DNA from: a virus
DNA length: 64,000 nt
Reading direction: 5' to 3' (one strand)
Virus record (IMG/VR): IMGVR_UViG_3300020469_000023
Location: 35,096 to 99,095 of that record
A program made the position numbers and the translations under genes. Below, piece by piece: positions 1 to 64,000 of this stretch (its first letter is position 1; each line of letters starts with the position of its first letter). The notes under the pieces were generated by a model that had not been told where the DNA came from, searched no databases, and worked only from the letters and a program-made list of their open reading frames with translations.

Positions 1-863
1 ATCATCAAACCTCTTCTACCACCTGCCCAAATAGTTGACATACCACCTGTAGCAATACCTGCCGCGAGTAGACCCATACCTTTAACACCAGCAGGTGTTG
101 CCAATACTTCTGTGAATCCTATATTACCTGCAATTGCTTCTGGTATACTAGATAAGTCATAGTCACTATCTAAGTTACCTGAGAATGACATTTGTAACCA
201 CTGATATGTTAAAAATCCTGCTATTCCTACACCAGCAACTGTTTTTAATTTAGGGTACTTATTAAGAAACTCATCAACTTTTATTGTACCTTTTTGTAAT
301 CCTTGTACCATTTGTGTGGCCGCTACTTTATCTGAGGCAAAGTTTACTGCACTATCTACTGTTTTAAGACCATCAAGTGCAACTTTACCACCACCCATAC
401 CAACTGCCTTAACTGCTTTGAAGACACTTTTTTCTTTGATTGCATTTACGAGTTCGTCTCGTGCAACACCTAAATCTTTTGTAATCTGATTTACTTCACT
501 ACTAAGTGCTTTCTTTAATGTTGGGTGTTTACTGAGAGGTTCGTTATATCTTTTCGGGTCTGGTGTATCTGCATCTGCAGAACTTGTTTTGACATCAACA
601 CTTTTATTAGTATCAGTAGTGGGTGTGTCTTTAGTTGATAGATAAGACCTCATTGCTTTTGCAGTATCAGATTGTGGATTCTTTTTAATATAGTCTTGTT
701 GAAACTTTTCACCTTTGTCTTGCCACCAAGGTGTCTTTTCGTCTTCTAATAACATACACCAGTCATTGTATGTACATTCATTCAGTTCACGATTTACTTG
801 TTGTTCAAACAAGAATGTGCCTTCTGTTAGTTCTTGGTGATTGACGTAAGTTGTAAACTTCAC
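1..863 (-). CDS. Hypothetical protein, 3'-truncated by window edge (MKFTTYVNHQELTE...), Gly/Ala-rich hydrophobic C-terminal part
   Basis: Manual translation: GTG at 863 overlaps the TGA of the upstream gene (GTGA); frame is open to the window edge; not in the ORF track. Confidence 0.75.
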   Translation of the reverse strand, partial: MKFTTYVNHQELTEGTFLFEQQVNRELNECTYNDWCMLLEDEKTPWWQDKGEKFQQDYIKKNPQSDTAKAMRSYLSTKDTPTTDTNKSVDVKTSSADADTPDPKRYNEPLSKHPTLKKALSSEVNQITKDLGVARDELVNAIKEKSVFKAVKAVGMGGGKVALDGLKTVDSAVNFASDKVAATQMVQGLQKGTIKVDEFLNKYPKLKTVAGVGIAGFLTYQWLQMSFSGNLDSDYDLSSIPEAIAGNIGFTEVLATPAGVKGMGLLAAGIATGGMSTIWAGGRRGLM

Positions 864-1465
864 TTAGTTATATCTCCTGTAGTCACATACATTTTTTGAT
901 TACTATGCAAATGAATTGCAGTATATATGTCAAGTCCTAAAACTTCATCTACAGGAGTTGATTCTTCTTCAAGAATTCTTATTTGGTCATCTTTATGTGT
1001 ATCAGTATAAATGCAAGTCATACTGTCATGTTTCATTCTATAGACACCAGGAGATAATTGTTTGTCTTCTAACATAAACCATTGTGTATCTTCTGCAAGT
1101 ACATCTAGTATATCAATACCAGTTGCTTCGTGAATCTTGCGAAGATTCTTATCTGATAATTCACCATGCTCTTTGATAAGTGCTAATGCGGCACCATATC
1201 TTGCAACAAATGATTTACCACCAGGGACTTTTGCTAATAAAGATTTAAGTCTAATAACAAGACGTAGAAATGTCGTGTAATGTGTTGACAATTCCATTCT
1301 ACCATCCATTGTTAATTTAAGTTCTTCTTTCTTTTTCTTATCTACTTTACCTTCTTTATCGATGAGACCAATCTCATATGCACCTAATTTTTCAAAAGGT
1401 GTAGTTAACAACTTTAAAAATCGAAGTGTATATACCAGGTCTGCGGCAGATTTTAGAATTCCCAT
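860..1465 (-). CDS. Conserved hypothetical protein of marine T4-like phages
   Basis: 201-aa ORF; TATAAATA 5 nt upstream of ATG. Confidence 0.7.
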   Translation of the reverse strand: MGILKSAADLVYTLRFLKLLTTPFEKLGAYEIGLIDKEGKVDKKKKEELKLTMDGRMELSTHYTTFLRLVIRLKSLLAKVPGGKSFVARYGAALALIKEHGELSDKNLRKIHEATGIDILDVLAEDTQWFMLEDKQLSPGVYRMKHDSMTCIYTDTHKDDQIRILEEESTPVDEVLGLDIYTAIHLHSNQKMYVTTGDITK

Positions 1466-1470
1466 ACGTC

Positions 1471-1478
1471 TATTTATA
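1471..1478 (-). promoter_or_regulatory. gp55-type late promoter TATAAATA
   Basis: TATAAATA-GACGT-ATG on minus strand. Confidence 0.75.
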
Positions 1479-1830
1479 TCTCTCGAAGTTTCTCGACAAC
1501 ATTTTTATCCATTTCTATGTTGGTATACTCTTCGTTTTTAATTGTTTTAAGAAAAATAAGAAAGGGTTTGATAACTGGCCAGTATTCTAGTTCTAGTTTA
1601 AGTTCAAGAATATTAAGACCTGCTTCAATGTCAAAGACATTAAAGATTACAATAAGATGATTTAGTATAAGACGTTCAGAAAGAACACCACTATCTCTGT
1701 AACGATTAAGTAATCGTTTGATGTATTTAAAACGTTTTAAATCTTCAAGAAAATCGTCTGTGTCAATACACTTTGGATTGTAGTAATTCTGAGCGGCATA
1801 GACTAATAGATTATCTTTCGTTAACTTCAT
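1474..1830 (-). CDS. Conserved hypothetical T4-like phage protein
   Basis: YYNPKC...EDLKRFKYIKRL...ERLILNHLIVIFNVF pattern typical of marine T4-like phages. Confidence 0.7.
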   Translation of the reverse strand: MKLTKDNLLVYAAQNYYNPKCIDTDDFLEDLKRFKYIKRLLNRYRDSGVLSERLILNHLIVIFNVFDIEAGLNILELKLELEYWPVIKPFLIFLKTIKNEEYTNIEMDKNVVEKLREI

Positions 1831-1855
1831 GATATACTATTATGTATATCAATTC

Positions 1856-2161
1856 TTAACTAAAAAGTTCTTTTACAGTTTGTAGTAGTGTTGCTTTTGA
1901 TTTTCTTCTATCTAACTCAACACCTTTTTCTCTAGCAAGTGATTCAAGTTCTAACTTATTCATTTGGTCTAGACCTTTGTTATTAGCAGGTGCTTCTGTT
2001 AACACTTGTGCTTTTTTAGGTTTAGCACCAAAAAATAAATCTATTTCTTCTGTAGTAAATCCGGCACTTACATAAAGTTCGCCTGTGTCAGGGTCTTCCC
2101 AACCGTTCGCAGTAGGTACTGCATTTTCACACCAACCTGGTGCAACTGGTTTAATCGCCAT
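1856..2161 (-). CDS. Hypothetical protein with C-terminal helix-extension-helix-like segment
   Basis: 101 aa; LDQMNKLELESLAREKGVELDRRKSKATLL. Confidence 0.6.
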   Translation of the reverse strand: MAIKPVAPGWCENAVPTANGWEDPDTGELYVSAGFTTEEIDLFFGAKPKKAQVLTEAPANNKGLDQMNKLELESLAREKGVELDRRKSKATLLQTVKELFS

Positions 2162-3849
2162 TATTTTTCTCCTTTAGTCTTTGGTAATTCTTTTGGTTGC
2201 ATAGGTAAATCTTTTGGGTCATTGTCTTTAACCATTGTACCTTTATCACCATTCTTTCTTTTTGCCATTCTTTCTAAAAATGACTTAGCATCTTTAGTTC
2301 GTGCATCAAAAGGATTTCTGTTATCTTCTTTAGCACTAGCAACTATCTTTCTCATTTCAGGTACATTTTTACCTGATAATGCCTTAATTGCTAAGTCCAT
2401 AAGAGTATTTTCAGTTTTAATTGATTTCTTACCTTCACCTTCTTTAGGTTCTTTTTCACCTTTAACAGGTGCTTCTGTAGATTTAATAGGTTTAGAGTCG
2501 CCTTTTGCTTGTTGTTGTTTGACATGTTTGCCTTGTTTAGTGTCTTTAGCAGTTTTAGAAGTGTCGTCTATTGCTTTTTCACCATCAACAACTACGTCTT
2601 TTTTACCATGTGCATCTACAAAGTCTGTCTCACCTTCAGGATTGTTCTCACCTTTTTCTTCTGGTTCAGAACCATCTTTCTCTTTTTTCTTCTTACCAAC
2701 AGCATCAACTGCCATTAGTTCGTTTAAGAGATTAGTAAAGTCTGATACTTGTGCGGCCTCACTCAATTCTTTTTGTACATCTTTAATAGTTTTTGCCTTA
2801 GCACTAACTCCTAAATTTCCCTTAGCGAATTTAATAAGTACAGCATCTGGACCTGACATTTGAACATTGTCACCGCCAAATGGACTAGAACTAATTTTTT
2901 TAATTTTAATACCAAGTTTTTTTGCATTTCGTCCGCCGGCGCTAGAACCTTCATAGTCATCAACTTTTATTGTACCTTCACCAATTTTAGAGATTTCTGC
3001 TTCTTTTTCACCAGCATTACCAGAAGTTTTCTTTTTCTTTTTGTCTTCAGGTTTTTCTACGCCAACTTTTGGTTTGTCTTCTTCTGCATCATCTTCACTA
3101 GGTTTGTCTGCATCAGGTACCATAGGTTTCTTTTTCTTCTTCATTGGGTTTTCATCTGAGTCCATCATTTTTGGTTCTTCTTCTTCTTCGTCCTCTTCTT
3201 TCATTTTTTTCTTTTGACTCTTAATCATTTTGTCATCGTCTTTGTGGACTTTTTCTTTGTGTGCTTCTGTTTGAAGAATTTGCATGTCTTCTGCAGGGAC
3301 TTCTTTTTCTATACCATGAGCAAACTCAACATCATACCAGTCAACAGAACCGTCATCGTTTGGTATTGCATGAGATTCGTATACTGGTTTACCAAGTCCA
3401 AACTCTGGGTGGTCAACGTAAGTTGCACAATCGTGGTCTTTAGAATGACACATTTCACGAATGTCATCTAAACTAAATGATTCTTTTTGAAGTTTGTTTA
3501 ATTCTGATTGAACATCATATTCTTTATCACCAACTTTAAATTTCTTTTCACCTTTTTCTTTTGCGGCCATTAATGCTTTACTAAATGCATTGCCTTCTTT
3601 TTCCATTGCTTTTGAAACTGCTTTACGTCTTTTGTGAAGGAATTTATCAGAAGAGTCAACATCGCCATCGTTATCAATGTCTTTGTCTTTTCTATCGTCA
3701 AATTTCTTTTTAACTGCTTTAGGTTGAACTGCATCTAACCCATCGCCATCATCTGACTTATCGTTCTTGTTTGTTTCGTCAAGAACTTCTTCTTTTTGTT
3801 CGTACATACTTCTGTATGCATTTTTAATATTCTGATTTATGTCTGCCAT
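2161..3849 (-). CDS. Highly charged modular protein, putative head-internal protein (likely start MADINQ at 3849)
   Basis: K/E/D-rich ORF with DKDIDNDGDVD motif; lies in late cluster. Confidence 0.6.
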   Translation of the reverse strand: MADINQNIKNAYRSMYEQKEEVLDETNKNDKSDDGDGLDAVQPKAVKKKFDDRKDKDIDNDGDVDSSDKFLHKRRKAVSKAMEKEGNAFSKALMAAKEKGEKKFKVGDKEYDVQSELNKLQKESFSLDDIREMCHSKDHDCATYVDHPEFGLGKPVYESHAIPNDDGSVDWYDVEFAHGIEKEVPAEDMQILQTEAHKEKVHKDDDKMIKSQKKKMKEEDEEEEEPKMMDSDENPMKKKKKPMVPDADKPSEDDAEEDKPKVGVEKPEDKKKKKTSGNAGEKEAEISKIGEGTIKVDDYEGSSAGGRNAKKLGIKIKKISSSPFGGDNVQMSGPDAVLIKFAKGNLGVSAKAKTIKDVQKELSEAAQVSDFTNLLNELMAVDAVGKKKKEKDGSEPEEKGENNPEGETDFVDAHGKKDVVVDGEKAIDDTSKTAKDTKQGKHVKQQQAKGDSKPIKSTEAPVKGEKEPKEGEGKKSIKTENTLMDLAIKALSGKNVPEMRKIVASAKEDNRNPFDARTKDAKSFLERMAKRKNGDKGTMVKDNDPKDLPMQPKELPKTKGEK

Positions 3850-3851
3850 TT

Positions 3852-4148
3852 TTATCCCCAAAGAGCATTACTTATTACACTTGCTATAACTGTTGCACAA
3901 GAAACTATTACTATCCAAAAAACTCGATGAATTACCATAACAGTTTGAGCATTTGATTGAACTTGTGCCTCTATAGCATCAAGTTTCACACCATGATTGT
4001 TCATTCTGTCGTGGCCATTCGATAGTTGATTTTCAATACTCACTATCTTCTCTTCGACTCTTGCCAATGAAACGATAGCATCTGACAGTTTATCGATTTT
4101 ATCTTCGATTCTGTCTAAACGAGTGGTTGAAGTTTCCTTTGCGACCAT
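3852..4148 (-). CDS. Coiled-coil protein with C-terminal transmembrane helix
   Basis: RLDRIEDKIDKLSDAIVSLARVEEKI heptads; VFWIVIVSCATVIASVI. Confidence 0.65.
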   Translation of the reverse strand: MVAKETSTTRLDRIEDKIDKLSDAIVSLARVEEKIVSIENQLSNGHDRMNNHGVKLDAIEAQVQSNAQTVMVIHRVFWIVIVSCATVIASVISNALWG

Positions 4149-4178
4149 TTTTTCCCATTTAAGTAAAATTTATACTTT

Positions 4179-4186
4179 TATTTATA
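4179..4186 (-). promoter_or_regulatory. gp55-type late promoter TATAAATA
   Basis: Exact consensus in intergenic gap. Confidence 0.7.
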
Positions 4187-4215
4187 CAAATTAATTTCTA
4201 GACATTGAGTATGAC

Positions 4216-5004
4216 TTAAGAAAAACCTTTATTTTTGTGTAGTTTTTTATTGTCTTGCATGTATTTTTCACATAATAACATACCTAAATCAACTATTGAG
4301 TAGTCAAAACCTAAATAATCAAAAATTTTTATTAATTGTTCTTCTCTTTCATCTTCATCTTCTGTATGTAATAACTTCATTGGGTCTATATGTAACCAAT
4401 CGTGGGGTTCTGGTATCCAGTCTTTATATCGTTGTGTAGTAAATAAATTAAATTCTAATGGAGTTTCCCAGATATCACCAATATTGTTTAAACCGAACTC
4501 TTGTAATAAAGGAGTAAGTTTATTTATTGCAATTCCTTCTGGTTGATTGAATGCCGCAGTTTCTGACATAGTGTGAGTACCTTTACCAAACACTTTTATT
4601 TGTGCTAAGTCTCGACAAAACTTTGAACCTTTAAGTTCTGTTGTATTTAAAATAATAGTCTTCGATACATTCCAATCTGAGTATAAACCTTTTATCCATT
4701 GGTCTTCTTGTACTACATATCCATAACAGTGGTCAATTCGTAATGTCCACTTATCGTTTGAAGTTGTCCAAAGTTCTTCAAAAAACTCTTTTGGACTGTA
4801 ATCAACAAGGCATTTGTGTGTGCCTAAACCTAAATAAAGATGAGAATGATGGTCGAATCTGTCTCTTTTAAATTCGTATTTAGTAATATTATCTATTTTG
4901 TCAGTTTCATGTTGATTGAATTCATGATGGCGTTGTAGATATGATGCTAAGAATTCACCACCATTTCCACCTAAATAATGTATATTTAATAATTTATGTC
5001 TCAC
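4216..5004 (-). CDS. Hypothetical protein, possibly sulfotransferase-like fold
   Basis: 262 aa; N-terminal YLGGNGGEFL glycine loop. Confidence 0.45.
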   Translation of the reverse strand: MRHKLLNIHYLGGNGGEFLASYLQRHHEFNQHETDKIDNITKYEFKRDRFDHHSHLYLGLGTHKCLVDYSPKEFFEELWTTSNDKWTLRIDHCYGYVVQEDQWIKGLYSDWNVSKTIILNTTELKGSKFCRDLAQIKVFGKGTHTMSETAAFNQPEGIAINKLTPLLQEFGLNNIGDIWETPLEFNLFTTQRYKDWIPEPHDWLHIDPMKLLHTEDEDEREEQLIKIFDYLGFDYSIVDLGMLLCEKYMQDNKKLHKNKGFS

Positions 5005-5013
5005 AAAAAGTAT

Positions 5014-5352
5014 TTATTTAGTTTTTACGTACAGTCTATTTTTTGCTTGTTTTGTATTATCAAATGACATACCATACATTTTACCTATTCTATTGAGTTG
5101 TATGACTCTTTGATTGCTAGGCATGTTCATTAATTGTTTTTGCATTGTACCAAATAGTTTTTTCATTGCATCTATTTCAGTAGTAACCATTTGTCCTTCT
5201 TCTACATTTTCACCACGAGCATTCTTAAAATCTTGGGCCGAAGGTGCGCCTTTCTCACCAGGTTTTCTCATCTTCTTACCACTTTTTCGTTTCTTATGGA
5301 TATTGGCCCATAAAGACTCGTTTGAAGAAGCGAATTGTTTAAATGATTTCAT
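5014..5352 (-). CDS. Basic protein with capsid-targeting-like N-terminus
   Basis: MKSFKQFASSNE start; LWANIHKKRKSGKKMRKPGEKGAP. Confidence 0.6.
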   Translation of the reverse strand: MKSFKQFASSNESLWANIHKKRKSGKKMRKPGEKGAPSAQDFKNARGENVEEGQMVTTEIDAMKKLFGTMQKQLMNMPSNQRVIQLNRIGKMYGMSFDNTKQAKNRLYVKTK

Positions 5353-8060
5353 TTTCCGAGTAGTCTTTTTAGACCTTGAACTGTCATTTTCTTATCGTTC
5401 ATTGCAGTTTGAACTTTAAGTCTGTCTTGTGGTTTACGAATTGCATCAAACTTTTTCATCATCATCTTAGCATCTGCTGGTTTCAACATTACTTTTTTAC
5501 CATTTCGTAATTCTATTTGTGCAGGTCTTTGTAAATCTGTAACTTTTCTTATTTGCATAACAACATTTTTATCTGCGGCCTTTCTGTCATCTTTAGTTGC
5601 AACACCGTAACCATCATCGTCTTTATCTTTACGTTTACCCATATCTCTCATTGCATCTGCTTTTGCACGAGACATAGATTCTGTATTTATTGCCTTTTCT
5701 AAATCATCTGCCTGTTTTGCATGAGTCTTAGAACCACCTCTTAACTTCTTAACTAAGTCTTTGACAAATGGTTTGTCTTTGGCATCTAATGCTTCTGACT
5801 TAGGTTTCTCATGAGTATAACCCATTTTACCAAACTTCATATGGTCAGCATATGTATTTGCCATGACTTCTTTATCACCCTTATACATTTTATGTGGTTT
5901 AAAGTCTTTCTCATCTGCACATTCATTCTTAGGTTTCTCACCTCGTTCTTTCTTAGAGATTGCAATTGCGGCCTGTTGTGCGGGAGATACTGCTTCTATT
6001 TTATATTTTTTACCATAATTAGTCATAAGTGTTTTTAATGCTTTTAAATCTCTTTTGTCATAGGCATTTCCCAAAGCAAGATAAAGTGTAGAATCAATTT
6101 GTCCTTTTGGTTTAACAATCTTAGCAATTTTTTCTTGTTCTGCTTTACCCAATCTAGGGAATCTTTCTTTAACTCTTTGTAATATTGCTTTTTGGTTAGG
6201 TGATACTGCTTCTTTTTGCATTAACATTTTAGTATTAAGAGTTCCAATCATTTTAAGGATTGAGTCTCTTGCATCTAAAACTTTTTTATAGTCTTTGTTA
6301 TGTCTTGTATCTTTTAATTCTTTATCACCTATAGTTGCAATCTTTTGATAAGTTTGTAAAACCTTTTGCATGTCTTTGGAGAGTTTTTTCATTGCATCTA
6401 CTTCTTGTCTTGTGACTTCTTGTAAATCAGTTGACTCTTTTCTTGATTTACCAGCAACTTTCATTGTAAGATTAACAAGTCCTGGTAATTTAAGTGTGTC
6501 CATTCTTTTCTTGTTCTGTGAATTAACTTTGTCATATACAGATGCTATCATACTTGCAGTTGTTAAGTCAAGTTGCATACCGTCTATTTTCATCATAGAT
6601 TTTTTCTTAACTACTTGACGAACCTTCTTCATAGTTGCAGACTCTTCGTTAAGTGGTGTACCTGATTTATAACCTTCGTATATCAAACTGAATATTAATC
6701 CATTACTTGCTTGTAAAATAACTTCATAAACATCGTCCCTAATTGCAGTATCTAAATCTGCAAACAAGTTTAATTCTTTAGGGTCTCTCATTATCTTTTT
6801 ACCCTTTTTAGTAATAGTCATTCCTTTTGAGATTACATCAATTATCTTCTTAATTTTTGGGGCGTCCATTTCATCTCTCGGTTCACCTTTACCAAAAGCG
6901 GCGCCTTTCTTAGCGGCACCTCTTCTATCTTGGTTCATTATTCTTGCAAGTGACCTAACAATAAGAGAAGTATTCGGGTCTTTTATTTTATGTTTACCGT
7001 CTTTCTTTTTCTGAAGCATGTCCATGACATCATCATGTTCCATTGCTGGACCCGATGCTCTAGATTTTTTGAATTTGGTTCTAATTTTTCGTTCAAGACC
7101 GTCTTGGCCTGGTTTTAGTGCAAATTGTTTTTCTAACAAGTCAAGTTGTTCTTCAAGAGAGTTTAGTTGTGCAAGTACATCTTCTGTTGCAGTATCTTTA
7201 GTTCTTTGTATTTCGTCTTTCTCTTGTTCTGCTTCTCTTTTATGTTTTGCTTTTAAGTCTGCCATTTCTTTTGCTCTTTCAACTGCATCTTCAATTAAAG
7301 ACGGGTCTCCATAAGATGATTTACCTCTTGCCACTGCATCAAAGTCTCTTAACTGTTTCTTATTGCCACTCATAGTTACAAGAGTATCATTACCTTTTTT
7401 CTTAAATGCTACTTTCAACTTCATTAACTTTGCAGATGAATTAAACTTGTCCATTTCAGGTTTTTGTATACCTTTAACTCGGTAAGTCATCGTATTTTCA
7501 TTTATCGATTCTTTCATAGCAGGTAGTTCACCCATTTTAATCGCCATTCTTGAGAAACCTTTTGGATTTTGTTTCTGCATTGACTGTAAAACTTTAACAC
7601 TAGTCATGTTCATAAGATTTGCAATACCGTCTATCTCTTTTCTATTTCTAGTTTTGAATAGTTTACCCAACTTATCTTCCATAGACTCTTCAAGGTCTTT
7701 TCTTTTTAAAACTTTAGTTTTCTTTACTTTACCAAGTGGTATACCATCTGGCATTGCAACAGAAGTTGTGCTTGTCATATCTTCGTTTGCAGTTTTAAGT
7801 GCTTGTTGAACAACAGGCATCTTTGAAAGACCTCTTTTAAGTTTTTCTATTTCTTTACTTGCGAGAGTATAATTACCACCTAAATCAAGTGCAAGTTCAA
7901 TTGCTTTCTTAACTGTCTTGTCTTTAGCGGCCATTTTTGCTTTAGGATTATCTTTATAATACTTTGCAACTTCTTGACCCGTAAGTTTAGACTTACCCAT
8001 TTTAGATAATGGGTCTAACTTACCACCTTTAACTCTTTCAGATATGTCTCTGAACTTCAT
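5349..8060 (-). CDS. Large Lys-rich modular protein, putative head-internal polyprotein
   Basis: 903 aa; MKFRDISE start; modules delimited by Glu-ending motifs. Confidence 0.6.
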   Translation of the reverse strand: MKFRDISERVKGGKLDPLSKMGKSKLTGQEVAKYYKDNPKAKMAAKDKTVKKAIELALDLGGNYTLASKEIEKLKRGLSKMPVVQQALKTANEDMTSTTSVAMPDGIPLGKVKKTKVLKRKDLEESMEDKLGKLFKTRNRKEIDGIANLMNMTSVKVLQSMQKQNPKGFSRMAIKMGELPAMKESINENTMTYRVKGIQKPEMDKFNSSAKLMKLKVAFKKKGNDTLVTMSGNKKQLRDFDAVARGKSSYGDPSLIEDAVERAKEMADLKAKHKREAEQEKDEIQRTKDTATEDVLAQLNSLEEQLDLLEKQFALKPGQDGLERKIRTKFKKSRASGPAMEHDDVMDMLQKKKDGKHKIKDPNTSLIVRSLARIMNQDRRGAAKKGAAFGKGEPRDEMDAPKIKKIIDVISKGMTITKKGKKIMRDPKELNLFADLDTAIRDDVYEVILQASNGLIFSLIYEGYKSGTPLNEESATMKKVRQVVKKKSMMKIDGMQLDLTTASMIASVYDKVNSQNKKRMDTLKLPGLVNLTMKVAGKSRKESTDLQEVTRQEVDAMKKLSKDMQKVLQTYQKIATIGDKELKDTRHNKDYKKVLDARDSILKMIGTLNTKMLMQKEAVSPNQKAILQRVKERFPRLGKAEQEKIAKIVKPKGQIDSTLYLALGNAYDKRDLKALKTLMTNYGKKYKIEAVSPAQQAAIAISKKERGEKPKNECADEKDFKPHKMYKGDKEVMANTYADHMKFGKMGYTHEKPKSEALDAKDKPFVKDLVKKLRGGSKTHAKQADDLEKAINTESMSRAKADAMRDMGKRKDKDDDGYGVATKDDRKAADKNVVMQIRKVTDLQRPAQIELRNGKKVMLKPADAKMMMKKFDAIRKPQDRLKVQTAMNDKKMTVQGLKRLLGK

Positions 8061-8068
8061 TGATACTC

Positions 8069-8335
8069 CTATCTAAATGCTACTGAAACTCCAAGAACTG
8101 CCGCGTTTGCCGCAAATATCTCGTCTGTCTTACCTTTTCTTACGTATATCTCTTGATTACCAGCAAGTGTAAAAGTTCCTATTGCCACTCCAGCAGAAGT
8201 TTCAACTGTAACTAATCTTGCAGTACCACCACTATTAATAAGGCGAACTAATCCTGCTTTACCAAAATTACTACCATTAGTAGTCGATGTACCACATGCG
8301 GCCTCTGTTCCTAATACTTGAATATATCTTGCCAT
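8069..8335 (-). CDS. Small Gly/Ala-rich beta protein, possible virion protein
   Basis: 88 aa, GGAG SD, downstream of late promoter. Confidence 0.5.
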   Translation of the reverse strand: MARYIQVLGTEAACGTSTTNGSNFGKAGLVRLINSGGTARLVTVETSAGVAIGTFTLAGNQEIYVRKGKTDEIFAANAAVLGVSVAFR

Positions 8336-8344
8336 GTTTTTCTC

Positions 8345-8590
8345 CTAACCTAAATCTTGGTCGTGATTTAATTTAATACCTTTCTTTTTCTTAGTAATGA
8401 AGGCATTAACTCTTGCCATACCCCATTGTGCTGGAGTTGTCCCTGGTCTATGACCAGTTCTCCATGCGGCAACACCTCTATCGAATACTTTTTTTAAAGT
8501 TTTAAATGCAAATCCAGACTTTGATGCCTTGTTTTGAAGACCTTTAGTCGAACTTTCTTCTATTTCTGCATATTCTTTAAAAGATATCAT
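8345..8590 (-). CDS. DUF5824-like protein (likely start MISFKEYAEIEE at 8590)
   Basis: RGVAAWRTGHRPGTTPAQWGMARVNAF; TATAAATA 5 nt upstream of ATG 8590. Confidence 0.65.
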   Translation of the reverse strand: MISFKEYAEIEESSTKGLQNKASKSGFAFKTLKKVFDRGVAAWRTGHRPGTTPAQWGMARVNAFITKKKKGIKLNHDQDLG

Positions 8591-8595
8591 GTTTC

Positions 8596-8603
8596 TATTT
8601 ATA
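8596..8603 (-). promoter_or_regulatory. gp55-type late promoter TATAAATA
   Basis: TATAAATA-GAAAC-ATG. Confidence 0.75.
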
Positions 8604-8606
8604 CTA

Positions 8607-9845
8607 TTAGTCATCGCCAAACATTTGTTTGTATGATTTCGTATGTTTACTAAGTTTTGTTCCTTTCTTTCTTGCCTTTTTGTCTCCAGGTGCATCTTTG
8701 TATGCAGATGGATTATCATCGTCCATCTTACCATGTTTAGCAAAATGTGATGCTCTAGAACTTTTCGTTTTCTTTGCTACACCTTTATAGTAAACAGATG
8801 GTTGCGAACCTTCTTTATCTTTGACATCTTTATCTTGAGCAACTCTTGCCTTTTCTTTTTCCATGATAGTCGCAACGTCATCAACAATTTTTTCTGCAAC
8901 ACGTTTAGCAGTAGCAGTAGCAATTGCCATTTTTTTACTCATGTCCATTTTAGGGTTATCTTTTTCAATTGCTTTTGCTATCTCTTCTCTTTTCTTAAGT
9001 TCTGCTGGTGTTAGTTTCTTTTCAACAAGTTCTATTGCATCTAACCATTTACGTACTTTCTTTTTATCACTTGTTTCAATAATAACATAATTAGAACCTA
9101 ATACTGTAATAACACCAACTTCTTCTGATTCTTTGATAACAACAGTATCGCCTATTTCATAAAGACTACCTTTGATGTAGTTCTCTCGAAGTTCGTTTAA
9201 TTTACCAAGGTCAACATGACGTTTGAACTTTTTCTCTTCTTTAAGTCCCATGCCTTTACGAACATCATTAAATAACTTACGAGTATCTTTATCATTCATT
9301 GTGCTTGGTACACCTTGAGAGAATGCAGTATAATCATTTTGTTGAGCATTTGCTCTTTGTTTTGATGCAGACATACCAGCAACTCCTTCAGCATCTGGGT
9401 CACGTTCACCTGCAGACAATACATTAATTGATTCAAAGTTGTAGAAACCATGTCTACCTTTGACACCATTATACTTTTTCAATAGTGTGTCAAACTCTCT
9501 AACTCTATCAGAACCAACAATCATATTTACTTTACGATATCCTTGGTCATATAGTTCTGTTACAGCATCAAAGGCAGTTCTTATCTTTTTATTAATGATA
9601 ATACTTCTACCATGTTTTGGAAACATTTTTCGCATATGTTTGATTTTATCTGAGTAAGATAGTGGGTCTTTCTTTGGATTAGATACTTGTGAAGTAAAAA
9701 CTTTATAGTCATTTCTACCAGATTTCTTTGCTAAATTTTCAAGTACTTTACCATGTCCAATAGTAGGTGGATTCATTCTACCAAACGTGAAGAATACCTC
9801 TCTTTCTGCTTCAATTAAATATTGTGAAAAGTTTTTGATTGCCAT
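8607..9845 (-). CDS. Cytidylyltransferase-like (HxGH) nucleotidyltransferase with extra C-terminal modules
   Basis: FTFGRMNPPTIGH, VGSDRV, SAGERDPD, MSASK motifs. Confidence 0.8.
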   Translation of the reverse strand: MAIKNFSQYLIEAEREVFFTFGRMNPPTIGHGKVLENLAKKSGRNDYKVFTSQVSNPKKDPLSYSDKIKHMRKMFPKHGRSIIINKKIRTAFDAVTELYDQGYRKVNMIVGSDRVREFDTLLKKYNGVKGRHGFYNFESINVLSAGERDPDAEGVAGMSASKQRANAQQNDYTAFSQGVPSTMNDKDTRKLFNDVRKGMGLKEEKKFKRHVDLGKLNELRENYIKGSLYEIGDTVVIKESEEVGVITVLGSNYVIIETSDKKKVRKWLDAIELVEKKLTPAELKKREEIAKAIEKDNPKMDMSKKMAIATATAKRVAEKIVDDVATIMEKEKARVAQDKDVKDKEGSQPSVYYKGVAKKTKSSRASHFAKHGKMDDDNPSAYKDAPGDKKARKKGTKLSKHTKSYKQMFGDD

Positions 9846-9851
9846 GATATA

Positions 9852-10214
9852 TTACTTATCTTCTTTAGATTTCTTTTTCTTTGCTAACTCATCTTTCCTT
9901 ACTTGTGGTAAAATCTTTACAGCAAACTTTTTAATCTTATTTTTCATTTTGTCAAGTTTTTTCTCAATCTCATTTCTTCGAGCAAGAGATACTTGTTGAG
10001 GTGCTTGACCTTTAGTTATTTTCTTAAAGAACTTTAGACGTGCTTTTTTCAATGCACGTTTCTTTAGTTTCTCAGGTGATGCTATTTTACGGGCCGCTTT
10101 CTTTCGACCCATTGCGATTTTTGCCTTGATTTTTTTGAATTGACGAGACCTCTTCAACCTTTGTTGAACTGTCATTGCTTCGTCTGTAGTTGTGAACTCT
10201 TTAAATGATTTCAT
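9852..10214 (-). CDS. Very basic protein with capsid-targeting-like N-terminus
   Basis: MKSFKEFTTTDE start; K/R-rich. Confidence 0.6.
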   Translation of the reverse strand: MKSFKEFTTTDEAMTVQQRLKRSRQFKKIKAKIAMGRKKAARKIASPEKLKKRALKKARLKFFKKITKGQAPQQVSLARRNEIEKKLDKMKNKIKKFAVKILPQVRKDELAKKKKSKEDK

Positions 10215-10215
10215 T

Positions 10216-12462
10216 TTACCTCGGTTTATCCCATCCTTTCAATATATTAGCAGAAAAGTTATTATAAGAAAATTCTAATCTATCAACTAACTTAACTGCA
10301 CCACCACCTAACTTATCAATAGCAACATATCCTTCTGCACCTGTTGTTTTATAACCATTTCTTGTTTTTACAAATGCATCTATATTGCTAATGTTGTTTA
10401 ATCTATTTATAAGTTTTAGTTTTGCGAGAACTATATTCTTCTGTAAATCAAACATATTGACAAGCGAAACTCTATTTTGTGGTGAAAAGAACTTTAAAAT
10501 TGTGTCTAATTTATCTTGTTGTGTTTGTTTTCCTTTTGCAGTTTTACGTTTGTCCATTTCTTTTTTATATTTATTCTCAATCCAACGTATCAATCTTGCA
10601 GTATGTTTCTTACTGTCTGGTAACATTTGCCCTGCTCTAACAAAAGTATTATTGTATTGTTCGATTAATTGTGCAAGTTCTGGATTCTTTTCTAGTTCTC
10701 GAAGTGTATCACCAGCGACTTTGTTAAAAAGAAAACCAGCAGTACTTAAATAACCTGTAACTTCTGTTGTTTCTTTTTCATTCATTGTTGCCTCACCAGC
10801 GCCACTTAGTTCTGCATCTTGCGACCAAACTGCTGGAGAAGATGGTATCTTTTTCACACCATACGATGCTTTCATTGATGCAAAGTCTTTACCTTTATAT
10901 GTTGTATGCCAAACTATACCAATCTGTGACTTAGTAATACGTTTGGCCGCTTCTGTACCTGATTCAACTGCATAGACAATTGTGTTTGGGTGAAATGTAA
11001 TATACTGCTTACCATCTATTTTAGTTTTACTTAAGTCTTGTTTTGAGTATAAGAAGTCTCCTTGTATGACATCTTTAATACCAAGATTCTTTAAATGCTT
11101 CAATGCAAGTTTTAGTTTCTCTGCTAAATCGCCTGAAGTATCAGCATCAATATCAGCATTTGATTTATATACTTTTGGATTCTTAGCAAAGATACCTTTC
11201 TTAGCAACAAAGAACTTACCATCACTTGGGTCTTCACCACAGAAGATTGCTGGTGCACCATCCCACTTAACTGACATCTTAGTTGATGATTTACCTGCTA
11301 ACATATCACGTATACTTCTCAAGGCATTGATTGCCTCTCTTGTACCTTTGACTCCACCATACAAAACTTTATCTTCTATATGTGTCATGTGTGTATTCTT
11401 TTCTTCTGGTAAGAAAAGACTTTTGTAAGATTCTGTCTGAAATGGTGTCAACTTACGATACTTTTTATTGTTCTTCGGGTGATATTCCATGTAGTCTTCG
11501 TTTCTTTCTTTAGTTTTCTTTTTCATCTTATTAATATATGTACGATAGATTGCCGCTTCTGCAGATTTACCCATTTCTTTTGCACGTTGTTCCATAGCAA
11601 CTGCCGCTTGGATTTTGTGTGCATGTTTTTTACCAGAGTTTTCTATCTTCTTAACACTTGCTCTTGCAGTTTCAACGTCTTTAAATCCTAATCCATGTAT
11701 TGTACCTTTAGGGTTTTCATCTGTATATAAATCAGAATGTTTTTTAGAGTTAGCGGGTTGACCTTTCTTTCTAGGTATTCTAGGGTTTGTCTCTTCTTTC
11801 TGAGTCTTTATCCACTTTTGTGCAATTGGATTCATAGGTTTCTTGTCTGCAAATTGTTTTATTATTCTAAATGCTCTAGTTGTTTCTTTATTATAGTCTT
11901 TTCCATCTGAGTTGTCAACTATTGTCAATCTACTTTTAAATGCTCTTTGATATTTACCAACGTTTCTTTGAACATTGTCCCACATCTTTGCAACTTCTTT
12001 CGGGTCTAGTTTTCTTGCTCTTTCCATATTTCTACGTAAAGCAGTTTCTTTATCTGTGTTGACAAATATCATTGCAGTAGAATAACCTAATTCTTTTAGT
12101 TTTTCATTCTGTCTAATTATTTTATCTGCATCACGCCCTGTACCATCAATGACTAAACCAAGTCTGCCTTTCATATACATCATTTGTTGTTTTGCAGTCA
12201 ACTCTTTTGCTTTAGTTCTTATATCTTGACCACCAACAGAAAAAATATTATCAGGGTTCATTTCTAGACCTGCTTGATTCATTGCACGTTCAAATGCAGT
12301 ATCAGAATTTACAACTTTAAAACCTAAAGATGTAAGTCCTGTTTTACCAACAATAAATGATTTACCACTACCTGGTCCACCAGCAAGAAAGATTGCTTTG
12401 AAGATTGCAGGGTCATTAACACCTTCTTCAACTTCTGCTATGTGTTCATTAAAACTTAACAT
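10216..12462 (-). CDS. Fusion: N-terminal P-loop kinase (PNK/zeta-like) plus C-terminal DUF6267-like domain with ligase-type motifs
   Basis: GGPGSGKS, VIDGTG, RRNMERAR lid; KWDG, QGDFL, EGYV, VKLV. Confidence 0.7.
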   Translation of the reverse strand: MLSFNEHIAEVEEGVNDPAIFKAIFLAGGPGSGKSFIVGKTGLTSLGFKVVNSDTAFERAMNQAGLEMNPDNIFSVGGQDIRTKAKELTAKQQMMYMKGRLGLVIDGTGRDADKIIRQNEKLKELGYSTAMIFVNTDKETALRRNMERARKLDPKEVAKMWDNVQRNVGKYQRAFKSRLTIVDNSDGKDYNKETTRAFRIIKQFADKKPMNPIAQKWIKTQKEETNPRIPRKKGQPANSKKHSDLYTDENPKGTIHGLGFKDVETARASVKKIENSGKKHAHKIQAAVAMEQRAKEMGKSAEAAIYRTYINKMKKKTKERNEDYMEYHPKNNKKYRKLTPFQTESYKSLFLPEEKNTHMTHIEDKVLYGGVKGTREAINALRSIRDMLAGKSSTKMSVKWDGAPAIFCGEDPSDGKFFVAKKGIFAKNPKVYKSNADIDADTSGDLAEKLKLALKHLKNLGIKDVIQGDFLYSKQDLSKTKIDGKQYITFHPNTIVYAVESGTEAAKRITKSQIGIVWHTTYKGKDFASMKASYGVKKIPSSPAVWSQDAELSGAGEATMNEKETTEVTGYLSTAGFLFNKVAGDTLRELEKNPELAQLIEQYNNTFVRAGQMLPDSKKHTARLIRWIENKYKKEMDKRKTAKGKQTQQDKLDTILKFFSPQNRVSLVNMFDLQKNIVLAKLKLINRLNNISNIDAFVKTRNGYKTTGAEGYVAIDKLGGGAVKLVDRLEFSYNNFSANILKGWDKPR

Positions 12463-13549
12463 TTCTTTTTACTCTAATATCTGGTATCGCACCAAGAAAA
12501 GATGTAAGTTGTCTCAAACCTTTTTTAAAAAAGTTTGTAACTTTACTCCATGTTTTACTTACAAATGATTTAACTTTATTTAATATGTTAAATTCAACTA
12601 ATGTTTCTTTTTCATTTGTATCTAATTCTTCTGTCATAGAGTCTACTATTAATGAAATTACTGACCAGAAAAAATATTCTCCAGTTCCACCTTTTTCATT
12701 AGTCGGAGATACAAGTTCTTTTTTAGTTCGTTGTGATGTTTTAAACCTTGTTTGAAGTTTCATTGCAGTTGCTATTTTTTCACAATAACTATCATCATTA
12801 ACATCATGAATTTCTACTTTTCCACCGTCAGCAGTAGAGACCAACATTAAGTCTGCAGATGCTGGACTACTTTTACCAAATTTTTCATAACCTGACATTG
12901 CTTCTCTGGCAAATTCTATTTTAAATTCTTTAGACTGATTAAATAAATTACCAAGTTCTTTCATACAATCTTTGTGTGCTTTTTCCGCGGCATTAACTAC
13001 TTTGTTTGTACCCGCTTTAATTAAAGGTCTAATTTTTGAAGGTGCTAATGTATTTTTTACAAAACCTTCTAATACTTGATTTGTTTTTTTATATTGTGGA
13101 CTTTTTACTAAATCTGAATTAGAATTTTTAACTGCCGCTTGAAACGTTGCAGTTGATTCTGCTTTACCGCCAGACATTAGTTGTGCTAAACCTATTTTAA
13201 CTGAAAAGTTTTTATCACCTATTTTTACATCTGTTTTTGGTGTAGTATCAGAAGCATCATATGATTTCCAAAAATCTGTTAAACTAGATTTTGTTCTACC
13301 AAATACTTCTGCTTTTTTATTTTTTAGTTGTGGGTAATCTTTTAGTATTTTTGTTGCAATTAATTCACCTGTTTTTTTGGCACTTGGAGTATTTTCTATT
13401 TTATCGTAAAGTTGTTGTTTAATACCATAATCTTCTGTAGATTCCATTACTCTTTTAGTTACAGTATAAAAACCCATAACTATTGCCGCTTCATAATCTT
13501 CTGCTTTTAATTTTGCTTCTGTCAAAAAATTATTTTTAAATGAATGCAT
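12449..13549 (-). CDS. Putative PD-(D/E)XK nuclease-fold protein with capsid-targeting-like N-terminus
   Basis: MHSFKNNFLTEA start; TPKTDV...FSVK. Confidence 0.5.
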   Translation of the reverse strand: MHSFKNNFLTEAKLKAEDYEAAIVMGFYTVTKRVMESTEDYGIKQQLYDKIENTPSAKKTGELIATKILKDYPQLKNKKAEVFGRTKSSLTDFWKSYDASDTTPKTDVKIGDKNFSVKIGLAQLMSGGKAESTATFQAAVKNSNSDLVKSPQYKKTNQVLEGFVKNTLAPSKIRPLIKAGTNKVVNAAEKAHKDCMKELGNLFNQSKEFKIEFAREAMSGYEKFGKSSPASADLMLVSTADGGKVEIHDVNDDSYCEKIATAMKLQTRFKTSQRTKKELVSPTNEKGGTGEYFFWSVISLIVDSMTEELDTNEKETLVEFNILNKVKSFVSKTWSKVTNFFKKGLRQLTSFLGAIPDIRVKRNVKF

Positions 13550-13721
13550 ATCCGAACTCTGTTAATATCTGTTGTTTATCTATTGCTTCATCAAGAGGCA
13601 ATCTCTGTATTGTTGATGTAAAGTTGAAAAATTCTGTGATGATTACAGTATCATCTTCTAGAATTGAAAAGTTGACGAAGTGTCCTTCGTCTTCCATTGT
13701 TCCTGCCCAACATTGTGTCAT
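13536..13721 (-). CDS. Small hypothetical protein
   Basis: 61 aa; TATAAATA 6 nt upstream; overlaps start of next gene. Confidence 0.55.
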   Translation of the reverse strand: MTQCWAGTMEDEGHFVNFSILEDDTVIITEFFNFTSTIQRLPLDEAIDKQQILTEFGYAFI

Positions 13722-13727
13722 AACTAC

Positions 13728-13735
13728 TATTTATA
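13728..13735 (-). promoter_or_regulatory. gp55-type late promoter TATAAATA heading the internal-protein-like cluster
   Basis: TATAAATA-GTAGTT-ATG. Confidence 0.75.
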
Positions 13736-13739
13736 ATAG

Positions 13740-14432
13740 TTAAAATTTGACACTAGTGTTTTCTTCGTTCCATTGAGCAATTACTGATTTTAGTGGTGTG
13801 ACCCAGTTATCTCTATGTTCAATATAGACAATAGGGTCTCTGTCATCAACTGCAATTAGAGTTACGAGTTGAGTAATAGGTAATTGTGTTCGTTCTTCCC
13901 ACATAATCGCATATGCAGATTCTTGCATGAAGTAGTTATGACACCACTGTTTCTTTTTATACTTACGACTTGTTTTGAAATCAATAATAGATAGTTTGCC
14001 CTGCCATTCTGCAACACAATCGACTCTACCTGCAACCCCTAGATAATTAGAATAAAGTGGTGCCTCTTGAGCATGAATATTGTTTATGTTTTCATCTAGA
14101 ATAGGTCTTATCTTTTGAAACGTTTCTATATTGTTTGGCATTACGCCATCTAAATAATCAGCATCATTGTCTAGATACTTTTCGCAAACTGTATGAACTG
14201 CAGTACCACGATTCGCCGCACGAGTTGATATCTTATTTGCTTCTACTTCACCGACTCTTTTACGCCACTTTGCAATACTATCTCTACTGAGTATTGATAA
14301 TACTGTAGTAATCGATGGTAAGTCTATACCTTCGGGTGTGTGATACTTACGACCTTCATCTGTCGTTACAGCATTCATTTCAGTTAATTCTACTGGAATA
14401 TGGTTAAAATTTTGTTTCTCTTTCATATGCAT
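13740..14432 (-). CDS. PD-(D/E)XK exonuclease
   Basis: PSITTVL, RGTAVH, AGRVDC, IIDFKTS, YFMQESAY. Confidence 0.85.
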   Translation of the reverse strand: MHMKEKQNFNHIPVELTEMNAVTTDEGRKYHTPEGIDLPSITTVLSILSRDSIAKWRKRVGEVEANKISTRAANRGTAVHTVCEKYLDNDADYLDGVMPNNIETFQKIRPILDENINNIHAQEAPLYSNYLGVAGRVDCVAEWQGKLSIIDFKTSRKYKKKQWCHNYFMQESAYAIMWEERTQLPITQLVTLIAVDDRDPIVYIEHRDNWVTPLKSVIAQWNEENTSVKF

Positions 14433-14703
14433 CTTGCTCGTCTATTTCGCCTTTGATTAATAATTGTTGTGCATGAATTAACTCATGTGCCAATGTTGTA
14501 AATCTTTCTTCATCATATCTAATGTAGATATCTAAATGTTCTAACTGTTCATCAAATTCAATATAACCTTTAGTGTTTTGTAATGAGATAGTTGGTGGTA
14601 ATTTTCGAATTGAAACAATTACGTCTGCATCATCTATCTTTAGTTGCTTTACTAGTTCTATTGCTTTGTTCTGAATCTCTTTGTTTTTGCAAATAATGTT
14701 CAT
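14404..14703 (-). CDS. Small zincin-like metallopeptidase domain protein
   Basis: TLAHELIHAQQ (HExxH) and downstream EQDAY. Confidence 0.6.
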   Translation of the reverse strand: MNIICKNKEIQNKAIELVKQLKIDDADVIVSIRKLPPTISLQNTKGYIEFDEQLEHLDIYIRYDEERFTTLAHELIHAQQLLIKGEIDEQDAYERETKF

Positions 14704-14858
14704 CTTGTTCTTCGATGTATTCCATATAAGGACATTTCTCTTCTTCTTCTTGTTTTGAAAATAACTTTTTAAACCAATTAATCATTTATTTTGACTACAT
14801 TATACTTAAATATGCAAGAAAAGTCAACCCTTAAGTTGACTTTCCTCACTTGAAAAGA

Positions 14859-15815
14859 TTATGCCGCTTCGGCGTATTCTACTGCCTTCTCGACTGCTTT
14901 AATCTTTCTACTTTGGTTTCTACCAAACCATGCAGATGCCATTCTCGAATCTGCTTCTCTACCCATCTTGTGGTCTGTAAGATAAGTAACTGAGTTAAGT
15001 GCCTGCCACCAAGTTCCAGCACCCATTTCTGCACCCGGTTGGGTCTCAAGAACTGAGTATGCATCTTGACCTGTAGTAGATAAGTCTTCAAACTTTTCAA
15101 CTGTTACAGGTTTCTTACCTTGGTAAGTTCTAGGGAACACTTCATTGTAGTATTGAACTAATGCTTTCGCACTAAAGTTTTTACTTGCAAGAAATTGTGC
15201 CACATCTTTGTATTGAGCAAACTTTTCACTTGCAAGACCCATAGTCTCTTTTACGTGGTTAGCATCAAACACTTTTCTGTGATTCAATTTTGTACCCTGG
15301 TTTTTAACAGATGCTAATGCCATACTTAAAGTATTATTACAAACAACTCTGATTGGAGTAAATCTAATATCAATAGACTTTCCATATTCATGTGGGTTTG
15401 CAAACAATAGGTATGAATCTACTTGGTCATTTTTACCAATGTCAAATGATTCTTTGACTTTTGCAAGTCCCCAAACCATTTTACCATCACGTAATGAACC
15501 AGCAGTTTCCATACTCATGTCACCTGCTAAACAGTACTCTGAGAAGAATTCAAATGATTCTTCGTTTTGTACTGGGTGCCAATTCTTACCAACTTGAGTA
15601 AGAACTTTGTTATCAGAACTTCTTACCAATGCTTCTTGCCCAGTAAGAACTTCTATTTCACCAACTCTTGCATAAGTTGGAACCTTGTTGACTTGCCAAT
15701 CAAGTCCTGCTTTTACCATTATCTGGTTGGGACTCAAGTCATCGCTGACTTTCGTACCAAGGCCATGCCAAGGAACTTCTCCTGCATATGCCATACTTTC
15801 AACTGCCGCTACCAT
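14859..15815 (-). CDS. DUF932 family phage/plasmid protein
   Basis: VPWHGLG, AGLDWQV, PVQN, ETAGSL, TPIRVVCNNTL. Confidence 0.85.
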   Translation of the reverse strand: MVAAVESMAYAGEVPWHGLGTKVSDDLSPNQIMVKAGLDWQVNKVPTYARVGEIEVLTGQEALVRSSDNKVLTQVGKNWHPVQNEESFEFFSEYCLAGDMSMETAGSLRDGKMVWGLAKVKESFDIGKNDQVDSYLLFANPHEYGKSIDIRFTPIRVVCNNTLSMALASVKNQGTKLNHRKVFDANHVKETMGLASEKFAQYKDVAQFLASKNFSAKALVQYYNEVFPRTYQGKKPVTVEKFEDLSTTGQDAYSVLETQPGAEMGAGTWWQALNSVTYLTDHKMGREADSRMASAWFGRNQSRKIKAVEKAVEYAEAA

Positions 15816-15830
15816 ATAAACCTCCTATAG

Positions 15831-16217
15831 TTAGTCATTCCAATTGTAATCTGGTTGAACTTGACCATTGAGAATTTCCTCAATGAATTCAACCGCTTCA
15901 TAACATGTGCCACCTATGTGCCACTCGTATTCTTCTGTAGGCGTACCACCAGTTTTCCAATTGTAAACTGTCGCCTTAATAGTTTCATAATCTTTGTCAC
16001 CATATTCATCTGTAAAATAAACTTTACCGTCAATTGCCCATTGAGTTTGAACTTTGTCATATGGGTCACCTGTTGAATAAGAAGGTGTACCAAATAAGTT
16101 ATATAACTTATCATAAGTAGTAGTCACATAACTTTGTAAACTACTACCACTTTCTGGATTTTCAGCAACTTCATACTCGCAGTTTTCTGCAAGAATTTTC
16201 TCTGATAGATAAATCAT
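15831..16217 (-). CDS. Hypothetical protein
   Basis: 128 aa; TVYNWK, EWHIGG. Confidence 0.65.
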   Translation of the reverse strand: MIYLSEKILAENCEYEVAENPESGSSLQSYVTTTYDKLYNLFGTPSYSTGDPYDKVQTQWAIDGKVYFTDEYGDKDYETIKATVYNWKTGGTPTEEYEWHIGGTCYEAVEFIEEILNGQVQPDYNWND

Positions 16218-16474
16218 ATGTTTGCTACCTCTAACATTGAAAGAGGCACTCTGTATGCTTTACCTCTCATTTGAACAACTGCTTTCTTTTGTTTAATCTC
16301 AATGATTGTACCAAAAGTTTTTTTAGTTTTTTGAACAACGAACACGCCGTCACCTTCTTTGAAACTTGCTTTCGCAAGGGCATCTAAAATATCTTTACCG
16401 AAATGATAGACTTCTGCCAATTGTTCAGGTGTCTGAATCTTTGACAGTTCTTTTATTAACGTTTTACTTAACAT
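16214..16474 (-). CDS. Hypothetical early protein with SH3-like C-terminus
   Basis: 86 aa; GAGAGG SD; sigma70 promoter upstream. Confidence 0.65.
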   Translation of the reverse strand: MLSKTLIKELSKIQTPEQLAEVYHFGKDILDALAKASFKEGDGVFVVQKTKKTFGTIIEIKQKKAVVQMRGKAYRVPLSMLEVANI

Positions 16475-16505
16475 TTTACCTCTCTGTTTATTAATTTATG
16501 TTGTT

Positions 16506-16534
16506 ATTATAACAAGTCAAACAATAATTGTCAA
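16506..16534 (-). promoter_or_regulatory. sigma70-type early promoter
   Basis: TTGACA-17-TATAAT. Confidence 0.85.
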
Positions 16535-16543
16535 CTCTTTTTT

Positions 16544-16999
16544 TCATATTAATTGAAATTTTTCTACCTCTGGTTGGAAGTTAAAATCCCAATCTTCAAA
16601 ATTTTCACACAATGGGTGAGAAAACCAACCATCACGACTATAATTTGTACTATACCCGTCTAACCAAACTTTTACTTGTTTTTCAATAAAGTCTTCGTAA
16701 GGAACAAAGACAAACAAAACATCGTCTCTAGAACCTTCTTTAGTATAAAATTTACGAGTATAAAATTTTATTGTTATACCTTTCTTAAAGTCATTTTTTC
16801 TAAAGTCAACATAACCCGTGACCCAAGGTAAAGACTCACCTAATTCTTCTGCTAATTTTTCATCGGTGATTTGAACTTCTTTTACATTCTGTTCATAATC
16901 ACTATGGAAAGTATATTTACCATCTTTATAATTATAATCTGTAGAATTAGACCTATAAATGTCTTCTTTTACTCTTTCAATAAATTGATTACTTTGCAT
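16544..16999 (-). CDS. Hypothetical early protein
   Basis: 151 aa; GAGG SD; own promoter. Confidence 0.65.
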   Translation of the reverse strand: MQSNQFIERVKEDIYRSNSTDYNYKDGKYTFHSDYEQNVKEVQITDEKLAEELGESLPWVTGYVDFRKNDFKKGITIKFYTRKFYTKEGSRDDVLFVFVPYEDFIEKQVKVWLDGYSTNYSRDGWFSHPLCENFEDWDFNFQPEVEKFQLI

Positions 17000-17029
17000 T
17001 TTACCTCTTTTCTTATTCTTAATACAAGT

Positions 17030-17058
17030 ATTTTACAGGGTCAAACAGGAATTGTCAA
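17030..17058 (-). promoter_or_regulatory. sigma70-type early promoter
   Basis: TTGACA-17-TAAAAT. Confidence 0.8.
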
Positions 17059-17094
17059 CCCTTGTAATTAAAATAAGTGTTTTGCTACGACAGA

Positions 17095-17607
17095 TTATGT
17101 CGCATACTTTGAAAAGAATGTAATTACAGTTCTATCTGTATTGCCATGTAAGGGGTGATGTGGTACGTTTGCATTGAAACAAACTGCACGATTGTATTTA
17201 AATGGAACTTCGTCACCATCTATCCAAGTGCCACCATTTCCTTCTAGATAAATGACACCTGAAAAGTCCCATGCTTTATCGATATGTGGCATGGGTGTAG
17301 ATATGTTTTGTTCTAGTAAATGTTTGTAGAAAGTAATCCAACCAACTTTTACATCAAACATGTTTTGTATTTTATTGACGACCTCAGGAAGTTCGAACAT
17401 AAGATTTTTAGTTCGAAGTCCTGGCCATTTACCAATGGATTCGCTTTTATTATATTCTGCATATTGTTTTGCAGTATAATAATTAGAACTCTTAGAAAAC
17501 TCTAAGACTTCATCTGGGTCATCAAGAAAGTTTTCAAATACTTGATATTTAGATTTTGACACTAAACTGTAAGGTTGCATAGAGTTTGTCAGTATTGTAG
17601 TCATCAT
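17095..17607 (-). CDS. 2OG-Fe(II) oxygenase-like protein (start may be 17580)
   Basis: ENFLDDPD, WPGLRT, PHID, GVIYL, YNRAVCF, H...R. Confidence 0.7.
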   Translation of the reverse strand: MMTTILTNSMQPYSLVSKSKYQVFENFLDDPDEVLEFSKSSNYYTAKQYAEYNKSESIGKWPGLRTKNLMFELPEVVNKIQNMFDVKVGWITFYKHLLEQNISTPMPHIDKAWDFSGVIYLEGNGGTWIDGDEVPFKYNRAVCFNANVPHHPLHGNTDRTVITFFSKYAT

Positions 17608-18166
17608 CTACTATGTATCTAACCCCAGGTCTTATGGTGAACTTTTTACCAAACTTAATATTTAACATGATATCAGTTTGAATATCTTCAAATTCTCCAT
17701 CATCTACACCGTCTTTTGCGAATGCGAATCTAGGTGAGAAATGAACTTGTGGTGCAAAACAAACTAAGTCTGTATTACATTGAAAGTTACCTTTATACCC
17801 AAGAGTAGTTAAGACTCTAAAGTAATAAGTATCACTTTTTTTACCTTCGATATCACGATACTCTACTCTAGGTCTAAAGTAGAAACCATTATCTTGTTCA
17901 AAGAGTTTTACTGATACTCTAGGTCGGTGTTCAATTCTGCCTTTCTTTTCAATGTACTGATATGAAAAATCCCAGTTATCGAGTTTGTAACCCAATTGGT
18001 GATGTGTTTTATCAGTATCTCCAAAGTAATGTCTGTATCTCCAAGATACATTATTACCAAAACTATCTTTAGTTTGTAATTTTAAATTTAATTGTTCTCT
18101 ATCCCAATTTTCTGCAGAAAATACTGATGCAGATAAGAACATTATTAATATTAAAAGGTTTTTCAT
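17549..18166 (-). CDS. Putative outer-membrane beta-barrel protein
   Basis: Signal peptide MKNLLILIMFLSASVFS; alternating amphipathic strands; ends ATLQFSVKI. Confidence 0.65.
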   Translation of the reverse strand: MKNLLILIMFLSASVFSAENWDREQLNLKLQTKDSFGNNVSWRYRHYFGDTDKTHHQLGYKLDNWDFSYQYIEKKGRIEHRPRVSVKLFEQDNGFYFRPRVEYRDIEGKKSDTYYFRVLTTLGYKGNFQCNTDLVCFAPQVHFSPRFAFAKDGVDDGEFEDIQTDIMLNIKFGKKFTIRPGVRYIVDDDYNTDKLYATLQFSVKI

Positions 18167-18196
18167 TATATTACTCCAATAATAAATTTAACAAAT

Positions 18197-18225
18197 ATTA
18201 TACTCGCACTAACAAGAATTGTCAA
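18197..18225 (-). promoter_or_regulatory. sigma70-type early promoter for the beta-barrel gene
   Basis: TTGACA-17-TATAAT; GGAG SD downstream. Confidence 0.85.
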
Positions 18226-18265
18226 TACTTGCTTAGTATATATGCTTCTTATAACTCTGTTTTCA

Positions 18266-18273
18266 TATAAATA
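18266..18273 (+). promoter_or_regulatory. gp55-type late promoter of the curli-like operon
   Basis: TATAAATA 7 nt before ATG 18281. Confidence 0.75.
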
Positions 18274-18280
18274 GACGTGT

Positions 18281-18577
18281 ATGAACAATATAATGAAATT
18301 ATTAATGGAAGTGGGTATCCCGATTGGTAGTGCAATCATCATGGGGTTCTTTATCTTTCTGACTTTAAAATACATTTTAGATAGTGTTGGTGGTTCTGTT
18401 ACAGGTCTTACTAACATTATGAATGGTTTAGAGTCAAGAGTTCGTCAAATGAATAATGATATGATAAAGATTGACTTGTTAGTAAGTGAGTCTTTAGATT
18501 TAAGACCAGACATCGATAGAGTTGCGAGAGCAGAAAACTTTATGGAAGATGGTAAGATAGACTCTAGGAGAGATTAA
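18281..18577 (+). CDS. Small membrane protein (N-terminal TM plus coiled coil)
   Basis: EVGIPIGSAIIMGFFIFLTL; RVRQMNNDMIKI. Confidence 0.75.
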   Translation: MNNIMKLLMEVGIPIGSAIIMGFFIFLTLKYILDSVGGSVTGLTNIMNGLESRVRQMNNDMIKIDLLVSESLDLRPDIDRVARAENFMEDGKIDSRRD

Positions 18578-18906
18578 TGAACAGCAGTAATATTAATCAA
18601 ATTGTTTTGATTATTGATGAGGTTGGTTATCCAGTTTTAATGGCAATCGGTATGGGATATTTTATCTGGTATGTTTGGAAGTATGTGACGAAAGAACTAA
18701 AACCAAAAATTGGTGCTTCACATAAGACTCTTATTAAATTATTAGACCAGATTAGAATGCTTGACAATGACTTGATACGATTACAACAGAAAGTAAATAC
18801 TGTAATCGAATATAGAAAACAAGAAGAATTAAAAAAACAAGGGCAAGAAGATGAAGACAGCACAGTATATATTAATGATATGGGTAAGTCTAACGATAAC
18901 AAGTAA
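18577..18906 (+). CDS. Small membrane protein, paralogue of preceding gene
   Basis: EVGYPVLMAIGMGYFIWYVW; QIRMLDNDLIRL. Confidence 0.75.
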   Translation: MNSSNINQIVLIIDEVGYPVLMAIGMGYFIWYVWKYVTKELKPKIGASHKTLIKLLDQIRMLDNDLIRLQQKVNTVIEYRKQEELKKQGQEDEDSTVYINDMGKSNDNK

Positions 18907-19333
18907 TTTGTTTGCTGACCAGATAGTTCATAAATTTAAATCTCCATCATTTAGTGGTATTGGACAATCGTCACACTATTTAACAATAGAGAATCAACAG
19001 AAGTCTCGTAGAGATAAGATTCAAGAAGATATCGAATCTGCAATTGCAAAAGCAGAACGTGAAGCAGATAGTACGACCCATGCTAAGTTCCTTAGAAACT
19101 TAGAGTCAAGAATCTATGCTCAAATATCAAAACAATTAGTTGACCAAATGTTTGGTGATGGAGTAAATGAAGGTTCAATAGAAGGTTTCTTTGATATGCT
19201 TGGTAATACTGTAGCATACGAATTATGTACAGGTTGTGGTGATGATGGTATTGATGTAATTAGAATTACAATTACAGGCGATGATAATACAACAACAACA
19301 TTAGATGTACCAGTAGGTAGTGGAGCATTTTAG
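18851..19333 (+). CDS. csgF: Curli assembly protein CsgF
   Basis: Signal peptide then DQIVHKFKSPSFSG; FLRNLESRIYAQISKQL; precedes csgG. Confidence 0.8.
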   Translation: MKTAQYILMIWVSLTITSNLFADQIVHKFKSPSFSGIGQSSHYLTIENQQKSRRDKIQEDIESAIAKAEREADSTTHAKFLRNLESRIYAQISKQLVDQMFGDGVNEGSIEGFFDMLGNTVAYELCTGCGDDGIDVIRITITGDDNTTTTLDVPVGSGAF

Positions 19334-20205
19334 TGAAAATATTTTTATTGATAGGAGTATTCGTTCTATCAAGTTGTGCTAGTATTCCTTCTTTCTCACG
19401 TATAGATTGTGATGAAAGAGAATTAGCATGTCGAGAAAGTGCAACTATAGAAAAGTTGCCATCGACAGCAGAATTAAAAAAAGTGCCAGGTCCAAGTAAT
19501 GGTAAACCTGTAGTAGTTGCAGTTTATGGATTTACAGACAAAACTGGCCAAAGAAAAAGTAGAGATACATTTTCAGATTTTTCTACTGCAGTAACACAAG
19601 GTGCAGATTTACTTGTTATTGATGCACTTAAAACTGCAAGTAATGGAGAGTGGTTTAGAGTAGTTGAGAGAACTAATATAGATGCTCTCATAAGAGAAAG
19701 GCAAATAATAAGAAGTTCTAGAGAAGAGTTTAAAGAAGATAAACAACTAGCATCTTTAGTATTTGCAGGGATTTTAATTGATGGTGGTGTTGTTGGGTAC
19801 GACACTAACATCGAAAGTGGTGGTCGTGGAGCAAGATACTTAGGTATCGGACACAATACATCATATAGAAGAGATTCAGTAATTGTTAGTCTAAGGGCAA
19901 CCTCAACACTAACAGGTGAAATTTTAATGAATGTTCAGGCGAAAAAAACTATTTTGTCTGTCGGTGGCGGTTATGATTTATTCCGATTCTTTGATATGGA
20001 TACAAAGTTATTGGAATTTGAAGATGGTAACGGATTTAACGAAAGTGTAACGTTTGCAGTTCGCTCCGCTATTGAAGTTGCCGTATTAGAACTTATTTAC
20101 CAAGGACACGATAGAGGTTTTTGGAAAATGAAAAGTGACCATCGTCACCCACACTTAAGTGATGGGACTAACGATAAACACTTAATAACTAAGGAGAAAG
20201 AATGA
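19333..20205 (+). CDS. csgG: Curli secretion channel CsgG
   Basis: Lipobox LSSC; VAVYGFTDKTGQRK, FSTAVTQG, WFRVVER, ERQIIR, GARYLGIG. Confidence 0.92.
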   Translation: MKIFLLIGVFVLSSCASIPSFSRIDCDERELACRESATIEKLPSTAELKKVPGPSNGKPVVVAVYGFTDKTGQRKSRDTFSDFSTAVTQGADLLVIDALKTASNGEWFRVVERTNIDALIRERQIIRSSREEFKEDKQLASLVFAGILIDGGVVGYDTNIESGGRGARYLGIGHNTSYRRDSVIVSLRATSTLTGEILMNVQAKKTILSVGGGYDLFRFFDMDTKLLEFEDGNGFNESVTFAVRSAIEVAVLELIYQGHDRGFWKMKSDHRHPHLSDGTNDKHLITKEKE

Positions 20206-21119
20206 GAACTTTAATTCTCGCTTTATTATTAACAGCAAGTGCTTTTGCATTTGCGGATAATGAAATATATATCGAGCAAGTTGGTGAAGGTGTAGAAATT
20301 ATTATTGAACAAACAGGTAATGGAAACTTGATTGGGCAAAATACTAGCACTGGTGCTAATGCGACCGACATGAAACTGCAGATAGGTAACTCTAATGCAT
20401 ATTGGTTGTTTAATGGAAGTAACAACTTACTATTTGGTGATATCAACTCAGATGGTTCAAACATTGACTATAATGTTCAAGGTTCGAACAACAGAATCAA
20501 TCAATTGATTGGTACTGTAACTGGTAATACTAGTAGTAATCAAAGTGCAGATGCCATTGATATGAATGTAGATGTTCAAGGTGATTATAACCAGACAACG
20601 TTTAGGTTAGGTAATAAATCTGAAACTTACAATACACCTCATAATTTAGGTGATGGTGCATTTTTTAACAATAGTGCAGGTTTTAAAACGTATAGCAATC
20701 ATACATTTACAGGTAGTAACATCACGGGTTATGGAACTTATGGTGGTAATGCTACAAGTAACTATGGGTCAAATGCCGCATATTGGGATGCCTGGAATAT
20801 TACAGAAGGTAGTGCTGATGGTGCCAACATTGACTTATTAGTTGATGGCAGTGGTGCTTCAAATACTATTGGTGCATTTATAAACTCTTCAAATGCTGTT
20901 TGGGATTGGGACATAACTGGTTCAAATAACTGGATATTAACAACTCAAGAAGATGGAAGTGATAATAAAATATCTGTTGATTTAACAGGTGATAAAAACT
21001 ATGTATTTGTTGGTCAAAGAACAGGTACAAGTATAAGTGGTGCAGAGGCGATATTAGATGCAAGTTTTGTTACAGACGGTTCAGAAATTACGATTATTCA
21101 ACAAGATACTGGCGAGTAA
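20202..21119 (+). CDS. Curlin-like secreted Asn/Gly-rich beta-solenoid protein
   Basis: Signal peptide; NEIYIEQVG, IIIEQTGNGN, GSNN repeats. Confidence 0.7.
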   Translation: MRTLILALLLTASAFAFADNEIYIEQVGEGVEIIIEQTGNGNLIGQNTSTGANATDMKLQIGNSNAYWLFNGSNNLLFGDINSDGSNIDYNVQGSNNRINQLIGTVTGNTSSNQSADAIDMNVDVQGDYNQTTFRLGNKSETYNTPHNLGDGAFFNNSAGFKTYSNHTFTGSNITGYGTYGGNATSNYGSNAAYWDAWNITEGSADGANIDLLVDGSGASNTIGAFINSSNAVWDWDITGSNNWILTTQEDGSDNKISVDLTGDKNYVFVGQRTGTSISGAEAILDASFVTDGSEITIIQQDTGE

Positions 21120-22209
21120 TCTTATTCTAATAGGGTCTGTTTATGCAGACTCTATTGGCGATATTCGTGAGCATACTGGTAGTGCGGCAATCGAAAGAGA
21201 ATCTGGTGAAGAACTAGTTGTCTCTCCTGCTTTTTTACCTGATGTTGAAATGAATGATACTGCTATTACTGGTAATGGCAGAATGTTAATTGAATTCAAA
21301 GATAAAGAAGAATTAGCATTGACTGAACACACAAAGATTTATATTGATGAAGTATATTATGACCCTGACCCATCGCTGTCAAAGATGACTATGCGAATGG
21401 CACTTGGTACTGCTAGATTTACATCTGGTAGAGGTGAAATGATTGACAAAGCAAACATTGACATTTCAACACCAACTGCTCAGATAGGTATTCGGGGAAC
21501 AGATTTTACAACTACAGTTGATGAACTCGGTAGAACGTTAGTTGTATTATTACCTGATGAAAATGGAGAATCATCTGGTGAAATATTTATTACAAATGCT
21601 GGTGGGACAATTACATTGAATGAAGCATATCAATCTATGATGCTTCAATCATTTGATGTAATGCCACAAAGAACAGTTATTCTTGAAGGCATTACGCCCG
21701 ATTCAATTAATAATATGTTTATTGTTAATCCACCAAAAGAGATAAAAGAAGTAGAAGCAGAAGGAGAAAGTAAAGAAGACGATGCTCAAGGTATTTTAGA
21801 TGTAGACTTCTTGGCATACGATGCCTTAGAAGAAGATGCTTTAGAAGATAAAGGAGAATTAGAATATACAGAACTAGATATTGACTTATTAGATGTTGAG
21901 TTTCTTCAAGACGTATTAGACATTACTGCTGACCTCGATAGAATAAATGAGATTGATAGAGAGGTTGCAGATATAGGTAATGTTAACATTGAAGGTACTC
22001 AAGTAGGGTTTGATGATGATAGTCAATATAGTACGTTTGTTAATAAAGAAGAAGAGACGATTGTTATGACTAGAGAAGTAGAAGGTGTAATTAGAATAAC
22101 TCATGCGATTTATACAAATGCAGTTATTGAAACATACACTAACCAAAAACCAAGCGAGATAACTTTAGGAGATGGTTCAGATGCAAGAATCATAATAATA
22201 CAAGAATGA
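21058..22209 (+). CDS. FecR-domain protein with acidic linker and C-terminal beta domain
   Basis: TGNGRMLIEFKD, TPTAQIGIRGTDF; signal-like N-terminus. Confidence 0.8.
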   Translation: MQVLLQTVQKLRLFNKILASNLILIGSVYADSIGDIREHTGSAAIERESGEELVVSPAFLPDVEMNDTAITGNGRMLIEFKDKEELALTEHTKIYIDEVYYDPDPSLSKMTMRMALGTARFTSGRGEMIDKANIDISTPTAQIGIRGTDFTTTVDELGRTLVVLLPDENGESSGEIFITNAGGTITLNEAYQSMMLQSFDVMPQRTVILEGITPDSINNMFIVNPPKEIKEVEAEGESKEDDAQGILDVDFLAYDALEEDALEDKGELEYTELDIDLLDVEFLQDVLDITADLDRINEIDREVADIGNVNIEGTQVGFDDDSQYSTFVNKEEETIVMTREVEGVIRITHAIYTNAVIETYTNQKPSEITLGDGSDARIIIIQE

Positions 22210-23036
22210 TTAAATTTTTAAAAGAAAATACATCACCACAAGGTATAAAGACTATCGTAACAATGTGGATTTTATTTGCATTTGCTATTGGTGGTTGTGA
22301 ATATGTATATGCTGATAATGAAGTATATATTACTCAAAGTGGTGAAGGTACAAAGTTGTTTATCGAACAAGAAGGTAAAGATAATAAAGTAGACTTCTCA
22401 ATGCAACATCAGGGTAATGAAGTAAAAATAATCCAGCATGGGCATAATAATAAAATAGCATATGGACATTGGGGTTCACTAACTAGTGGAGATATAGATG
22501 GAACGTTTAATTCATTAGACTTTGCACAAATATGTGGACGTGGTTCAAGTTGTAAAGAATCTGATATCGGTCTGCATATCTATGGAGACAATAACTCAAT
22601 ACGTTGGGGACAAGGATATATTTTAAGTTCTCCGACTTCAACTTGGACATGGGACGGAAGTGAAGGTGGTGGTCATCATCTAACTTTAGATGTTCATGGA
22701 GATAATAATAATGTTGCGGGTAGTCAAAGAAACTCATCTGCAGGCATCTATAGTGAACACCAAGCAGATATCTATCTTTACTCTAATAACAATAGTGTTT
22801 TTTGGAGACAAAATACAGATGGTGTTAAAGATGTAAATTTATACACATATAATGATGGTAATAATATTACTGGTTATCAATCTGGTTATGCAACACATAC
22901 TGCAAATATATCTTTAACTGGGTCTAGTCCAACAACATTAAATTTAACTCAAGAAGGTAACTCTGCTCAATCATATTCACTATCACAAAACTGCCAAACT
23001 ATGGGTGGTTGTAGCATTTCTGTTACACAACAATAA
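22206..23036 (+). CDS. Second curlin-like secreted protein
   Basis: NEVYITQSG, FIEQEGKDN, IIQHGHNN, GDNN repeats. Confidence 0.7.
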   Translation: MIKFLKENTSPQGIKTIVTMWILFAFAIGGCEYVYADNEVYITQSGEGTKLFIEQEGKDNKVDFSMQHQGNEVKIIQHGHNNKIAYGHWGSLTSGDIDGTFNSLDFAQICGRGSSCKESDIGLHIYGDNNSIRWGQGYILSSPTSTWTWDGSEGGGHHLTLDVHGDNNNVAGSQRNSSAGIYSEHQADIYLYSNNNSVFWRQNTDGVKDVNLYTYNDGNNITGYQSGYATHTANISLTGSSPTTLNLTQEGNSAQSYSLSQNCQTMGGCSISVTQQ

Positions 23037-23041
23037 AGACA

Positions 23042-24871
23042 ATGTATAATTGGAAAGTTGTTCTCGTAACAATAGCATTACTTGTAAGTGTTCGTATTGC
23101 TGACCCTAAATTAGTAGAGCAGTTTCGTTTAAACTATTTTGATTCACTTCAATATTTACAAGAACCCGTAGACTCTGGTATTGTTTTAGTTGATATTGAT
23201 GAAAAGTCTTTAGAGCAATTTGGACAGTTTCCATTTCCACGTGATATCTATGCACAAGAATTAAGTAAGAATGGTGCATTGTCTTTGTATGTAATGAATA
23301 TGAGTTTTACAGAAGCAGATAGATTTGGTGGTGATGAAGACTTAGCAAACGTGATGAATCTTCGTGAAGTTATATTATCTTCTATTCCTACAAACGTAAC
23401 AAATAAAGGCGACAAACCATTTCTTGGTTTTGGCAAACTAGGTAAAGGTAACCCAAGTAATTGGTTATATAACTACAAAGGTATTTCTACACCAATAAAA
23501 GAATTAAATCCTGTTGGAGTTGGTGTTGTAAGTGCGGCACCAAGTGTTGATGGTATAGTTCGTGAAGCACCCTTAATGGTAATTGCAAACGAACATATCT
23601 ATCCTTCTCTTGCATTAGAAACTTTACGTGTTTGGAATCGTCAACCTAATTATGCAATGAAAGTAAAAGAAGCAGGTGTTGAATGGGTAAGAATGGGTAA
23701 ACTAGATAAAATGTCCACTACACCTAACTCTAATATTCAGATTGCATATTGGAATAATTTTAAACGTATTTCTTTTGGTGAACCAATGCCAGATGGGCAA
23801 ATGTATATTATAGGACTATCTGCTGGTGGATTGGTAAACCCAGTACCAACACCCATGGGTGCAATGTACCCACATGATGTTCAAGCAAACTTAATTCAAA
23901 CTGTCGTGAGCGGTGTACAAATACAAAGACATTTCTTTCTTGAACAGTTAGAAATACTTGTTCTGATAATAAGTACACTATTAATACTACTTATGGTATA
24001 TAGATTGCCTACGTATTTAAGTGGTATACTATCTCTTGCAATGATTGGTGGTATAGTTGCAACAGGACTATATTATTGGTATACTGCTCTGTTACTTATT
24101 GATGTAGTTTACACGTCACTGGCATTATTCCTAGTGTTTGGACATGCATCATTTAACAAGTACTACGTCACATACAAACTTAAGGAAATGATTAAAGGAC
24201 AGTTTAAAACATATCTATCGCCAGATATGGTAGATAAACTTGCAGAAGACCCAAGTCTTTTAAAACTTGGTGGTGAAAGAAGAAACATGACTTTCTTTTT
24301 TATGGATATTGTAGGGTTTACACCAATATCAGAACACTATAAAAACAATAATGACCCCGAAGGTCTAGTGGAATTAATTAATAACTTTTTAGATAGAACA
24401 TCAAATATTATACTAAATAATGGTGGTACTATTGATAAATACATGGGTGATTGTATAATGGCGTTTTGGAATGCTCCATTAGACAACAAGTATCATGCAG
24501 AACTTGCCTGTATATCTGCAATTCAAATAGAAAAAGAAGTAGGAGAAATTCAAGATGAATTTAAAAGAAAAAATCTACCTAGCATTAATGTTGGTATTGG
24601 TATTAATACCAGTGATTGCATATGCGGTAATCTTGGTAGTCAATCCAGATTTGATTATTCAGTCATCGGAGATGGCGTCAATCTCGCCGCACGTCTGGAA
24701 GCATTAGCGGGTAGAGGCGATTATAAAAAACATATGACTATAGTTGGACAAGATACTGTTGATTCAATAGTTGTAAATGGATATAGTCAGAAAGATGTTA
24801 TGTTTAATTACATTGATGAGATACAAGTAAAAGGTAAAGAAGAAAAAATAAAAATATATTCACCGAGTTAG
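23042..24871 (+). CDS. CHASE2-domain class III adenylate cyclase
   Basis: VLVDIDEKSL, GQFPFPR (CHASE2); 3 TM helices; FMDIVGFT, DKYMGD, DYSVIGDGVNLAARLE. Confidence 0.92.
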   Translation: MYNWKVVLVTIALLVSVRIADPKLVEQFRLNYFDSLQYLQEPVDSGIVLVDIDEKSLEQFGQFPFPRDIYAQELSKNGALSLYVMNMSFTEADRFGGDEDLANVMNLREVILSSIPTNVTNKGDKPFLGFGKLGKGNPSNWLYNYKGISTPIKELNPVGVGVVSAAPSVDGIVREAPLMVIANEHIYPSLALETLRVWNRQPNYAMKVKEAGVEWVRMGKLDKMSTTPNSNIQIAYWNNFKRISFGEPMPDGQMYIIGLSAGGLVNPVPTPMGAMYPHDVQANLIQTVVSGVQIQRHFFLEQLEILVLIISTLLILLMVYRLPTYLSGILSLAMIGGIVATGLYYWYTALLLIDVVYTSLALFLVFGHASFNKYYVTYKLKEMIKGQFKTYLSPDMVDKLAEDPSLLKLGGERRNMTFFFMDIVGFTPISEHYKNNNDPEGLVELINNFLDRTSNIILNNGGTIDKYMGDCIMAFWNAPLDNKYHAELACISAIQIEKEVGEIQDEFKRKNLPSINVGIGINTSDCICGNLGSQSRFDYSVIGDGVNLAARLEALAGRGDYKKHMTIVGQDTVDSIVVNGYSQKDVMFNYIDEIQVKGKEEKIKIYSPS

Positions 24872-24875
24872 CGTT

Positions 24876-25097
24876 ATGAAAAAAGTAGAGAGGTCTTTTT
24901 CAAGTGCAGTAAGAATGCCTTATCAAGATGCAATTGCATTTGCACTAAGACTTCATGACTTTCATATCGCACAATCTATTCAAGACTCAAAAAATAAAGA
25001 GTTTCATAAAAAACAAGCACAAAGAATGCGAGATTGGTTAACTGATATGAAAGATTTTATTATTTCGAATGAGTCTTCTCATGAACATGAAGCATAA
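24876..25097 (+). CDS. Hypothetical protein
   Basis: 73-aa ORF directly after the cyclase. Confidence 0.55.
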   Translation: MKKVERSFSSAVRMPYQDAIAFALRLHDFHIAQSIQDSKNKEFHKKQAQRMRDWLTDMKDFIISNESSHEHEA

Positions 25098-25335
25098 TCA
25101 AAGCATAATGAATAACTTTTAATAAGTCATCTTTATTATACCCATTCTTATTTCCATATCGCTGTGCATATTTCATTATGTTGCCGATACAAAACCCTTC
25201 GCCATGTCCACCATCAATAATAAACTCGGTTGCTTGAAACTTGTTTTTAGAATAATGTTGATTGTAAGTTTTATCAACATAACTTTTAAGTTCTTCTAGA
25301 AATTTGTCTTCGTTGTATTTGTATGTATTTTTCAT
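25060..25335 (-). CDS. DUF3310-like protein
   Basis: TYNQHY, GFCIGNIMKYAQRYG, DLLKVIHY. Confidence 0.75.
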   Translation of the reverse strand: MKNTYKYNEDKFLEELKSYVDKTYNQHYSKNKFQATEFIIDGGHGEGFCIGNIMKYAQRYGNKNGYNKDDLLKVIHYALIMLHVHEKTHSK

Positions 25336-25343
25336 TGTGGTAT

Positions 25344-25372
25344 ATTATACACTATTATTCAGGCGTTGTCAA
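25344..25372 (-). promoter_or_regulatory. sigma70-type promoter
   Basis: TTGACA-17-TATAAT, 8 nt before ATG. Confidence 0.8.
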
Positions 25373-25993
25373 GTCTTCAATTACTTCATTTAAGTAATTC
25401 ATGTTAGTAAACTTTAGTGCCATTGTAAATCTATCGCATGAAGTATAAGCAGAATGCCAACAATGATTTTCTGGGTCATTCTCTTCACCAAAATGAAACC
25501 AACGACATTGCCAACCTTTCTTATCTGGTATAGTGACTATTTCATTTGTTTTTTTATCTAAGTAATTAAAATACCCATCGCCTTTTAAACTATATGTAAA
25601 TAGCATTTGATATGCAGATGCATTCCAATTTGTGTGCCAACCTATAAATCCACCTGGTGGATAATAATTTAATAAAGCATTATGTTTTGCGCCAATTTCT
25701 GGTGGAAATTGATATTTGTAATATTCATAAAATTTTTTCCAGACGCTTGGATTTTTTTCAGATGCATTACTTGTAGAAGTATTATAAAATGCATCAGGGT
25801 ATCCATCGTGATTTCTTGACATAATATCATTTAAGTACTCTCTAGAGCAATAATATTCACCATTATCTAAATCACCTCTAATTGTATTATAATCCATGTT
25901 GTCGTAATCTAAAGAATAAAATTCATCTATTAAATTATTTAACTTGTTGTTATAATAAGAATTATTAATTACTATTTCTGCCATACCAATCAA
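25355..25993 (-). CDS. Putative 2OG-Fe(II)/cupin-fold protein
   Basis: YPPGGFIGWHTN, CWHSA...R. Confidence 0.55.
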   Translation of the reverse strand: MIGMAEIVINNSYYNNKLNNLIDEFYSLDYDNMDYNTIRGDLDNGEYYCSREYLNDIMSRNHDGYPDAFYNTSTSNASEKNPSVWKKFYEYYKYQFPPEIGAKHNALLNYYPPGGFIGWHTNWNASAYQMLFTYSLKGDGYFNYLDKKTNEIVTIPDKKGWQCRWFHFGEENDPENHCWHSAYTSCDRFTMALKFTNMNYLNEVIEDLTTPE

Positions 25994-26237
25994 TTAATTC
26001 ATCGCCTTTTAATGCTTTACCAAAAATATGAATTAATTTACCATTCTTTACTCTTTCAATTCTTTTGTCATTGAAATGAGTATCAGTAACCATTTCACCA
26101 TTTGCTGTGTCTTCTGGTCTATTATCATACCACATACTGCTTAAACTATGTACGTGTACAGAATTAGTGCCTTTTGCCCACTCTTCTGCTTCAAGTAAAA
26201 GTCTCTGTCTTTCTACAGCACTATTAAATTCACCCAT
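25965..26237 (-). CDS. Hypothetical protein
   Basis: 90-aa ORF in operon. Confidence 0.6.
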   Translation of the reverse strand: MGEFNSAVERQRLLLEAEEWAKGTNSVHVHSLSSMWYDNRPEDTANGEMVTDTHFNDKRIERVKNGKLIHIFGKALKGDELIDWYGRNSN

Positions 26238-26911
26238 TATGCACCATACATTTCTATGTTTGTGATTAAGTCCATAAAAACCGGTACTCTATCTTTCTCT
26301 TCCCAGTTTCTGTTTTGTTCAATTCCAACTTCAAACTGCTTTAAATATAATTTATTTTCTATATCTTTCCACATTCTTTTAGCAATATCATCTGGGTCTA
26401 ACATGGGATAGTCTTTATGTTTTGTTGGGTCAAAATTACCAGTTTCGTCTTTGCTTGTTAAACCAGTTCTAGTTAGACCAAGACTGTAGTTTGTCCAATA
26501 TATATTTTTTGCTTCTCTATTTCTTACTTTCCACATATATGCTTCTAGTAGCAATTTTGCTTTACTGTTGGTGTAGTGCATATATGGTTGTTTTATTAAA
26601 CCATCATAAAAATCATCTAAGTTATCCACTAAAAAAGCATAAGCGAGAGCAGACCCAGTCGTAATCATAACACCTTTTTTAAATCTTTCTACAAACCAAG
26701 TAGCAATGTTATTTTGATTGCCATATCCCCAAACATTGTTAAACAATATATCTGGTTGATATTCTTTTATAAAACCAAGAACATCTGGAAGATTATTAAC
26801 AATGTCATGACCTGTTGAACGAGAAATACCTTTTACTTCATAATCACTAGGGCAATTTTCTAGTATTGCTTTACCAATACCAGAAGTATGTCCTGTGATT
26901 AGTACTTTCAC
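26237..26911 (-). CDS. Short-chain dehydrogenase/reductase
   Basis: VLITGHTSGIG; YTNSK (YxxxK). Confidence 0.8.
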   Translation of the reverse strand: MKVLITGHTSGIGKAILENCPSDYEVKGISRSTGHDIVNNLPDVLGFIKEYQPDILFNNVWGYGNQNNIATWFVERFKKGVMITTGSALAYAFLVDNLDDFYDGLIKQPYMHYTNSKAKLLLEAYMWKVRNREAKNIYWTNYSLGLTRTGLTSKDETGNFDPTKHKDYPMLDPDDIAKRMWKDIENKLYLKQFEVGIEQNRNWEEKDRVPVFMDLITNIEMYGA

Positions 26912-27180
26912 TATACTCTATCAATTATTGATGTTGCATCTTCATATGCTTTTTTAACATCTTCATGAGTATCAACTTTTAATACTACATTGCTTTTTCT
27001 AAAATCAACTTTATCAGGTGATTCTACACTTGTTACACATACTCCTTTTGCAAATCCAAATCCTTCTTGAGATTGGATTACCATTTTAGGTTTAGATAGA
27101 GTAATGATATCTCCACTTTCGTATGTCAATTCACCTATGTATTCTCCATAAGTTGTTACTACAGTTGTTATGTCTGCCAT
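26911..27180 (-). CDS. Hypothetical protein (Sm-like fold possible)
   Basis: 89 aa, GGAG SD. Confidence 0.6.
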   Translation of the reverse strand: MADITTVVTTYGEYIGELTYESGDIITLSKPKMVIQSQEGFGFAKGVCVTSVESPDKVDFRKSNVVLKVDTHEDVKKAYEDATSIIDRV

Positions 27181-27188
27181 ATTTTCTC

Positions 27189-27392
27189 CTATAATTTTAT
27201 TGCTAATACAACTAGTATTGCTAACTGTATTAATATAACTATTAACAACTCAATACCCAAGATAGTATGATACCATATCCACCTAGTTTTATATGCATTG
27301 TCAACACTTAATTCTTCGGGGTCTGGTTCACCAGATATACCTTTATCAGGTTGTCCCCATAATGTCTCTTTTATTTTGTTTATTATTCCCAT
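27189..27392 (-). CDS. Small membrane protein
   Basis: C-terminal hydrophobic helix. Confidence 0.6.
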   Translation of the reverse strand: MGIINKIKETLWGQPDKGISGEPDPEELSVDNAYKTRWIWYHTILGIELLIVILIQLAILVVLAIKL

Positions 27393-28771
27393 TTGAAATC
27401 TTTAAATTTTTCTGAACTTACTCGTTCACCTGACGTTGACTTATCAAATACTGGAACATCATCTTTATTACTAACAACACCTTGGTCATTATCATCTGCT
27501 AGTTTCATTTTGCTTCTATCAACTTTTAATGTGAATCTATTATATTTAGTCGGGTCGTTATATCTGTTTTTTAATTGCTTAACAAGTATCTTGCCCATTG
27601 TATTTAATTCTTCATTTGATATTAATGCAAACATTAAGTCAGCAGTTGCTGGCAAACCAAACGATTCAGAAGTATCTTCTAGACCAGGGTCGTCACTAGT
27701 AAACCCACTTCTGTTTGTTTGTGTTGCACTCATAATCGGGACATTAAACTCTACAGCAAGACCTCGCATTTCTTCTGCAATACTCTTGATATAAGAATAA
27801 GAGTTGATACTACCACCAATCATTTTCATTCTACTTGATGCACATATGTTTAGATAGTCAACAAAGATTATTTCTGGTACAAAATTCTTTTTAAGTTTTA
27901 ATTCATTTAACAATGCACGAAAGTGAGAAGTGTTTGCTTGACCTGTGGGATATTCTTTGATAATTAATTTACCATCTGTCTTTGCAGTTATCTGACCTAC
28001 TTTATCTCTAAACATATCTTTAGATAAATTCTCAATTTGGTCAATTGGTATATTCAATAAGTTTGCATCGATTCTTTCTGCGATTCTTTCTTCTGCCATT
28101 TCCATAGTAATATATAAAACGTTTCTACCTTGTGCTAATATATTAGATGCACAATGACACATGAATAATGATTTACCAACACCTGTGCCTGCAAGAGCAA
28201 TGTTTAGAGTTTTATTTGGTAGACCACCTTTCGTTATCTTATTAAAATTATCTAAGTCAAAAGGTATTCGTTCTTCTTGTTCATGATAAAAATCATATCG
28301 TTCATCTACTTGTTCAAGATAATCATGCCCTACTTTAGTATCAAACGAAACACCAAGTGCTTTTGATAGAACATCAGGGATTGCATTCTTTTGAAGTGTT
28401 GCATGTTTACCATCGATGATAGATATAGACTCCATGACTGCATTATATACAGAACGGTCTTGACACCATTTCTCAGTTCTTTCAATTAACCAATCTAAAT
28501 TCTCTGGTTCAGCAGTAAAGATATTGGGTAACATTTCAATTGCTTGTCGATAGTTGTCTTCACTTAATCTATTACCTTCATCAACTTCAATCTTAAATGA
28601 TTCAAGTGTTGGTATCTTATTAAACTTAGATACAAACTTTGCAACTTCTTTAAATAAGTCTTTGTAAACACCTTCGAAATAATCGGGTGCTAAAAAGGGT
28701 AATACTCTTCGTGTGTATTCTTCGTTAGTAAGAAGATTACGAAGAATCGTTTGTTCTAGATTTATATTCAT
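27383..28771 (-). CDS. gp41: Replicative DNA helicase gp41
   Basis: LAGTGVGKS, YITMEMAEE, DYLNIC, SESFGLPATAD. Confidence 0.96.
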   Translation of the reverse strand: MNINLEQTILRNLLTNEEYTRRVLPFLAPDYFEGVYKDLFKEVAKFVSKFNKIPTLESFKIEVDEGNRLSEDNYRQAIEMLPNIFTAEPENLDWLIERTEKWCQDRSVYNAVMESISIIDGKHATLQKNAIPDVLSKALGVSFDTKVGHDYLEQVDERYDFYHEQEERIPFDLDNFNKITKGGLPNKTLNIALAGTGVGKSLFMCHCASNILAQGRNVLYITMEMAEERIAERIDANLLNIPIDQIENLSKDMFRDKVGQITAKTDGKLIIKEYPTGQANTSHFRALLNELKLKKNFVPEIIFVDYLNICASSRMKMIGGSINSYSYIKSIAEEMRGLAVEFNVPIMSATQTNRSGFTSDDPGLEDTSESFGLPATADLMFALISNEELNTMGKILVKQLKNRYNDPTKYNRFTLKVDRSKMKLADDNDQGVVSNKDDVPVFDKSTSGERVSSEKFKDFKWE

Positions 28772-29123
28772 TTTCTGCCCATGCTATATTTTCTTCTGTT
28801 GCTAGTACTTCGTGATTCTCTTTATCCCATGCCATCATCGACCCATCTGTAATTGATGCTTCAATAATATTACTTAGTATTCTCCCAGAGTACTCTTGGA
28901 ATTCAAAGTTGCCTTCTATTTCTAAGTCAGGGTCAGGACTACTAATTATTTCGTAATTAAAAGTAAGTGCATCTTGCTTACCATCGAATGCTACATTACC
29001 ATAACGAATAACAGTTTCGGGAAACTCTTCTAATAGTCTTACGTCCCAACCCTTTTCATCTAATGAACTCGGGATAATTTCATAGTGAATACCTTCACTA
29101 AGTTTATCTACAATATCATTCAC
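28737..29123 (-). CDS. Hypothetical acidic protein in the gp40 position
   Basis: Lies between uvsX and gp41. Confidence 0.55.
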   Translation of the reverse strand: MNDIVDKLSEGIHYEIIPSSLDEKGWDVRLLEEFPETVIRYGNVAFDGKQDALTFNYEIISSPDPDLEIEGNFEFQEYSGRILSNIIEASITDGSMMAWDKENHEVLATEENIAWAENEYKSRTNDSS

Positions 29124-30180
29124 TAACTATCTCTTCCATATCTACTTTTGATTGTAAACCAATAGAGTACTGACTTTTAACAAACTCTTTAAAGTCTGTG
29201 TCTGCAAAGATAGGATTCCAGAACTCGCCTGTCAAAGTATCTTTTTCTCTTAGTTTACTGCCAATCATTTCACCAGATTCTTTATTGACCACTTGGTACC
29301 AACCATTACTAGGTTTTACTACATAACCACCTGCAAGTGCAACATCAAGTAGACCACTAAAACTTTCTATACCACCTTCCCATGATACTGCGATAGGTAT
29401 TTTAGATTTCTCTTTAACATATCTACTCTTTTCAATATTAATAACAAATTCATAACCAGTAACTTCTGTACCAGTTTTTTGTTGTCTTCTACCTATAATC
29501 CAAATGTTGTCTGCAGAATAATAAATACCAGTCCCACCACCAACAACGTCTTTAGGGAACAAACCAATTTCTTTATAAGTATGATTTACTGCAATAAGTG
29601 GTATATTTTTCATTTTTAAATAAGGTGTTGTCATTCTAAATAAACCCTTAAGTGCTTTTGCTCTAGACATGTCTGCAACTGATTTTTCATTCATTGCATC
29701 TTCAAGTTCTTTTTTACTTGCGAGATTACCAATAGAATCAATTACAACTATTACATCATCGGTTCTTTCTAGTTCTTCTAGTTGTCTAATTAAATCAAAC
29801 TTTAATTCTTCTACATTAGTAATAGGTGTATGTAAGACTCTTTTTGTATCAATATCAAATTGTTCAAAGTAAGATTGTGGTGACCCAAACTCTGAATCAT
29901 AAAATAACATAACTGCATCTTTCTTTTCTTTTAAATAAGATGATGCCATTTTCAATGCAAAAGATGTTTTAAAGTGTTTACTTGGTCCAGCAAGAACAGT
30001 AAGTCCTGGCATTACACCACCATCGAAGTTACCACTCAATGCTACATTAATCATTGGTACATCTGTAGTTACCATATCTGATTCAGTAAAAAATTTAGAA
30101 TCAGAAAGTACTGCAGTATTTCCTAGTGTTGAATTTTTCTTCAACTTATCCATTATAGATGCCATATTATTTGTCCTCAA
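29116..30180 (-). CDS. uvsX: RecA-like recombinase UvsX
   Basis: AGPSKHFKT, FYDSEFG, IDSIGNLASKKE. Confidence 0.96.
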   Translation of the reverse strand: MRTNNMASIMDKLKKNSTLGNTAVLSDSKFFTESDMVTTDVPMINVALSGNFDGGVMPGLTVLAGPSKHFKTSFALKMASSYLKEKKDAVMLFYDSEFGSPQSYFEQFDIDTKRVLHTPITNVEELKFDLIRQLEELERTDDVIVVIDSIGNLASKKELEDAMNEKSVADMSRAKALKGLFRMTTPYLKMKNIPLIAVNHTYKEIGLFPKDVVGGGTGIYYSADNIWIIGRRQQKTGTEVTGYEFVINIEKSRYVKEKSKIPIAVSWEGGIESFSGLLDVALAGGYVVKPSNGWYQVVNKESGEMIGSKLREKDTLTGEFWNPIFADTDFKEFVKSQYSIGLQSKVDMEEIVSE

Positions 30181-31051
30181 ACTTTATGTTGTTATCTTTT
30201 TCACGTTCATCGAGTTCATACTCTTCTCGCATTTTATTGTTTATTTTAACAGACTCAGCAATTAAAGTCAAGTCTTCATCAAATTTAGTAAATGCATTCA
30301 TATCTTTTGGTAAACATGCACCACCAAACCCACGTTTGCCATCATAACCAGGGACTCTAGAATGAGCAAAACCTATTCTACCATCACTACAGATACCATT
30401 AATTACTCTTTGAGCATTCAAACTTTGTTTCTTTGCACTATCATGTATTTGATTCATAAATGTAACTTTCATACCAAGATAACTATTCACACCATATTTT
30501 ACCATGGCCGCTTCTTGTGGTGTCATACTAACCCAAGAAAGATTAATACATAAACTAAATGTACTATAAAAAGTTACAATTCTTTGGCAAGATTCTTCTG
30601 TTGGTCCACCAATAATTCTCATTCTAGAATTTATAAATTGGTCTTTTGCATTGTTCTCTGTTAAAAATTCTGGATTGTGTGTAATTCTGGGTTTATCATC
30701 GTCATGTACTGAATTATATAATCTAGTTAAAATATCTGGTGTGACTGTTGATTTGATAACAATAAGTGCATCTGTATGTTCAATAAGTTTTAATACTGCA
30801 TCTTCGACAATAGCACCATCGACTGTTCCATTATCAGACATTGGTGTTGGGGCACATACAAAAACACATGCTGGATTCCATTTACATAAATCATCTATAT
30901 TTGTTTGTAGTTTTGGGTCAACATAAAACTTTTCTAACTCGTCATTTGTAAATGCATAATCAATTGCTTGACCCACAAATCCATAACCAACAATTCCTAA
31001 TTTAAATTTACTTTTTGCCATTAATTCACCTCGTGATATTCTTTGTACCAA
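30167..31051 (-). CDS. UDP-glucose 6-dehydrogenase-like protein (short form)
   Basis: GIVGYGFVG, IKSTV, NPEFL, GFGGACLPKD. Confidence 0.88.
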   Translation of the reverse strand: MVQRISRGELMAKSKFKLGIVGYGFVGQAIDYAFTNDELEKFYVDPKLQTNIDDLCKWNPACVFVCAPTPMSDNGTVDGAIVEDAVLKLIEHTDALIVIKSTVTPDILTRLYNSVHDDDKPRITHNPEFLTENNAKDQFINSRMRIIGGPTEESCQRIVTFYSTFSLCINLSWVSMTPQEAAMVKYGVNSYLGMKVTFMNQIHDSAKKQSLNAQRVINGICSDGRIGFAHSRVPGYDGKRGFGGACLPKDMNAFTKFDEDLTLIAESVKINNKMREEYELDEREKDNNIKFEDK

Positions 31052-31989
31052 CTTACAAACTCTGCGACACCATCATCAATGTCAACTACAGGTCTATATC
31101 CAATTTCTTCTATTTTCGAAGTATTGCTCCAAGTTTCAAGTACGTCTGCGGGATGTGGTGGTGATTTTATAATATCTGGTTCTCTGTTCAATTCAATTCC
31201 TATTCTATTTATAAAATGCATAAGGTCGACTTGTTTGCCTCTACCAATATTAAATATTTCACCTGAGTTTATATCTTGATTAAAAATACATAACTTAATA
31301 CCTCTTACGATATCGTCAATATACGTAAAGTCTCTTTTCATCATACCCCAATTAAATGCCCTAATAGAATTACCAGCAACAATGTCTTTTGTCATATCAT
31401 ACAATGCCATATCTGGTCTACCCCATGGACCATATACTGTAAAAAATCTTAAACCTATGTTGTGCAAACCTGACATTTTAAATTGACACTCGTTTACATA
31501 CTTAGTATATGCATATGGATTCTTTTGATGTGGTTGAACTATGTCTTCTGTCCATGGTAATGTTTTAGTGCCACTATAGACAGATGATGTTGATGCATAA
31601 ATTACTTTTTGGACGTCATGTAGTTTACATACGTTGATTAAATTCTGAGTACCATCTATGTTATCTTTGTGATATAAATGTTCGTTACCAACACTTTGAC
31701 GAACTCCAGCACGTGCGGCAAGATGTACAACGATGTCGGGTTCATAATCTTGAAAAAGATAATCTAGTTTTTCAAAGTCATTTAAATCACAATCTCTGAT
31801 TTCTAATCCAAAATGTTTGCATCTATCTTTTTTTAATTCTGGGTCATAGTAATTATTAAAGTTATCAATACCAACACAATATAAATCATGTTCTTCTGTA
31901 AGTAAAGAATTCATTAAATGACTACCAATAAACCCTGCACCTCCTGTGACTAATATCTTCATGCAATTAATTTCTATTTCTGTAGACAT
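31021..31989 (-). CDS. NAD-dependent epimerase (UDP-glucuronate 4-epimerase-like)
   Basis: TGGAGFIG, HLAARAGVR, YAYTK, RFFTVYGPWGRPDMA. Confidence 0.9.
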   Translation of the reverse strand: MSTEIEINCMKILVTGGAGFIGSHLMNSLLTEEHDLYCVGIDNFNNYYDPELKKDRCKHFGLEIRDCDLNDFEKLDYLFQDYEPDIVVHLAARAGVRQSVGNEHLYHKDNIDGTQNLINVCKLHDVQKVIYASTSSVYSGTKTLPWTEDIVQPHQKNPYAYTKYVNECQFKMSGLHNIGLRFFTVYGPWGRPDMALYDMTKDIVAGNSIRAFNWGMMKRDFTYIDDIVRGIKLCIFNQDINSGEIFNIGRGKQVDLMHFINRIGIELNREPDIIKSPPHPADVLETWSNTSKIEEIGYRPVVDIDDGVAEFVSWYKEYHEVN

Positions 31990-32920
31990 ATTCTAGTGCC
32001 CTATCTGCTTCTCGTACCATATCTCTGTTTTTATACCAACCACCAGTTTCTGCATCGAGTTCTTTACATAGAGTTGCAATCTGTTGAGCAGTAATTGGAT
32101 AACCTTTCGATACTGCATTACCAGATGTTGCAACCATAATCTGATACATTTTATAATACCAACCCGACTCTGAGATAGTTCGATACTCTGATTCTAATTT
32201 CTTTGACCAGAAAGGACAATCTCTATAACTAGACCAAGTAATATTAGTATTATCTAGTTTGCTCTTACGATGTTCAACAACTGCTTTCTGTAATTCTGGT
32301 GGTAATCTATCTAAAAAGTTTGTCCCCTTGTTTTCAATATAAGAATGTTTCTCCATTAACATTTCTGGGTCGAGTTTAACACCCTCATTAGTAAAAATGA
32401 AATCAAATGCATTTGGATATTTTGCAGGGACATAATACATTCTTGCAAGGTCTTTTGTTTGTTCGTCACCAATCTCTTTGAATTGTTTATTCATTGCAAA
32501 CCAAAAGTGAGATAAGTCTTTTGCATCTACTTCTTTAGTAAGAGGAAAAACTAAACGAAACTTTGGTCGTTTTTCTGTTGATGATGCAGTACTATAACAC
32601 ACGTAATGATATACACCAAACTTTTCATATAACTCTTTCTTTAATTGCAAAAGAACATCGCCAGATGTATCAGCAAGTATATAACTATCCACATCAAGAC
32701 AAGACCAAGCACCCCATTTATTAACACTCTTATTACTTCTTGTCCGACCTTCGTCAAACCTAGCAGGACTAATAAGAGCAGAACTATTATTTCCACCTTT
32801 TTCACCTCGTTCATTTGATAATTTATATAGCAACTCTTCAAACTTATCCCATGAATCAAAACTCATAGTTCTATGAGTCTTATTGTCATAAGTATTTTTG
32901 AATATTGTTAGACTATACAT
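31967..32920 (-). CDS. Primase-polymerase (AEP)-like protein
   Basis: LDVD, YSTASS...PKFRLVFPL, KDLARMYYVP. Confidence 0.6.
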   Translation of the reverse strand: MYSLTIFKNTYDNKTHRTMSFDSWDKFEELLYKLSNERGEKGGNNSSALISPARFDEGRTRSNKSVNKWGAWSCLDVDSYILADTSGDVLLQLKKELYEKFGVYHYVCYSTASSTEKRPKFRLVFPLTKEVDAKDLSHFWFAMNKQFKEIGDEQTKDLARMYYVPAKYPNAFDFIFTNEGVKLDPEMLMEKHSYIENKGTNFLDRLPPELQKAVVEHRKSKLDNTNITWSSYRDCPFWSKKLESEYRTISESGWYYKMYQIMVATSGNAVSKGYPITAQQIATLCKELDAETGGWYKNRDMVREADRALEYVYRNRN

Positions 32921-32928
32921 TACTTATC

Positions 32929-32957
32929 ATTATACATTAATTTGCACACAATGTCAA
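32929..32957 (-). promoter_or_regulatory. sigma70-type promoter
   Basis: TTGACA-17-TATAAT, 8 nt before ATG 32920. Confidence 0.85.
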
Positions 32958-33065
32958 CCAGAAGAATCTGGCCAATGCATACAACCTTGTTCTTTAAATA
33001 TCTTGCGATATTTTTTCATCATTTTATTGTGTTGTCTTTGTTGTTCGATTTCTTTTTTTGTTTTC

Positions 33066-33221
33066 TTACCCAAACTTAGCACCACTGTTTACATCATCTT
33101 TCTTTTTCTTTTTAAAAGTAAAAAAGTTTTTAAATCCACCACTTAGTCCCCACATAGTAAATAGATATACTAAAGTTAATACACCTATTATTTGTAAGAT
33201 TGCTTCAATCCACTCTAACAT
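33066..33221 (-). CDS. Small membrane protein ([10 protein letters not shown]...)
   Basis: ATG overlaps the gp43 stop (TAATG); one TM helix and basic tail. Confidence 0.5.
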   Translation of the reverse strand: MLEWIEAILQIIGVLTLVYLFTMWGLSGGFKNFFTFKKKKKDDVNSGAKFG

Positions 33222-35689
33222 TATCCAAAAAACTCGTCTAATGATGCTTTGGGTTCTGCCGACCAATCAATCGCATCAAAAATTGGTTCGAGCGGTTCAA
33301 GAAAAGTTTTTTCAAACATTGTATCATAGTCAACGTATTTATGTAAGTTAAATTCTTCTGGTAATCTCATCTTAAATGAAATAACATTTTCATTAATTGG
33401 GTTTGGTGTTTTTAAATAACAAAATTTAATCTTCTCACCATTACCAATCTTTTCATATTTTTTATTCAACTGGTGTTTTTCTATGTAGTGATTATGTAGC
33501 AAACTACCTCTAGAATGTATTGGTGTGCCTTTGGTATAAATGTTTTTGTTGTCTTTGTATTTTTTTACGTGACGAACACCACGAGGAAATGCAATATCTT
33601 CTGGGCGTATTTCACTAAACTCTTTACGAAAGTTTGCGACAAACTCTTGTGCTTCATCTTGAGTTTTACCAACTAAGATAGGAAATAACTCTTTCATTTT
33701 ATTACGAACTAATTCTGGTGTAGAAGATTTAATTGCTTCAATACCCATAATCTTTAGTTTTGGTTTTGCATACTGAACACCTTCTGAGTTGTGTACATTT
33801 AGAATATATCTTTTCTTTGCCTGCCAAATACCTTTATCTGCAATAACTTCTCTACCCATTTCCATACGATTACTCATTGCACCAGAATAGTTTGCAAACT
33901 CTTGATACGAATCTGTTAAGACTTTTTCAAAATGAGTTTTAGATATCTCGTCCAGAAACTTAACAGGATTTTTAGGATTGAATTTCTGGACGAGTTCACC
34001 CATACGAATGTATAGTGAATCTGTGTCAATTGCTATGACATAATCTTCTTCATCTGTTTCTAATAACTTATTCATTTCTTTATTGACAGTTCGTTCTGCC
34101 CAAAGAATTGCTAACTGACCTGACATTGTGATAGATTCTGCAACACGTTGGTCAAAGTATCTAAACCAACGATTGCCTAATGCACCATAAAGTGAGTTCA
34201 TTAAAATCTTAATTGCCATTTGTTCATTGTACAGATGCGATATCTTATTTGATAATGCTTTTGTTGGTGTAGTCTCATACTCTTGTTGTAACTTCAACAT
34301 TTCTTTTTTAATCTCTACACGTTCTTCATAATATTTCTGAATAACAAATGGGATTACACCCTGTCTTTCTTTTGAAAATCTTACACCATTGGGTGTTGTT
34401 GCATATGTTGTATCAATATCTGTTTGTTTTCTTAACATGTGTTCAATAGATGTATCGACTAGTCCATCAACTACAGTTTCGGGTGACATATTATTCTGAA
34501 CGATAATATTAGGATATAGTGAGTTCAAGTCAAACGATACTACCCAATCATGGCCGCCAATCTGAGGTTCTTTTACATATGCACCGACAAAATCTGATTT
34601 ACTCTTTTCTATTTTAGGTGGGCAAACAACTTTATTCTGCTCAAGTATACGATAGATAATAGTGTCCCATATCATTGTCGTACCAAGTACGTCTCTATAG
34701 TTTACACCACCACGATATGCCATAGTCAATGCTAATGTAATAAGACCTAACTTCTCTTCGAATCTATCAACTAATTCAACGTCTTTGATATTGTACTCAA
34801 TAAATTTTTGATAGTCGTTTTTATATAATGAAAACAAACTACCTTGGTCTTCATATGATAACTTACCTTCACCAAGTTCTACGTGTGAAATATGATTTAG
34901 TGAATACATTTCTTGTTGTACGTATGTAAACTTCTTGTATAGTTCTAAATAGTCAAGTTGAGTTACACCCATAATATCATATGCATAATTAGTGTTACCA
35001 GTAAACTTATCTTTTCTATTGTCTTCTTTAACATTACCCCAGGGTGATAGTTTTTTAATTTCTTCTTCGCCATAGACTTTTCTAATTCTATTGACAATGT
35101 ATACCATATCAAAACCAATACTATTCCAACCAGTAACAATATCTGGATAGTTATCTTTCCAATACTCTAGAAATTTGTGAAGCAGGGCCGCTTCGTTTTT
35201 ACATTGAGTATAAACTACATTGTCTGCAGGATTAAACTCACCAAAACCCCATGTACGATAAACATTTTCTTTACTATTCTTTGTTGTAATTGCAGTAATG
35301 GGCCATTCTGCTAAATGTGGTTCAGGAAAACCTTGGTCTGACTGACACTCAATATCAATTGTTGTGACAGATATATCGTCACGATTAAACTTTATATCTT
35401 CTGGGTATTTTTGTGCAATAAACTGAGAGACATAATTATTCATACCATAAACTTCAAAGTTATCTACGTGTTCATATCTTTTTGTAAAGTCTGTTGCATC
35501 TTTCATAGAATCAAACTCGATTGGTTCGACTAAAGTATTATCAAGAGTTTGCCAACCAGTGCTTGGTTTAGATGTTGTTACGTATAATTTTGGTTTAAAT
35601 GGAATTCTTTGCTTGACTCTTTGCCCACCTTTATATCCAATATAAAGTAAACTGTTGCCATAACGAGTCACGTTAGTATAAAAATTCAT
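33221..35689 (-). CDS. gp43: Family B DNA polymerase gp43
   Basis: DIEC exo [27 protein letters not shown]. Confidence 0.97.
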
Positions 35690-35713
35690 AATGTAATCCT
35701 GTAGTTAATGTGT

Positions 35714-35742
35714 ATTATACTAGGTTGAACAAAAAATGTCAA
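35714..35742 (-). promoter_or_regulatory. sigma70-type promoter of gp43
   Basis: TTGACA-17-TATAAT. Confidence 0.85.
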
Positions 35743-35795
35743 GAGATATTTTTTTAATAAATAAAAATACATATTATAAATTAACACGAGTAAAA

Positions 35796-36014
35796 ATGCC
35801 AACAAAATTTAAACCAAGCGAAGTACTAGTTGATAGAGCAACAAAGAAAAGAAGTATAAAACATCATTATATAAAACAGATAAGTCAAGATGAATTGTTT
35901 AAAACATTAAACAACGAATCTACCTCAAAAAAATTAAAACAAAAAGTTCGCCACGAACTAAGACGTAGGGGCGTAAAAATAGTTACAACAAGAAAAACAG
36001 AAGGTATCTGTTAA
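35796..36014 (+). CDS. Small basic hypothetical protein (MPTKFKPS...)
   Basis: ORF fills the gap; internal ATG preferred because the longer start overlaps the gp43 promoter. Confidence 0.55.
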   Translation: MPTKFKPSEVLVDRATKKRSIKHHYIKQISQDELFKTLNNESTSKKLKQKVRHELRRRGVKIVTTRKTEGIC

Positions 36015-36496
36015 CCTTCAATCCCAAAAGAATAAGTCACTCTTGATTGTAATGGTGTTATTTTGTGGTCAGTACCTCTAGGTATATAAACAACATCGCC
36101 TGGTATCATAACTTTATCTATTTCTTCTACTACTAACTTAATACGACCTTTTACTTGTAGCAATAAAACGTCCATATTATCTCTATGTAATGGATAACTT
36201 TCATGTTTACCAAAACCCATGAATGCAATATTTGTAATTGTTTTGTTTGGACAAAGGTCTTGCAATAAAGAGATAATTGTTTTTACGATAGATTTAACTG
36301 AACTTCTTTTATGTAAATCATTTAACATGATTCTATTTTTATTAGGTTCTCTTTTAATTAAATCATCAGGGTGACTATCAATCATGTTAACGATTGTAGT
36401 CCAGTTTTGATTGATTAACTCTGGGTCAATACTTGTTTCGAAAACACGATTACTTTGTATTGCCGATGTTATATTTTGGGCAAAGTTCCCATTCAT
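36011..36496 (-). CDS. JmjC/cupin-like oxygenase
   Basis: HRDNMDVLLLQVKG, PGDVVYIPRGTDH. Confidence 0.75.
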   Translation of the reverse strand: MNGNFAQNITSAIQSNRVFETSIDPELINQNWTTIVNMIDSHPDDLIKREPNKNRIMLNDLHKRSSVKSIVKTIISLLQDLCPNKTITNIAFMGFGKHESYPLHRDNMDVLLLQVKGRIKLVVEEIDKVMIPGDVVYIPRGTDHKITPLQSRVTYSFGIEG

Positions 36497-36863
36497 TTTT
36501 TTCTTTAAAAGGTATTATTTTAATTTGCTTTAGAGAACTGCATTCTTTTACTTGTTCTGCATTTTGTATTTCTACTAATCCCCAATCACTTAATAAAGTT
36601 GCAATTGTATTTCTACGTTCTAAATCTGATTGTTCTAAATTAGATTTCTTTCCATCTAACATAAACAATTCTTTAAAGTGTACTATAAAGTATCTACCTT
36701 GTTTGTGTAATATATGACACGATTGAAATAATTTATTTTCTTTTCTTGATGCAACACCGATACGTGTTAATGTTTCTCTGACTTTTAAAAAGTCATCTGG
36801 TTCTGCGATTGTTACTTCTAACATATCTGCAGGTTTCCAAGTTACTGTATTACTTTCTTCCAC
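36450..36863 (-). CDS. regA: Translational repressor RegA
   Basis: DDFLKVRETLTRIG, LFQSCHILHKQGRYFIVHFKELF. Confidence 0.96.
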   Translation of the reverse strand: MEESNTVTWKPADMLEVTIAEPDDFLKVRETLTRIGVASRKENKLFQSCHILHKQGRYFIVHFKELFMLDGKKSNLEQSDLERRNTIATLLSDWGLVEIQNAEQVKECSSLKQIKIIPFKEKNEWELCPKYNIGNTK

Positions 36864-37227
36864 CTTTACTTACCTTCTTTCTTAATACATCTATTTGTTG
36901 TGGAGTAAGGAGTTGAATAACTTGTCTTGCTTTTTCATTGCTATATCCATAGTATTCTTTAACCACATCAACGTCATGTTCTATTTCTGGTTTAATCCAT
37001 TTACTAAACCTTTTTCTCTTTCTAATTGTATTTATAAGAAATGCGAATTGTAGACGTGATTCTAAGTGTCCATACCTATTCATTTCATTTGCAAGAGCAA
37101 CAGTATCAGGAAAATAAGACAATGACCTATTAATAACAAAAGGTACATATGCTTTTTCTGTTTCTTCATCGACCATGATATTTCTTTTACCATAGTTGAT
37201 TTCGTTTAAATATTTAAATGGATTCAT
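36850..37227 (-). CDS. gp62: Clamp loader small subunit gp62
   Basis: YVPFVINRSLS, RKRKRFSKW, YYGYSNEKA. Confidence 0.92.
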   Translation of the reverse strand: MNPFKYLNEINYGKRNIMVDEETEKAYVPFVINRSLSYFPDTVALANEMNRYGHLESRLQFAFLINTIRKRKRFSKWIKPEIEHDVDVVKEYYGYSNEKARQVIQLLTPQQIDVLRKKVSKGGRK

Positions 37228-37233
37228 TATTTT

Positions 37234-37710
37234 TTAAAAGTTCATTACCACACATATTCTACCATCTAGTGAAGGTTCAACACCATGTATTAAATTAGCA
37301 TTAAACATTACAAATAAATTGTCTTTAGGTTCTATTGTAATACCTTCATCTGGAAAAATTAAATTACCCGATTCATCACCAACTTTTAAATAGTATATTG
37401 CACTCATCTTAGTATCATTTACATCATGGTGATGAAACTTACAACCTTGACCATCTGTATAGTTTATACTCCACATTTCTATACTTTTCATCTTAGCATG
37501 TTTCTCAATTTCTTGTTTCATTATAGACCAAGAAAGTGGTACTTCTTTTCCATTACATTTTTCACGTTCAAAATCTGGTTCCCATATTTCACCACCAAGT
37601 AATCTAGTAATATCTGTGCCTGTTCTTGACTGGTCACGATGGGCATTTTCTTGAATATGTTCTATAATCAAGTCTTTGTTTCTTATTTCAAGTTTACTTA
37701 AACTCAACAT
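37234..37710 (-). CDS. 2OG-Fe(II) oxygenase-like protein
   Basis: HHHD, SAIYYL, F...LIHGV, R. Confidence 0.7.
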   Translation of the reverse strand: MLSLSKLEIRNKDLIIEHIQENAHRDQSRTGTDITRLLGGEIWEPDFEREKCNGKEVPLSWSIMKQEIEKHAKMKSIEMWSINYTDGQGCKFHHHDVNDTKMSAIYYLKVGDESGNLIFPDEGITIEPKDNLFVMFNANLIHGVEPSLDGRICVVMNF

Positions 37711-38629
37711 TCGCCATAATCTCTGTTAGACATGCTACCATATTTAATTCATGGTCAGCAACAAATGAATTCTTGTATTGATAATCAGCAAGTATAATTA
37801 CAAGTTGTGGTATACTTTCTGGTTTGACATTTTCATTCATTGAATCATAAACACCACGAATGATTGCTACTGGGTCAATATCAATATTGTTTACAACCCA
37901 AGTTCGCATACGTTTAAAGTCTTTTGCTTTTAAGGCAGGATATAAATCGTTAAAACTATCGTCTTGTTTTATTAAGACTTCTGCATCAATTGTGCCACCA
38001 ATAGAATTACGTTGACACTCATTTAAAACTCTACGCCAATCTGGTGCATGTTTACTAATAAGTTCTGCAATTACATCTTTGTTATATTTAACATTTTCTT
38101 TGACAAGAATATCTTCAAGACGTTTCATAAACTGCATACACAATTGTGCCATAGTTTTCTTATCAGTATTAAATTCATAAACACCACATCTTGAATGTAG
38201 TGGTTCAATCACACGATTCTTAAAGTTACATGTAAGAATAAATCTACAGTTTTGAGAAAACTCTTCGATGAAACCACGAAGTGCTGGTTGTGTTGATTGT
38301 GGATTTAAATAATCTGCTTCATCTAGTATGACTACTTTGTAACCACCCTGTAATGAAATAGAAGATGCAAACTGTTTTATCTTACCACGAAGAGTATCGA
38401 TATTACCTTCTTCTGACCCATTGATAACAATGTAATCAAGTTCAAGTTGTTCACATATTGCTTTTGCTACAGTAGTTTTACCTAGACCAGCAGAACCAGT
38501 GAATAACATATTTGGTATTTCACCAGATTCAACAATCTTAGTAAATGTATCTTTTAGTTGTTTTTGAAGTATTGTCTGTTCGACAGTTTTTGGTCTATAC
38601 TTCTCGACCCATAGGAAATCATCATTCAT
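37694..38629 (-). CDS. gp44: Clamp loader large subunit gp44
   Basis: LWVEKYRP, GSAGLGKT, DEAD, SRC. Confidence 0.96.
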   Translation of the reverse strand: MNDDFLWVEKYRPKTVEQTILQKQLKDTFTKIVESGEIPNMLFTGSAGLGKTTVAKAICEQLELDYIVINGSEEGNIDTLRGKIKQFASSISLQGGYKVVILDEADYLNPQSTQPALRGFIEEFSQNCRFILTCNFKNRVIEPLHSRCGVYEFNTDKKTMAQLCMQFMKRLEDILVKENVKYNKDVIAELISKHAPDWRRVLNECQRNSIGGTIDAEVLIKQDDSFNDLYPALKAKDFKRMRTWVVNNIDIDPVAIIRGVYDSMNENVKPESIPQLVIILADYQYKNSFVADHELNMVACLTEIMANVEFK

Positions 38630-38727
38630 AATATAAAGTTCAAAGGTGAGAGTTGTAAGAAAGCGTTGTGTATAATATTACTGTGACACCTAGCAATGTG
38701 CTTACAACTCTCGAAATTAAAAAGAGT

Positions 38728-38756
38728 ATTATAACAGGTCTAACTAGACTTGTCAA
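38728..38756 (-). promoter_or_regulatory. sigma70-type promoter of gp44
   Basis: TTGACA-17-TATAAT. Confidence 0.8.
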
Positions 38757-38967
38757 GACCTTGCTGAGATTGAAATTGTTCGCACAATTGTATAATCTGA
38801 GTTGCTTGGTCTCTAAGTTGACCAATAGTAGTCAACTCTTCTCCTTTAAAACCACCTCTTTGTACTACTGTATCAATAACTGCTACTGTTGAACGAGCAA
38901 CTCTATTTGATACTTCATATATTTGTGAGTGGTCATCTGCTTTTTTTTCTGGTACTGGTTTTGCCAT
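38740..38967 (-). CDS. Hypothetical protein (MAKPVPEKK...)
   Basis: GGAG SD at end of gp45. Confidence 0.6.
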   Translation of the reverse strand: MAKPVPEKKADDHSQIYEVSNRVARSTVAVIDTVVQRGGFKGEELTTIGQLRDQATQIIQLCEQFQSQQGLDKSS

Positions 38968-38968
38968 G

Positions 38969-39646
38969 TTACGCTCCGTATGTTGAAGATTTCTCAAGTG
39001 CAATAAAATATTCTATGTCACTTTGAGTACTTGTAAATTGTGAAATTAATTTTGAAGAGATTGCTACATGAAAGTCTTCATCAATAACTTTTAAATTATT
39101 CACATTCATTATAAAGTTGAATTTCGCACCTTCGGGGTATGAACCTTCAACATCAATACTAAACAAATTCGAAGTTGCATTTTGACTATCAGTAATTGAT
39201 AATCTTACTGCGCCTTGTGTATCAGATATAGATAATTCACTATGCCCTAAAACACCCGATGCTTTTCTAACTTTCGAAAGTGTATCACTATCTAGTGTAA
39301 AATTAACTTCTGCTTCTGGCATAGTTACATCTTTACCAGATGAAGTTAACATGTCTGGGTCACTATAGTAATACTTTACTGCAGAACGACCAGTTTTGTC
39401 ACCGATAGTTACATAATCTGATTCAAATGAAAGATTCGCACTATCTACTAAATCTAAAACATTTAAGAATTCACTTAAATCATATATACCAAACCCTTGT
39501 GGGAATGATTCCTGAATTGTTGCCGATGAAAGAACATTTCTTGCTACAGAAATAGTCTTTATTTGATTACCCGATTCAACAACGATGTTCGGGTTAATAG
39601 TTGCATAATTTCTTAATACACCTATCGTTTGGTCACTTAGTTCCAT
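38969..39646 (-). CDS. gp45: Sliding clamp gp45
   Basis: NYATINPNI, FGIYDLSEFL, YFIALE. Confidence 0.95.
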   Translation of the reverse strand: MELSDQTIGVLRNYATINPNIVVESGNQIKTISVARNVLSSATIQESFPQGFGIYDLSEFLNVLDLVDSANLSFESDYVTIGDKTGRSAVKYYYSDPDMLTSSGKDVTMPEAEVNFTLDSDTLSKVRKASGVLGHSELSISDTQGAVRLSITDSQNATSNLFSIDVEGSYPEGAKFNFIMNVNNLKVIDEDFHVAISSKLISQFTSTQSDIEYFIALEKSSTYGA

Positions 39647-39655
39647 GATATACTC

Positions 39656-41371
39656 CTATCTAATTTTACTAAAGTTCTTATCTTTGATAAACTCAATCTT
39701 TCTATCAAAGATTGAATCTTCAAGTTCTCCCTTATGGGATATTACAAATACTTTTGTATCTTCCTGCAAAGTATACAGTATTTTCATTAAATTGTCAACC
39801 CCTTCCATATCTAAAGATGAATCAAATGTTTCATCAAGTACTAGAAGATTAGTTGCAACACTATTTTTCATCTTAGCAATTTGTCGCCAAGTAAATAATA
39901 GTGACAGGTCAATTCTTTGTTTTTCACCTTCTGAAAAAGAATCATAAGTAAAAGCATCACGATGGCGAGAACGAATAGTCTCTACGAAACTTTCGTCTAA
40001 GTCAAAGTGAACAAAGAAATCTAATGTCTGTAAATATTGATTAGTCAATTTATTTATTACAGGTAAATATTGTTTTATAATTTTTGATTTGATACCAGTA
40101 TCTCTAAGTAGTTCACTACTTACTTGATTGTAAGAGAACTGCTCATTTAATTTGTACTTTTCATCTTGGTGTTTTTCTTTTTCTTTTCTATACTCTTCGA
40201 GGTCTGCATTCGCATCTGATAAATCACCACTTGATTCTATTTGAGATTCTATTTCTCCTTTTAATGCATCAATTACTTTATTTAACTTAGCAATAGTTTT
40301 ATTATTACCTGATACCTCGGCATTATATCTTTTACAATCATCAACAGTATCTTGAAATAATTGAATTGCTTTTTCATAATTCTCTCTTTCTTTATCTGCT
40401 TTGCTTATACCAACTTCTAAATCTTTTACTCTTTTACTAGTAACTTTTAGTTTCTCTTGTTTTAATACTGAGTCTATCTCTTGACTACATGTAGGACACT
40501 CATCATTTTCTGTAAAGAACTTATGTTCTTTTTTGGTCGCTTTATGTTGTGCAACGATAGTTGAAAGTGTTGCCTCAAATTTTGCTTTTACTTTTTGAAT
40601 TGCATCTATTTTTTCTAGTGCTGGTTCAAATGATTGTGCTACATTATCAAGTAATGCTGTATTTCTATCGTTCAACACTCTAATATCTTCTTGAGTTGTA
40701 ACAATCATGTCCTCTTTTTCTTTTCTAAATTGAGCATTTACGTTGGCAATATCTCTAAGGTATTTCTTTTGAGCATTTATTTTTGAGTCAACTAAATGAA
40801 TGTCGTTTTGATTCTGAGTAATATTATCTTTAAGTAATGATATCTTTTCTTTTAGAATTTGATTCATAACAGAAAACATATTAATATCAAGTAGGTCTTC
40901 GATTACACTTCTTCGCTGTTGTGAGGATAACTGCATAAAAGGTATAAAACTCGAAGACCCAAGAACCACAATTTGATGAAACGATTTGTGATTTAATTTT
41001 AAAATATTTTTTTCTAACATTGCCTGATAATCTGTGACATGAGAATTTTGATTTGCCATGTTACCATCTATCCAAACTTCAAACTTATTAGGTTTAATTG
41101 TTCTAACTAATTTAAATTGTTTTTTACCAATTCTAAATTCTACTTCAACTACACTACCTTTCTGATTAACAGAATTAACTAATTGCATTTTAGATATCTT
41201 TCTATGTGGTTTACCAAACAATCCAAAAGATAGTGCATCTAACATTGTTGATTTACCTGCACCATTTTGTCCTACTACTAAAGTAGTTGGTGCTTTTTCA
41301 AAATCTATTTCTGTAAAGTTATTACCAGTACTAAGAAAGTTCTTGTACCTCAATTTCTCAAAATGTATCAT
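39656..41371 (-). CDS. gp46: Recombination ATPase gp46 (Rad50/SbcC-like)
   Basis: GQNGAGKS, CPTC hook, FSEGEK, LDETFD. Confidence 0.96.
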   Translation of the reverse strand: MIHFEKLRYKNFLSTGNNFTEIDFEKAPTTLVVGQNGAGKSTMLDALSFGLFGKPHRKISKMQLVNSVNQKGSVVEVEFRIGKKQFKLVRTIKPNKFEVWIDGNMANQNSHVTDYQAMLEKNILKLNHKSFHQIVVLGSSSFIPFMQLSSQQRRSVIEDLLDINMFSVMNQILKEKISLLKDNITQNQNDIHLVDSKINAQKKYLRDIANVNAQFRKEKEDMIVTTQEDIRVLNDRNTALLDNVAQSFEPALEKIDAIQKVKAKFEATLSTIVAQHKATKKEHKFFTENDECPTCSQEIDSVLKQEKLKVTSKRVKDLEVGISKADKERENYEKAIQLFQDTVDDCKRYNAEVSGNNKTIAKLNKVIDALKGEIESQIESSGDLSDANADLEEYRKEKEKHQDEKYKLNEQFSYNQVSSELLRDTGIKSKIIKQYLPVINKLTNQYLQTLDFFVHFDLDESFVETIRSRHRDAFTYDSFSEGEKQRIDLSLLFTWRQIAKMKNSVATNLLVLDETFDSSLDMEGVDNLMKILYTLQEDTKVFVISHKGELEDSIFDRKIEFIKDKNFSKIR

Positions 41372-41553
41372 AAATTATATTGTTTCTTTATCTCTTCGGG
41401 TATTGGTTCATGAAAAGGAATACTATTCATAGTTCTCACTTTCATTTGTAGAATTAAGTTTCTGTTTTTTTCTATCGTATTTTGTTTTGTCTTTATGTGT
41501 AACAGGTTTATGAAACTTGTCCATATTCTTTTTAACTGGGTCTTTTTTACCAT
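41368..41553 (-). CDS. Small hypothetical protein
   Basis: 61 aa between gp47 and gp46. Confidence 0.45.
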   Translation of the reverse strand: MVKKTQLKRIWTSFINLLHIKTKQNTIEKNRNLILQMKVRTMNSIPFHEPIPEEIKKQYNL

Positions 41554-41562
41554 TTTGATTTC

Positions 41563-42621
41563 TCATTGTATTTCAATATTCTGTGCCTCAGTCATCAAAG
41601 ATGATATTTCTCTTTTGATTCTATTTTTATCCAAATCAGTTTGTACCGAATCAATGTAATTATACACTACTGTTTCAGTATTGTCAATGTTTATTTCACC
41701 ATCATTTACATTTTCTCCAATAAATTCAGAAAAGTCTTCTGCTATTTTTAGTTCATGTATTTTTTGATTCTGTATTCTATCAACGAATCTTTCAAACTTA
41801 TAAGTATCACCTTTGTTAACAACAATTAATTTAACAAACTTATTATCTAGGTATCTTAAGTCTTGAAACTCATTCATTTTTTCGTGGTCATAATATATCT
41901 TTTCAAAGATAGTGTTTGGATTTAGTATTGCTTCTATTTCTCTTGTATCAGTATCAAGAACATGAAAATACTTTTTATCACCACAATCATTCCAGAAGAA
42001 CTCCATCTGTGCGCCTAAGTAATGCACATTACCTTGAGAAGACTTAGCATGAAAATGTCCAGTCAATACCATTTCGAATCTATCGAATAGACTTCGGTCC
42101 ATACCATCATGTGCTGGCATACCTCGATACATGTCAAACCCAATCAATTCTAAATGGGCACCAATAATAGATGCATTACAATTGTTAATAAACTCTAGTG
42201 ATTCTTTTTCATTATCGTCTGCAATCCATGGCACTAAACCTATCTTTAACTTATCGTACTCCATTACCATAGGTTTTTGAATGATGTTCACTTCATTCAT
42301 ATAATGACCTTGCAGTTCTTTCAACGAGTTTAATTCATTCGTGTTTTTAAAATAAGTATCATGATTACCTAAAATGATATCCATAGTCATACCATATTCT
42401 CTTAATTTCTCTAGAAATATTTTACGATTATGATTTAAACATTTAAAATTAACTGTCTTACGATTGTCATAGTAATCACCTAAATGTAATATTCTTGTAA
42501 TACCATTTTCTATTAGATATGGAAAGAATACGTCACGATAAAATAACTCTTGATAATCCATAAAGATATCAGAAGAATTACGAATACCGCAGTGGGTATC
42601 GTTTAAGATAGCAATTTTCAT
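41563..42621 (-). CDS. gp47: Recombination nuclease gp47 (Mre11-like); start MKIAILNDTH
   Basis: DTHCG, LGDYYD, GNHD, GHFH; GAGG SD before 42621. Confidence 0.95.
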   Translation of the reverse strand: MKIAILNDTHCGIRNSSDIFMDYQELFYRDVFFPYLIENGITRILHLGDYYDNRKTVNFKCLNHNRKIFLEKLREYGMTMDIILGNHDTYFKNTNELNSLKELQGHYMNEVNIIQKPMVMEYDKLKIGLVPWIADDNEKESLEFINNCNASIIGAHLELIGFDMYRGMPAHDGMDRSLFDRFEMVLTGHFHAKSSQGNVHYLGAQMEFFWNDCGDKKYFHVLDTDTREIEAILNPNTIFEKIYYDHEKMNEFQDLRYLDNKFVKLIVVNKGDTYKFERFVDRIQNQKIHELKIAEDFSEFIGENVNDGEINIDNTETVVYNYIDSVQTDLDKNRIKREISSLMTEAQNIEIQ

Positions 42622-42646
42622 TGAATGTTCCTCACAATTATTTAGT

Positions 42647-42675
42647 ATTATATAGACTCCAACAACTTTTGTCAA
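42647..42675 (-). promoter_or_regulatory. sigma70-type promoter of gp47
   Basis: TTGACA-17-TATAAT. Confidence 0.85.
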
Positions 42676-42700
42676 CCATTAATTTATAGGTTAGAAATTA

Positions 42701-42708
42701 TATAAATA
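42701..42708 (+). promoter_or_regulatory. gp55-type late promoter
   Basis: TATAAATA-GATGT-ATG. Confidence 0.75.
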
Positions 42709-42713
42709 GATGT

Positions 42714-43250
42714 ATGGCAGTAAACTCAACAGTACAAGTAGATGACCAGAATTTAACTACGAATCTAAACTATCTACAACCAACTGGATTCAAACTCTTA
42801 ATAGATAGAGTTAAATATCCTAATCTAGAATACTTTTGTCAAGGTGTTGCACACCCTAGTGTACAATTAAATCCTGTAGAATTACCTACAAGAAGAATTA
42901 CATCTGTACCACTTGCTGGTGATAAGATAACTCATGGTGAAATTACATTTACAATTATACTTGATGAAAATATGACTGGTTATAATGAAATGTTTAATTG
43001 GTTACAAAGACTTGTGAATGATGGGCAAGTAAATCCTATTGCAAGAAACACTAAGTTTCCAACATATGCAGATATAACTCTTGCAATACTGTCAAGTCAC
43101 AATAACACTACTCAAAAAATTAGATACAAAGATTGTTTGCCTACTGGTTTAGGTGCTATAAACTTTGTTACTACAACTGGTTCTGTAACGTACTTAACAT
43201 TCGATGCTACGTTTAGATTTAGTCAATTTGAGATAACAAAACAAACTTAA
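42714..43250 (+). CDS. gp3: Tail completion/tube terminator gp3
   Basis: NYLQPTGFK, EYFCQ, LDENMTGYNEMFNW; late promoter; upstream of uvsY. Confidence 0.8.
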   Translation: MAVNSTVQVDDQNLTTNLNYLQPTGFKLLIDRVKYPNLEYFCQGVAHPSVQLNPVELPTRRITSVPLAGDKITHGEITFTIILDENMTGYNEMFNWLQRLVNDGQVNPIARNTKFPTYADITLAILSSHNNTTQKIRYKDCLPTGLGAINFVTTTGSVTYLTFDATFRFSQFEITKQT

Positions 43251-43251
43251 T

Positions 43252-44334
43252 ATGAAAATAATAAAAACAGAAACTCCAAAAGATGTCGTTGAATATGATG
43301 GAGAAGAATATCCAGCAAACTTAGACCCGACAGATATAGTAGAAATTTTTCAAACACCACTTACTGGTGCATATAACTGGGACTATACTGTTCAAGATAA
43401 TCGTATTAAAAAACTATATGAATTAGGTAAAGAACTTAATTGGAATGTAGAAGTTGATGTTGATTGGTCACCAAAAAAAGTAGAAATAACAAACGAAGAG
43501 TTTGAGTTTGAAGATAATCAATGGTCAGACCACCCAGAATATAAAAAATGGGACACACCAAAACGTATGGAGTTTTTTAAAGATTTAGAAAGTTGGGGAA
43601 CAAGTCAGTTTCTTCATGGCGAACAAGGGGCATTATTAGTTGCAAGTCAATTAACATCGTGTGCGCCAACATTTAATGCAAAATTATATGCGGCCTCACA
43701 AACATTCGATGAAGCGAGGCATGTTGAAGCATTTAATAAGTATATTCAAACAAGATTAGGAAGACGATGGCCTATTGGTACAGCATTAAAAGGACTTTTA
43801 GATAAGATACTTACAGACCCTAGATGGGATTTAAAATTTATTGGTATGCAAGTAGTTATTGAAGGTTTAGCATTAGCGGCCTTTCAAGCGGCAAAAGAAG
43901 GTACTAGTGACCCTGTTTATAAACAAATGCTCGAATATATTATAAGAGACGAGGCGAGACACGTGACGTTTGGTATAAATTATCTTACCGACTTTGTTAC
44001 GACACTCTCAAAAGAAGAACAACTGGATAGAGCAAAGTTTGCCTTAGAAGCATGTACTGTCAGTAGAAACAGATTAAAAGCATATGAAGTATGGAATAAA
44101 TATAGTCTAAATATAGAAGAGACAGAACAGTATCAAAAAGAACATATATTTCAAACACAATTTCAAGATACTTTGTTTAGTAGAATAATGCCTAATCTTA
44201 AAAAGATAGGATTATTACAAGACGAATTAATACCTGAATATGATAAACTAGGTGTGATGGGTTATGTAAATGGTGATAATGATTTTGAAACAAGTTGGGA
44301 AGAACTTAGTAAACCGCTCAAGGAGGCAGTATGA
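43252..44334 (+). CDS. Ferritin-like di-iron protein (AurF-like)
   Basis: GEQGAL, DEARH, IEGLAL, DEARH. Confidence 0.8.
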   Translation: MKIIKTETPKDVVEYDGEEYPANLDPTDIVEIFQTPLTGAYNWDYTVQDNRIKKLYELGKELNWNVEVDVDWSPKKVEITNEEFEFEDNQWSDHPEYKKWDTPKRMEFFKDLESWGTSQFLHGEQGALLVASQLTSCAPTFNAKLYAASQTFDEARHVEAFNKYIQTRLGRRWPIGTALKGLLDKILTDPRWDLKFIGMQVVIEGLALAAFQAAKEGTSDPVYKQMLEYIIRDEARHVTFGINYLTDFVTTLSKEEQLDRAKFALEACTVSRNRLKAYEVWNKYSLNIEETEQYQKEHIFQTQFQDTLFSRIMPNLKKIGLLQDELIPEYDKLGVMGYVNGDNDFETSWEELSKPLKEAV

Positions 44335-44531
44335 CAGAAGATATAATTAATGTATTAATTAAACAATGTGAAGCAGGGATAGAAAGACACAAAATGAATG
44401 TTCGTGTCTTAACAGAAAAGAATGTAGGTCTTGCTGAACATGGTGACTTGATAATTACAATAGAAGGTGAATTAGACAAGGTTGCAAACTACGAAGATAG
44501 ACTAGCAGTATTAAAAAAATACTTTACATAA
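44331..44531 (+). CDS. Hypothetical protein
   Basis: 66 aa, GGAGG SD. Confidence 0.65.
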   Translation: MTEDIINVLIKQCEAGIERHKMNVRVLTEKNVGLAEHGDLIITIEGELDKVANYEDRLAVLKKYFT

Positions 44532-44551
44532 TCTGCCTAATACTGTATAAT
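44523..44551 (+). promoter_or_regulatory. sigma70-type promoter of uvsY
   Basis: TTTACA-17-TATAAT. Confidence 0.7.
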
Positions 44552-44574
44552 AAGCAGTTTATAGGAAATATATC

Positions 44575-45024
44575 ATGATAAATTTAGAATCAATACTTGC
44601 TGAGTGGAAAGAAGACTCACAAATATCAAAGAATCAACTAGACGAAGTATCTAGAATCACACCAGCATTACACTCGAAATATTTAGAATATCTCTCACTT
44701 ACTAAACTACGTATGAAGAAAGCAGAATTCGAACAAAAGAATCTGTTAAAAGAGAAATGGTTATATTATGAAGGTAAAATGCCACAAGAAGATATAGAAT
44801 CACGAGGTTGGAAAGCAGACCCTTATGATGGACTTGTTATCACAACAAAAGGTCAGAAAGAAAATTGGTATGATACTGATAAAGAAATTCAAGATTCTGA
44901 ACTGAGAATACAATATTTACAAACAACTATTGATACGCTAACTGAAATAGTTAACAATCTTACATGGCGACATCAAACGATATCGAACATGATTAAGTGG
45001 AGACAGTTCGAAACTGGTATTTAA
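44575..45024 (+). CDS. uvsY: Recombination mediator UvsY
   Basis: LHSKYL, WLYYEGK, ISNMIKWRQF. Confidence 0.9.
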   Translation: MINLESILAEWKEDSQISKNQLDEVSRITPALHSKYLEYLSLTKLRMKKAEFEQKNLLKEKWLYYEGKMPQEDIESRGWKADPYDGLVITTKGQKENWYDTDKEIQDSELRIQYLQTTIDTLTEIVNNLTWRHQTISNMIKWRQFETGI

Positions 45025-46520
45025 TGCGACCCGCAAACACAATAGAGATAGGTCTAAAAGACCACTCGATGATGTTGATAGATGCCGAAGGTCATCAACT
45101 CAAAGAATTATCTGAATATTTTTCATTCTTTGTCCCTGGACATAGATATATGCCAGCATTTAAACGTAAAGTGTGGGATGGCAAAATAAGATTATTTAAT
45201 CAAATGACACGTGAGTTAAATGTCGGTCTATATCCACATATAAAGAAGTTTGCTCTTGATAGAATGTATCCAATCCAACTTGTTGATAATGATGAGTATG
45301 GACATCCTGAACTTAAGAATAAAATACAACACAAGTCTTTAATAAAGTATCTTGATAGTCTCGATGCACCTTTTGAGATAAGAGATTATCAATACGATGC
45401 AATCTCACATGGTATCGAAAACAAAAGATGTTTATTATTGTCACCGACTGGTAGTGGTAAATCATTTATCATTTATAATCTGCTACGCTGGTATGCTGAC
45501 AATCATGATAAGAAGATGTTAGTTATTGTTCCGACAACAAGTTTAGTAGAACAATTATATAAAGACTTCTATGAATATGGGTTTGATGTTGATAATGAAG
45601 TGCATCGTATCTATTCTGGTAAAGATAAGATAACAGATAAACGTATCATTATATCTACGTGGCAATCTATCTATCGTCTTAAGTTTGATTGGTTTGAGCA
45701 GTTTGGTGCTGTCTTTGGCGATGAAGTTCATTTATTTAAAGCAAAGTCATTGACTGGTGTAATGAACAAATGTAAGAATGCTGAGTATCGTTTTGGTACT
45801 ACAGGTACTTTAGATGGGACAGAAACAAATAAACTAGTACTTGAAGGTCTATTTGGTATGACTCATAAAGTTATCGCAACACGTGATTTACAAGTTCGTG
45901 GTACTCTTGCTGGTTTAGATATTAACGTCTTACTATTAAGATATCATAATGATGTATGCCACATGATGAAAGGTAAGACATATCAAGATGAAATTGATTA
46001 TATTGTACGTCATGAAAAACGTAATAACTTTATTAAGAACATGACTTTAGATTTAGAAGGTAATACATTAGTCTTGTTTCAGTTTGTTGAAAAACATGGT
46101 AAAGAACTCTTTGAAATAATTAAAGATGATGCAGAAAAAAATCGAAAAGTTTTTTATGTATCTGGTGAAGTAGATGCGAAAGATAGAGAGCAGATAAGAG
46201 GTATCGTTGAAACACAAAAGAATGCAATAATTGTCGCATCATTAGGGACATTTAGTACAGGCATAAATATAAAGAACTTACACAACATTGTCTTTGCAAG
46301 TCCAAGTAAAAGTCAAATAAAAGTATTACAGTCGATTGGTCGAGGTTTACGACAATCAGATGATGGCAGTAATACAACTTTATATGATATAGCAGATGAT
46401 ATGCATGTCAAGTCACATAAGAACTTTACATTGAGACATAGTGGAGAAAGAATAAAGATATATGCGAAAGAACAATTTCCATATAAAATTATTCCTATTA
46501 ATTTAAAAGGTGATAAATAG
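45024..46520 (+). CDS. uvsW: SF2 helicase UvsW
   Basis: WDGKIRLF, SPTGSGKS, DEVH, QSIGRGLR. Confidence 0.95.
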   Translation: MRPANTIEIGLKDHSMMLIDAEGHQLKELSEYFSFFVPGHRYMPAFKRKVWDGKIRLFNQMTRELNVGLYPHIKKFALDRMYPIQLVDNDEYGHPELKNKIQHKSLIKYLDSLDAPFEIRDYQYDAISHGIENKRCLLLSPTGSGKSFIIYNLLRWYADNHDKKMLVIVPTTSLVEQLYKDFYEYGFDVDNEVHRIYSGKDKITDKRIIISTWQSIYRLKFDWFEQFGAVFGDEVHLFKAKSLTGVMNKCKNAEYRFGTTGTLDGTETNKLVLEGLFGMTHKVIATRDLQVRGTLAGLDINVLLLRYHNDVCHMMKGKTYQDEIDYIVRHEKRNNFIKNMTLDLEGNTLVLFQFVEKHGKELFEIIKDDAEKNRKVFYVSGEVDAKDREQIRGIVETQKNAIIVASLGTFSTGINIKNLHNIVFASPSKSQIKVLQSIGRGLRQSDDGSNTTLYDIADDMHVKSHKNFTLRHSGERIKIYAKEQFPYKIIPINLKGDK

Positions 46521-46524
46521 TATT

Positions 46525-47010
46525 ATGGAAGTAAAACATTTTAAGTTAGACACAGGAGAGGAACTCTTGTGCGAAGTGGTTGAGTGGTATGATGAAGAAG
46601 GATTCGAAGACGAAATAATTATTCGTAAAGCGGCCAAATTAGTTTACACTAAAACTAAAACTGGTATACCTTTTTATTCGCTTCGCCCATGGATGGTATA
46701 TCAAGAAAATCTTACAGACGTTATGACATTAGATAGAAATCATATTGTTGGTATGGCAACACCTCCAGATTATTTAGTTATACAATGGGAAGATGCTATT
46801 CTAGATATGCAAGAACTTCATAATGATAGACAAGCAGAGACTAAAAAAAGAATTGAAGAGTTTACAAAAAGAGCAGAACAAAAACCACAAAAACCGATAT
46901 CAGAAGTGATAGATGATTTATTAAATACTATGGATGGTGCCAAAGAGCAATTTAAAGACAATGTAATTGAGTTATTTCCTAACGATGAAAAGGACGATAC
47001 GATTCATTGA
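46525..47010 (+). CDS. Hypothetical protein (MEVKHFKL...)
   Basis: KLDTGEELLCEV; GATAAATA 5 nt upstream. Confidence 0.65.
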   Translation: MEVKHFKLDTGEELLCEVVEWYDEEGFEDEIIIRKAAKLVYTKTKTGIPFYSLRPWMVYQENLTDVMTLDRNHIVGMATPPDYLVIQWEDAILDMQELHNDRQAETKKRIEEFTKRAEQKPQKPISEVIDDLLNTMDGAKEQFKDNVIELFPNDEKDDTIH

Positions 47011-47036
47011 TATTCAGCGCCCCGGAGAACTTTAAG

Positions 47037-47065
47037 ATTATACCACACAGAACATAAATTGTCAA
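47037..47065 (-). promoter_or_regulatory. sigma70-type promoter antisense to upstream genes
   Basis: TTGACA-17-TATAAT on minus strand. Confidence 0.7.
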
Positions 47066-47080
47066 CCATTATTTTAAAGA

Positions 47081-47109
47081 TTGACTAAATATGTAATATA
47101 GAGTATAAT
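47081..47109 (+). promoter_or_regulatory. sigma70-type promoter of gp55
   Basis: TTGACT-17-TATAAT. Confidence 0.8.
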
Positions 47110-47135
47110 ACACAACAATTAAATATGGATATATT

Positions 47136-47747
47136 ATGACAGAGAAAAAATTAAAACCACAAGAAAAACCACACTATGTAAACAATAAAGATTTTTCATT
47201 AGCAGTAGTTGATTATTGTCAAGTCGCAGAGAAGGCAAAGAAACAAAAATCTAAAAAAGTACCAATTGTTCCAAATTACATTGCAGAATGTTTTCTTAAG
47301 ATTGCTGAAGGTCTATCACACAAATCAAACTTTATAAGATATACTTATCGAGAAGAAATGGTAATGGACGCTGTAGAAAATTGTTTGAAAGCAATTAAGA
47401 ACTATGATATTAAAACTGCAACAAGAACTGGTACACCAAATGCATTTGCATACTTTACTCAGATATCTTGGTATGCATTTCTACGTAGAATCGAAAAAGA
47501 AAAGAAACAACAAGACATTAAGTTAAAGTATATCGCTAACGTTGGTATAGACGAACTAGTTGACAATCAAGATGGCGATACGCCTAGTGATGAAGCAATG
47601 GCATTCGTTGATAATCTTCGTTCAAGAATTGATGGCGTAAGAGCAAATGATTTATATTGGAAAGATATTGTTACAGAAGAAAAAAAGAAGACAAGAAAGA
47701 GACGTGCTGTAAATGTTGATTCTGACTTAAAAGACTTCTTAACTTAG
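47136..47747 (+). CDS. gp55: Late sigma factor gp55
   Basis: HYVNNKDF, CFLKIAEGLS, NAFAYFTQI, AFLRRIEKEKKQ. Confidence 0.95.
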   Translation: MTEKKLKPQEKPHYVNNKDFSLAVVDYCQVAEKAKKQKSKKVPIVPNYIAECFLKIAEGLSHKSNFIRYTYREEMVMDAVENCLKAIKNYDIKTATRTGTPNAFAYFTQISWYAFLRRIEKEKKQQDIKLKYIANVGIDELVDNQDGDTPSDEAMAFVDNLRSRIDGVRANDLYWKDIVTEEKKKTRKRRAVNVDSDLKDFLT

Positions 47748-47804
47748 GTATACAGAACCCCCGGATAAGTCTCTAGTCTATAGTATATATACAAACTAAG
47801 TTTT

Positions 47805-48131
47805 TTAGAACTGTACAGAGACTCCACACCCACATGATGCTTCTTCATTAGGGTTTATTATCTTAAAGTATTCGTTAACACCATCGACAATCCAATCTAA
47901 AGTAGAACCTTGAAGAAATGGTATTGAGAGTTTATCTACTACTATATTGAACTTTCCGTAGTCTAGAATAATATCGCTTTCAGTAGTAGATTCAACATAC
48001 TTAATATAATACTCGTACCCAGCACACCCACCAGCAGTAACACCAAGGCGAATACCACTTCGATTGCTATTCTCCGTTCTCTCAATCGCTTTAGATATCG
48101 CTCCATCTGTTAACTCAATATCCATATCCAT
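47805..48131 (-). CDS. iscA: Fe-S cluster carrier IscA/HesB family
   Basis: GGCAGYEY, NPN...SCGCGVS. Confidence 0.88.
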   Translation of the reverse strand: MDMDIELTDGAISKAIERTENSNRSGIRLGVTAGGCAGYEYYIKYVESTTESDIILDYGKFNIVVDKLSIPFLQGSTLDWIVDGVNEYFKIINPNEEASCGCGVSVQF

Positions 48132-48561
48132 TCGGGTCTTCCCATTGGTTGTGTTTTCTATGTTTACTTTTTTCTTCCCAATCTTCAACTGCTTTCTTAA
48201 TACCTTCTTCTGCAAGTACTGAGCAATGTAATTTGATAGGTGGTAATTCTAATGCTTCTGCAATCTCTTTATCTTTTATTTGTTTTGCTTCATCAATAGT
48301 TTTACCTTTAAGCATTTCAACAAACATTGTCGATGATGCTATTGCACTACCACACCCATATGTTTTAAACTTGACATCTTCAATTACGTCTGTTTCTGGA
48401 TTAAGTTTGATATCTAATTTCATGACATCACCACATGCTGGTGCTCCAACTAAACCAGTTGCAACATTAGGGTCATTGGGGTCAAATCTACCTACTGCAT
48501 GTTTTTCTGGATTCTTTAATACAGATTCAAATCTGTCTACTACTTTACTACTATATGCCAT
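48115..48561 (-). CDS. iscU: Fe-S scaffold IscU (start MAYSSKV)
   Basis: GAPACGDVM, FKTYGCGSAIAS, LPPIKLHCSVLAE. Confidence 0.93.
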   Translation of the reverse strand: MAYSSKVVDRFESVLKNPEKHAVGRFDPNDPNVATGLVGAPACGDVMKLDIKLNPETDVIEDVKFKTYGCGSAIASSTMFVEMLKGKTIDEAKQIKDKEIAEALELPPIKLHCSVLAEEGIKKAVEDWEEKSKHRKHNQWEDPNGYGY

Positions 48562-48566
48562 ACTAC

Positions 48567-48574
48567 TATTTATA
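48567..48574 (-). promoter_or_regulatory. gp55-type late promoter of iscU
   Basis: TATAAATA-GTAGT-ATG. Confidence 0.75.
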
Positions 48575-48575
48575 A

Positions 48576-48705
48576 TAAAAAAAACCCCGGTCAAGGGAAA
48601 GTTGCGAACTTTCTGGTCTACCTCACCGGGGGTGATTGTCTATCGACTTTTGACTTTACGCCGTTACTTTATTTTAGAAATTTACCTCTCTTTCTCATTC
48701 TCAAT
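48576..48705 (-). ncRNA. Candidate ~130-nt small RNA
   Basis: Own sigma70 promoter, GC-rich 3' stem plus U-tract, only a 9-codon ORF. Confidence 0.5.
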
Positions 48706-48711
48706 ACAAGT

Positions 48712-48740
48712 ATTATAATAGGTTTGGCAACTTTTGTCAA
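48712..48740 (-). promoter_or_regulatory. sigma70-type promoter
   Basis: TTGACA-17-TATAAT. Confidence 0.85.
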
Positions 48741-48763
48741 CCATTTTTTTAAAAATATTTTAC

Positions 48764-48792
48764 TTGACAATTGTTGCTGAACTTGTTATTAT
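48764..48792 (+). promoter_or_regulatory. sigma70-type promoter
   Basis: TTGACA-17-TATTAT, 6 nt before ATG. Confidence 0.8.
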
Positions 48793-48798
48793 AACAAT

Positions 48799-49071
48799 AT
48801 GAATAATCTTACATTTCTAAAAGAAACTACTGATTGGGGTGAATACGAAACTCCTAATAACACTTACATTCTAAATGAGAAGGGTCAGTTAGTCGCTTTT
48901 ATTAGAGAGGGTGAGACTAGAGCAAGACGTTTTGCTACTCCTATCAAAAAGTTTGATAAGAGATACAGAACTTTTGAGAAAGTCAAAGTAACTCCCTCAG
49001 AGTGGGTCTGGGCAGATATCAGATATAGTAAAAAGAAATCTGCTACTTACGGGCCATACACAACAAAATAG
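48799..49071 (+). CDS. Hypothetical early protein
   Basis: 90 aa; ETTDW...PNNTY. Confidence 0.7.
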   Translation: MNNLTFLKETTDWGEYETPNNTYILNEKGQLVAFIREGETRARRFATPIKKFDKRYRTFEKVKVTPSEWVWADIRYSKKKSATYGPYTTK

Positions 49072-49074
49072 TTC

Positions 49075-49103
49075 TTGACAATTTTTGTTTAGTCAAGTAT
49101 AAT
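49075..49103 (+). promoter_or_regulatory. sigma70-type promoter of bS21
   Basis: TTGACA-17-TATAAT, 8 nt before ATG. Confidence 0.85.
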
Positions 49104-49111
49104 ACTAAACA

Positions 49112-49408
49112 ATGAGAAAAAATAACTATAACAGACGTCCACAGAGACCGAAGAAACGAAGATACGATGGACCAAAAGATACTGGTTTAACTGTATATGT
49201 TCGTGATGGCAATGTCGACCAAGCACTCAGAAGATTTAAAAAGAAAGTTAAAACTGCTGGTGTTATTGAAGACATTAAGAAAAGAGAATTTTTTGTTACT
49301 CGTAGAGAGAAACGTAGATTGCTAAAAGATAAAGCAATTCGTAGACAGAAAAGAGAAAACGAAGAATTTAAGAATACTTTCCTTAGGGGAAATAGAGGCA
49401 TTAGATAG
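49112..49408 (+). CDS. rpsU: Ribosomal protein bS21 with basic N-terminal extension
   Basis: VYVRDGNVDQALRRFKKKV...IKKREFF...EKRR. Confidence 0.88.
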   Translation: MRKNNYNRRPQRPKKRRYDGPKDTGLTVYVRDGNVDQALRRFKKKVKTAGVIEDIKKREFFVTRREKRRLLKDKAIRRQKRENEEFKNTFLRGNRGIR

Positions 49409-49565
49409 TCTTTAATTATCTAGCACATAGTCACTATTCGACTAAAGTGAAATCAGAATAGAGTTGGTTACTGAACACCCATGTGAATATGAGAAAGGTC
49501 ACATTACCTCTATAAGGGAAGAGACGAACATTAACTCTTCCCTTAAATGTAGAGGTTGTATTTTT

Positions 49566-49573
49566 TATAAATA
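49566..49573 (+). promoter_or_regulatory. gp55-type late promoter upstream of riboswitch
   Basis: TATAAATA. Confidence 0.7.
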
Positions 49574-49595
49574 CTAGTGTATAGAAATATACATA

Positions 49596-49743
49596 CGTTC
49601 ATCTTAGTATTATTGACTACTAAGACGGAAGTAGGAAGATAGGAAAACCTCTTTCTTTTTCATAAAGAAAGGTAAGCAAGTAAGCACTTATGGGTCAATA
49701 AATTCCAGTGCTGAACGAGACCGACAATCGACCGAAGGAACGC
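49596..49743 (+). ncRNA. Glutamine riboswitch-like element (glnA RNA family) with large insertion
   Basis: CGTTCA...GACGGAAGTAGG...CCGAAGGAACGC hallmark segments; precedes a YRG peptide gene. Confidence 0.75.
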
Positions 49744-49807
49744 TATGAGAAGGGTGTACAACGAAAGTTGTATGTACGAAATCGATTAGAAAACTGGAGG
49801 GATACAC

Positions 49808-49972
49808 ATGTCTTATTACAGAGGTATCAAAGTAACTCCTGAAAATATTGCTAAAGAGAAAAATTCTCCAAAAGCAGGTATTTACAGAGGAACTAAGCAC
49901 GATGCGGAAGTATCTAAAGACAACACGTCTACTAGCGAATTAAATTATCGCGGTGTAAAACATGTTGCTTAA
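49808..49972 (+). CDS. 54-aa YRG-repeat peptide (DUF4278-like)
   Basis: MSYYRGIK...IYRGTKH...NYRGVKHVA; GGAGG SD; not in the ORF track. Confidence 0.8.
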   Translation: MSYYRGIKVTPENIAKEKNSPKAGIYRGTKHDAEVSKDNTSTSELNYRGVKHVA

Positions 49973-49993
49973 TAGATAACTTGCTATCAGAAC

Positions 49994-50023
49994 AAGGGCA
50001 GACTTAACATCTGCCCTTTTTTT
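49994..50023 (+). terminator. Rho-independent terminator
   Basis: AAGGGCAGA-loop-TCTGCCCTT plus T-tract. Confidence 0.85.
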
Positions 50024-50201
50024 ATGTTATGTATGAAAGTATAACTATACTGCATAGAGTAATTGCAGGTATCATGTAGAGAGAAGTATTAACATTTGAT
50101 ACTTCAAATTTCTTTTCTGCTACATCTAAACCACCTGCTTTTATTACTTTGTGTAATCTGCCAGACTTCATAAGTTTGTGTAGTTTTTTCATATGTTTCA
50201 T
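50022..50201 (-). CDS. 59-aa basic protein with C-terminal TM helix
   Basis: MKHMKKLHKL...IPAITLCSIVILSYIT; TATAAATA at 50236-50243. Confidence 0.55.
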   Translation of the reverse strand: MKHMKKLHKLMKSGRLHKVIKAGGLDVAEKKFEVSNVNTSLYMIPAITLCSIVILSYIT

Positions 50202-50267
50202 TAATGTGACAATTGTGTGTCACCTATGTAACATTTATTTATAAGTTTATTATTTTACAAATAATGG

Positions 50268-50296
50268 TTGACAAATGTTGTAAACTTTGTTATTAT
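50268..50296 (+). promoter_or_regulatory. sigma70-type promoter of candidate large ncRNA
   Basis: TTGACA-17-TATTAT. Confidence 0.8.
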
Positions 50297-50302
50297 AACA
50301 AC

Positions 50303-50810
50303 ACTCGATAACGTTAACTTTGTAATGTGAGTTAATAGTTCAGGGTCAATTGAGGTGAGAGTCCTCTTGAAGAAGAGACCTATCATACATGGTCCACTTG
50401 TAACCTGAACCTAGTTGGTGAGAGTTTTGCGACTCGATAAACAACGTAAGTTGATGTTTTGTGCCAAGGTGGCCAATTCATTAATGACGAAGCAGTTAAA
50501 TGTGGGAAAATAGATGCGAGTAGAGATACATGGTTTGTGAACCCCATGGAAACAATAGATTGATTATCTAGAGAATACGAAATGGTTGGCAAGTAAAACA
50601 ATGATTATGAGTTAATCACATAAGTCATAGTTTGAAGGCCGTAACATATGTAAACAATTTTTGAAAGAGAATTGGGGAATTTACCCGAAAGACGAAGTAT
50701 CTGCACCTTGATGAGCATGGAATTGCAAGGCGCCAAATCTCGATGGTAGTGAGTGGTAATGAGAAATGAATCAATACGAGGCGAAGAAGGAGTGGTGACA
50801 CTCCTTTTTT
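50303..50810 (+). ncRNA. Candidate ~500-nt structured non-coding RNA
   Basis: Bounded by promoter and terminator, no substantial sense ORF, many helices and GNRA loops. Confidence 0.65.
50787..50810 (+). terminator. Rho-independent terminator
   Basis: AAGGAGTG-GTGA-CACTCCTT plus T-tract. Confidence 0.85.
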
Positions 50811-50816
50811 GTATAT

Positions 50817-50850
50817 AAAAAAAGGGAGTCTCGAAAGACTCCCCCTTTTT
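50817..50850 (-). terminator. gp23 terminator (UUCG loop, probably bidirectional)
   Basis: GGGAGTCT-TTCG-AGACTCCC plus T-tract on minus strand. Confidence 0.9.
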
Positions 50851-50869
50851 GGTCTGTAACCTATACAGA

Positions 50870-52174
50870 TTAAGTTAAGATATTAGTAACCTTAAATATT
50901 CTGTAGTAGAAGTTAGTTTTAACAGATGCAAGACCGTTAGCAGGTGTAGAACCTACAAATGGGTTTGACGCCATTCCGTATCTTGTTTTAAAACCTATTC
51001 TAGGTTGGAAAGTATCTTCCCCAACTGCTTTAACCATTTGTAAAGGTACATATGGGCAGTAGAAAACACCAGCGTCATAAGGGTTAGTACCTTTATAACC
51101 TACAGTACAGTAGTCTGTGTTTGCATATGGGTCGATATACACTTTGATTCTTCCGTTAAGAAGACCAGCAAATGTATTTCCAGTATCGTCAACATTTAAG
51201 TTGTTCGCTATACCTGGAGAGTAATCTAAAGTTCCAGCGGCCGCTAAAGCAGTTGCAACATCAGAAGAACAGATTAGGATATTTCCTTTTCCTCTTCTTG
51301 AGTCTTTCGCTATCTGATTACATTCTCTATCTATTTGAACACCTAAACCTTTGAACTTCTCAGCACTCCATCTTCCATCAGCATCAGAAGACATATTGAA
51401 CACACCATTAACAGTAACGTTTGCTTGTTGGGCACCGTCTTTTGCTTGTGAGTTAATAGTTCTGATAACTTCTCTATTGATTTCCGCTAAGATTTCAGTA
51501 GATAAGATGTTAGCAAGTTCAGTTTCAGCATCTAAACCGTGGATTGCTTTAAGGTCTTGAGCAAGTTCTAAAGTGTACTCTGCTTTTAAGGCACGTGAAA
51601 CAGCAGTTACAGTTGATTTCTCAATTGTAAAACCCATTTCATTGAAAGTACTACCAGTAGTTGCACCAAGTTCCTCAGCATCTACAGTAGGCATACCAGA
51701 AGCGGTAAGAGCAGTTAATCTTAAACCTGCTGAGTCAATACCATTGTAACCTGAAACGTTGTCAGAATCATGAGTTCCAGATGAGTCACCTGAAAATCTA
51801 GTTTCTGCTTCGCTGAACAATGCTTCTCTATTAGAAGTTGAACCACCTTGGTATCTTGCCTTCATAGCAAAGATTAAACCAGTTGGTCCATTCATTGGTT
51901 GAACACCACATACATCGTATGCGATTAAGTTAGGCATAGCACGTCTAACTAATGAGATTAAGACTGGGTCAAAATTGGACACACTTGAAGTATTGTTAGC
52001 AGGTGCGGCCTCAAATAACATAGTCTCGTTTTGTTCTGCAATTGCTTTCTCTTGGTTTTCCAAAAGGGCCGCAGTTACGGAACGCCTGTGATTGTCTTTA
52101 ATGGCGCCAGCAGATTCTTCATCTAAGACTGGTTTCCATTTTTCAATCAGGTTGTCATAACTTTGAATTTCCAT
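50870..52174 (-). CDS. gp23: Major capsid protein gp23
   Basis: LVRRAMP, GVQPMNGPTGLIFAM, SRALKAEY, FYCPYVPL, FKTRYG. Confidence 0.98.
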   Translation of the reverse strand: MEIQSYDNLIEKWKPVLDEESAGAIKDNHRRSVTAALLENQEKAIAEQNETMLFEAAPANNTSSVSNFDPVLISLVRRAMPNLIAYDVCGVQPMNGPTGLIFAMKARYQGGSTSNREALFSEAETRFSGDSSGTHDSDNVSGYNGIDSAGLRLTALTASGMPTVDAEELGATTGSTFNEMGFTIEKSTVTAVSRALKAEYTLELAQDLKAIHGLDAETELANILSTEILAEINREVIRTINSQAKDGAQQANVTVNGVFNMSSDADGRWSAEKFKGLGVQIDRECNQIAKDSRRGKGNILICSSDVATALAAAGTLDYSPGIANNLNVDDTGNTFAGLLNGRIKVYIDPYANTDYCTVGYKGTNPYDAGVFYCPYVPLQMVKAVGEDTFQPRIGFKTRYGMASNPFVGSTPANGLASVKTNFYYRIFKVTNILT

Positions 52175-52200
52175 CGTTATTTTCCTATGTTTAATCTAAA

Positions 52201-53292
52201 TTAATTTTTAGATTGAGTTTTTCTTAAAGTAGAAACATACTTATCCATTGAAGAATTAGATTCGATTAACTCGTCACTTTCTCCTTCACTTTCTTCGGAT
52301 ATCATATCGTCACTACCGCTAGGTTCGTTAGAGAAATGTGCTTCTTTAACAACTTTAACTTTTTCTGCATACTTTTCAGCATCTTCAAAGTCTAAGTCAT
52401 TAACTAAAGATTTTAATTTCTCAACTTGTGTGTCAGCAAGGTCAGAAGAAGATTCTCTGATAATTTCCTCTTTCTTCATTTCTTCTAACTCACCGCTTTG
52501 GTCGATAACTTTCTGAGTAGTTTCATTGAGTTTAGACTCAAGTTCTTCTACTTGTTCAGCAAGTTCGTCAACTAGGTCAACTTTGGACTCAGGAACTTCG
52601 ATGTAAGATTCACTAAATAAATCTTTCAACTTAGACATAAACCCTTCGGCGATTTCAGTCCTAAGACCGTTCTCAACCTGAAGTTCATTTTCCTTAACCC
52701 AATTTTCAACTACATAATTAAGGTATGAATCGACTTTCTCAACCATTTCAGATTTAGTTGAAGATAACTCTTCTTCTAATTCTTCTTTGTATTGAGATTC
52801 TAATCTATCAATTTCTTCTGATAGTTTAGATTTTACTGCCGCTTCAAATATTACTGCAGTTTTTTCCTTGAACTCATCACTTAGAGTTGCTTCGGATTCG
52901 ACTAGTGCATTTAAATCGCCCATAGTGTCAACTTCTGGTGATTCAACAATTGCTTCACCTTCCATTTCTTCTACTTCTTCTTTTTTCATGTGATAATTGG
53001 CATACATGCCTTCCATGTCTGATTTAGACATTTTCAACATTTTGTCAGTCATCGCACTAATCATGCCTGCTTTTGTTTTCGGTGCAGGTGCCTGTTTAGG
53101 TTTTACCGCATCGGCCGCTTTATCTACAGATGCAATAGACTCAGGTTCGCTTACTGGACTGGCGTCCTTAGCACTACCTTTTGCCTTTACACTTGACATT
53201 GCTTCCGCTTCTTCGAGAGTTTCTTCCACGATTTCGTTAACTACTTCATCAGTAGAAGTCTCGACTTCATCATTTCTGATTTCATCTGTCAT
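52201..53292 (-). CDS. gp22: Prohead core scaffold gp22
   Basis: FKEKTAVIFEAAV, KVDSYLNYVVENW. Confidence 0.93.
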   Translation of the reverse strand: MTDEIRNDEVETSTDEVVNEIVEETLEEAEAMSSVKAKGSAKDASPVSEPESIASVDKAADAVKPKQAPAPKTKAGMISAMTDKMLKMSKSDMEGMYANYHMKKEEVEEMEGEAIVESPEVDTMGDLNALVESEATLSDEFKEKTAVIFEAAVKSKLSEEIDRLESQYKEELEEELSSTKSEMVEKVDSYLNYVVENWVKENELQVENGLRTEIAEGFMSKLKDLFSESYIEVPESKVDLVDELAEQVEELESKLNETTQKVIDQSGELEEMKKEEIIRESSSDLADTQVEKLKSLVNDLDFEDAEKYAEKVKVVKEAHFSNEPSGSDDMISEESEGESDELIESNSSMDKYVSTLRKTQSKN

Positions 53293-53316
53293 AATTGACT
53301 CCTTTTGAACATATTA

Positions 53317-53976
53317 CTATGTTCTCGATTTAATTAACGAGAGGAAATTTTTAAATTCTCTTACAGAAGTCTCATAAGCGACTTTTCTGGGAGCATTTTT
53401 AATTTCTGTCTCCATTTCTTCAATTTCTTGAGGTTTTAAAACACCGTTATTCCAAACCCACTCAACACCTTCCATTATACCATTAACAAATGCTTCTGGT
53501 GCCGATGGGTCTTGCACGATATCAACTGTGCTAAGAATGAAGTCCTCTCGGACTTGCATAGCGCCGTTTCTATTCTCAAGACTACCCATACCACGAGTTG
53601 ACACTCCTAGTTGAACTCCGCCATCAAGAAGACCTTTTACAATCTTACCATTTGGCGTATCAAGTATTTGCGCCTTTCCTACTACATCAGTTCCCTCAAA
53701 TTTGAGTTCTTTGATTAAGTGTGAAACTTTATCTAAATTAACAGTTGGTCCTTCTGGGTGATTTAATTCACCGACCGCTCTGTTAGTTTTTATTTGTTCT
53801 TTATCATATTTTGCAACTGCTTTTTCCATGATTGCTTTAGGATATACTCGACCATTTCTATTCTTCTTGTCGGTCTGTGCAAATATTCCTTGAATCTTAT
53901 ACTGCTTTTCACCAGCATCATTCTTTTCAACAATACATTCTAAACTACTTTCTGTATATTCTGTAATTAACTTCAT
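53317..53976 (-). CDS. gp21: Prohead protease gp21
   Basis: NRNGRVYP, GELNHP, GVSTRGMGS, DPSAPEAFV. Confidence 0.96.
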   Translation of the reverse strand: MKLITEYTESSLECIVEKNDAGEKQYKIQGIFAQTDKKNRNGRVYPKAIMEKAVAKYDKEQIKTNRAVGELNHPEGPTVNLDKVSHLIKELKFEGTDVVGKAQILDTPNGKIVKGLLDGGVQLGVSTRGMGSLENRNGAMQVREDFILSTVDIVQDPSAPEAFVNGIMEGVEWVWNNGVLKPQEIEEMETEIKNAPRKVAYETSVREFKNFLSLIKSRT

Positions 53977-54182
53977 GTAAGTTCCTTTATAGTTGCTGTT
54001 ATTGCCCTTTCGGCATCTTTTTGATTCTTATACGAATCTAACTTATCACCATCCACATATGCGATAAACGGCAGACTACCAGTATCTTTGGTAATCACCA
54101 CGTCTATACGATTCATCTTTTTCTTGAAGACGATTTTACCCTTAGGTTTTACCGCTTCTCTAAGCGAAAAAAATGTTTTCAT
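53973..54182 (-). CDS. Small prohead core-region protein (gp68 position)
   Basis: MKTFFSLREA start; directly upstream of gp21. Confidence 0.55.
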   Translation of the reverse strand: MKTFFSLREAVKPKGKIVFKKKMNRIDVVITKDTGSLPFIAYVDGDKLDSYKNQKDAERAITATIKELT

Positions 54183-54207
54183 AATAAGTTTTCCTCTTTT
54201 GTCTTAT

Positions 54208-54215
54208 TATTTATA
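54208..54215 (-). promoter_or_regulatory. gp55-type late promoter
   Basis: TATAAATA. Confidence 0.75.
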
Positions 54216-54235
54216 CAAAAGAGGTTTTTTAAAAC

Positions 54236-54625
54236 TTATGCTTCTATACTATCTGTAGATTCGTCTGAGATTTCGTCTCCAGGCGTCTCTGCTTCATCTG
54301 GAGTGTATTCAGGTTCTGGTATATCTATACCATTGTAGACACTATTAGCAAGTTCAACTTTTTTGTTGTCTAACATATCATTCATTTTAGTATCTAAGAT
54401 ATCTTTAAATGAACCTTCAGCACCATTTAAATCACCATCTAATATCTGGTCAATCATATCTGCTTGAGGATTAGACATAACTTCTGCGGCATCATCAACT
54501 GCAGATGGCATATCGTCTTGGTCATGATATTCTACCTCTGTAGGTTGGTCTAATTCTAATTCAACTTCTTGGTCAGAAACATCATCAAGTTCTAATTCTT
54601 GTTGTTCTTCGTTTTCGTTAATCAT
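54236..54625 (-). CDS. Acidic prohead core protein (gp67-like)
   Basis: Very acidic; AEGSFKDILDTKM...KKVELA; position after portal. Confidence 0.6.
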   Translation of the reverse strand: MINENEEQQELELDDVSDQEVELELDQPTEVEYHDQDDMPSAVDDAAEVMSNPQADMIDQILDGDLNGAEGSFKDILDTKMNDMLDNKKVELANSVYNGIDIPEPEYTPDEAETPGDEISDESTDSIEA

Positions 54626-54627
54626 AA

Positions 54628-54846
54628 TTACGCCTTCTTAGTTGTTTTTTTAGCAGGTGCTTTCTTTTTAGCAGTTGCTTTTTTTACAGCAGTTTTTGCC
54701 TTAGTTGCAGTCTTTTTAACTGCTGTCTTTGTTTTCTTTGCAACAATCTTAGCATCTTCTTTATCAACATCACCATCACCGTCTTGGTCAGCAACACTTA
54801 TAAACCATGCTTTAACTTTTGCATACAAGTCTTTTATATAATCCAT
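54628..54846 (-). CDS. Small protein with DxDxDG motif and Lys/Ala-rich tail
   Basis: DQDGDGDVD; KKTKTAVKKTATKAKTAVKKATAKKKAPAKK. Confidence 0.65.
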   Translation of the reverse strand: MDYIKDLYAKVKAWFISVADQDGDGDVDKEDAKIVAKKTKTAVKKTATKAKTAVKKATAKKKAPAKKTTKKA

Positions 54847-54860
54847 TCTATTCTCCTAGA

Positions 54861-56396
54861 TTAAAAGTTATCATCACCACCAGCATCTGCATCATCACCA
54901 TCACCACCGGATTCGTTTTCTGCTTCTACTTGTGCTTTCATTTCGTCAATGTCTTCTTCGGACATTTGCATGACGTTTTTCATTACCCACTCACGTGAGA
55001 AATATTCACCTACATATTGAGATATTTGGTCCATAGTGTTTAATCTATTCTGTAATATCTCTGAGTCTTTCAACTCTGTAAAGTGATTATCTCTTAAGAA
55101 GTCAACAGTAATGTCGTTCTTCCAAAGATTCCAATCCGCATCAGTAATAATACCTTTGAGGATTAGTTGCTTTCTCAATATGTCAGTAAAGAGTTTTGAA
55201 AATCTTTTTCTTATTTTATCAATAAACTTTTGAAACTTAACTTCGTCACGATTAATTTCTGTACTTCTACCAAGACTAAATTGTGCTTCTTGTTCTAATC
55301 TACTAAGTGGTACGTTCAATGAACGATATAATCTTTTCTGAAAGTAAACGATATCGTCTATTTGACCTAAGTTTTCACCACCCGGTAGTGTAGTAATTTC
55401 TGTTCCTCTACCACCTTCACGTCTAGGTAACCAAAAGTCTTCAAGCATTGACATATGTTTTCTGTCATCTTTTAATTCACCAGTACTTGCATCATAGACT
55501 AACTTGTTTCGATAACGAGTCATAATGTCTTTCATATATGCTTCTGATTTACCTCTTGGCATATTACCAACATCAATATAGAATATTCTTCTTTCTGGCG
55601 CTCTTGCTAATCGATAGATTACAAGAGAGTCTTCCATCATTCTTAACTGATTGATTGGTTTTAATGCTTTGTGTAAATAAGATACGACTTGTTTCTTTGT
55701 TGGGTCCATAAGACCAGATGTAACATATGATACTGAATCGGGTGATAATCTTACACCCTGATTACTACCACTCTTTTCTTGAAAGATATAAAACTCTTCT
55801 ACTTTATCTACAATCTTGGCACCAGTTGCAGGGTCTTTCTTGTATTTAACATTCTTAACTTTTCTTACTTTAGTAGCATCAATAGTACGAATGTCTTGTA
55901 TACCAAGTTTAGGTTGTGATTCGTTTACTATTAAATGATGATATAGTCTACCATCAATGTAGTAAGACCTAAATATATCAGTACCCATTTCAGTAAACTT
56001 CATCATACTAACAACTTTATTAAATTCTTCCATCATTGTTTTCTTGATGTTATCTGGTGCATCAACGTTATCAAGATTTAATTCAACTGGTCCTTCATTT
56101 TCAGAACCTACGATTGCTTCATTAACAATATCTTCTATCGCCGCATCTACTTCTGGGTGAACTGCAACACCACGATACTTAAGTACTAATTGACGATTAT
56201 CTTTTGCTTGATTGCCGTCCATGTCAATGAACTGGCCATAGTGAGACCCACTTGCAGTTACATATCCAGCACCATCAGGGTCTGTGGGTGTAACCACTGA
56301 TTGAAGTTTTTTCTTCTTGTCTTCTTTTTGTTTGTCTTCTGCTCTTTTTAGTTCGAAACCAAAAAGTTTCAGAATACTATTGTCTTGTTCTGCCAT
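54861..56396 (-). CDS. gp20: Portal protein gp20
   Basis: YRLARAPERRIFYIDVGN, EDFWLPRREGGRGTEI. Confidence 0.97.
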   Translation of the reverse strand: MAEQDNSILKLFGFELKRAEDKQKEDKKKKLQSVVTPTDPDGAGYVTASGSHYGQFIDMDGNQAKDNRQLVLKYRGVAVHPEVDAAIEDIVNEAIVGSENEGPVELNLDNVDAPDNIKKTMMEEFNKVVSMMKFTEMGTDIFRSYYIDGRLYHHLIVNESQPKLGIQDIRTIDATKVRKVKNVKYKKDPATGAKIVDKVEEFYIFQEKSGSNQGVRLSPDSVSYVTSGLMDPTKKQVVSYLHKALKPINQLRMMEDSLVIYRLARAPERRIFYIDVGNMPRGKSEAYMKDIMTRYRNKLVYDASTGELKDDRKHMSMLEDFWLPRREGGRGTEITTLPGGENLGQIDDIVYFQKRLYRSLNVPLSRLEQEAQFSLGRSTEINRDEVKFQKFIDKIRKRFSKLFTDILRKQLILKGIITDADWNLWKNDITVDFLRDNHFTELKDSEILQNRLNTMDQISQYVGEYFSREWVMKNVMQMSEEDIDEMKAQVEAENESGGDGDDADAGGDDNF

Positions 56397-56458
56397 ATAT
56401 ATTTCTCATATTATATTCAATTCGCCCATAATAAAGAGCAAGTTTTATTCTCACTCTT

Positions 56459-56466
56459 TATTTATA
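56459..56466 (-). promoter_or_regulatory. gp55-type late promoter
   Basis: TATAAATA upstream of gp20. Confidence 0.7.
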
Positions 56467-56478
56467 TATGTTTTAAGA

Positions 56479-57006
56479 CTAAGATGTAGTGTTACTTTCC
56501 CAATATTGTATTGCGAACTCAACTGTAAACTCTTCAATAGTATCTACTGTTTCGTAGTTTAAGTCAATTGCACTAATATTTATAGGGAATGCACCTCTAA
56601 AATTATAAGTCTTGATGACCGATTCGTCTCGGTCTAATTGTTCTACTTTTAAATCTGCTTGATAATCAACAGGATTAACTAAACCAGTATTTGCTTGGTG
56701 ATTGTTAATACCATTCTGCCATCTTTCCATAGCATTTCTAACATTAAAGTCAGTATCATTGATTATTGTTGCTGTCCAAGATTCAAACGTTCTATCACCT
56801 GCTACTTTAAGTTGACGACCTCTAAAAGGTACAATTAACTCATTCATAACTGCCGCAGGTAATTGAGCGGCCTTACATAAAAATGAAGTCAATTCAACAT
56901 CTGCCTCTGCATATGCAGGGAAGTTAATAGTCGCTTTAAAGAGATTAGGTCTAGCACCACCACCTCTTATTTTGGATTTAAAATCATCTACGCCCATTAT
57001 TGCCAT
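56479..57006 (-). CDS. gp19: Tail tube protein gp19
   Basis: GGARPNLF, FRGRQLKVAGDRTF. Confidence 0.95.
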   Translation of the reverse strand: MAIMGVDDFKSKIRGGGARPNLFKATINFPAYAEADVELTSFLCKAAQLPAAVMNELIVPFRGRQLKVAGDRTFESWTATIINDTDFNVRNAMERWQNGINNHQANTGLVNPVDYQADLKVEQLDRDESVIKTYNFRGAFPINISAIDLNYETVDTIEEFTVEFAIQYWESNTTS

Positions 57007-57017
57007 TTTTTATCTCC

Positions 57018-58802
57018 TTAAACTGTTCCGACTACTTCTTCAAACTCTACACCAGTTCTAACTGCTACAAAGTTAAGAGTCACAAAGTTAATGCTTCTTG
57101 CAGGTTTAATGAATATACTTGCAATAAACTCGTTTCTATCTATAACTGCCGCTGTGTTATTTGTTGAATCACAAACAACTCTAAAGTCTGTTATACCTCT
57201 TCGACCTTGAATTTCTCTTAAGAAAGGTTCGACAATGTTTACGAACTCAGCACGAGTAAACTCATCATTGAATTCAAACATTACGTTTCTACCAGCAATT
57301 GCTATTGCTCTTTCTATTCCTAAGAATAATCGTCTAACATTGATTCTATCAAATGCAGATGGTCTAGATTCGTTAGTTTTATCACCGAATAACATGATAC
57401 CTTGACCAGGTATATTTGCTATTGGGTTTATACCTGCTTTGTAAAGTGTATCTCTTTCAGATTTACTTGGTGAAAGAACTATATCTGTTATTCCTAGATA
57501 TCTACCACGTCTTTGACCTGCAGGTGAGAACCAATTTGCCGCAACTAAGTCAGTTGCCGCCATTAGACCTGCAGTACTTGATGCCGCAGGAATCTTAATA
57601 AATTGGTCATTATACTTATCAAATACTTTTAGATAATTATTATCTTGTACTAGATAAGATGATTTAGTATATGTGTTGTTACATGCTAGTACTGCCGTAT
57701 TTGTTGATGTTACAACTGCCGCAGTTCTACTTGGTGAAGCAACTGCTACACAATCTTTTCTTAATGATGCCGCTGTAGAAACTAAATCGTTTACTACAGT
57801 AGTTGCATTTGCATCTGCAATAGATTCAGGTGCGATTAAGAAGTCAACTTCAATGTTGTCAACATCTTCAAACTTATCGAAACCTCTTAGGACATCGTCT
57901 GTACCTAATGTTGATGAACTAACACCACCAGTAAATGACCACTCATTTTGTCCTGTTCCGAATGTTACATCACCTGCGAAATCTTGAGAACCATTTGCGG
58001 CCGCTGTGTCCCATAGAGAACCAGAGAAATCATTGATTCCATCTGAGTCACCATGTCTATGAAATGCGCCAGCATAAATGTATTCTGATTTTGCTTTGAT
58101 AACATCTTTGTAATAATTAGACGTACCATCAGTTGCTTTTGCATTTGAGGCAACTGATAAGAAAGGATATGTTTCTAAGACTGTACCAGCAGTTCCTGAT
58201 ATTTCACCATCTTCATCTACAACTGCTACGTGTATTTCATCATTTTTACCACCAAGTCCAGTTACAAAACTAGATGACCCTGGTGCCGCATCGAATTGTG
58301 CTTTGTATGTCCAACTGTTAAAGTTGTTAGTACCACCACCATCTGAGTCAGAAGTACCACATATTGATACTAGTAAAGAGTTACCTAATGACCCTGGGAA
58401 TCTACCTATAAATGCTCCATCACTTGAGTCAATAGTTGCCGCTTCGAAGGCAGTTAAATTGCCAAGTGCTTGGTTAGTTGCACTTGCATTAGTACCAATT
58501 TTGTTGTTAACTGCTAAAGAGTTTTTAGCATCTGAGTCTGTTTCACGTACTACTTGTAGTGCATTTGAGTATCTCAGAAAGTAAGCGGCCGAATGAAAGT
58601 CTACCGTATTAGTTGTGGTGGGTGCAGAAAATACTTCTACTAGTCCTGCTTCGTTAGAAATTAATGTAGTTTCTCCTACTGGACCCCAACCGAAGTTGCC
58701 CACAAATGCACCTGTATTAGTCGCAACATTAGGGACTACTCCCGTTAAGTCTACTTCTTTTACAGTTACAGCAGGCGATGCCGAAGGTGTAAATAATGCC
58801 AT
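57018..58802 (-). CDS. gp18: Tail sheath protein gp18
   Basis: WGPV, WFSPAG, FDRINVRRLF, FEFNDEFTR, IKPARSINF. Confidence 0.97.
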   Translation of the reverse strand: MALFTPSASPAVTVKEVDLTGVVPNVATNTGAFVGNFGWGPVGETTLISNEAGLVEVFSAPTTTNTVDFHSAAYFLRYSNALQVVRETDSDAKNSLAVNNKIGTNASATNQALGNLTAFEAATIDSSDGAFIGRFPGSLGNSLLVSICGTSDSDGGGTNNFNSWTYKAQFDAAPGSSSFVTGLGGKNDEIHVAVVDEDGEISGTAGTVLETYPFLSVASNAKATDGTSNYYKDVIKAKSEYIYAGAFHRHGDSDGINDFSGSLWDTAAANGSQDFAGDVTFGTGQNEWSFTGGVSSSTLGTDDVLRGFDKFEDVDNIEVDFLIAPESIADANATTVVNDLVSTAASLRKDCVAVASPSRTAAVVTSTNTAVLACNNTYTKSSYLVQDNNYLKVFDKYNDQFIKIPAASSTAGLMAATDLVAANWFSPAGQRRGRYLGITDIVLSPSKSERDTLYKAGINPIANIPGQGIMLFGDKTNESRPSAFDRINVRRLFLGIERAIAIAGRNVMFEFNDEFTRAEFVNIVEPFLREIQGRRGITDFRVVCDSTNNTAAVIDRNEFIASIFIKPARSINFVTLNFVAVRTGVEFEEVVGTV

Positions 58803-58868
58803 GATTCTATCCTATTCGTTAGTCTAATTATAAGTTATCATAATACGGTTATGTTCAATATATGCTTT

Positions 58869-58876
58869 TATTTATA
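58869..58876 (-). promoter_or_regulatory. gp55-type late promoter
   Basis: TATAAATA upstream of gp18. Confidence 0.75.
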
Positions 58877-58889
58877 CAAAAACTGATTT

Positions 58890-60509
58890 CTACCACTCTT
58901 CTTGAATTATCTCATCGTTGTGTTGGTCAAACCAACGTTCTGCTTGTTCTTTTCTTTCTAGTTCTTGTTCAAACTGAGTACCATCATCTATGAACCCTAC
59001 AGGTGGTACATCTTCATCTATTTGTCTCATTTTATCTTCAAACATTATCTTTTTTAAGTCAATGTCTGTTAAGTCTCTAAAATATGTACCAGAAACAAAA
59101 TAACCAAACATAACTAGATTCATCATTAAATCATCGTGATTACCATCACTTGCTTCGTAAGATTGACCTCGAGCAGTAAATGTAGATATTTCAAGTATCG
59201 TTTGCTCATCATATATCTGGAGTTTACGATGCTCTAGAATGTCTTTAATTGATGAACACCCAATACGTTTTACTTTACGTGTCATTTCAATTCCAATTCT
59301 ATCTGCCTTGACAGCAGACTCCATATGAATATTATCGTATTCCAATTCTTGGTATAGTCCATTGCAAACTACAGACCCCTGGTCATTTGACTCGATAACG
59401 ACATAACACTCATTATAGAATTTAGCGTACTTATATATAATATTAGGAAACAATACAGGAGAAATAGTATTATTGCGATAGACAGCGACTTGTTTAAAGG
59501 GCCTAGTGCTAATATCGATAACGTTAAACGTAGAATAATCCTGTCCCCTTCCTTTGCAGACATCTACTGTCATGATGTATTGGTGGTCTTTAGTAGGTTC
59601 TCGATAAATTAATAAATCACCACCTTCTCGTACCTTTCGTGGATTCTTTGCACGAAAACCCATAAGTGTTTCTCCATTAATCAAAGTATCACCTGTACCA
59701 AAAAACGTATTACCAAACTCTTGGTCAAATTGTAAAGCAGAGGTATTTGCAATTGTCATTTCTCTCCACTTCTCGTCACGCCCAGGAACGTCACTCCAAT
59801 TTACAGTAAATGGTATGAACTCATTGACATTTTGACATGCACCTTCCCAGAGTTTATGAAACGTATTACCAATACCATTTGCAGTAGAAGTAACAATTAC
59901 TTTTGTATCAGTACCAGCAGAGATAACAGGATATGTAGACGTATAGAACTCATTGGCACGTTCTACAAAAGCAAACTCATCAAGATATAGTAAGTTAACA
60001 GACATACCACGAATAGAACTACCAGACGTTGCAGATGCGATAATACGACTATTATTACTAAACTCTATTGAACCTTTGTTAAGTGCTTTGGTACCTGGTT
60101 GAAGAAAGAAAGGTAGATTCTCTAACATAAGAGTTATTCTTGCTAACATTTCTCTTGCTACAGCACCTTTATTTGCCAGTATTGCAATTGTTTTTTCGGG
60201 GTGAAAACATGCATACCACAAAAGATATGCAACAGAACTAATTGATTTACCTGATTGTCGACATGCTAACACTATAGAAAATCTGTTGTTATCAAAATGA
60301 GAAAACATTTCATGTTGATAAGGATAAAGTTTAAAAGGTACTAGACCTTCATCAAGTGAAATAATTTTTAAATATTTTTCACAAAAATATGCAGGGTCTT
60401 GACTACACTTGACATATTCTTTGATTTCTTTTTTAGTAAAGTCATGTTGAACACCATCACGTTTAACATTAATATTACCAAGATAAGTTTCACTCTTCGG
60501 GTTCAACAT
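58890..60509 (-). CDS. gp17: Terminase large subunit gp17
   Basis: RQSGKS, LDEFAF, STANG, HDDLMM. Confidence 0.97.
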   Translation of the reverse strand: MLNPKSETYLGNINVKRDGVQHDFTKKEIKEYVKCSQDPAYFCEKYLKIISLDEGLVPFKLYPYQHEMFSHFDNNRFSIVLACRQSGKSISSVAYLLWYACFHPEKTIAILANKGAVAREMLARITLMLENLPFFLQPGTKALNKGSIEFSNNSRIIASATSGSSIRGMSVNLLYLDEFAFVERANEFYTSTYPVISAGTDTKVIVTSTANGIGNTFHKLWEGACQNVNEFIPFTVNWSDVPGRDEKWREMTIANTSALQFDQEFGNTFFGTGDTLINGETLMGFRAKNPRKVREGGDLLIYREPTKDHQYIMTVDVCKGRGQDYSTFNVIDISTRPFKQVAVYRNNTISPVLFPNIIYKYAKFYNECYVVIESNDQGSVVCNGLYQELEYDNIHMESAVKADRIGIEMTRKVKRIGCSSIKDILEHRKLQIYDEQTILEISTFTARGQSYEASDGNHDDLMMNLVMFGYFVSGTYFRDLTDIDLKKIMFEDKMRQIDEDVPPVGFIDDGTQFEQELERKEQAERWFDQHNDEIIQEEW

Positions 60510-60834
60510 CTATAACATTCTCTTTTTTTATAAGTTTTTGTAGTTCTGCAGTTGTTCCAACAAATAAATTATTAGTTGTTTGTCCTATTTGTTTAATGTC
60601 TTCTTCTGTTTTAACTTTTTTTAACTTAGCATTTACGTCCATTAACTTGTCGTTAACATCTGCTATTTGTTTTACCATGTTCCCAAATACTTCAAAAGCA
60701 CGTGGGTGTTCTGATTCTCTGGCAACATCTGCCATTAAATCTAAAGTCTCTTTACTTTTTTCTATTAATTCGTAGTATGTTTTTCGACTATACTCGTAAT
60801 CGGCATCTATGTTTTTATTATCTGTTTCTTTCAT
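60490..60834 (-). CDS. gp16: Terminase small subunit gp16
   Basis: DYEYSR, HPRAFEV, NNLFVGTTAELQK. Confidence 0.9.
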   Translation of the reverse strand: MKETDNKNIDADYEYSRKTYYELIEKSKETLDLMADVARESEHPRAFEVFGNMVKQIADVNDKLMDVNAKLKKVKTEEDIKQIGQTTNNLFVGTTAELQKLIKKENVIDVEPEE

Positions 60835-61396
60835 AATCGGTCTCCAACCACCCCGTTATAATGTATTTATCTTCTTTTAAATCTGGATTTGCACGATGTG
60901 TGTGAGTATAATATGCAGGCCATATTCCTAGTTTACCAGTTTCAGGTTTTACTGATAATTTTTGATGCAAAAAATCAGTATATCCAGTATCAGTATCATT
61001 TAAATAAAATGTCCAAACAGCAAACCTTTTTTTAAACTTTTCCCACTCTGGACTAAATATTGGTAGTTCAGAATGCCATGCAGTAAACCCACCACCCTCT
61101 ACACTCTTTTGCAATTTATATCCAGTAATAGTATAGGAACCAGTAGTACTCCCACCTTTATTAAATTCATTTAAATAATGTTTCATATGTTCGTGAATAA
61201 TAGAATTTAATTTATTATAAAATGCTTTAAAAGAACCAAACTGTTGACAACCAGAAATAGATATATCTTCTCTTCCTTTTCTAGAAACCTTTAAATAGTT
61301 TACTCCAGTGTTTCCACTTATTATCTTGTTATCAAACCAAGATATCATATCATTACAAACCTCTTTACTTAGAGAATTTTTTTCTTCATAAATCAT
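60818..61396 (-). CDS. 2OG-Fe(II) oxygenase
   Basis: WHSE, FYLND, IWPAYYTHTHR, KYIITGW. Confidence 0.85.
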   Translation of the reverse strand: MIYEEKNSLSKEVCNDMISWFDNKIISGNTGVNYLKVSRKGREDISISGCQQFGSFKAFYNKLNSIIHEHMKHYLNEFNKGGSTTGSYTITGYKLQKSVEGGGFTAWHSELPIFSPEWEKFKKRFAVWTFYLNDTDTGYTDFLHQKLSVKPETGKLGIWPAYYTHTHRANPDLKEDKYIITGWLETDYERNR

Positions 61397-62175
61397 ATAT
61401 TACTTATATTATCAGAATCTACAGTATTAAATCCATAATCACTATCTGCAGTCACATTTGCTGGTGTTGGTGTAATTTGTTGTGTTTTGTAGTAATCACC
61501 ACTATCTGCCGCACTATCAATAATAAACAAGTTATTACTAACTTCACGAATAATTTTACTTGTGCCAAGTGGTCCATGAAAGTTTATCTTCATTTCAAAA
61601 CTTAGTGTATAAACAATAGTTCGTCTTTGTTCTATTGAACCTTCAAAGTCATCTGAAAAAGACACACTTGTTAATGTAATTGGTACATCTTCACTTAATG
61701 CAACATTAGTAAAAGGTTTTACAGAAACAGTATATTGTGGTGTAAAGAATGGAAATATTTGTTCTACTATCTGTAGTGCATCGTCTTGAGACTTAGCATA
61801 AACATTTAAATCAAAATTAATGTTGTATGGTGTTGCAGTAAATAACTTTTGTCTTGATACTGTTGAACCAGCAAGTACTTTATTTAAGTTATTCATTTTA
61901 TTTAACTGTCTTGTTTCATCATATGCTATGCCATTTATTTCAAAAGACATACGTGGTAATTTGATTGCAACAACTCTTTCGTTTTGTTCACCATTTGTCA
62001 TTGCTTCTATTCTAGCAAGAAAATTTCTTTTTGGTGCATATGATAGTGGCACTTTAACTTGTGAGATAGTTTCACCTGCAGAGTTCTGTCTAAGCACATA
62101 AAGATTATTAAATAACGACCCGAAGACACTTACAGCACTTCGAACTCTTTTGTGATAAAAATGAGTACCAAACAT
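61393..62175 (-). CDS. gp15: Tail sheath stabiliser gp15
   Basis: FGSLFNN, KVPLSYAPK, LPRMSFE, QIVEQIFPFFTP. Confidence 0.93.
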   Translation of the reverse strand: MFGTHFYHKRVRSAVSVFGSLFNNLYVLRQNSAGETISQVKVPLSYAPKRNFLARIEAMTNGEQNERVVAIKLPRMSFEINGIAYDETRQLNKMNNLNKVLAGSTVSRQKLFTATPYNINFDLNVYAKSQDDALQIVEQIFPFFTPQYTVSVKPFTNVALSEDVPITLTSVSFSDDFEGSIEQRRTIVYTLSFEMKINFHGPLGTSKIIREVSNNLFIIDSAADSGDYYKTQQITPTPANVTADSDYGFNTVDSDNISNI

Positions 62176-63050
62176 TATGTCATATCTCCAAATGGATTAC
62201 CTTCACTAAAGTCTAAGAAGTCTGATTCAAAGTCATCGAATACAGTATTCTGAGCATCTTCTTGTATCTGTTGTATTTGTTTTACTAGTGAAGGTGTTGC
62301 AAGAGTAAGACTTGTACCACCTGATACTATAGCATTTGTTGTCCACTCATGAAACAATCCATCTGTTGCTCCACTATGAACAACATAAATTGTGTTATCT
62401 GAGTCAGACCTAAATGAAACTTCACCAGTCATACTATATGTGCCAAATGATTGTGTTATAGTTTCACCTACAATAAATCCTGGCACACCTTGAGAATCCA
62501 TACGAAGGTCATAAGTAAATGCATTCTTTTCTTCAATCTCTTGAATGTCAGCAACACCAGTATCAAAGTCTTCGTCATTGTATTCAAACAATTCACATTG
62601 CAATCTAAATGTTGGTAAATCTTTTAATTGATAGAATGGTGTTTCTGTTTCAACTTTACGTATTTCAAACATAGACTCAGACATTGGTAAAAATATTAAA
62701 TCACCTTCTCTTGGTCTAAAATTTGCTACTTCTAGTCGTTTACCAACTAATTGTACCCATCGCTTTCGAGATACAACAAAGTTTGCTTGGTCTCTTAACT
62801 CTATGCCAAACTTAGTAAATAAATCTCCTTCACCTTCAAATGCTTCTGTATTTTCAATATACATTTCTATTTTATATGCATCTGAAAATCTAGATGGTAC
62901 ATCATCTAAGAAAAGTTTATCTTTGTTAACTACTTCTCTAGGTAAATAATAAACATCTTGTCCAAACATCTGGAGAGATTCAATAACTAAATCTTCAAAG
63001 AGTTGTTGTTCTGAACGAACTTTTGTTTTAAAATACTGGTTTGTTGCCAT
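62175..63050 (-). CDS. gp14: Neck protein gp14
   Basis: GQDVYYLPR, RPREGDLIF, FSEGNPFG. Confidence 0.93.
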   Translation of the reverse strand: MATNQYFKTKVRSEQQLFEDLVIESLQMFGQDVYYLPREVVNKDKLFLDDVPSRFSDAYKIEMYIENTEAFEGEGDLFTKFGIELRDQANFVVSRKRWVQLVGKRLEVANFRPREGDLIFLPMSESMFEIRKVETETPFYQLKDLPTFRLQCELFEYNDEDFDTGVADIQEIEEKNAFTYDLRMDSQGVPGFIVGETITQSFGTYSMTGEVSFRSDSDNTIYVVHSGATDGLFHEWTTNAIVSGGTSLTLATPSLVKQIQQIQEDAQNTVFDDFESDFLDFSEGNPFGDMT

Positions 63051-63053
63051 GAC

Positions 63054-63827
63054 CTACCCTACAAAGAAATTAGGCGGATTGTCATACTCGTTTCTTAATT
63101 TTTCTATTTCTTTTTCTATTTCTTCTTTAGCATCATCAATCAATTGTCTACCATTTAACGTCACACCACCAGGGAGAGTCATGCCTTCAAATTTACTTAT
63201 ATTTTCTCCCCATTGTTTTTTTAGTATAGCAGTTACGTAATTTTTCATGAATAAATTATTGTAAACACCGCCAACACTATCTGCTAACTCAATAAACATT
63301 TCAATCATAATATAATCTCCAACTTTTATATCACCAGTTGGACCCATATCTCCTTGAATAAACAAGTTAGAACTATGTCTATTGAATTGTATTTGAGGTT
63401 GACCAGTAAGTTTTAAATCAATCATTGAAAGATATTGTTGCATGTGTTCGTAATATGCTAAATCACCAACACCTGTTGCCAAGTCTGCAAGGTCATTTAA
63501 TCGCATTTGATATTTAATGTCAAAGAAGTTTACATTTGATGTTGAATCACCTATCATAAAAACTTTTACAACATCAAGTATTCTACCAGCAATTGCTGGT
63601 AAGGCAGTATCTAAATTAATTTGTTTAATATCAAGCATTGCTTGAGTAATTAGTACAGGTTGATAAATTCTTATCTGTCCATCAGCGGCATATTCACGAA
63701 ATAACTGTAGACCATCATCAATTCTATCTTCGATTTGGTCATCGTCTACATTTATTTCTATGACTGGATATCCGAGTCTACGAAGTACATAGTCTCTAAA
63801 ATCATTTCTATTACTTATTTTCGCCAT
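63054..63827 (-). CDS. gp13: Neck protein gp13
   Basis: RRLGYPVIEINV, KQWGENISKF, LPGGVTLNG. Confidence 0.93.
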   Translation of the reverse strand: MAKISNRNDFRDYVLRRLGYPVIEINVDDDQIEDRIDDGLQLFREYAADGQIRIYQPVLITQAMLDIKQINLDTALPAIAGRILDVVKVFMIGDSTSNVNFFDIKYQMRLNDLADLATGVGDLAYYEHMQQYLSMIDLKLTGQPQIQFNRHSSNLFIQGDMGPTGDIKVGDYIMIEMFIELADSVGGVYNNLFMKNYVTAILKKQWGENISKFEGMTLPGGVTLNGRQLIDDAKEEIEKEIEKLRNEYDNPPNFFVG

Positions 63828-63842
63828 ATTACTATTTATCTA

Positions 63843-64000
63843 TTAATTTAATAAAGTTCCTGAGTTATTGTATACGTTAATTCTGTAGTGTGTACCTTCT
63901 TGACCATCTAATGTTGCGGCATTTAGACCACTACCATTTGAGTCAACTGTTTGTATTAGTGCCATTACATGATTTGCATTTAGTCCAAACTGACCACCAG
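63843..64000 (-). CDS. 3' end of a tail fibre-like protein (partial)
   Basis: Manual translation ...VDSNGSGLNAATLDGQEGTHYRINVYNNSGTLLN*. Confidence 0.6.
   Translation of the reverse strand, partial: GGQFGLNANHVMALIQTVDSNGSGLNAATLDGQEGTHYRINVYNNSGTLLN

Follow-up and report, generated by a model that had tools for sequence, protein, structure and literature searches.

A non-coding RNA unit of about 500 nucleotides beside gp23 in a pelagimyophage/Melnitz-like phage

INTRODUCTION

What does a T4-type phage keep in the longest part of its sequence that lacks a sizeable reading frame? The locus that raises this question spans positions 49409-50869 (1,461 nt) of a 64,000-nt stretch of viral DNA, referred to here as the window. 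It comes from a virus record of 99 kb whose completeness is estimated at ∼57%, and nowhere else does the record extend so far without an ORF of at least 75 amino acids (aa). A reading made from the letters of the window and its ORFs (the sequence-only reading) had proposed that this locus encodes a stand-alone, large structured non-coding RNA of about 500 nt, possibly of a new class, with its own promoter and terminator.

Phages that infect SAR11- and OM43-type bacteria are among the most abundant viruses of the ocean. To our knowledge, almost nothing is known about their non-coding RNAs besides tmRNA and the glutamine riboswitches. A phage RNA that has neither a reading frame nor a known family, and that is repeatedly assembled from ocean RNA libraries, would be a concrete target for work on RNA structure. 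Here we describe the borders, variants, conservation, and distribution of this RNA unit and weigh what it might be.

RESULTS

Since the nearest cultured relatives by gp23 are C48C1 (69%), OM43 phage Melnitz (62%), and Pelagibacter phage HTVC008M (61%), we assign the source to the pelagimyophage/Melnitz-like T4-type phages of marine heterotrophs, an assignment that excludes a cyanomyovirus. To the right of the RNA unit, the minus strand carries gp23 (50870-52174) followed by the genes for the scaffold protein and the prohead protease, and to its left the plus strand carries the genes for UvsY, a UvsW-type helicase, and the late sigma factor gp55. The region between gp55 and gp23 is variable. 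Apart from the RNA unit, it contains a NifU-like gene (48115-48594, minus strand), a 90-aa ORF without an assignment, a gene for ribosomal protein S21, and a glutamine riboswitch that precedes a DUF4278 ORF, the last segment being closed by a terminator at 49994-50018. The gene order of 42714-52174 is unlike that of the cultured relatives. In HTVC008M, Melnitz, Mosig, and C48C1, the tail, uvsY, and uvsW genes directly follow gp23 and are co-directional with it, whereas in the window uvsY, uvsW, and gp55 are encoded on the other strand and run towards gp23, and the variable cassette region lies where the two sides meet.

The RNA unit begins with a predicted sigma-70-type (early-type) promoter at 50266-50296 on the plus strand, composed of GGTTGACAA, a 17-nt spacer with a TG, and TATTAT. 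In the promoter scan, TTGACA-17-TATTAT (50268-50296) scored 11 out of 12 with the extended TG, and transcription is predicted to start near A50303. Within the window, there are five occurrences of the motif GGTTGACAA-N15-TAnnAT, compared to an expectation of 0.03, and a further copy of the promoter, located in another part of the genome, matches it with 88% identity across 43 nt. Solely from the type of this promoter, we infer that the unit is expressed early.

At its other end, direct reading as well as the minimum free energy (MFE) and consensus folds place an intrinsic terminator at 50781-50812 on the plus strand. It consists of a GGAGTG/CACTCC stem (50789-50804) with a GTGA loop, followed by six T residues (50805-50810), and in both folds an upstream A-tract lengthens the stem from 6 to 14 bp. 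The consensus terminator scan missed this element, probably because pairing of the stem can continue into the T residues. The terminator is the same in all complete variants of the unit except L092, where a G>A change at the base of the extended stem retains the pair. No same-strand gene lies downstream; what follows is the terminator hairpin of gp23 (50824-50843, minus strand), which the terminator scan found and which is separate from the RNA, with compensatory changes in its arms between variants, and then the convergent gp23 itself. The promoter score, the repeats of the motif, and the terminator stem with its T6 tract support a stand-alone unit between its own promoter and terminator and bear out the two elements that the sequence-only reading had named, TTGACA-17-TATTAT and a terminator at 50787-50810.

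The sequence is contained in 20 public runs, including eight RNA libraries from four studies. We aligned the contigs of four RNA runs, from four studies, to positions 49000-52500. One run (X11) contained a single 473-nt contig covering 50307-50778 without any difference, another (X17) a single 451-nt contig covering 50329-50774, in which the only difference is an allele present in other variants, and a third (X18) two contigs covering 50313-50529 and 50572-50780. The contigs from these three independent studies are confined to 50307-50780, their flanks being uncovered, while the DNA assemblies (the window, L003, and L090) continue through both borders. On the left, the contigs end 4 to 26 nt from the predicted start, and on the right, they end at the foot of the terminator stem. 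In X11 and X17, there is no coverage of 49936-50286, and a gap precedes the contigs of gp23. Such an island between uncovered flanks is consistent with a discrete transcript; contigs reveal neither the strand nor true ends, and the coincidence of their ends is a weak hint only. One contig from an oligo-dT library bridges 50621-51547 and extends into gp23. The RNA contig of X11 has a depth of 182.6, compared to 7 to 25 for gp23 contigs of the same genotype; the runs had been chosen because they contain the RNA, and such depths cannot rank genes, so that these values are no evidence of abundance.

Copies of the unit were gathered from four IMG/VR loci by a gp23 search, from two more by word scans, and from three others by a metagenome scan. 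They represent six distinct variants, which are 90 to 96% alike and consist mostly of two haplotypes and their recombinants, with indels of 2, 1, and 1 nt between them. Since these indels are not multiples of three and break every frame, and since the ORFs match no protein family, we conclude that the unit is non-coding. No conserved coding frame, which would speak against an RNA, emerged among the variants, and ORFs are broken in some of them. The longest sense ORF with an ATG start has 19 codons, exactly the upper limit given by the sequence-only reading; this limit does not hold with TTG and GTG starts, for which ORFs of 32 and 34 codons exist. Four variants (L003, L004, L089, and L092) retain an uninterrupted 48-aa sense ORF, of which only the ATG-started 35-aa part lies on the contig of L004. 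In the window and L090, a 2-nt insertion splits this ORF, and L090 has an additional in-frame stop. Both long antisense ORFs contain an indel, and a search of 5.8 billion protein clusters returned no entry for the two longest ORFs on that strand. Peptides from all six frames of the unit had no match in the related loci, PHROGs, or Pfam.

Covariance-model searches of Rfam 15 with permissive filters, using either 1.6 kb or the RNA alone, gave no match to the RNA at the gathering threshold or at E values of ≤10, and the strong hit that would have removed the suggested novelty was not obtained. The same holds for GOLLD and ROOL, neither of which matched at E values of ≤10, and for the models of RNase P RNA and of group I and group II introns, none of which matched the RNA body. 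The only intron match in the neighborhood (49754-49777) reached 16 bits and was dismissed as a chance hit. ARAGORN, applied to the window and to the genome, predicted neither tRNAs nor a tmRNA. The latter result matters because genomes of the Melnitz-type/pelagimyophage group carry a two-piece tmRNA (ssrA) directly behind an early promoter (PMC9004378). This tmRNA and the RNA unit share the phage group, the early promoter, the terminators, and the glutamine riboswitch region, but the unit matched tmRNA neither in ARAGORN (0 genes) nor in the tmRNA families of Rfam, and neither a tRNA-like domain nor a tag frame was seen in it. The earlier statement that the locus contains no tmRNA, RNase P, or intron core agrees with these searches.

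Relatives of the RNA were scarce. No similar DNA was found by blastn at a distant setting among 50,697 GenBank phage records, and an nhmmer profile and blastn applied to 80 gp23 loci recovered close copies only. IMG/VR was scanned four times for exact words and once in purine/pyrimidine code, each time with the same five to six contigs as the result, and one degenerate scan of JGI metagenomes added three further copies, 90 to 96% alike. A degenerate core word had no match in 185,579 prokaryote genomes, and a covariance model of the 3′ core gave no hit below an E value of 0.8 in the genomes of C48C1, HTVC008M, Melnitz, and Mosig and in 53 related loci. Nor did we find a description of this RNA in the literature. 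We regard the unit as a new family of predicted non-coding transcripts that lies outside Rfam.

The transcript body (50303-50812, plus strand; ∼510 nt) is without a conserved frame and has a G+C content of 39%, compared to a genome mean of 33.1%. This value is in the top 2.2% of windows of the same size and would suit a folded RNA, the genome being AT rich, but it is equaled by gp23. The body does not diverge to the same degree throughout; the figures that follow are differences per 100 nt between the two main haplotypes, the window and L003. The 5′ domain (50303-50445, plus strand; 143 nt) has 4.9 differences per 100 nt, the middle part (50446-50671, plus strand) has 15.5, a value like that of intergenic sequence, and holds all of the indels, and the 3′ core (50672-50766, plus strand; ∼95 nt) has only 2.1. 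For comparison, gp23 has 4.9 differences per 100 nt, S21 has 3.4, and the adjacent non-coding spacers have 13 to 30. Two parts of the RNA are therefore kept as well as the adjacent essential genes, whereas the middle drifts.

Within the 3′ core, 83 nt (50672-50754) are identical in both main haplotypes, and across all six variants this run contains a lone C>T change, in L090, which keeps a G-U pair. Recent mosaic recombination rather than constraint could also yield such a run: identical runs of 155 to 161 nt are found in gp23, and long ones also in S21. The helices of the 5′ domain, namely, a hairpin at 50314-50336, a GTTCAGG/CCTGAAC helix that encloses smaller hairpins, and GAGTT-TTGC-GACTC, show no variation among the variants. 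The middle part contains hairpins at 50442-50453 (with a GTAA loop), 50529-50547, 50556-50570, and 50596-50633, and the majority of its changes preserve pairing, with an excess over chance that is not significant. We conclude that the RNA unit is probably functional.

The predicted fold of the RNA is less distinctive than had been proposed. Its MFE is −134 kcal/mol, with a folding z-score of −3.2 to −3.5. Among 13 coding windows of the same phage, z-scores range from +0.6 to −4.2, and three lie between −2.8 and −4.2; the impression of a region packed with helices does not exceed this background. In the RNAalifold consensus of the six variants (90 to 96% alike), 114 of the 133 pairs are invariant and two have changes on both sides, a number also reached in 47 of 500 column shuffles, and covariation among the homologues, a check that had been put forward with the proposal, is not significant. 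When placed on the fold of the window, the 40 substitutions of L003 keep 12 pairs and break 12, compared to 8.7 and 14.0 for random substitutions (P of about 0.09 for kept and 0.27 for broken pairs), and the MFE of L003 is preserved no better than that of random mutants (P = 0.19).

All of the local hairpins proposed earlier are present at the positions given for them. Of the long-range helices, CAAGGTG/CACCTTG is lost in L092, L089, and L003 through a 2-nt deletion and an A>G change, CACCTTG itself being invariant, and TGCCAA/TTGGCA loses one to two pairs in the same three variants. With an unexceptional z-score, covariation that is not significant, and two long-range helices broken, a large conserved ornate structure has no significant support. 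More convincing is a predicted GNRA hairpin, CAATTTTT-GAAA-GAGAATTG (50655-50674, plus strand), whose pairs change across the variants. One of them passes through the series U-A, U-G, and C-G, and another changes from U-G to C-G; in L003, one nucleotide is gone from each arm and the GAAA loop is retained. On these comparisons, we consider this hairpin the best-supported helix of the RNA.

The RNA unit is confined to a narrow clade of pelagimyophage/Melnitz-like phages, and even there it is not universal. Four sister phages (L001, L002, L006, and L008) have a gp23 that is 97 to 98% identical to that of the window and lack the unit. As a general rule, the expectation that related marine myoviruses would have homologues beside gp23 is therefore wrong. 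In these sisters, the shared promoter block (50154-50281 of the window) is followed by a 125-nt unit instead, which is a copy of a promoter-to-terminator unit that the window carries on the minus strand (48742-48585), before the NifU-like gene. In more distant relatives, the block 48765-50810 is absent or rearranged. Because this presence and absence and the swapping of units behind a common promoter match the behavior of shuffled early cassettes, we regard the RNA unit as an accessory element, a cassette present in some genotypes of one narrow clade. The shuffling appears to proceed by recombination at the repeated promoter and terminator sequences.

The 125-nt unit of the window (48585-48742, minus strand) has its own GGTTGACAA...TATAAT promoter, ∼125 nt of sequence, and a terminator of the form CCCCGGT...ACCGGGG followed by T8. 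It had no match in Rfam and may be either an sRNA or a leader that acts as an attenuator. Between it and the NifU-like gene, L003, L015, L019, and other relatives have ∼350 extra bases (positions 7545-7902 of L003), which are missing from the window at about 48570. A 59-aa ORF without a family match (50022-50201, minus strand) is divergent from the promoter of the RNA, and its 5′ part together with the upstream sequence (50154-50281) is 75 to 88% conserved in many relatives, although the flanking sequences are swapped.

DISCUSSION

Taken as a whole, the explanation that we prefer is that of an independent non-coding RNA gene on a shuffled cassette, with an RNA that is proposed to act early and in trans through its conserved ends, and we give it a probability of about 0.55. 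Host RNA polymerase would start at the sigma-70-type promoter of the phage, at ∼50303, and produce an RNA of ∼480 to 510 nt. Transcription would head towards gp23 and end at the RNA's own terminator, ahead of that of gp23, and the unit would be one interchangeable cassette within the variable region between gp55 and gp23. In early infection, the transcript would then act as RNA and in trans, with the 5′ domain and the 3′ core as its working parts and the middle as a tolerant spacer made of hairpins. As to the mechanism, the RNA may serve as a decoy or scaffold that binds or sequesters a protein of the host or the phage; pairing with the gp23 mRNA would be a weaker alternative. We prefer a decoy or scaffold over a base-pairing sRNA because of the size of the RNA, its two separated conserved domains, and its tolerant, hairpin-rich middle. 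A bolder version, which we hold only tentatively and consider rather doubtful, would see in it the first representative of a new class of large, folded RNAs that are abundant in the sea, expressed early by pelagimyophage/Melnitz-like phages of streamlined marine heterotrophs, and built on a 5′/3′ core, with a decoy or scaffold role in host takeover or counter-defense.

Several features of the locus might also be expected of a transcribed relic, in which a small-gene cassette would have decayed and its retained promoter and terminator would frame an RNA without function. The 48-aa ORF, intact in four variants and split in the window and L090, would be the remnant of the gene, and the intergenic rate of change in the middle part, the narrow distribution with loss of the unit in sister phages, and the lack of significant covariation fit as well. 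We nevertheless consider this history unlikely. Substitutions in the 48-aa ORF between variants are mainly non-synonymous, no Shine-Dalgarno sequence precedes its ATG, and it has no relative among protein families or in protein databases. Moreover, the 5′ domain and the 3′ core lie outside this ORF and are conserved to a degree similar to that of gp23, while the flanking spacers are three to six times more divergent. If these ends were kept for a peptide instead, the transcript would be the mRNA of a micro-protein, encoded by a 25-codon TTG-started ORF at 50672-50749 and/or by an ORF of 13 to 17 codons at 50355-50408 that follows GAGGTGA. The 25-codon ORF does coincide with the invariant 3′ core: the 83-nt run begins at its TTG and stops 5 nt past its stop codon, and the sole change in that run (CCC>CCT in L090) is synonymous, as are two of the three changes in the 13-codon ORF, the third being Pro>Arg. 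Yet neither ORF has an ATG start or a family match, and the TTG of the longer one sits in the 3′ arm of the GNRA hairpin, only 2 to 3 nt from the purine run, and has no credible start signal. Synonymous change is nearly absent, which points to constraint on nucleotides rather than on amino acids, and the changes that are observed are also compatible with the hairpins. A coding role of this kind therefore seems improbable to us.

We grant no better prospects to an antisense regulator. Positions 50326-50341 (plus strand) are exactly complementary over 16 nt to the mRNA of the adjacent convergent gp23 (DNA copy at 51447-51462), and this stretch is invariant in all variants of the RNA; an early RNA that paired there, with codons ∼238 to 243, might alter the stability or translation of the message. 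However, a 16-nt match somewhere in the genome is obtained with 1.9 to 4.5% of shuffled RNAs, and the target lies inside the gp23 coding sequence, in a conserved part that is identical in phages without the RNA. The stretch is also mostly paired within predicted helices, and the pairing would leave the length of 500 nt unexplained. (Searching the RNA against all long ORFs by RNAduplex without a length limit returned whole-length duplexes and was uninformative.) Finally, the unit might serve in cis, as a primer transcript or other DNA element of an origin. In T4, oriF and oriG are R-loop origins near uvsY, and here too a promoter-driven non-coding transcript is found less than 6 kb from uvsY and uvsW. 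But this transcript has a strong terminator, the G+C content of its body is above the genome average, which speaks against an AT-rich unwinding element, and an origin would not be expected to be missing from near-identical sister phages. By analogy with T4, such a role may be conceivable, but we consider it very improbable.

The preferred reading, that of an independent RNA gene on a shuffled cassette, has parallels among phage elements that are already known. T4 stable RNAs (species 1 and 2 and RNA C/D) and the pRNA of phi29 are abundant, stable RNAs of 120 to 175 nt made from host-type promoters, and phi29 pRNA works with the head-assembly machinery; we know of no RNA requirement in the packaging motors of T4-type phages. 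Like these RNAs, the unit is phage encoded, non-coding, and equipped with a host-type promoter, but it is longer, bears no sequence or model similarity to them, and has a position next to gp23 that is not conserved. With GOLLD (RF01998) and ROOL (RF03087), it shares being a phage-borne, stand-alone, non-coding RNA of several hundred nucleotides. It differs from both in its failure to match their models at E values of ≤10, in its very narrow distribution, and in having no adjacent tRNA genes; with ∼500 nt, it is also shorter than GOLLD, and its covariation is not significant.

The arrangement of the cassette resembles that of promoter-early stem-loop (PeSL) units, which usually contain small ORFs. 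PeSL modules have reportedly been described in T4-type phages by Arbiol et al. in 2010. As in PeSL modules, a repeated early promoter and stem-loop terminators flank small interchangeable units within a variable region, and the same promoter block precedes a different unit in sister phages. The locus thus combines the repeated early promoter, the stem-loops at the borders, and the presence and absence among close relatives that are typical of PeSL modules, but differs from them in that the RNA unit comprises ∼500 nt without a conserved frame.

The RNA unit opens the question of what accessory RNAs contribute to the infection of streamlined hosts. Genotypes with and without the RNA coexist with near-identical capsid genes, a natural contrast that can be tracked in time-series metagenomes. 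The present case is limited by the small number of variants (six, 90 to 96% alike) and warrants modest claims only.

Two neighbors of the RNA unit in the variable region deserve mention in their own right. The phage-encoded S21 gene (49112-49408, plus strand; 59.5 bits in Pfam) differs between the two haplotypes at 3.4 positions per 100 nt, and a protein pattern scan of 185,579 prokaryote genomes revealed no close relative of the phage protein. The glutamine riboswitch (49594-49746, plus strand; 40.8 bits in Rfam) carries a 96-nt insertion in place of the usual short P3 and is followed downstream by the small DUF4278 ORF (49808-49972, plus strand). Its locus is represented by many contigs from marine RNA libraries, which derive from the source phage as well as from its relatives.
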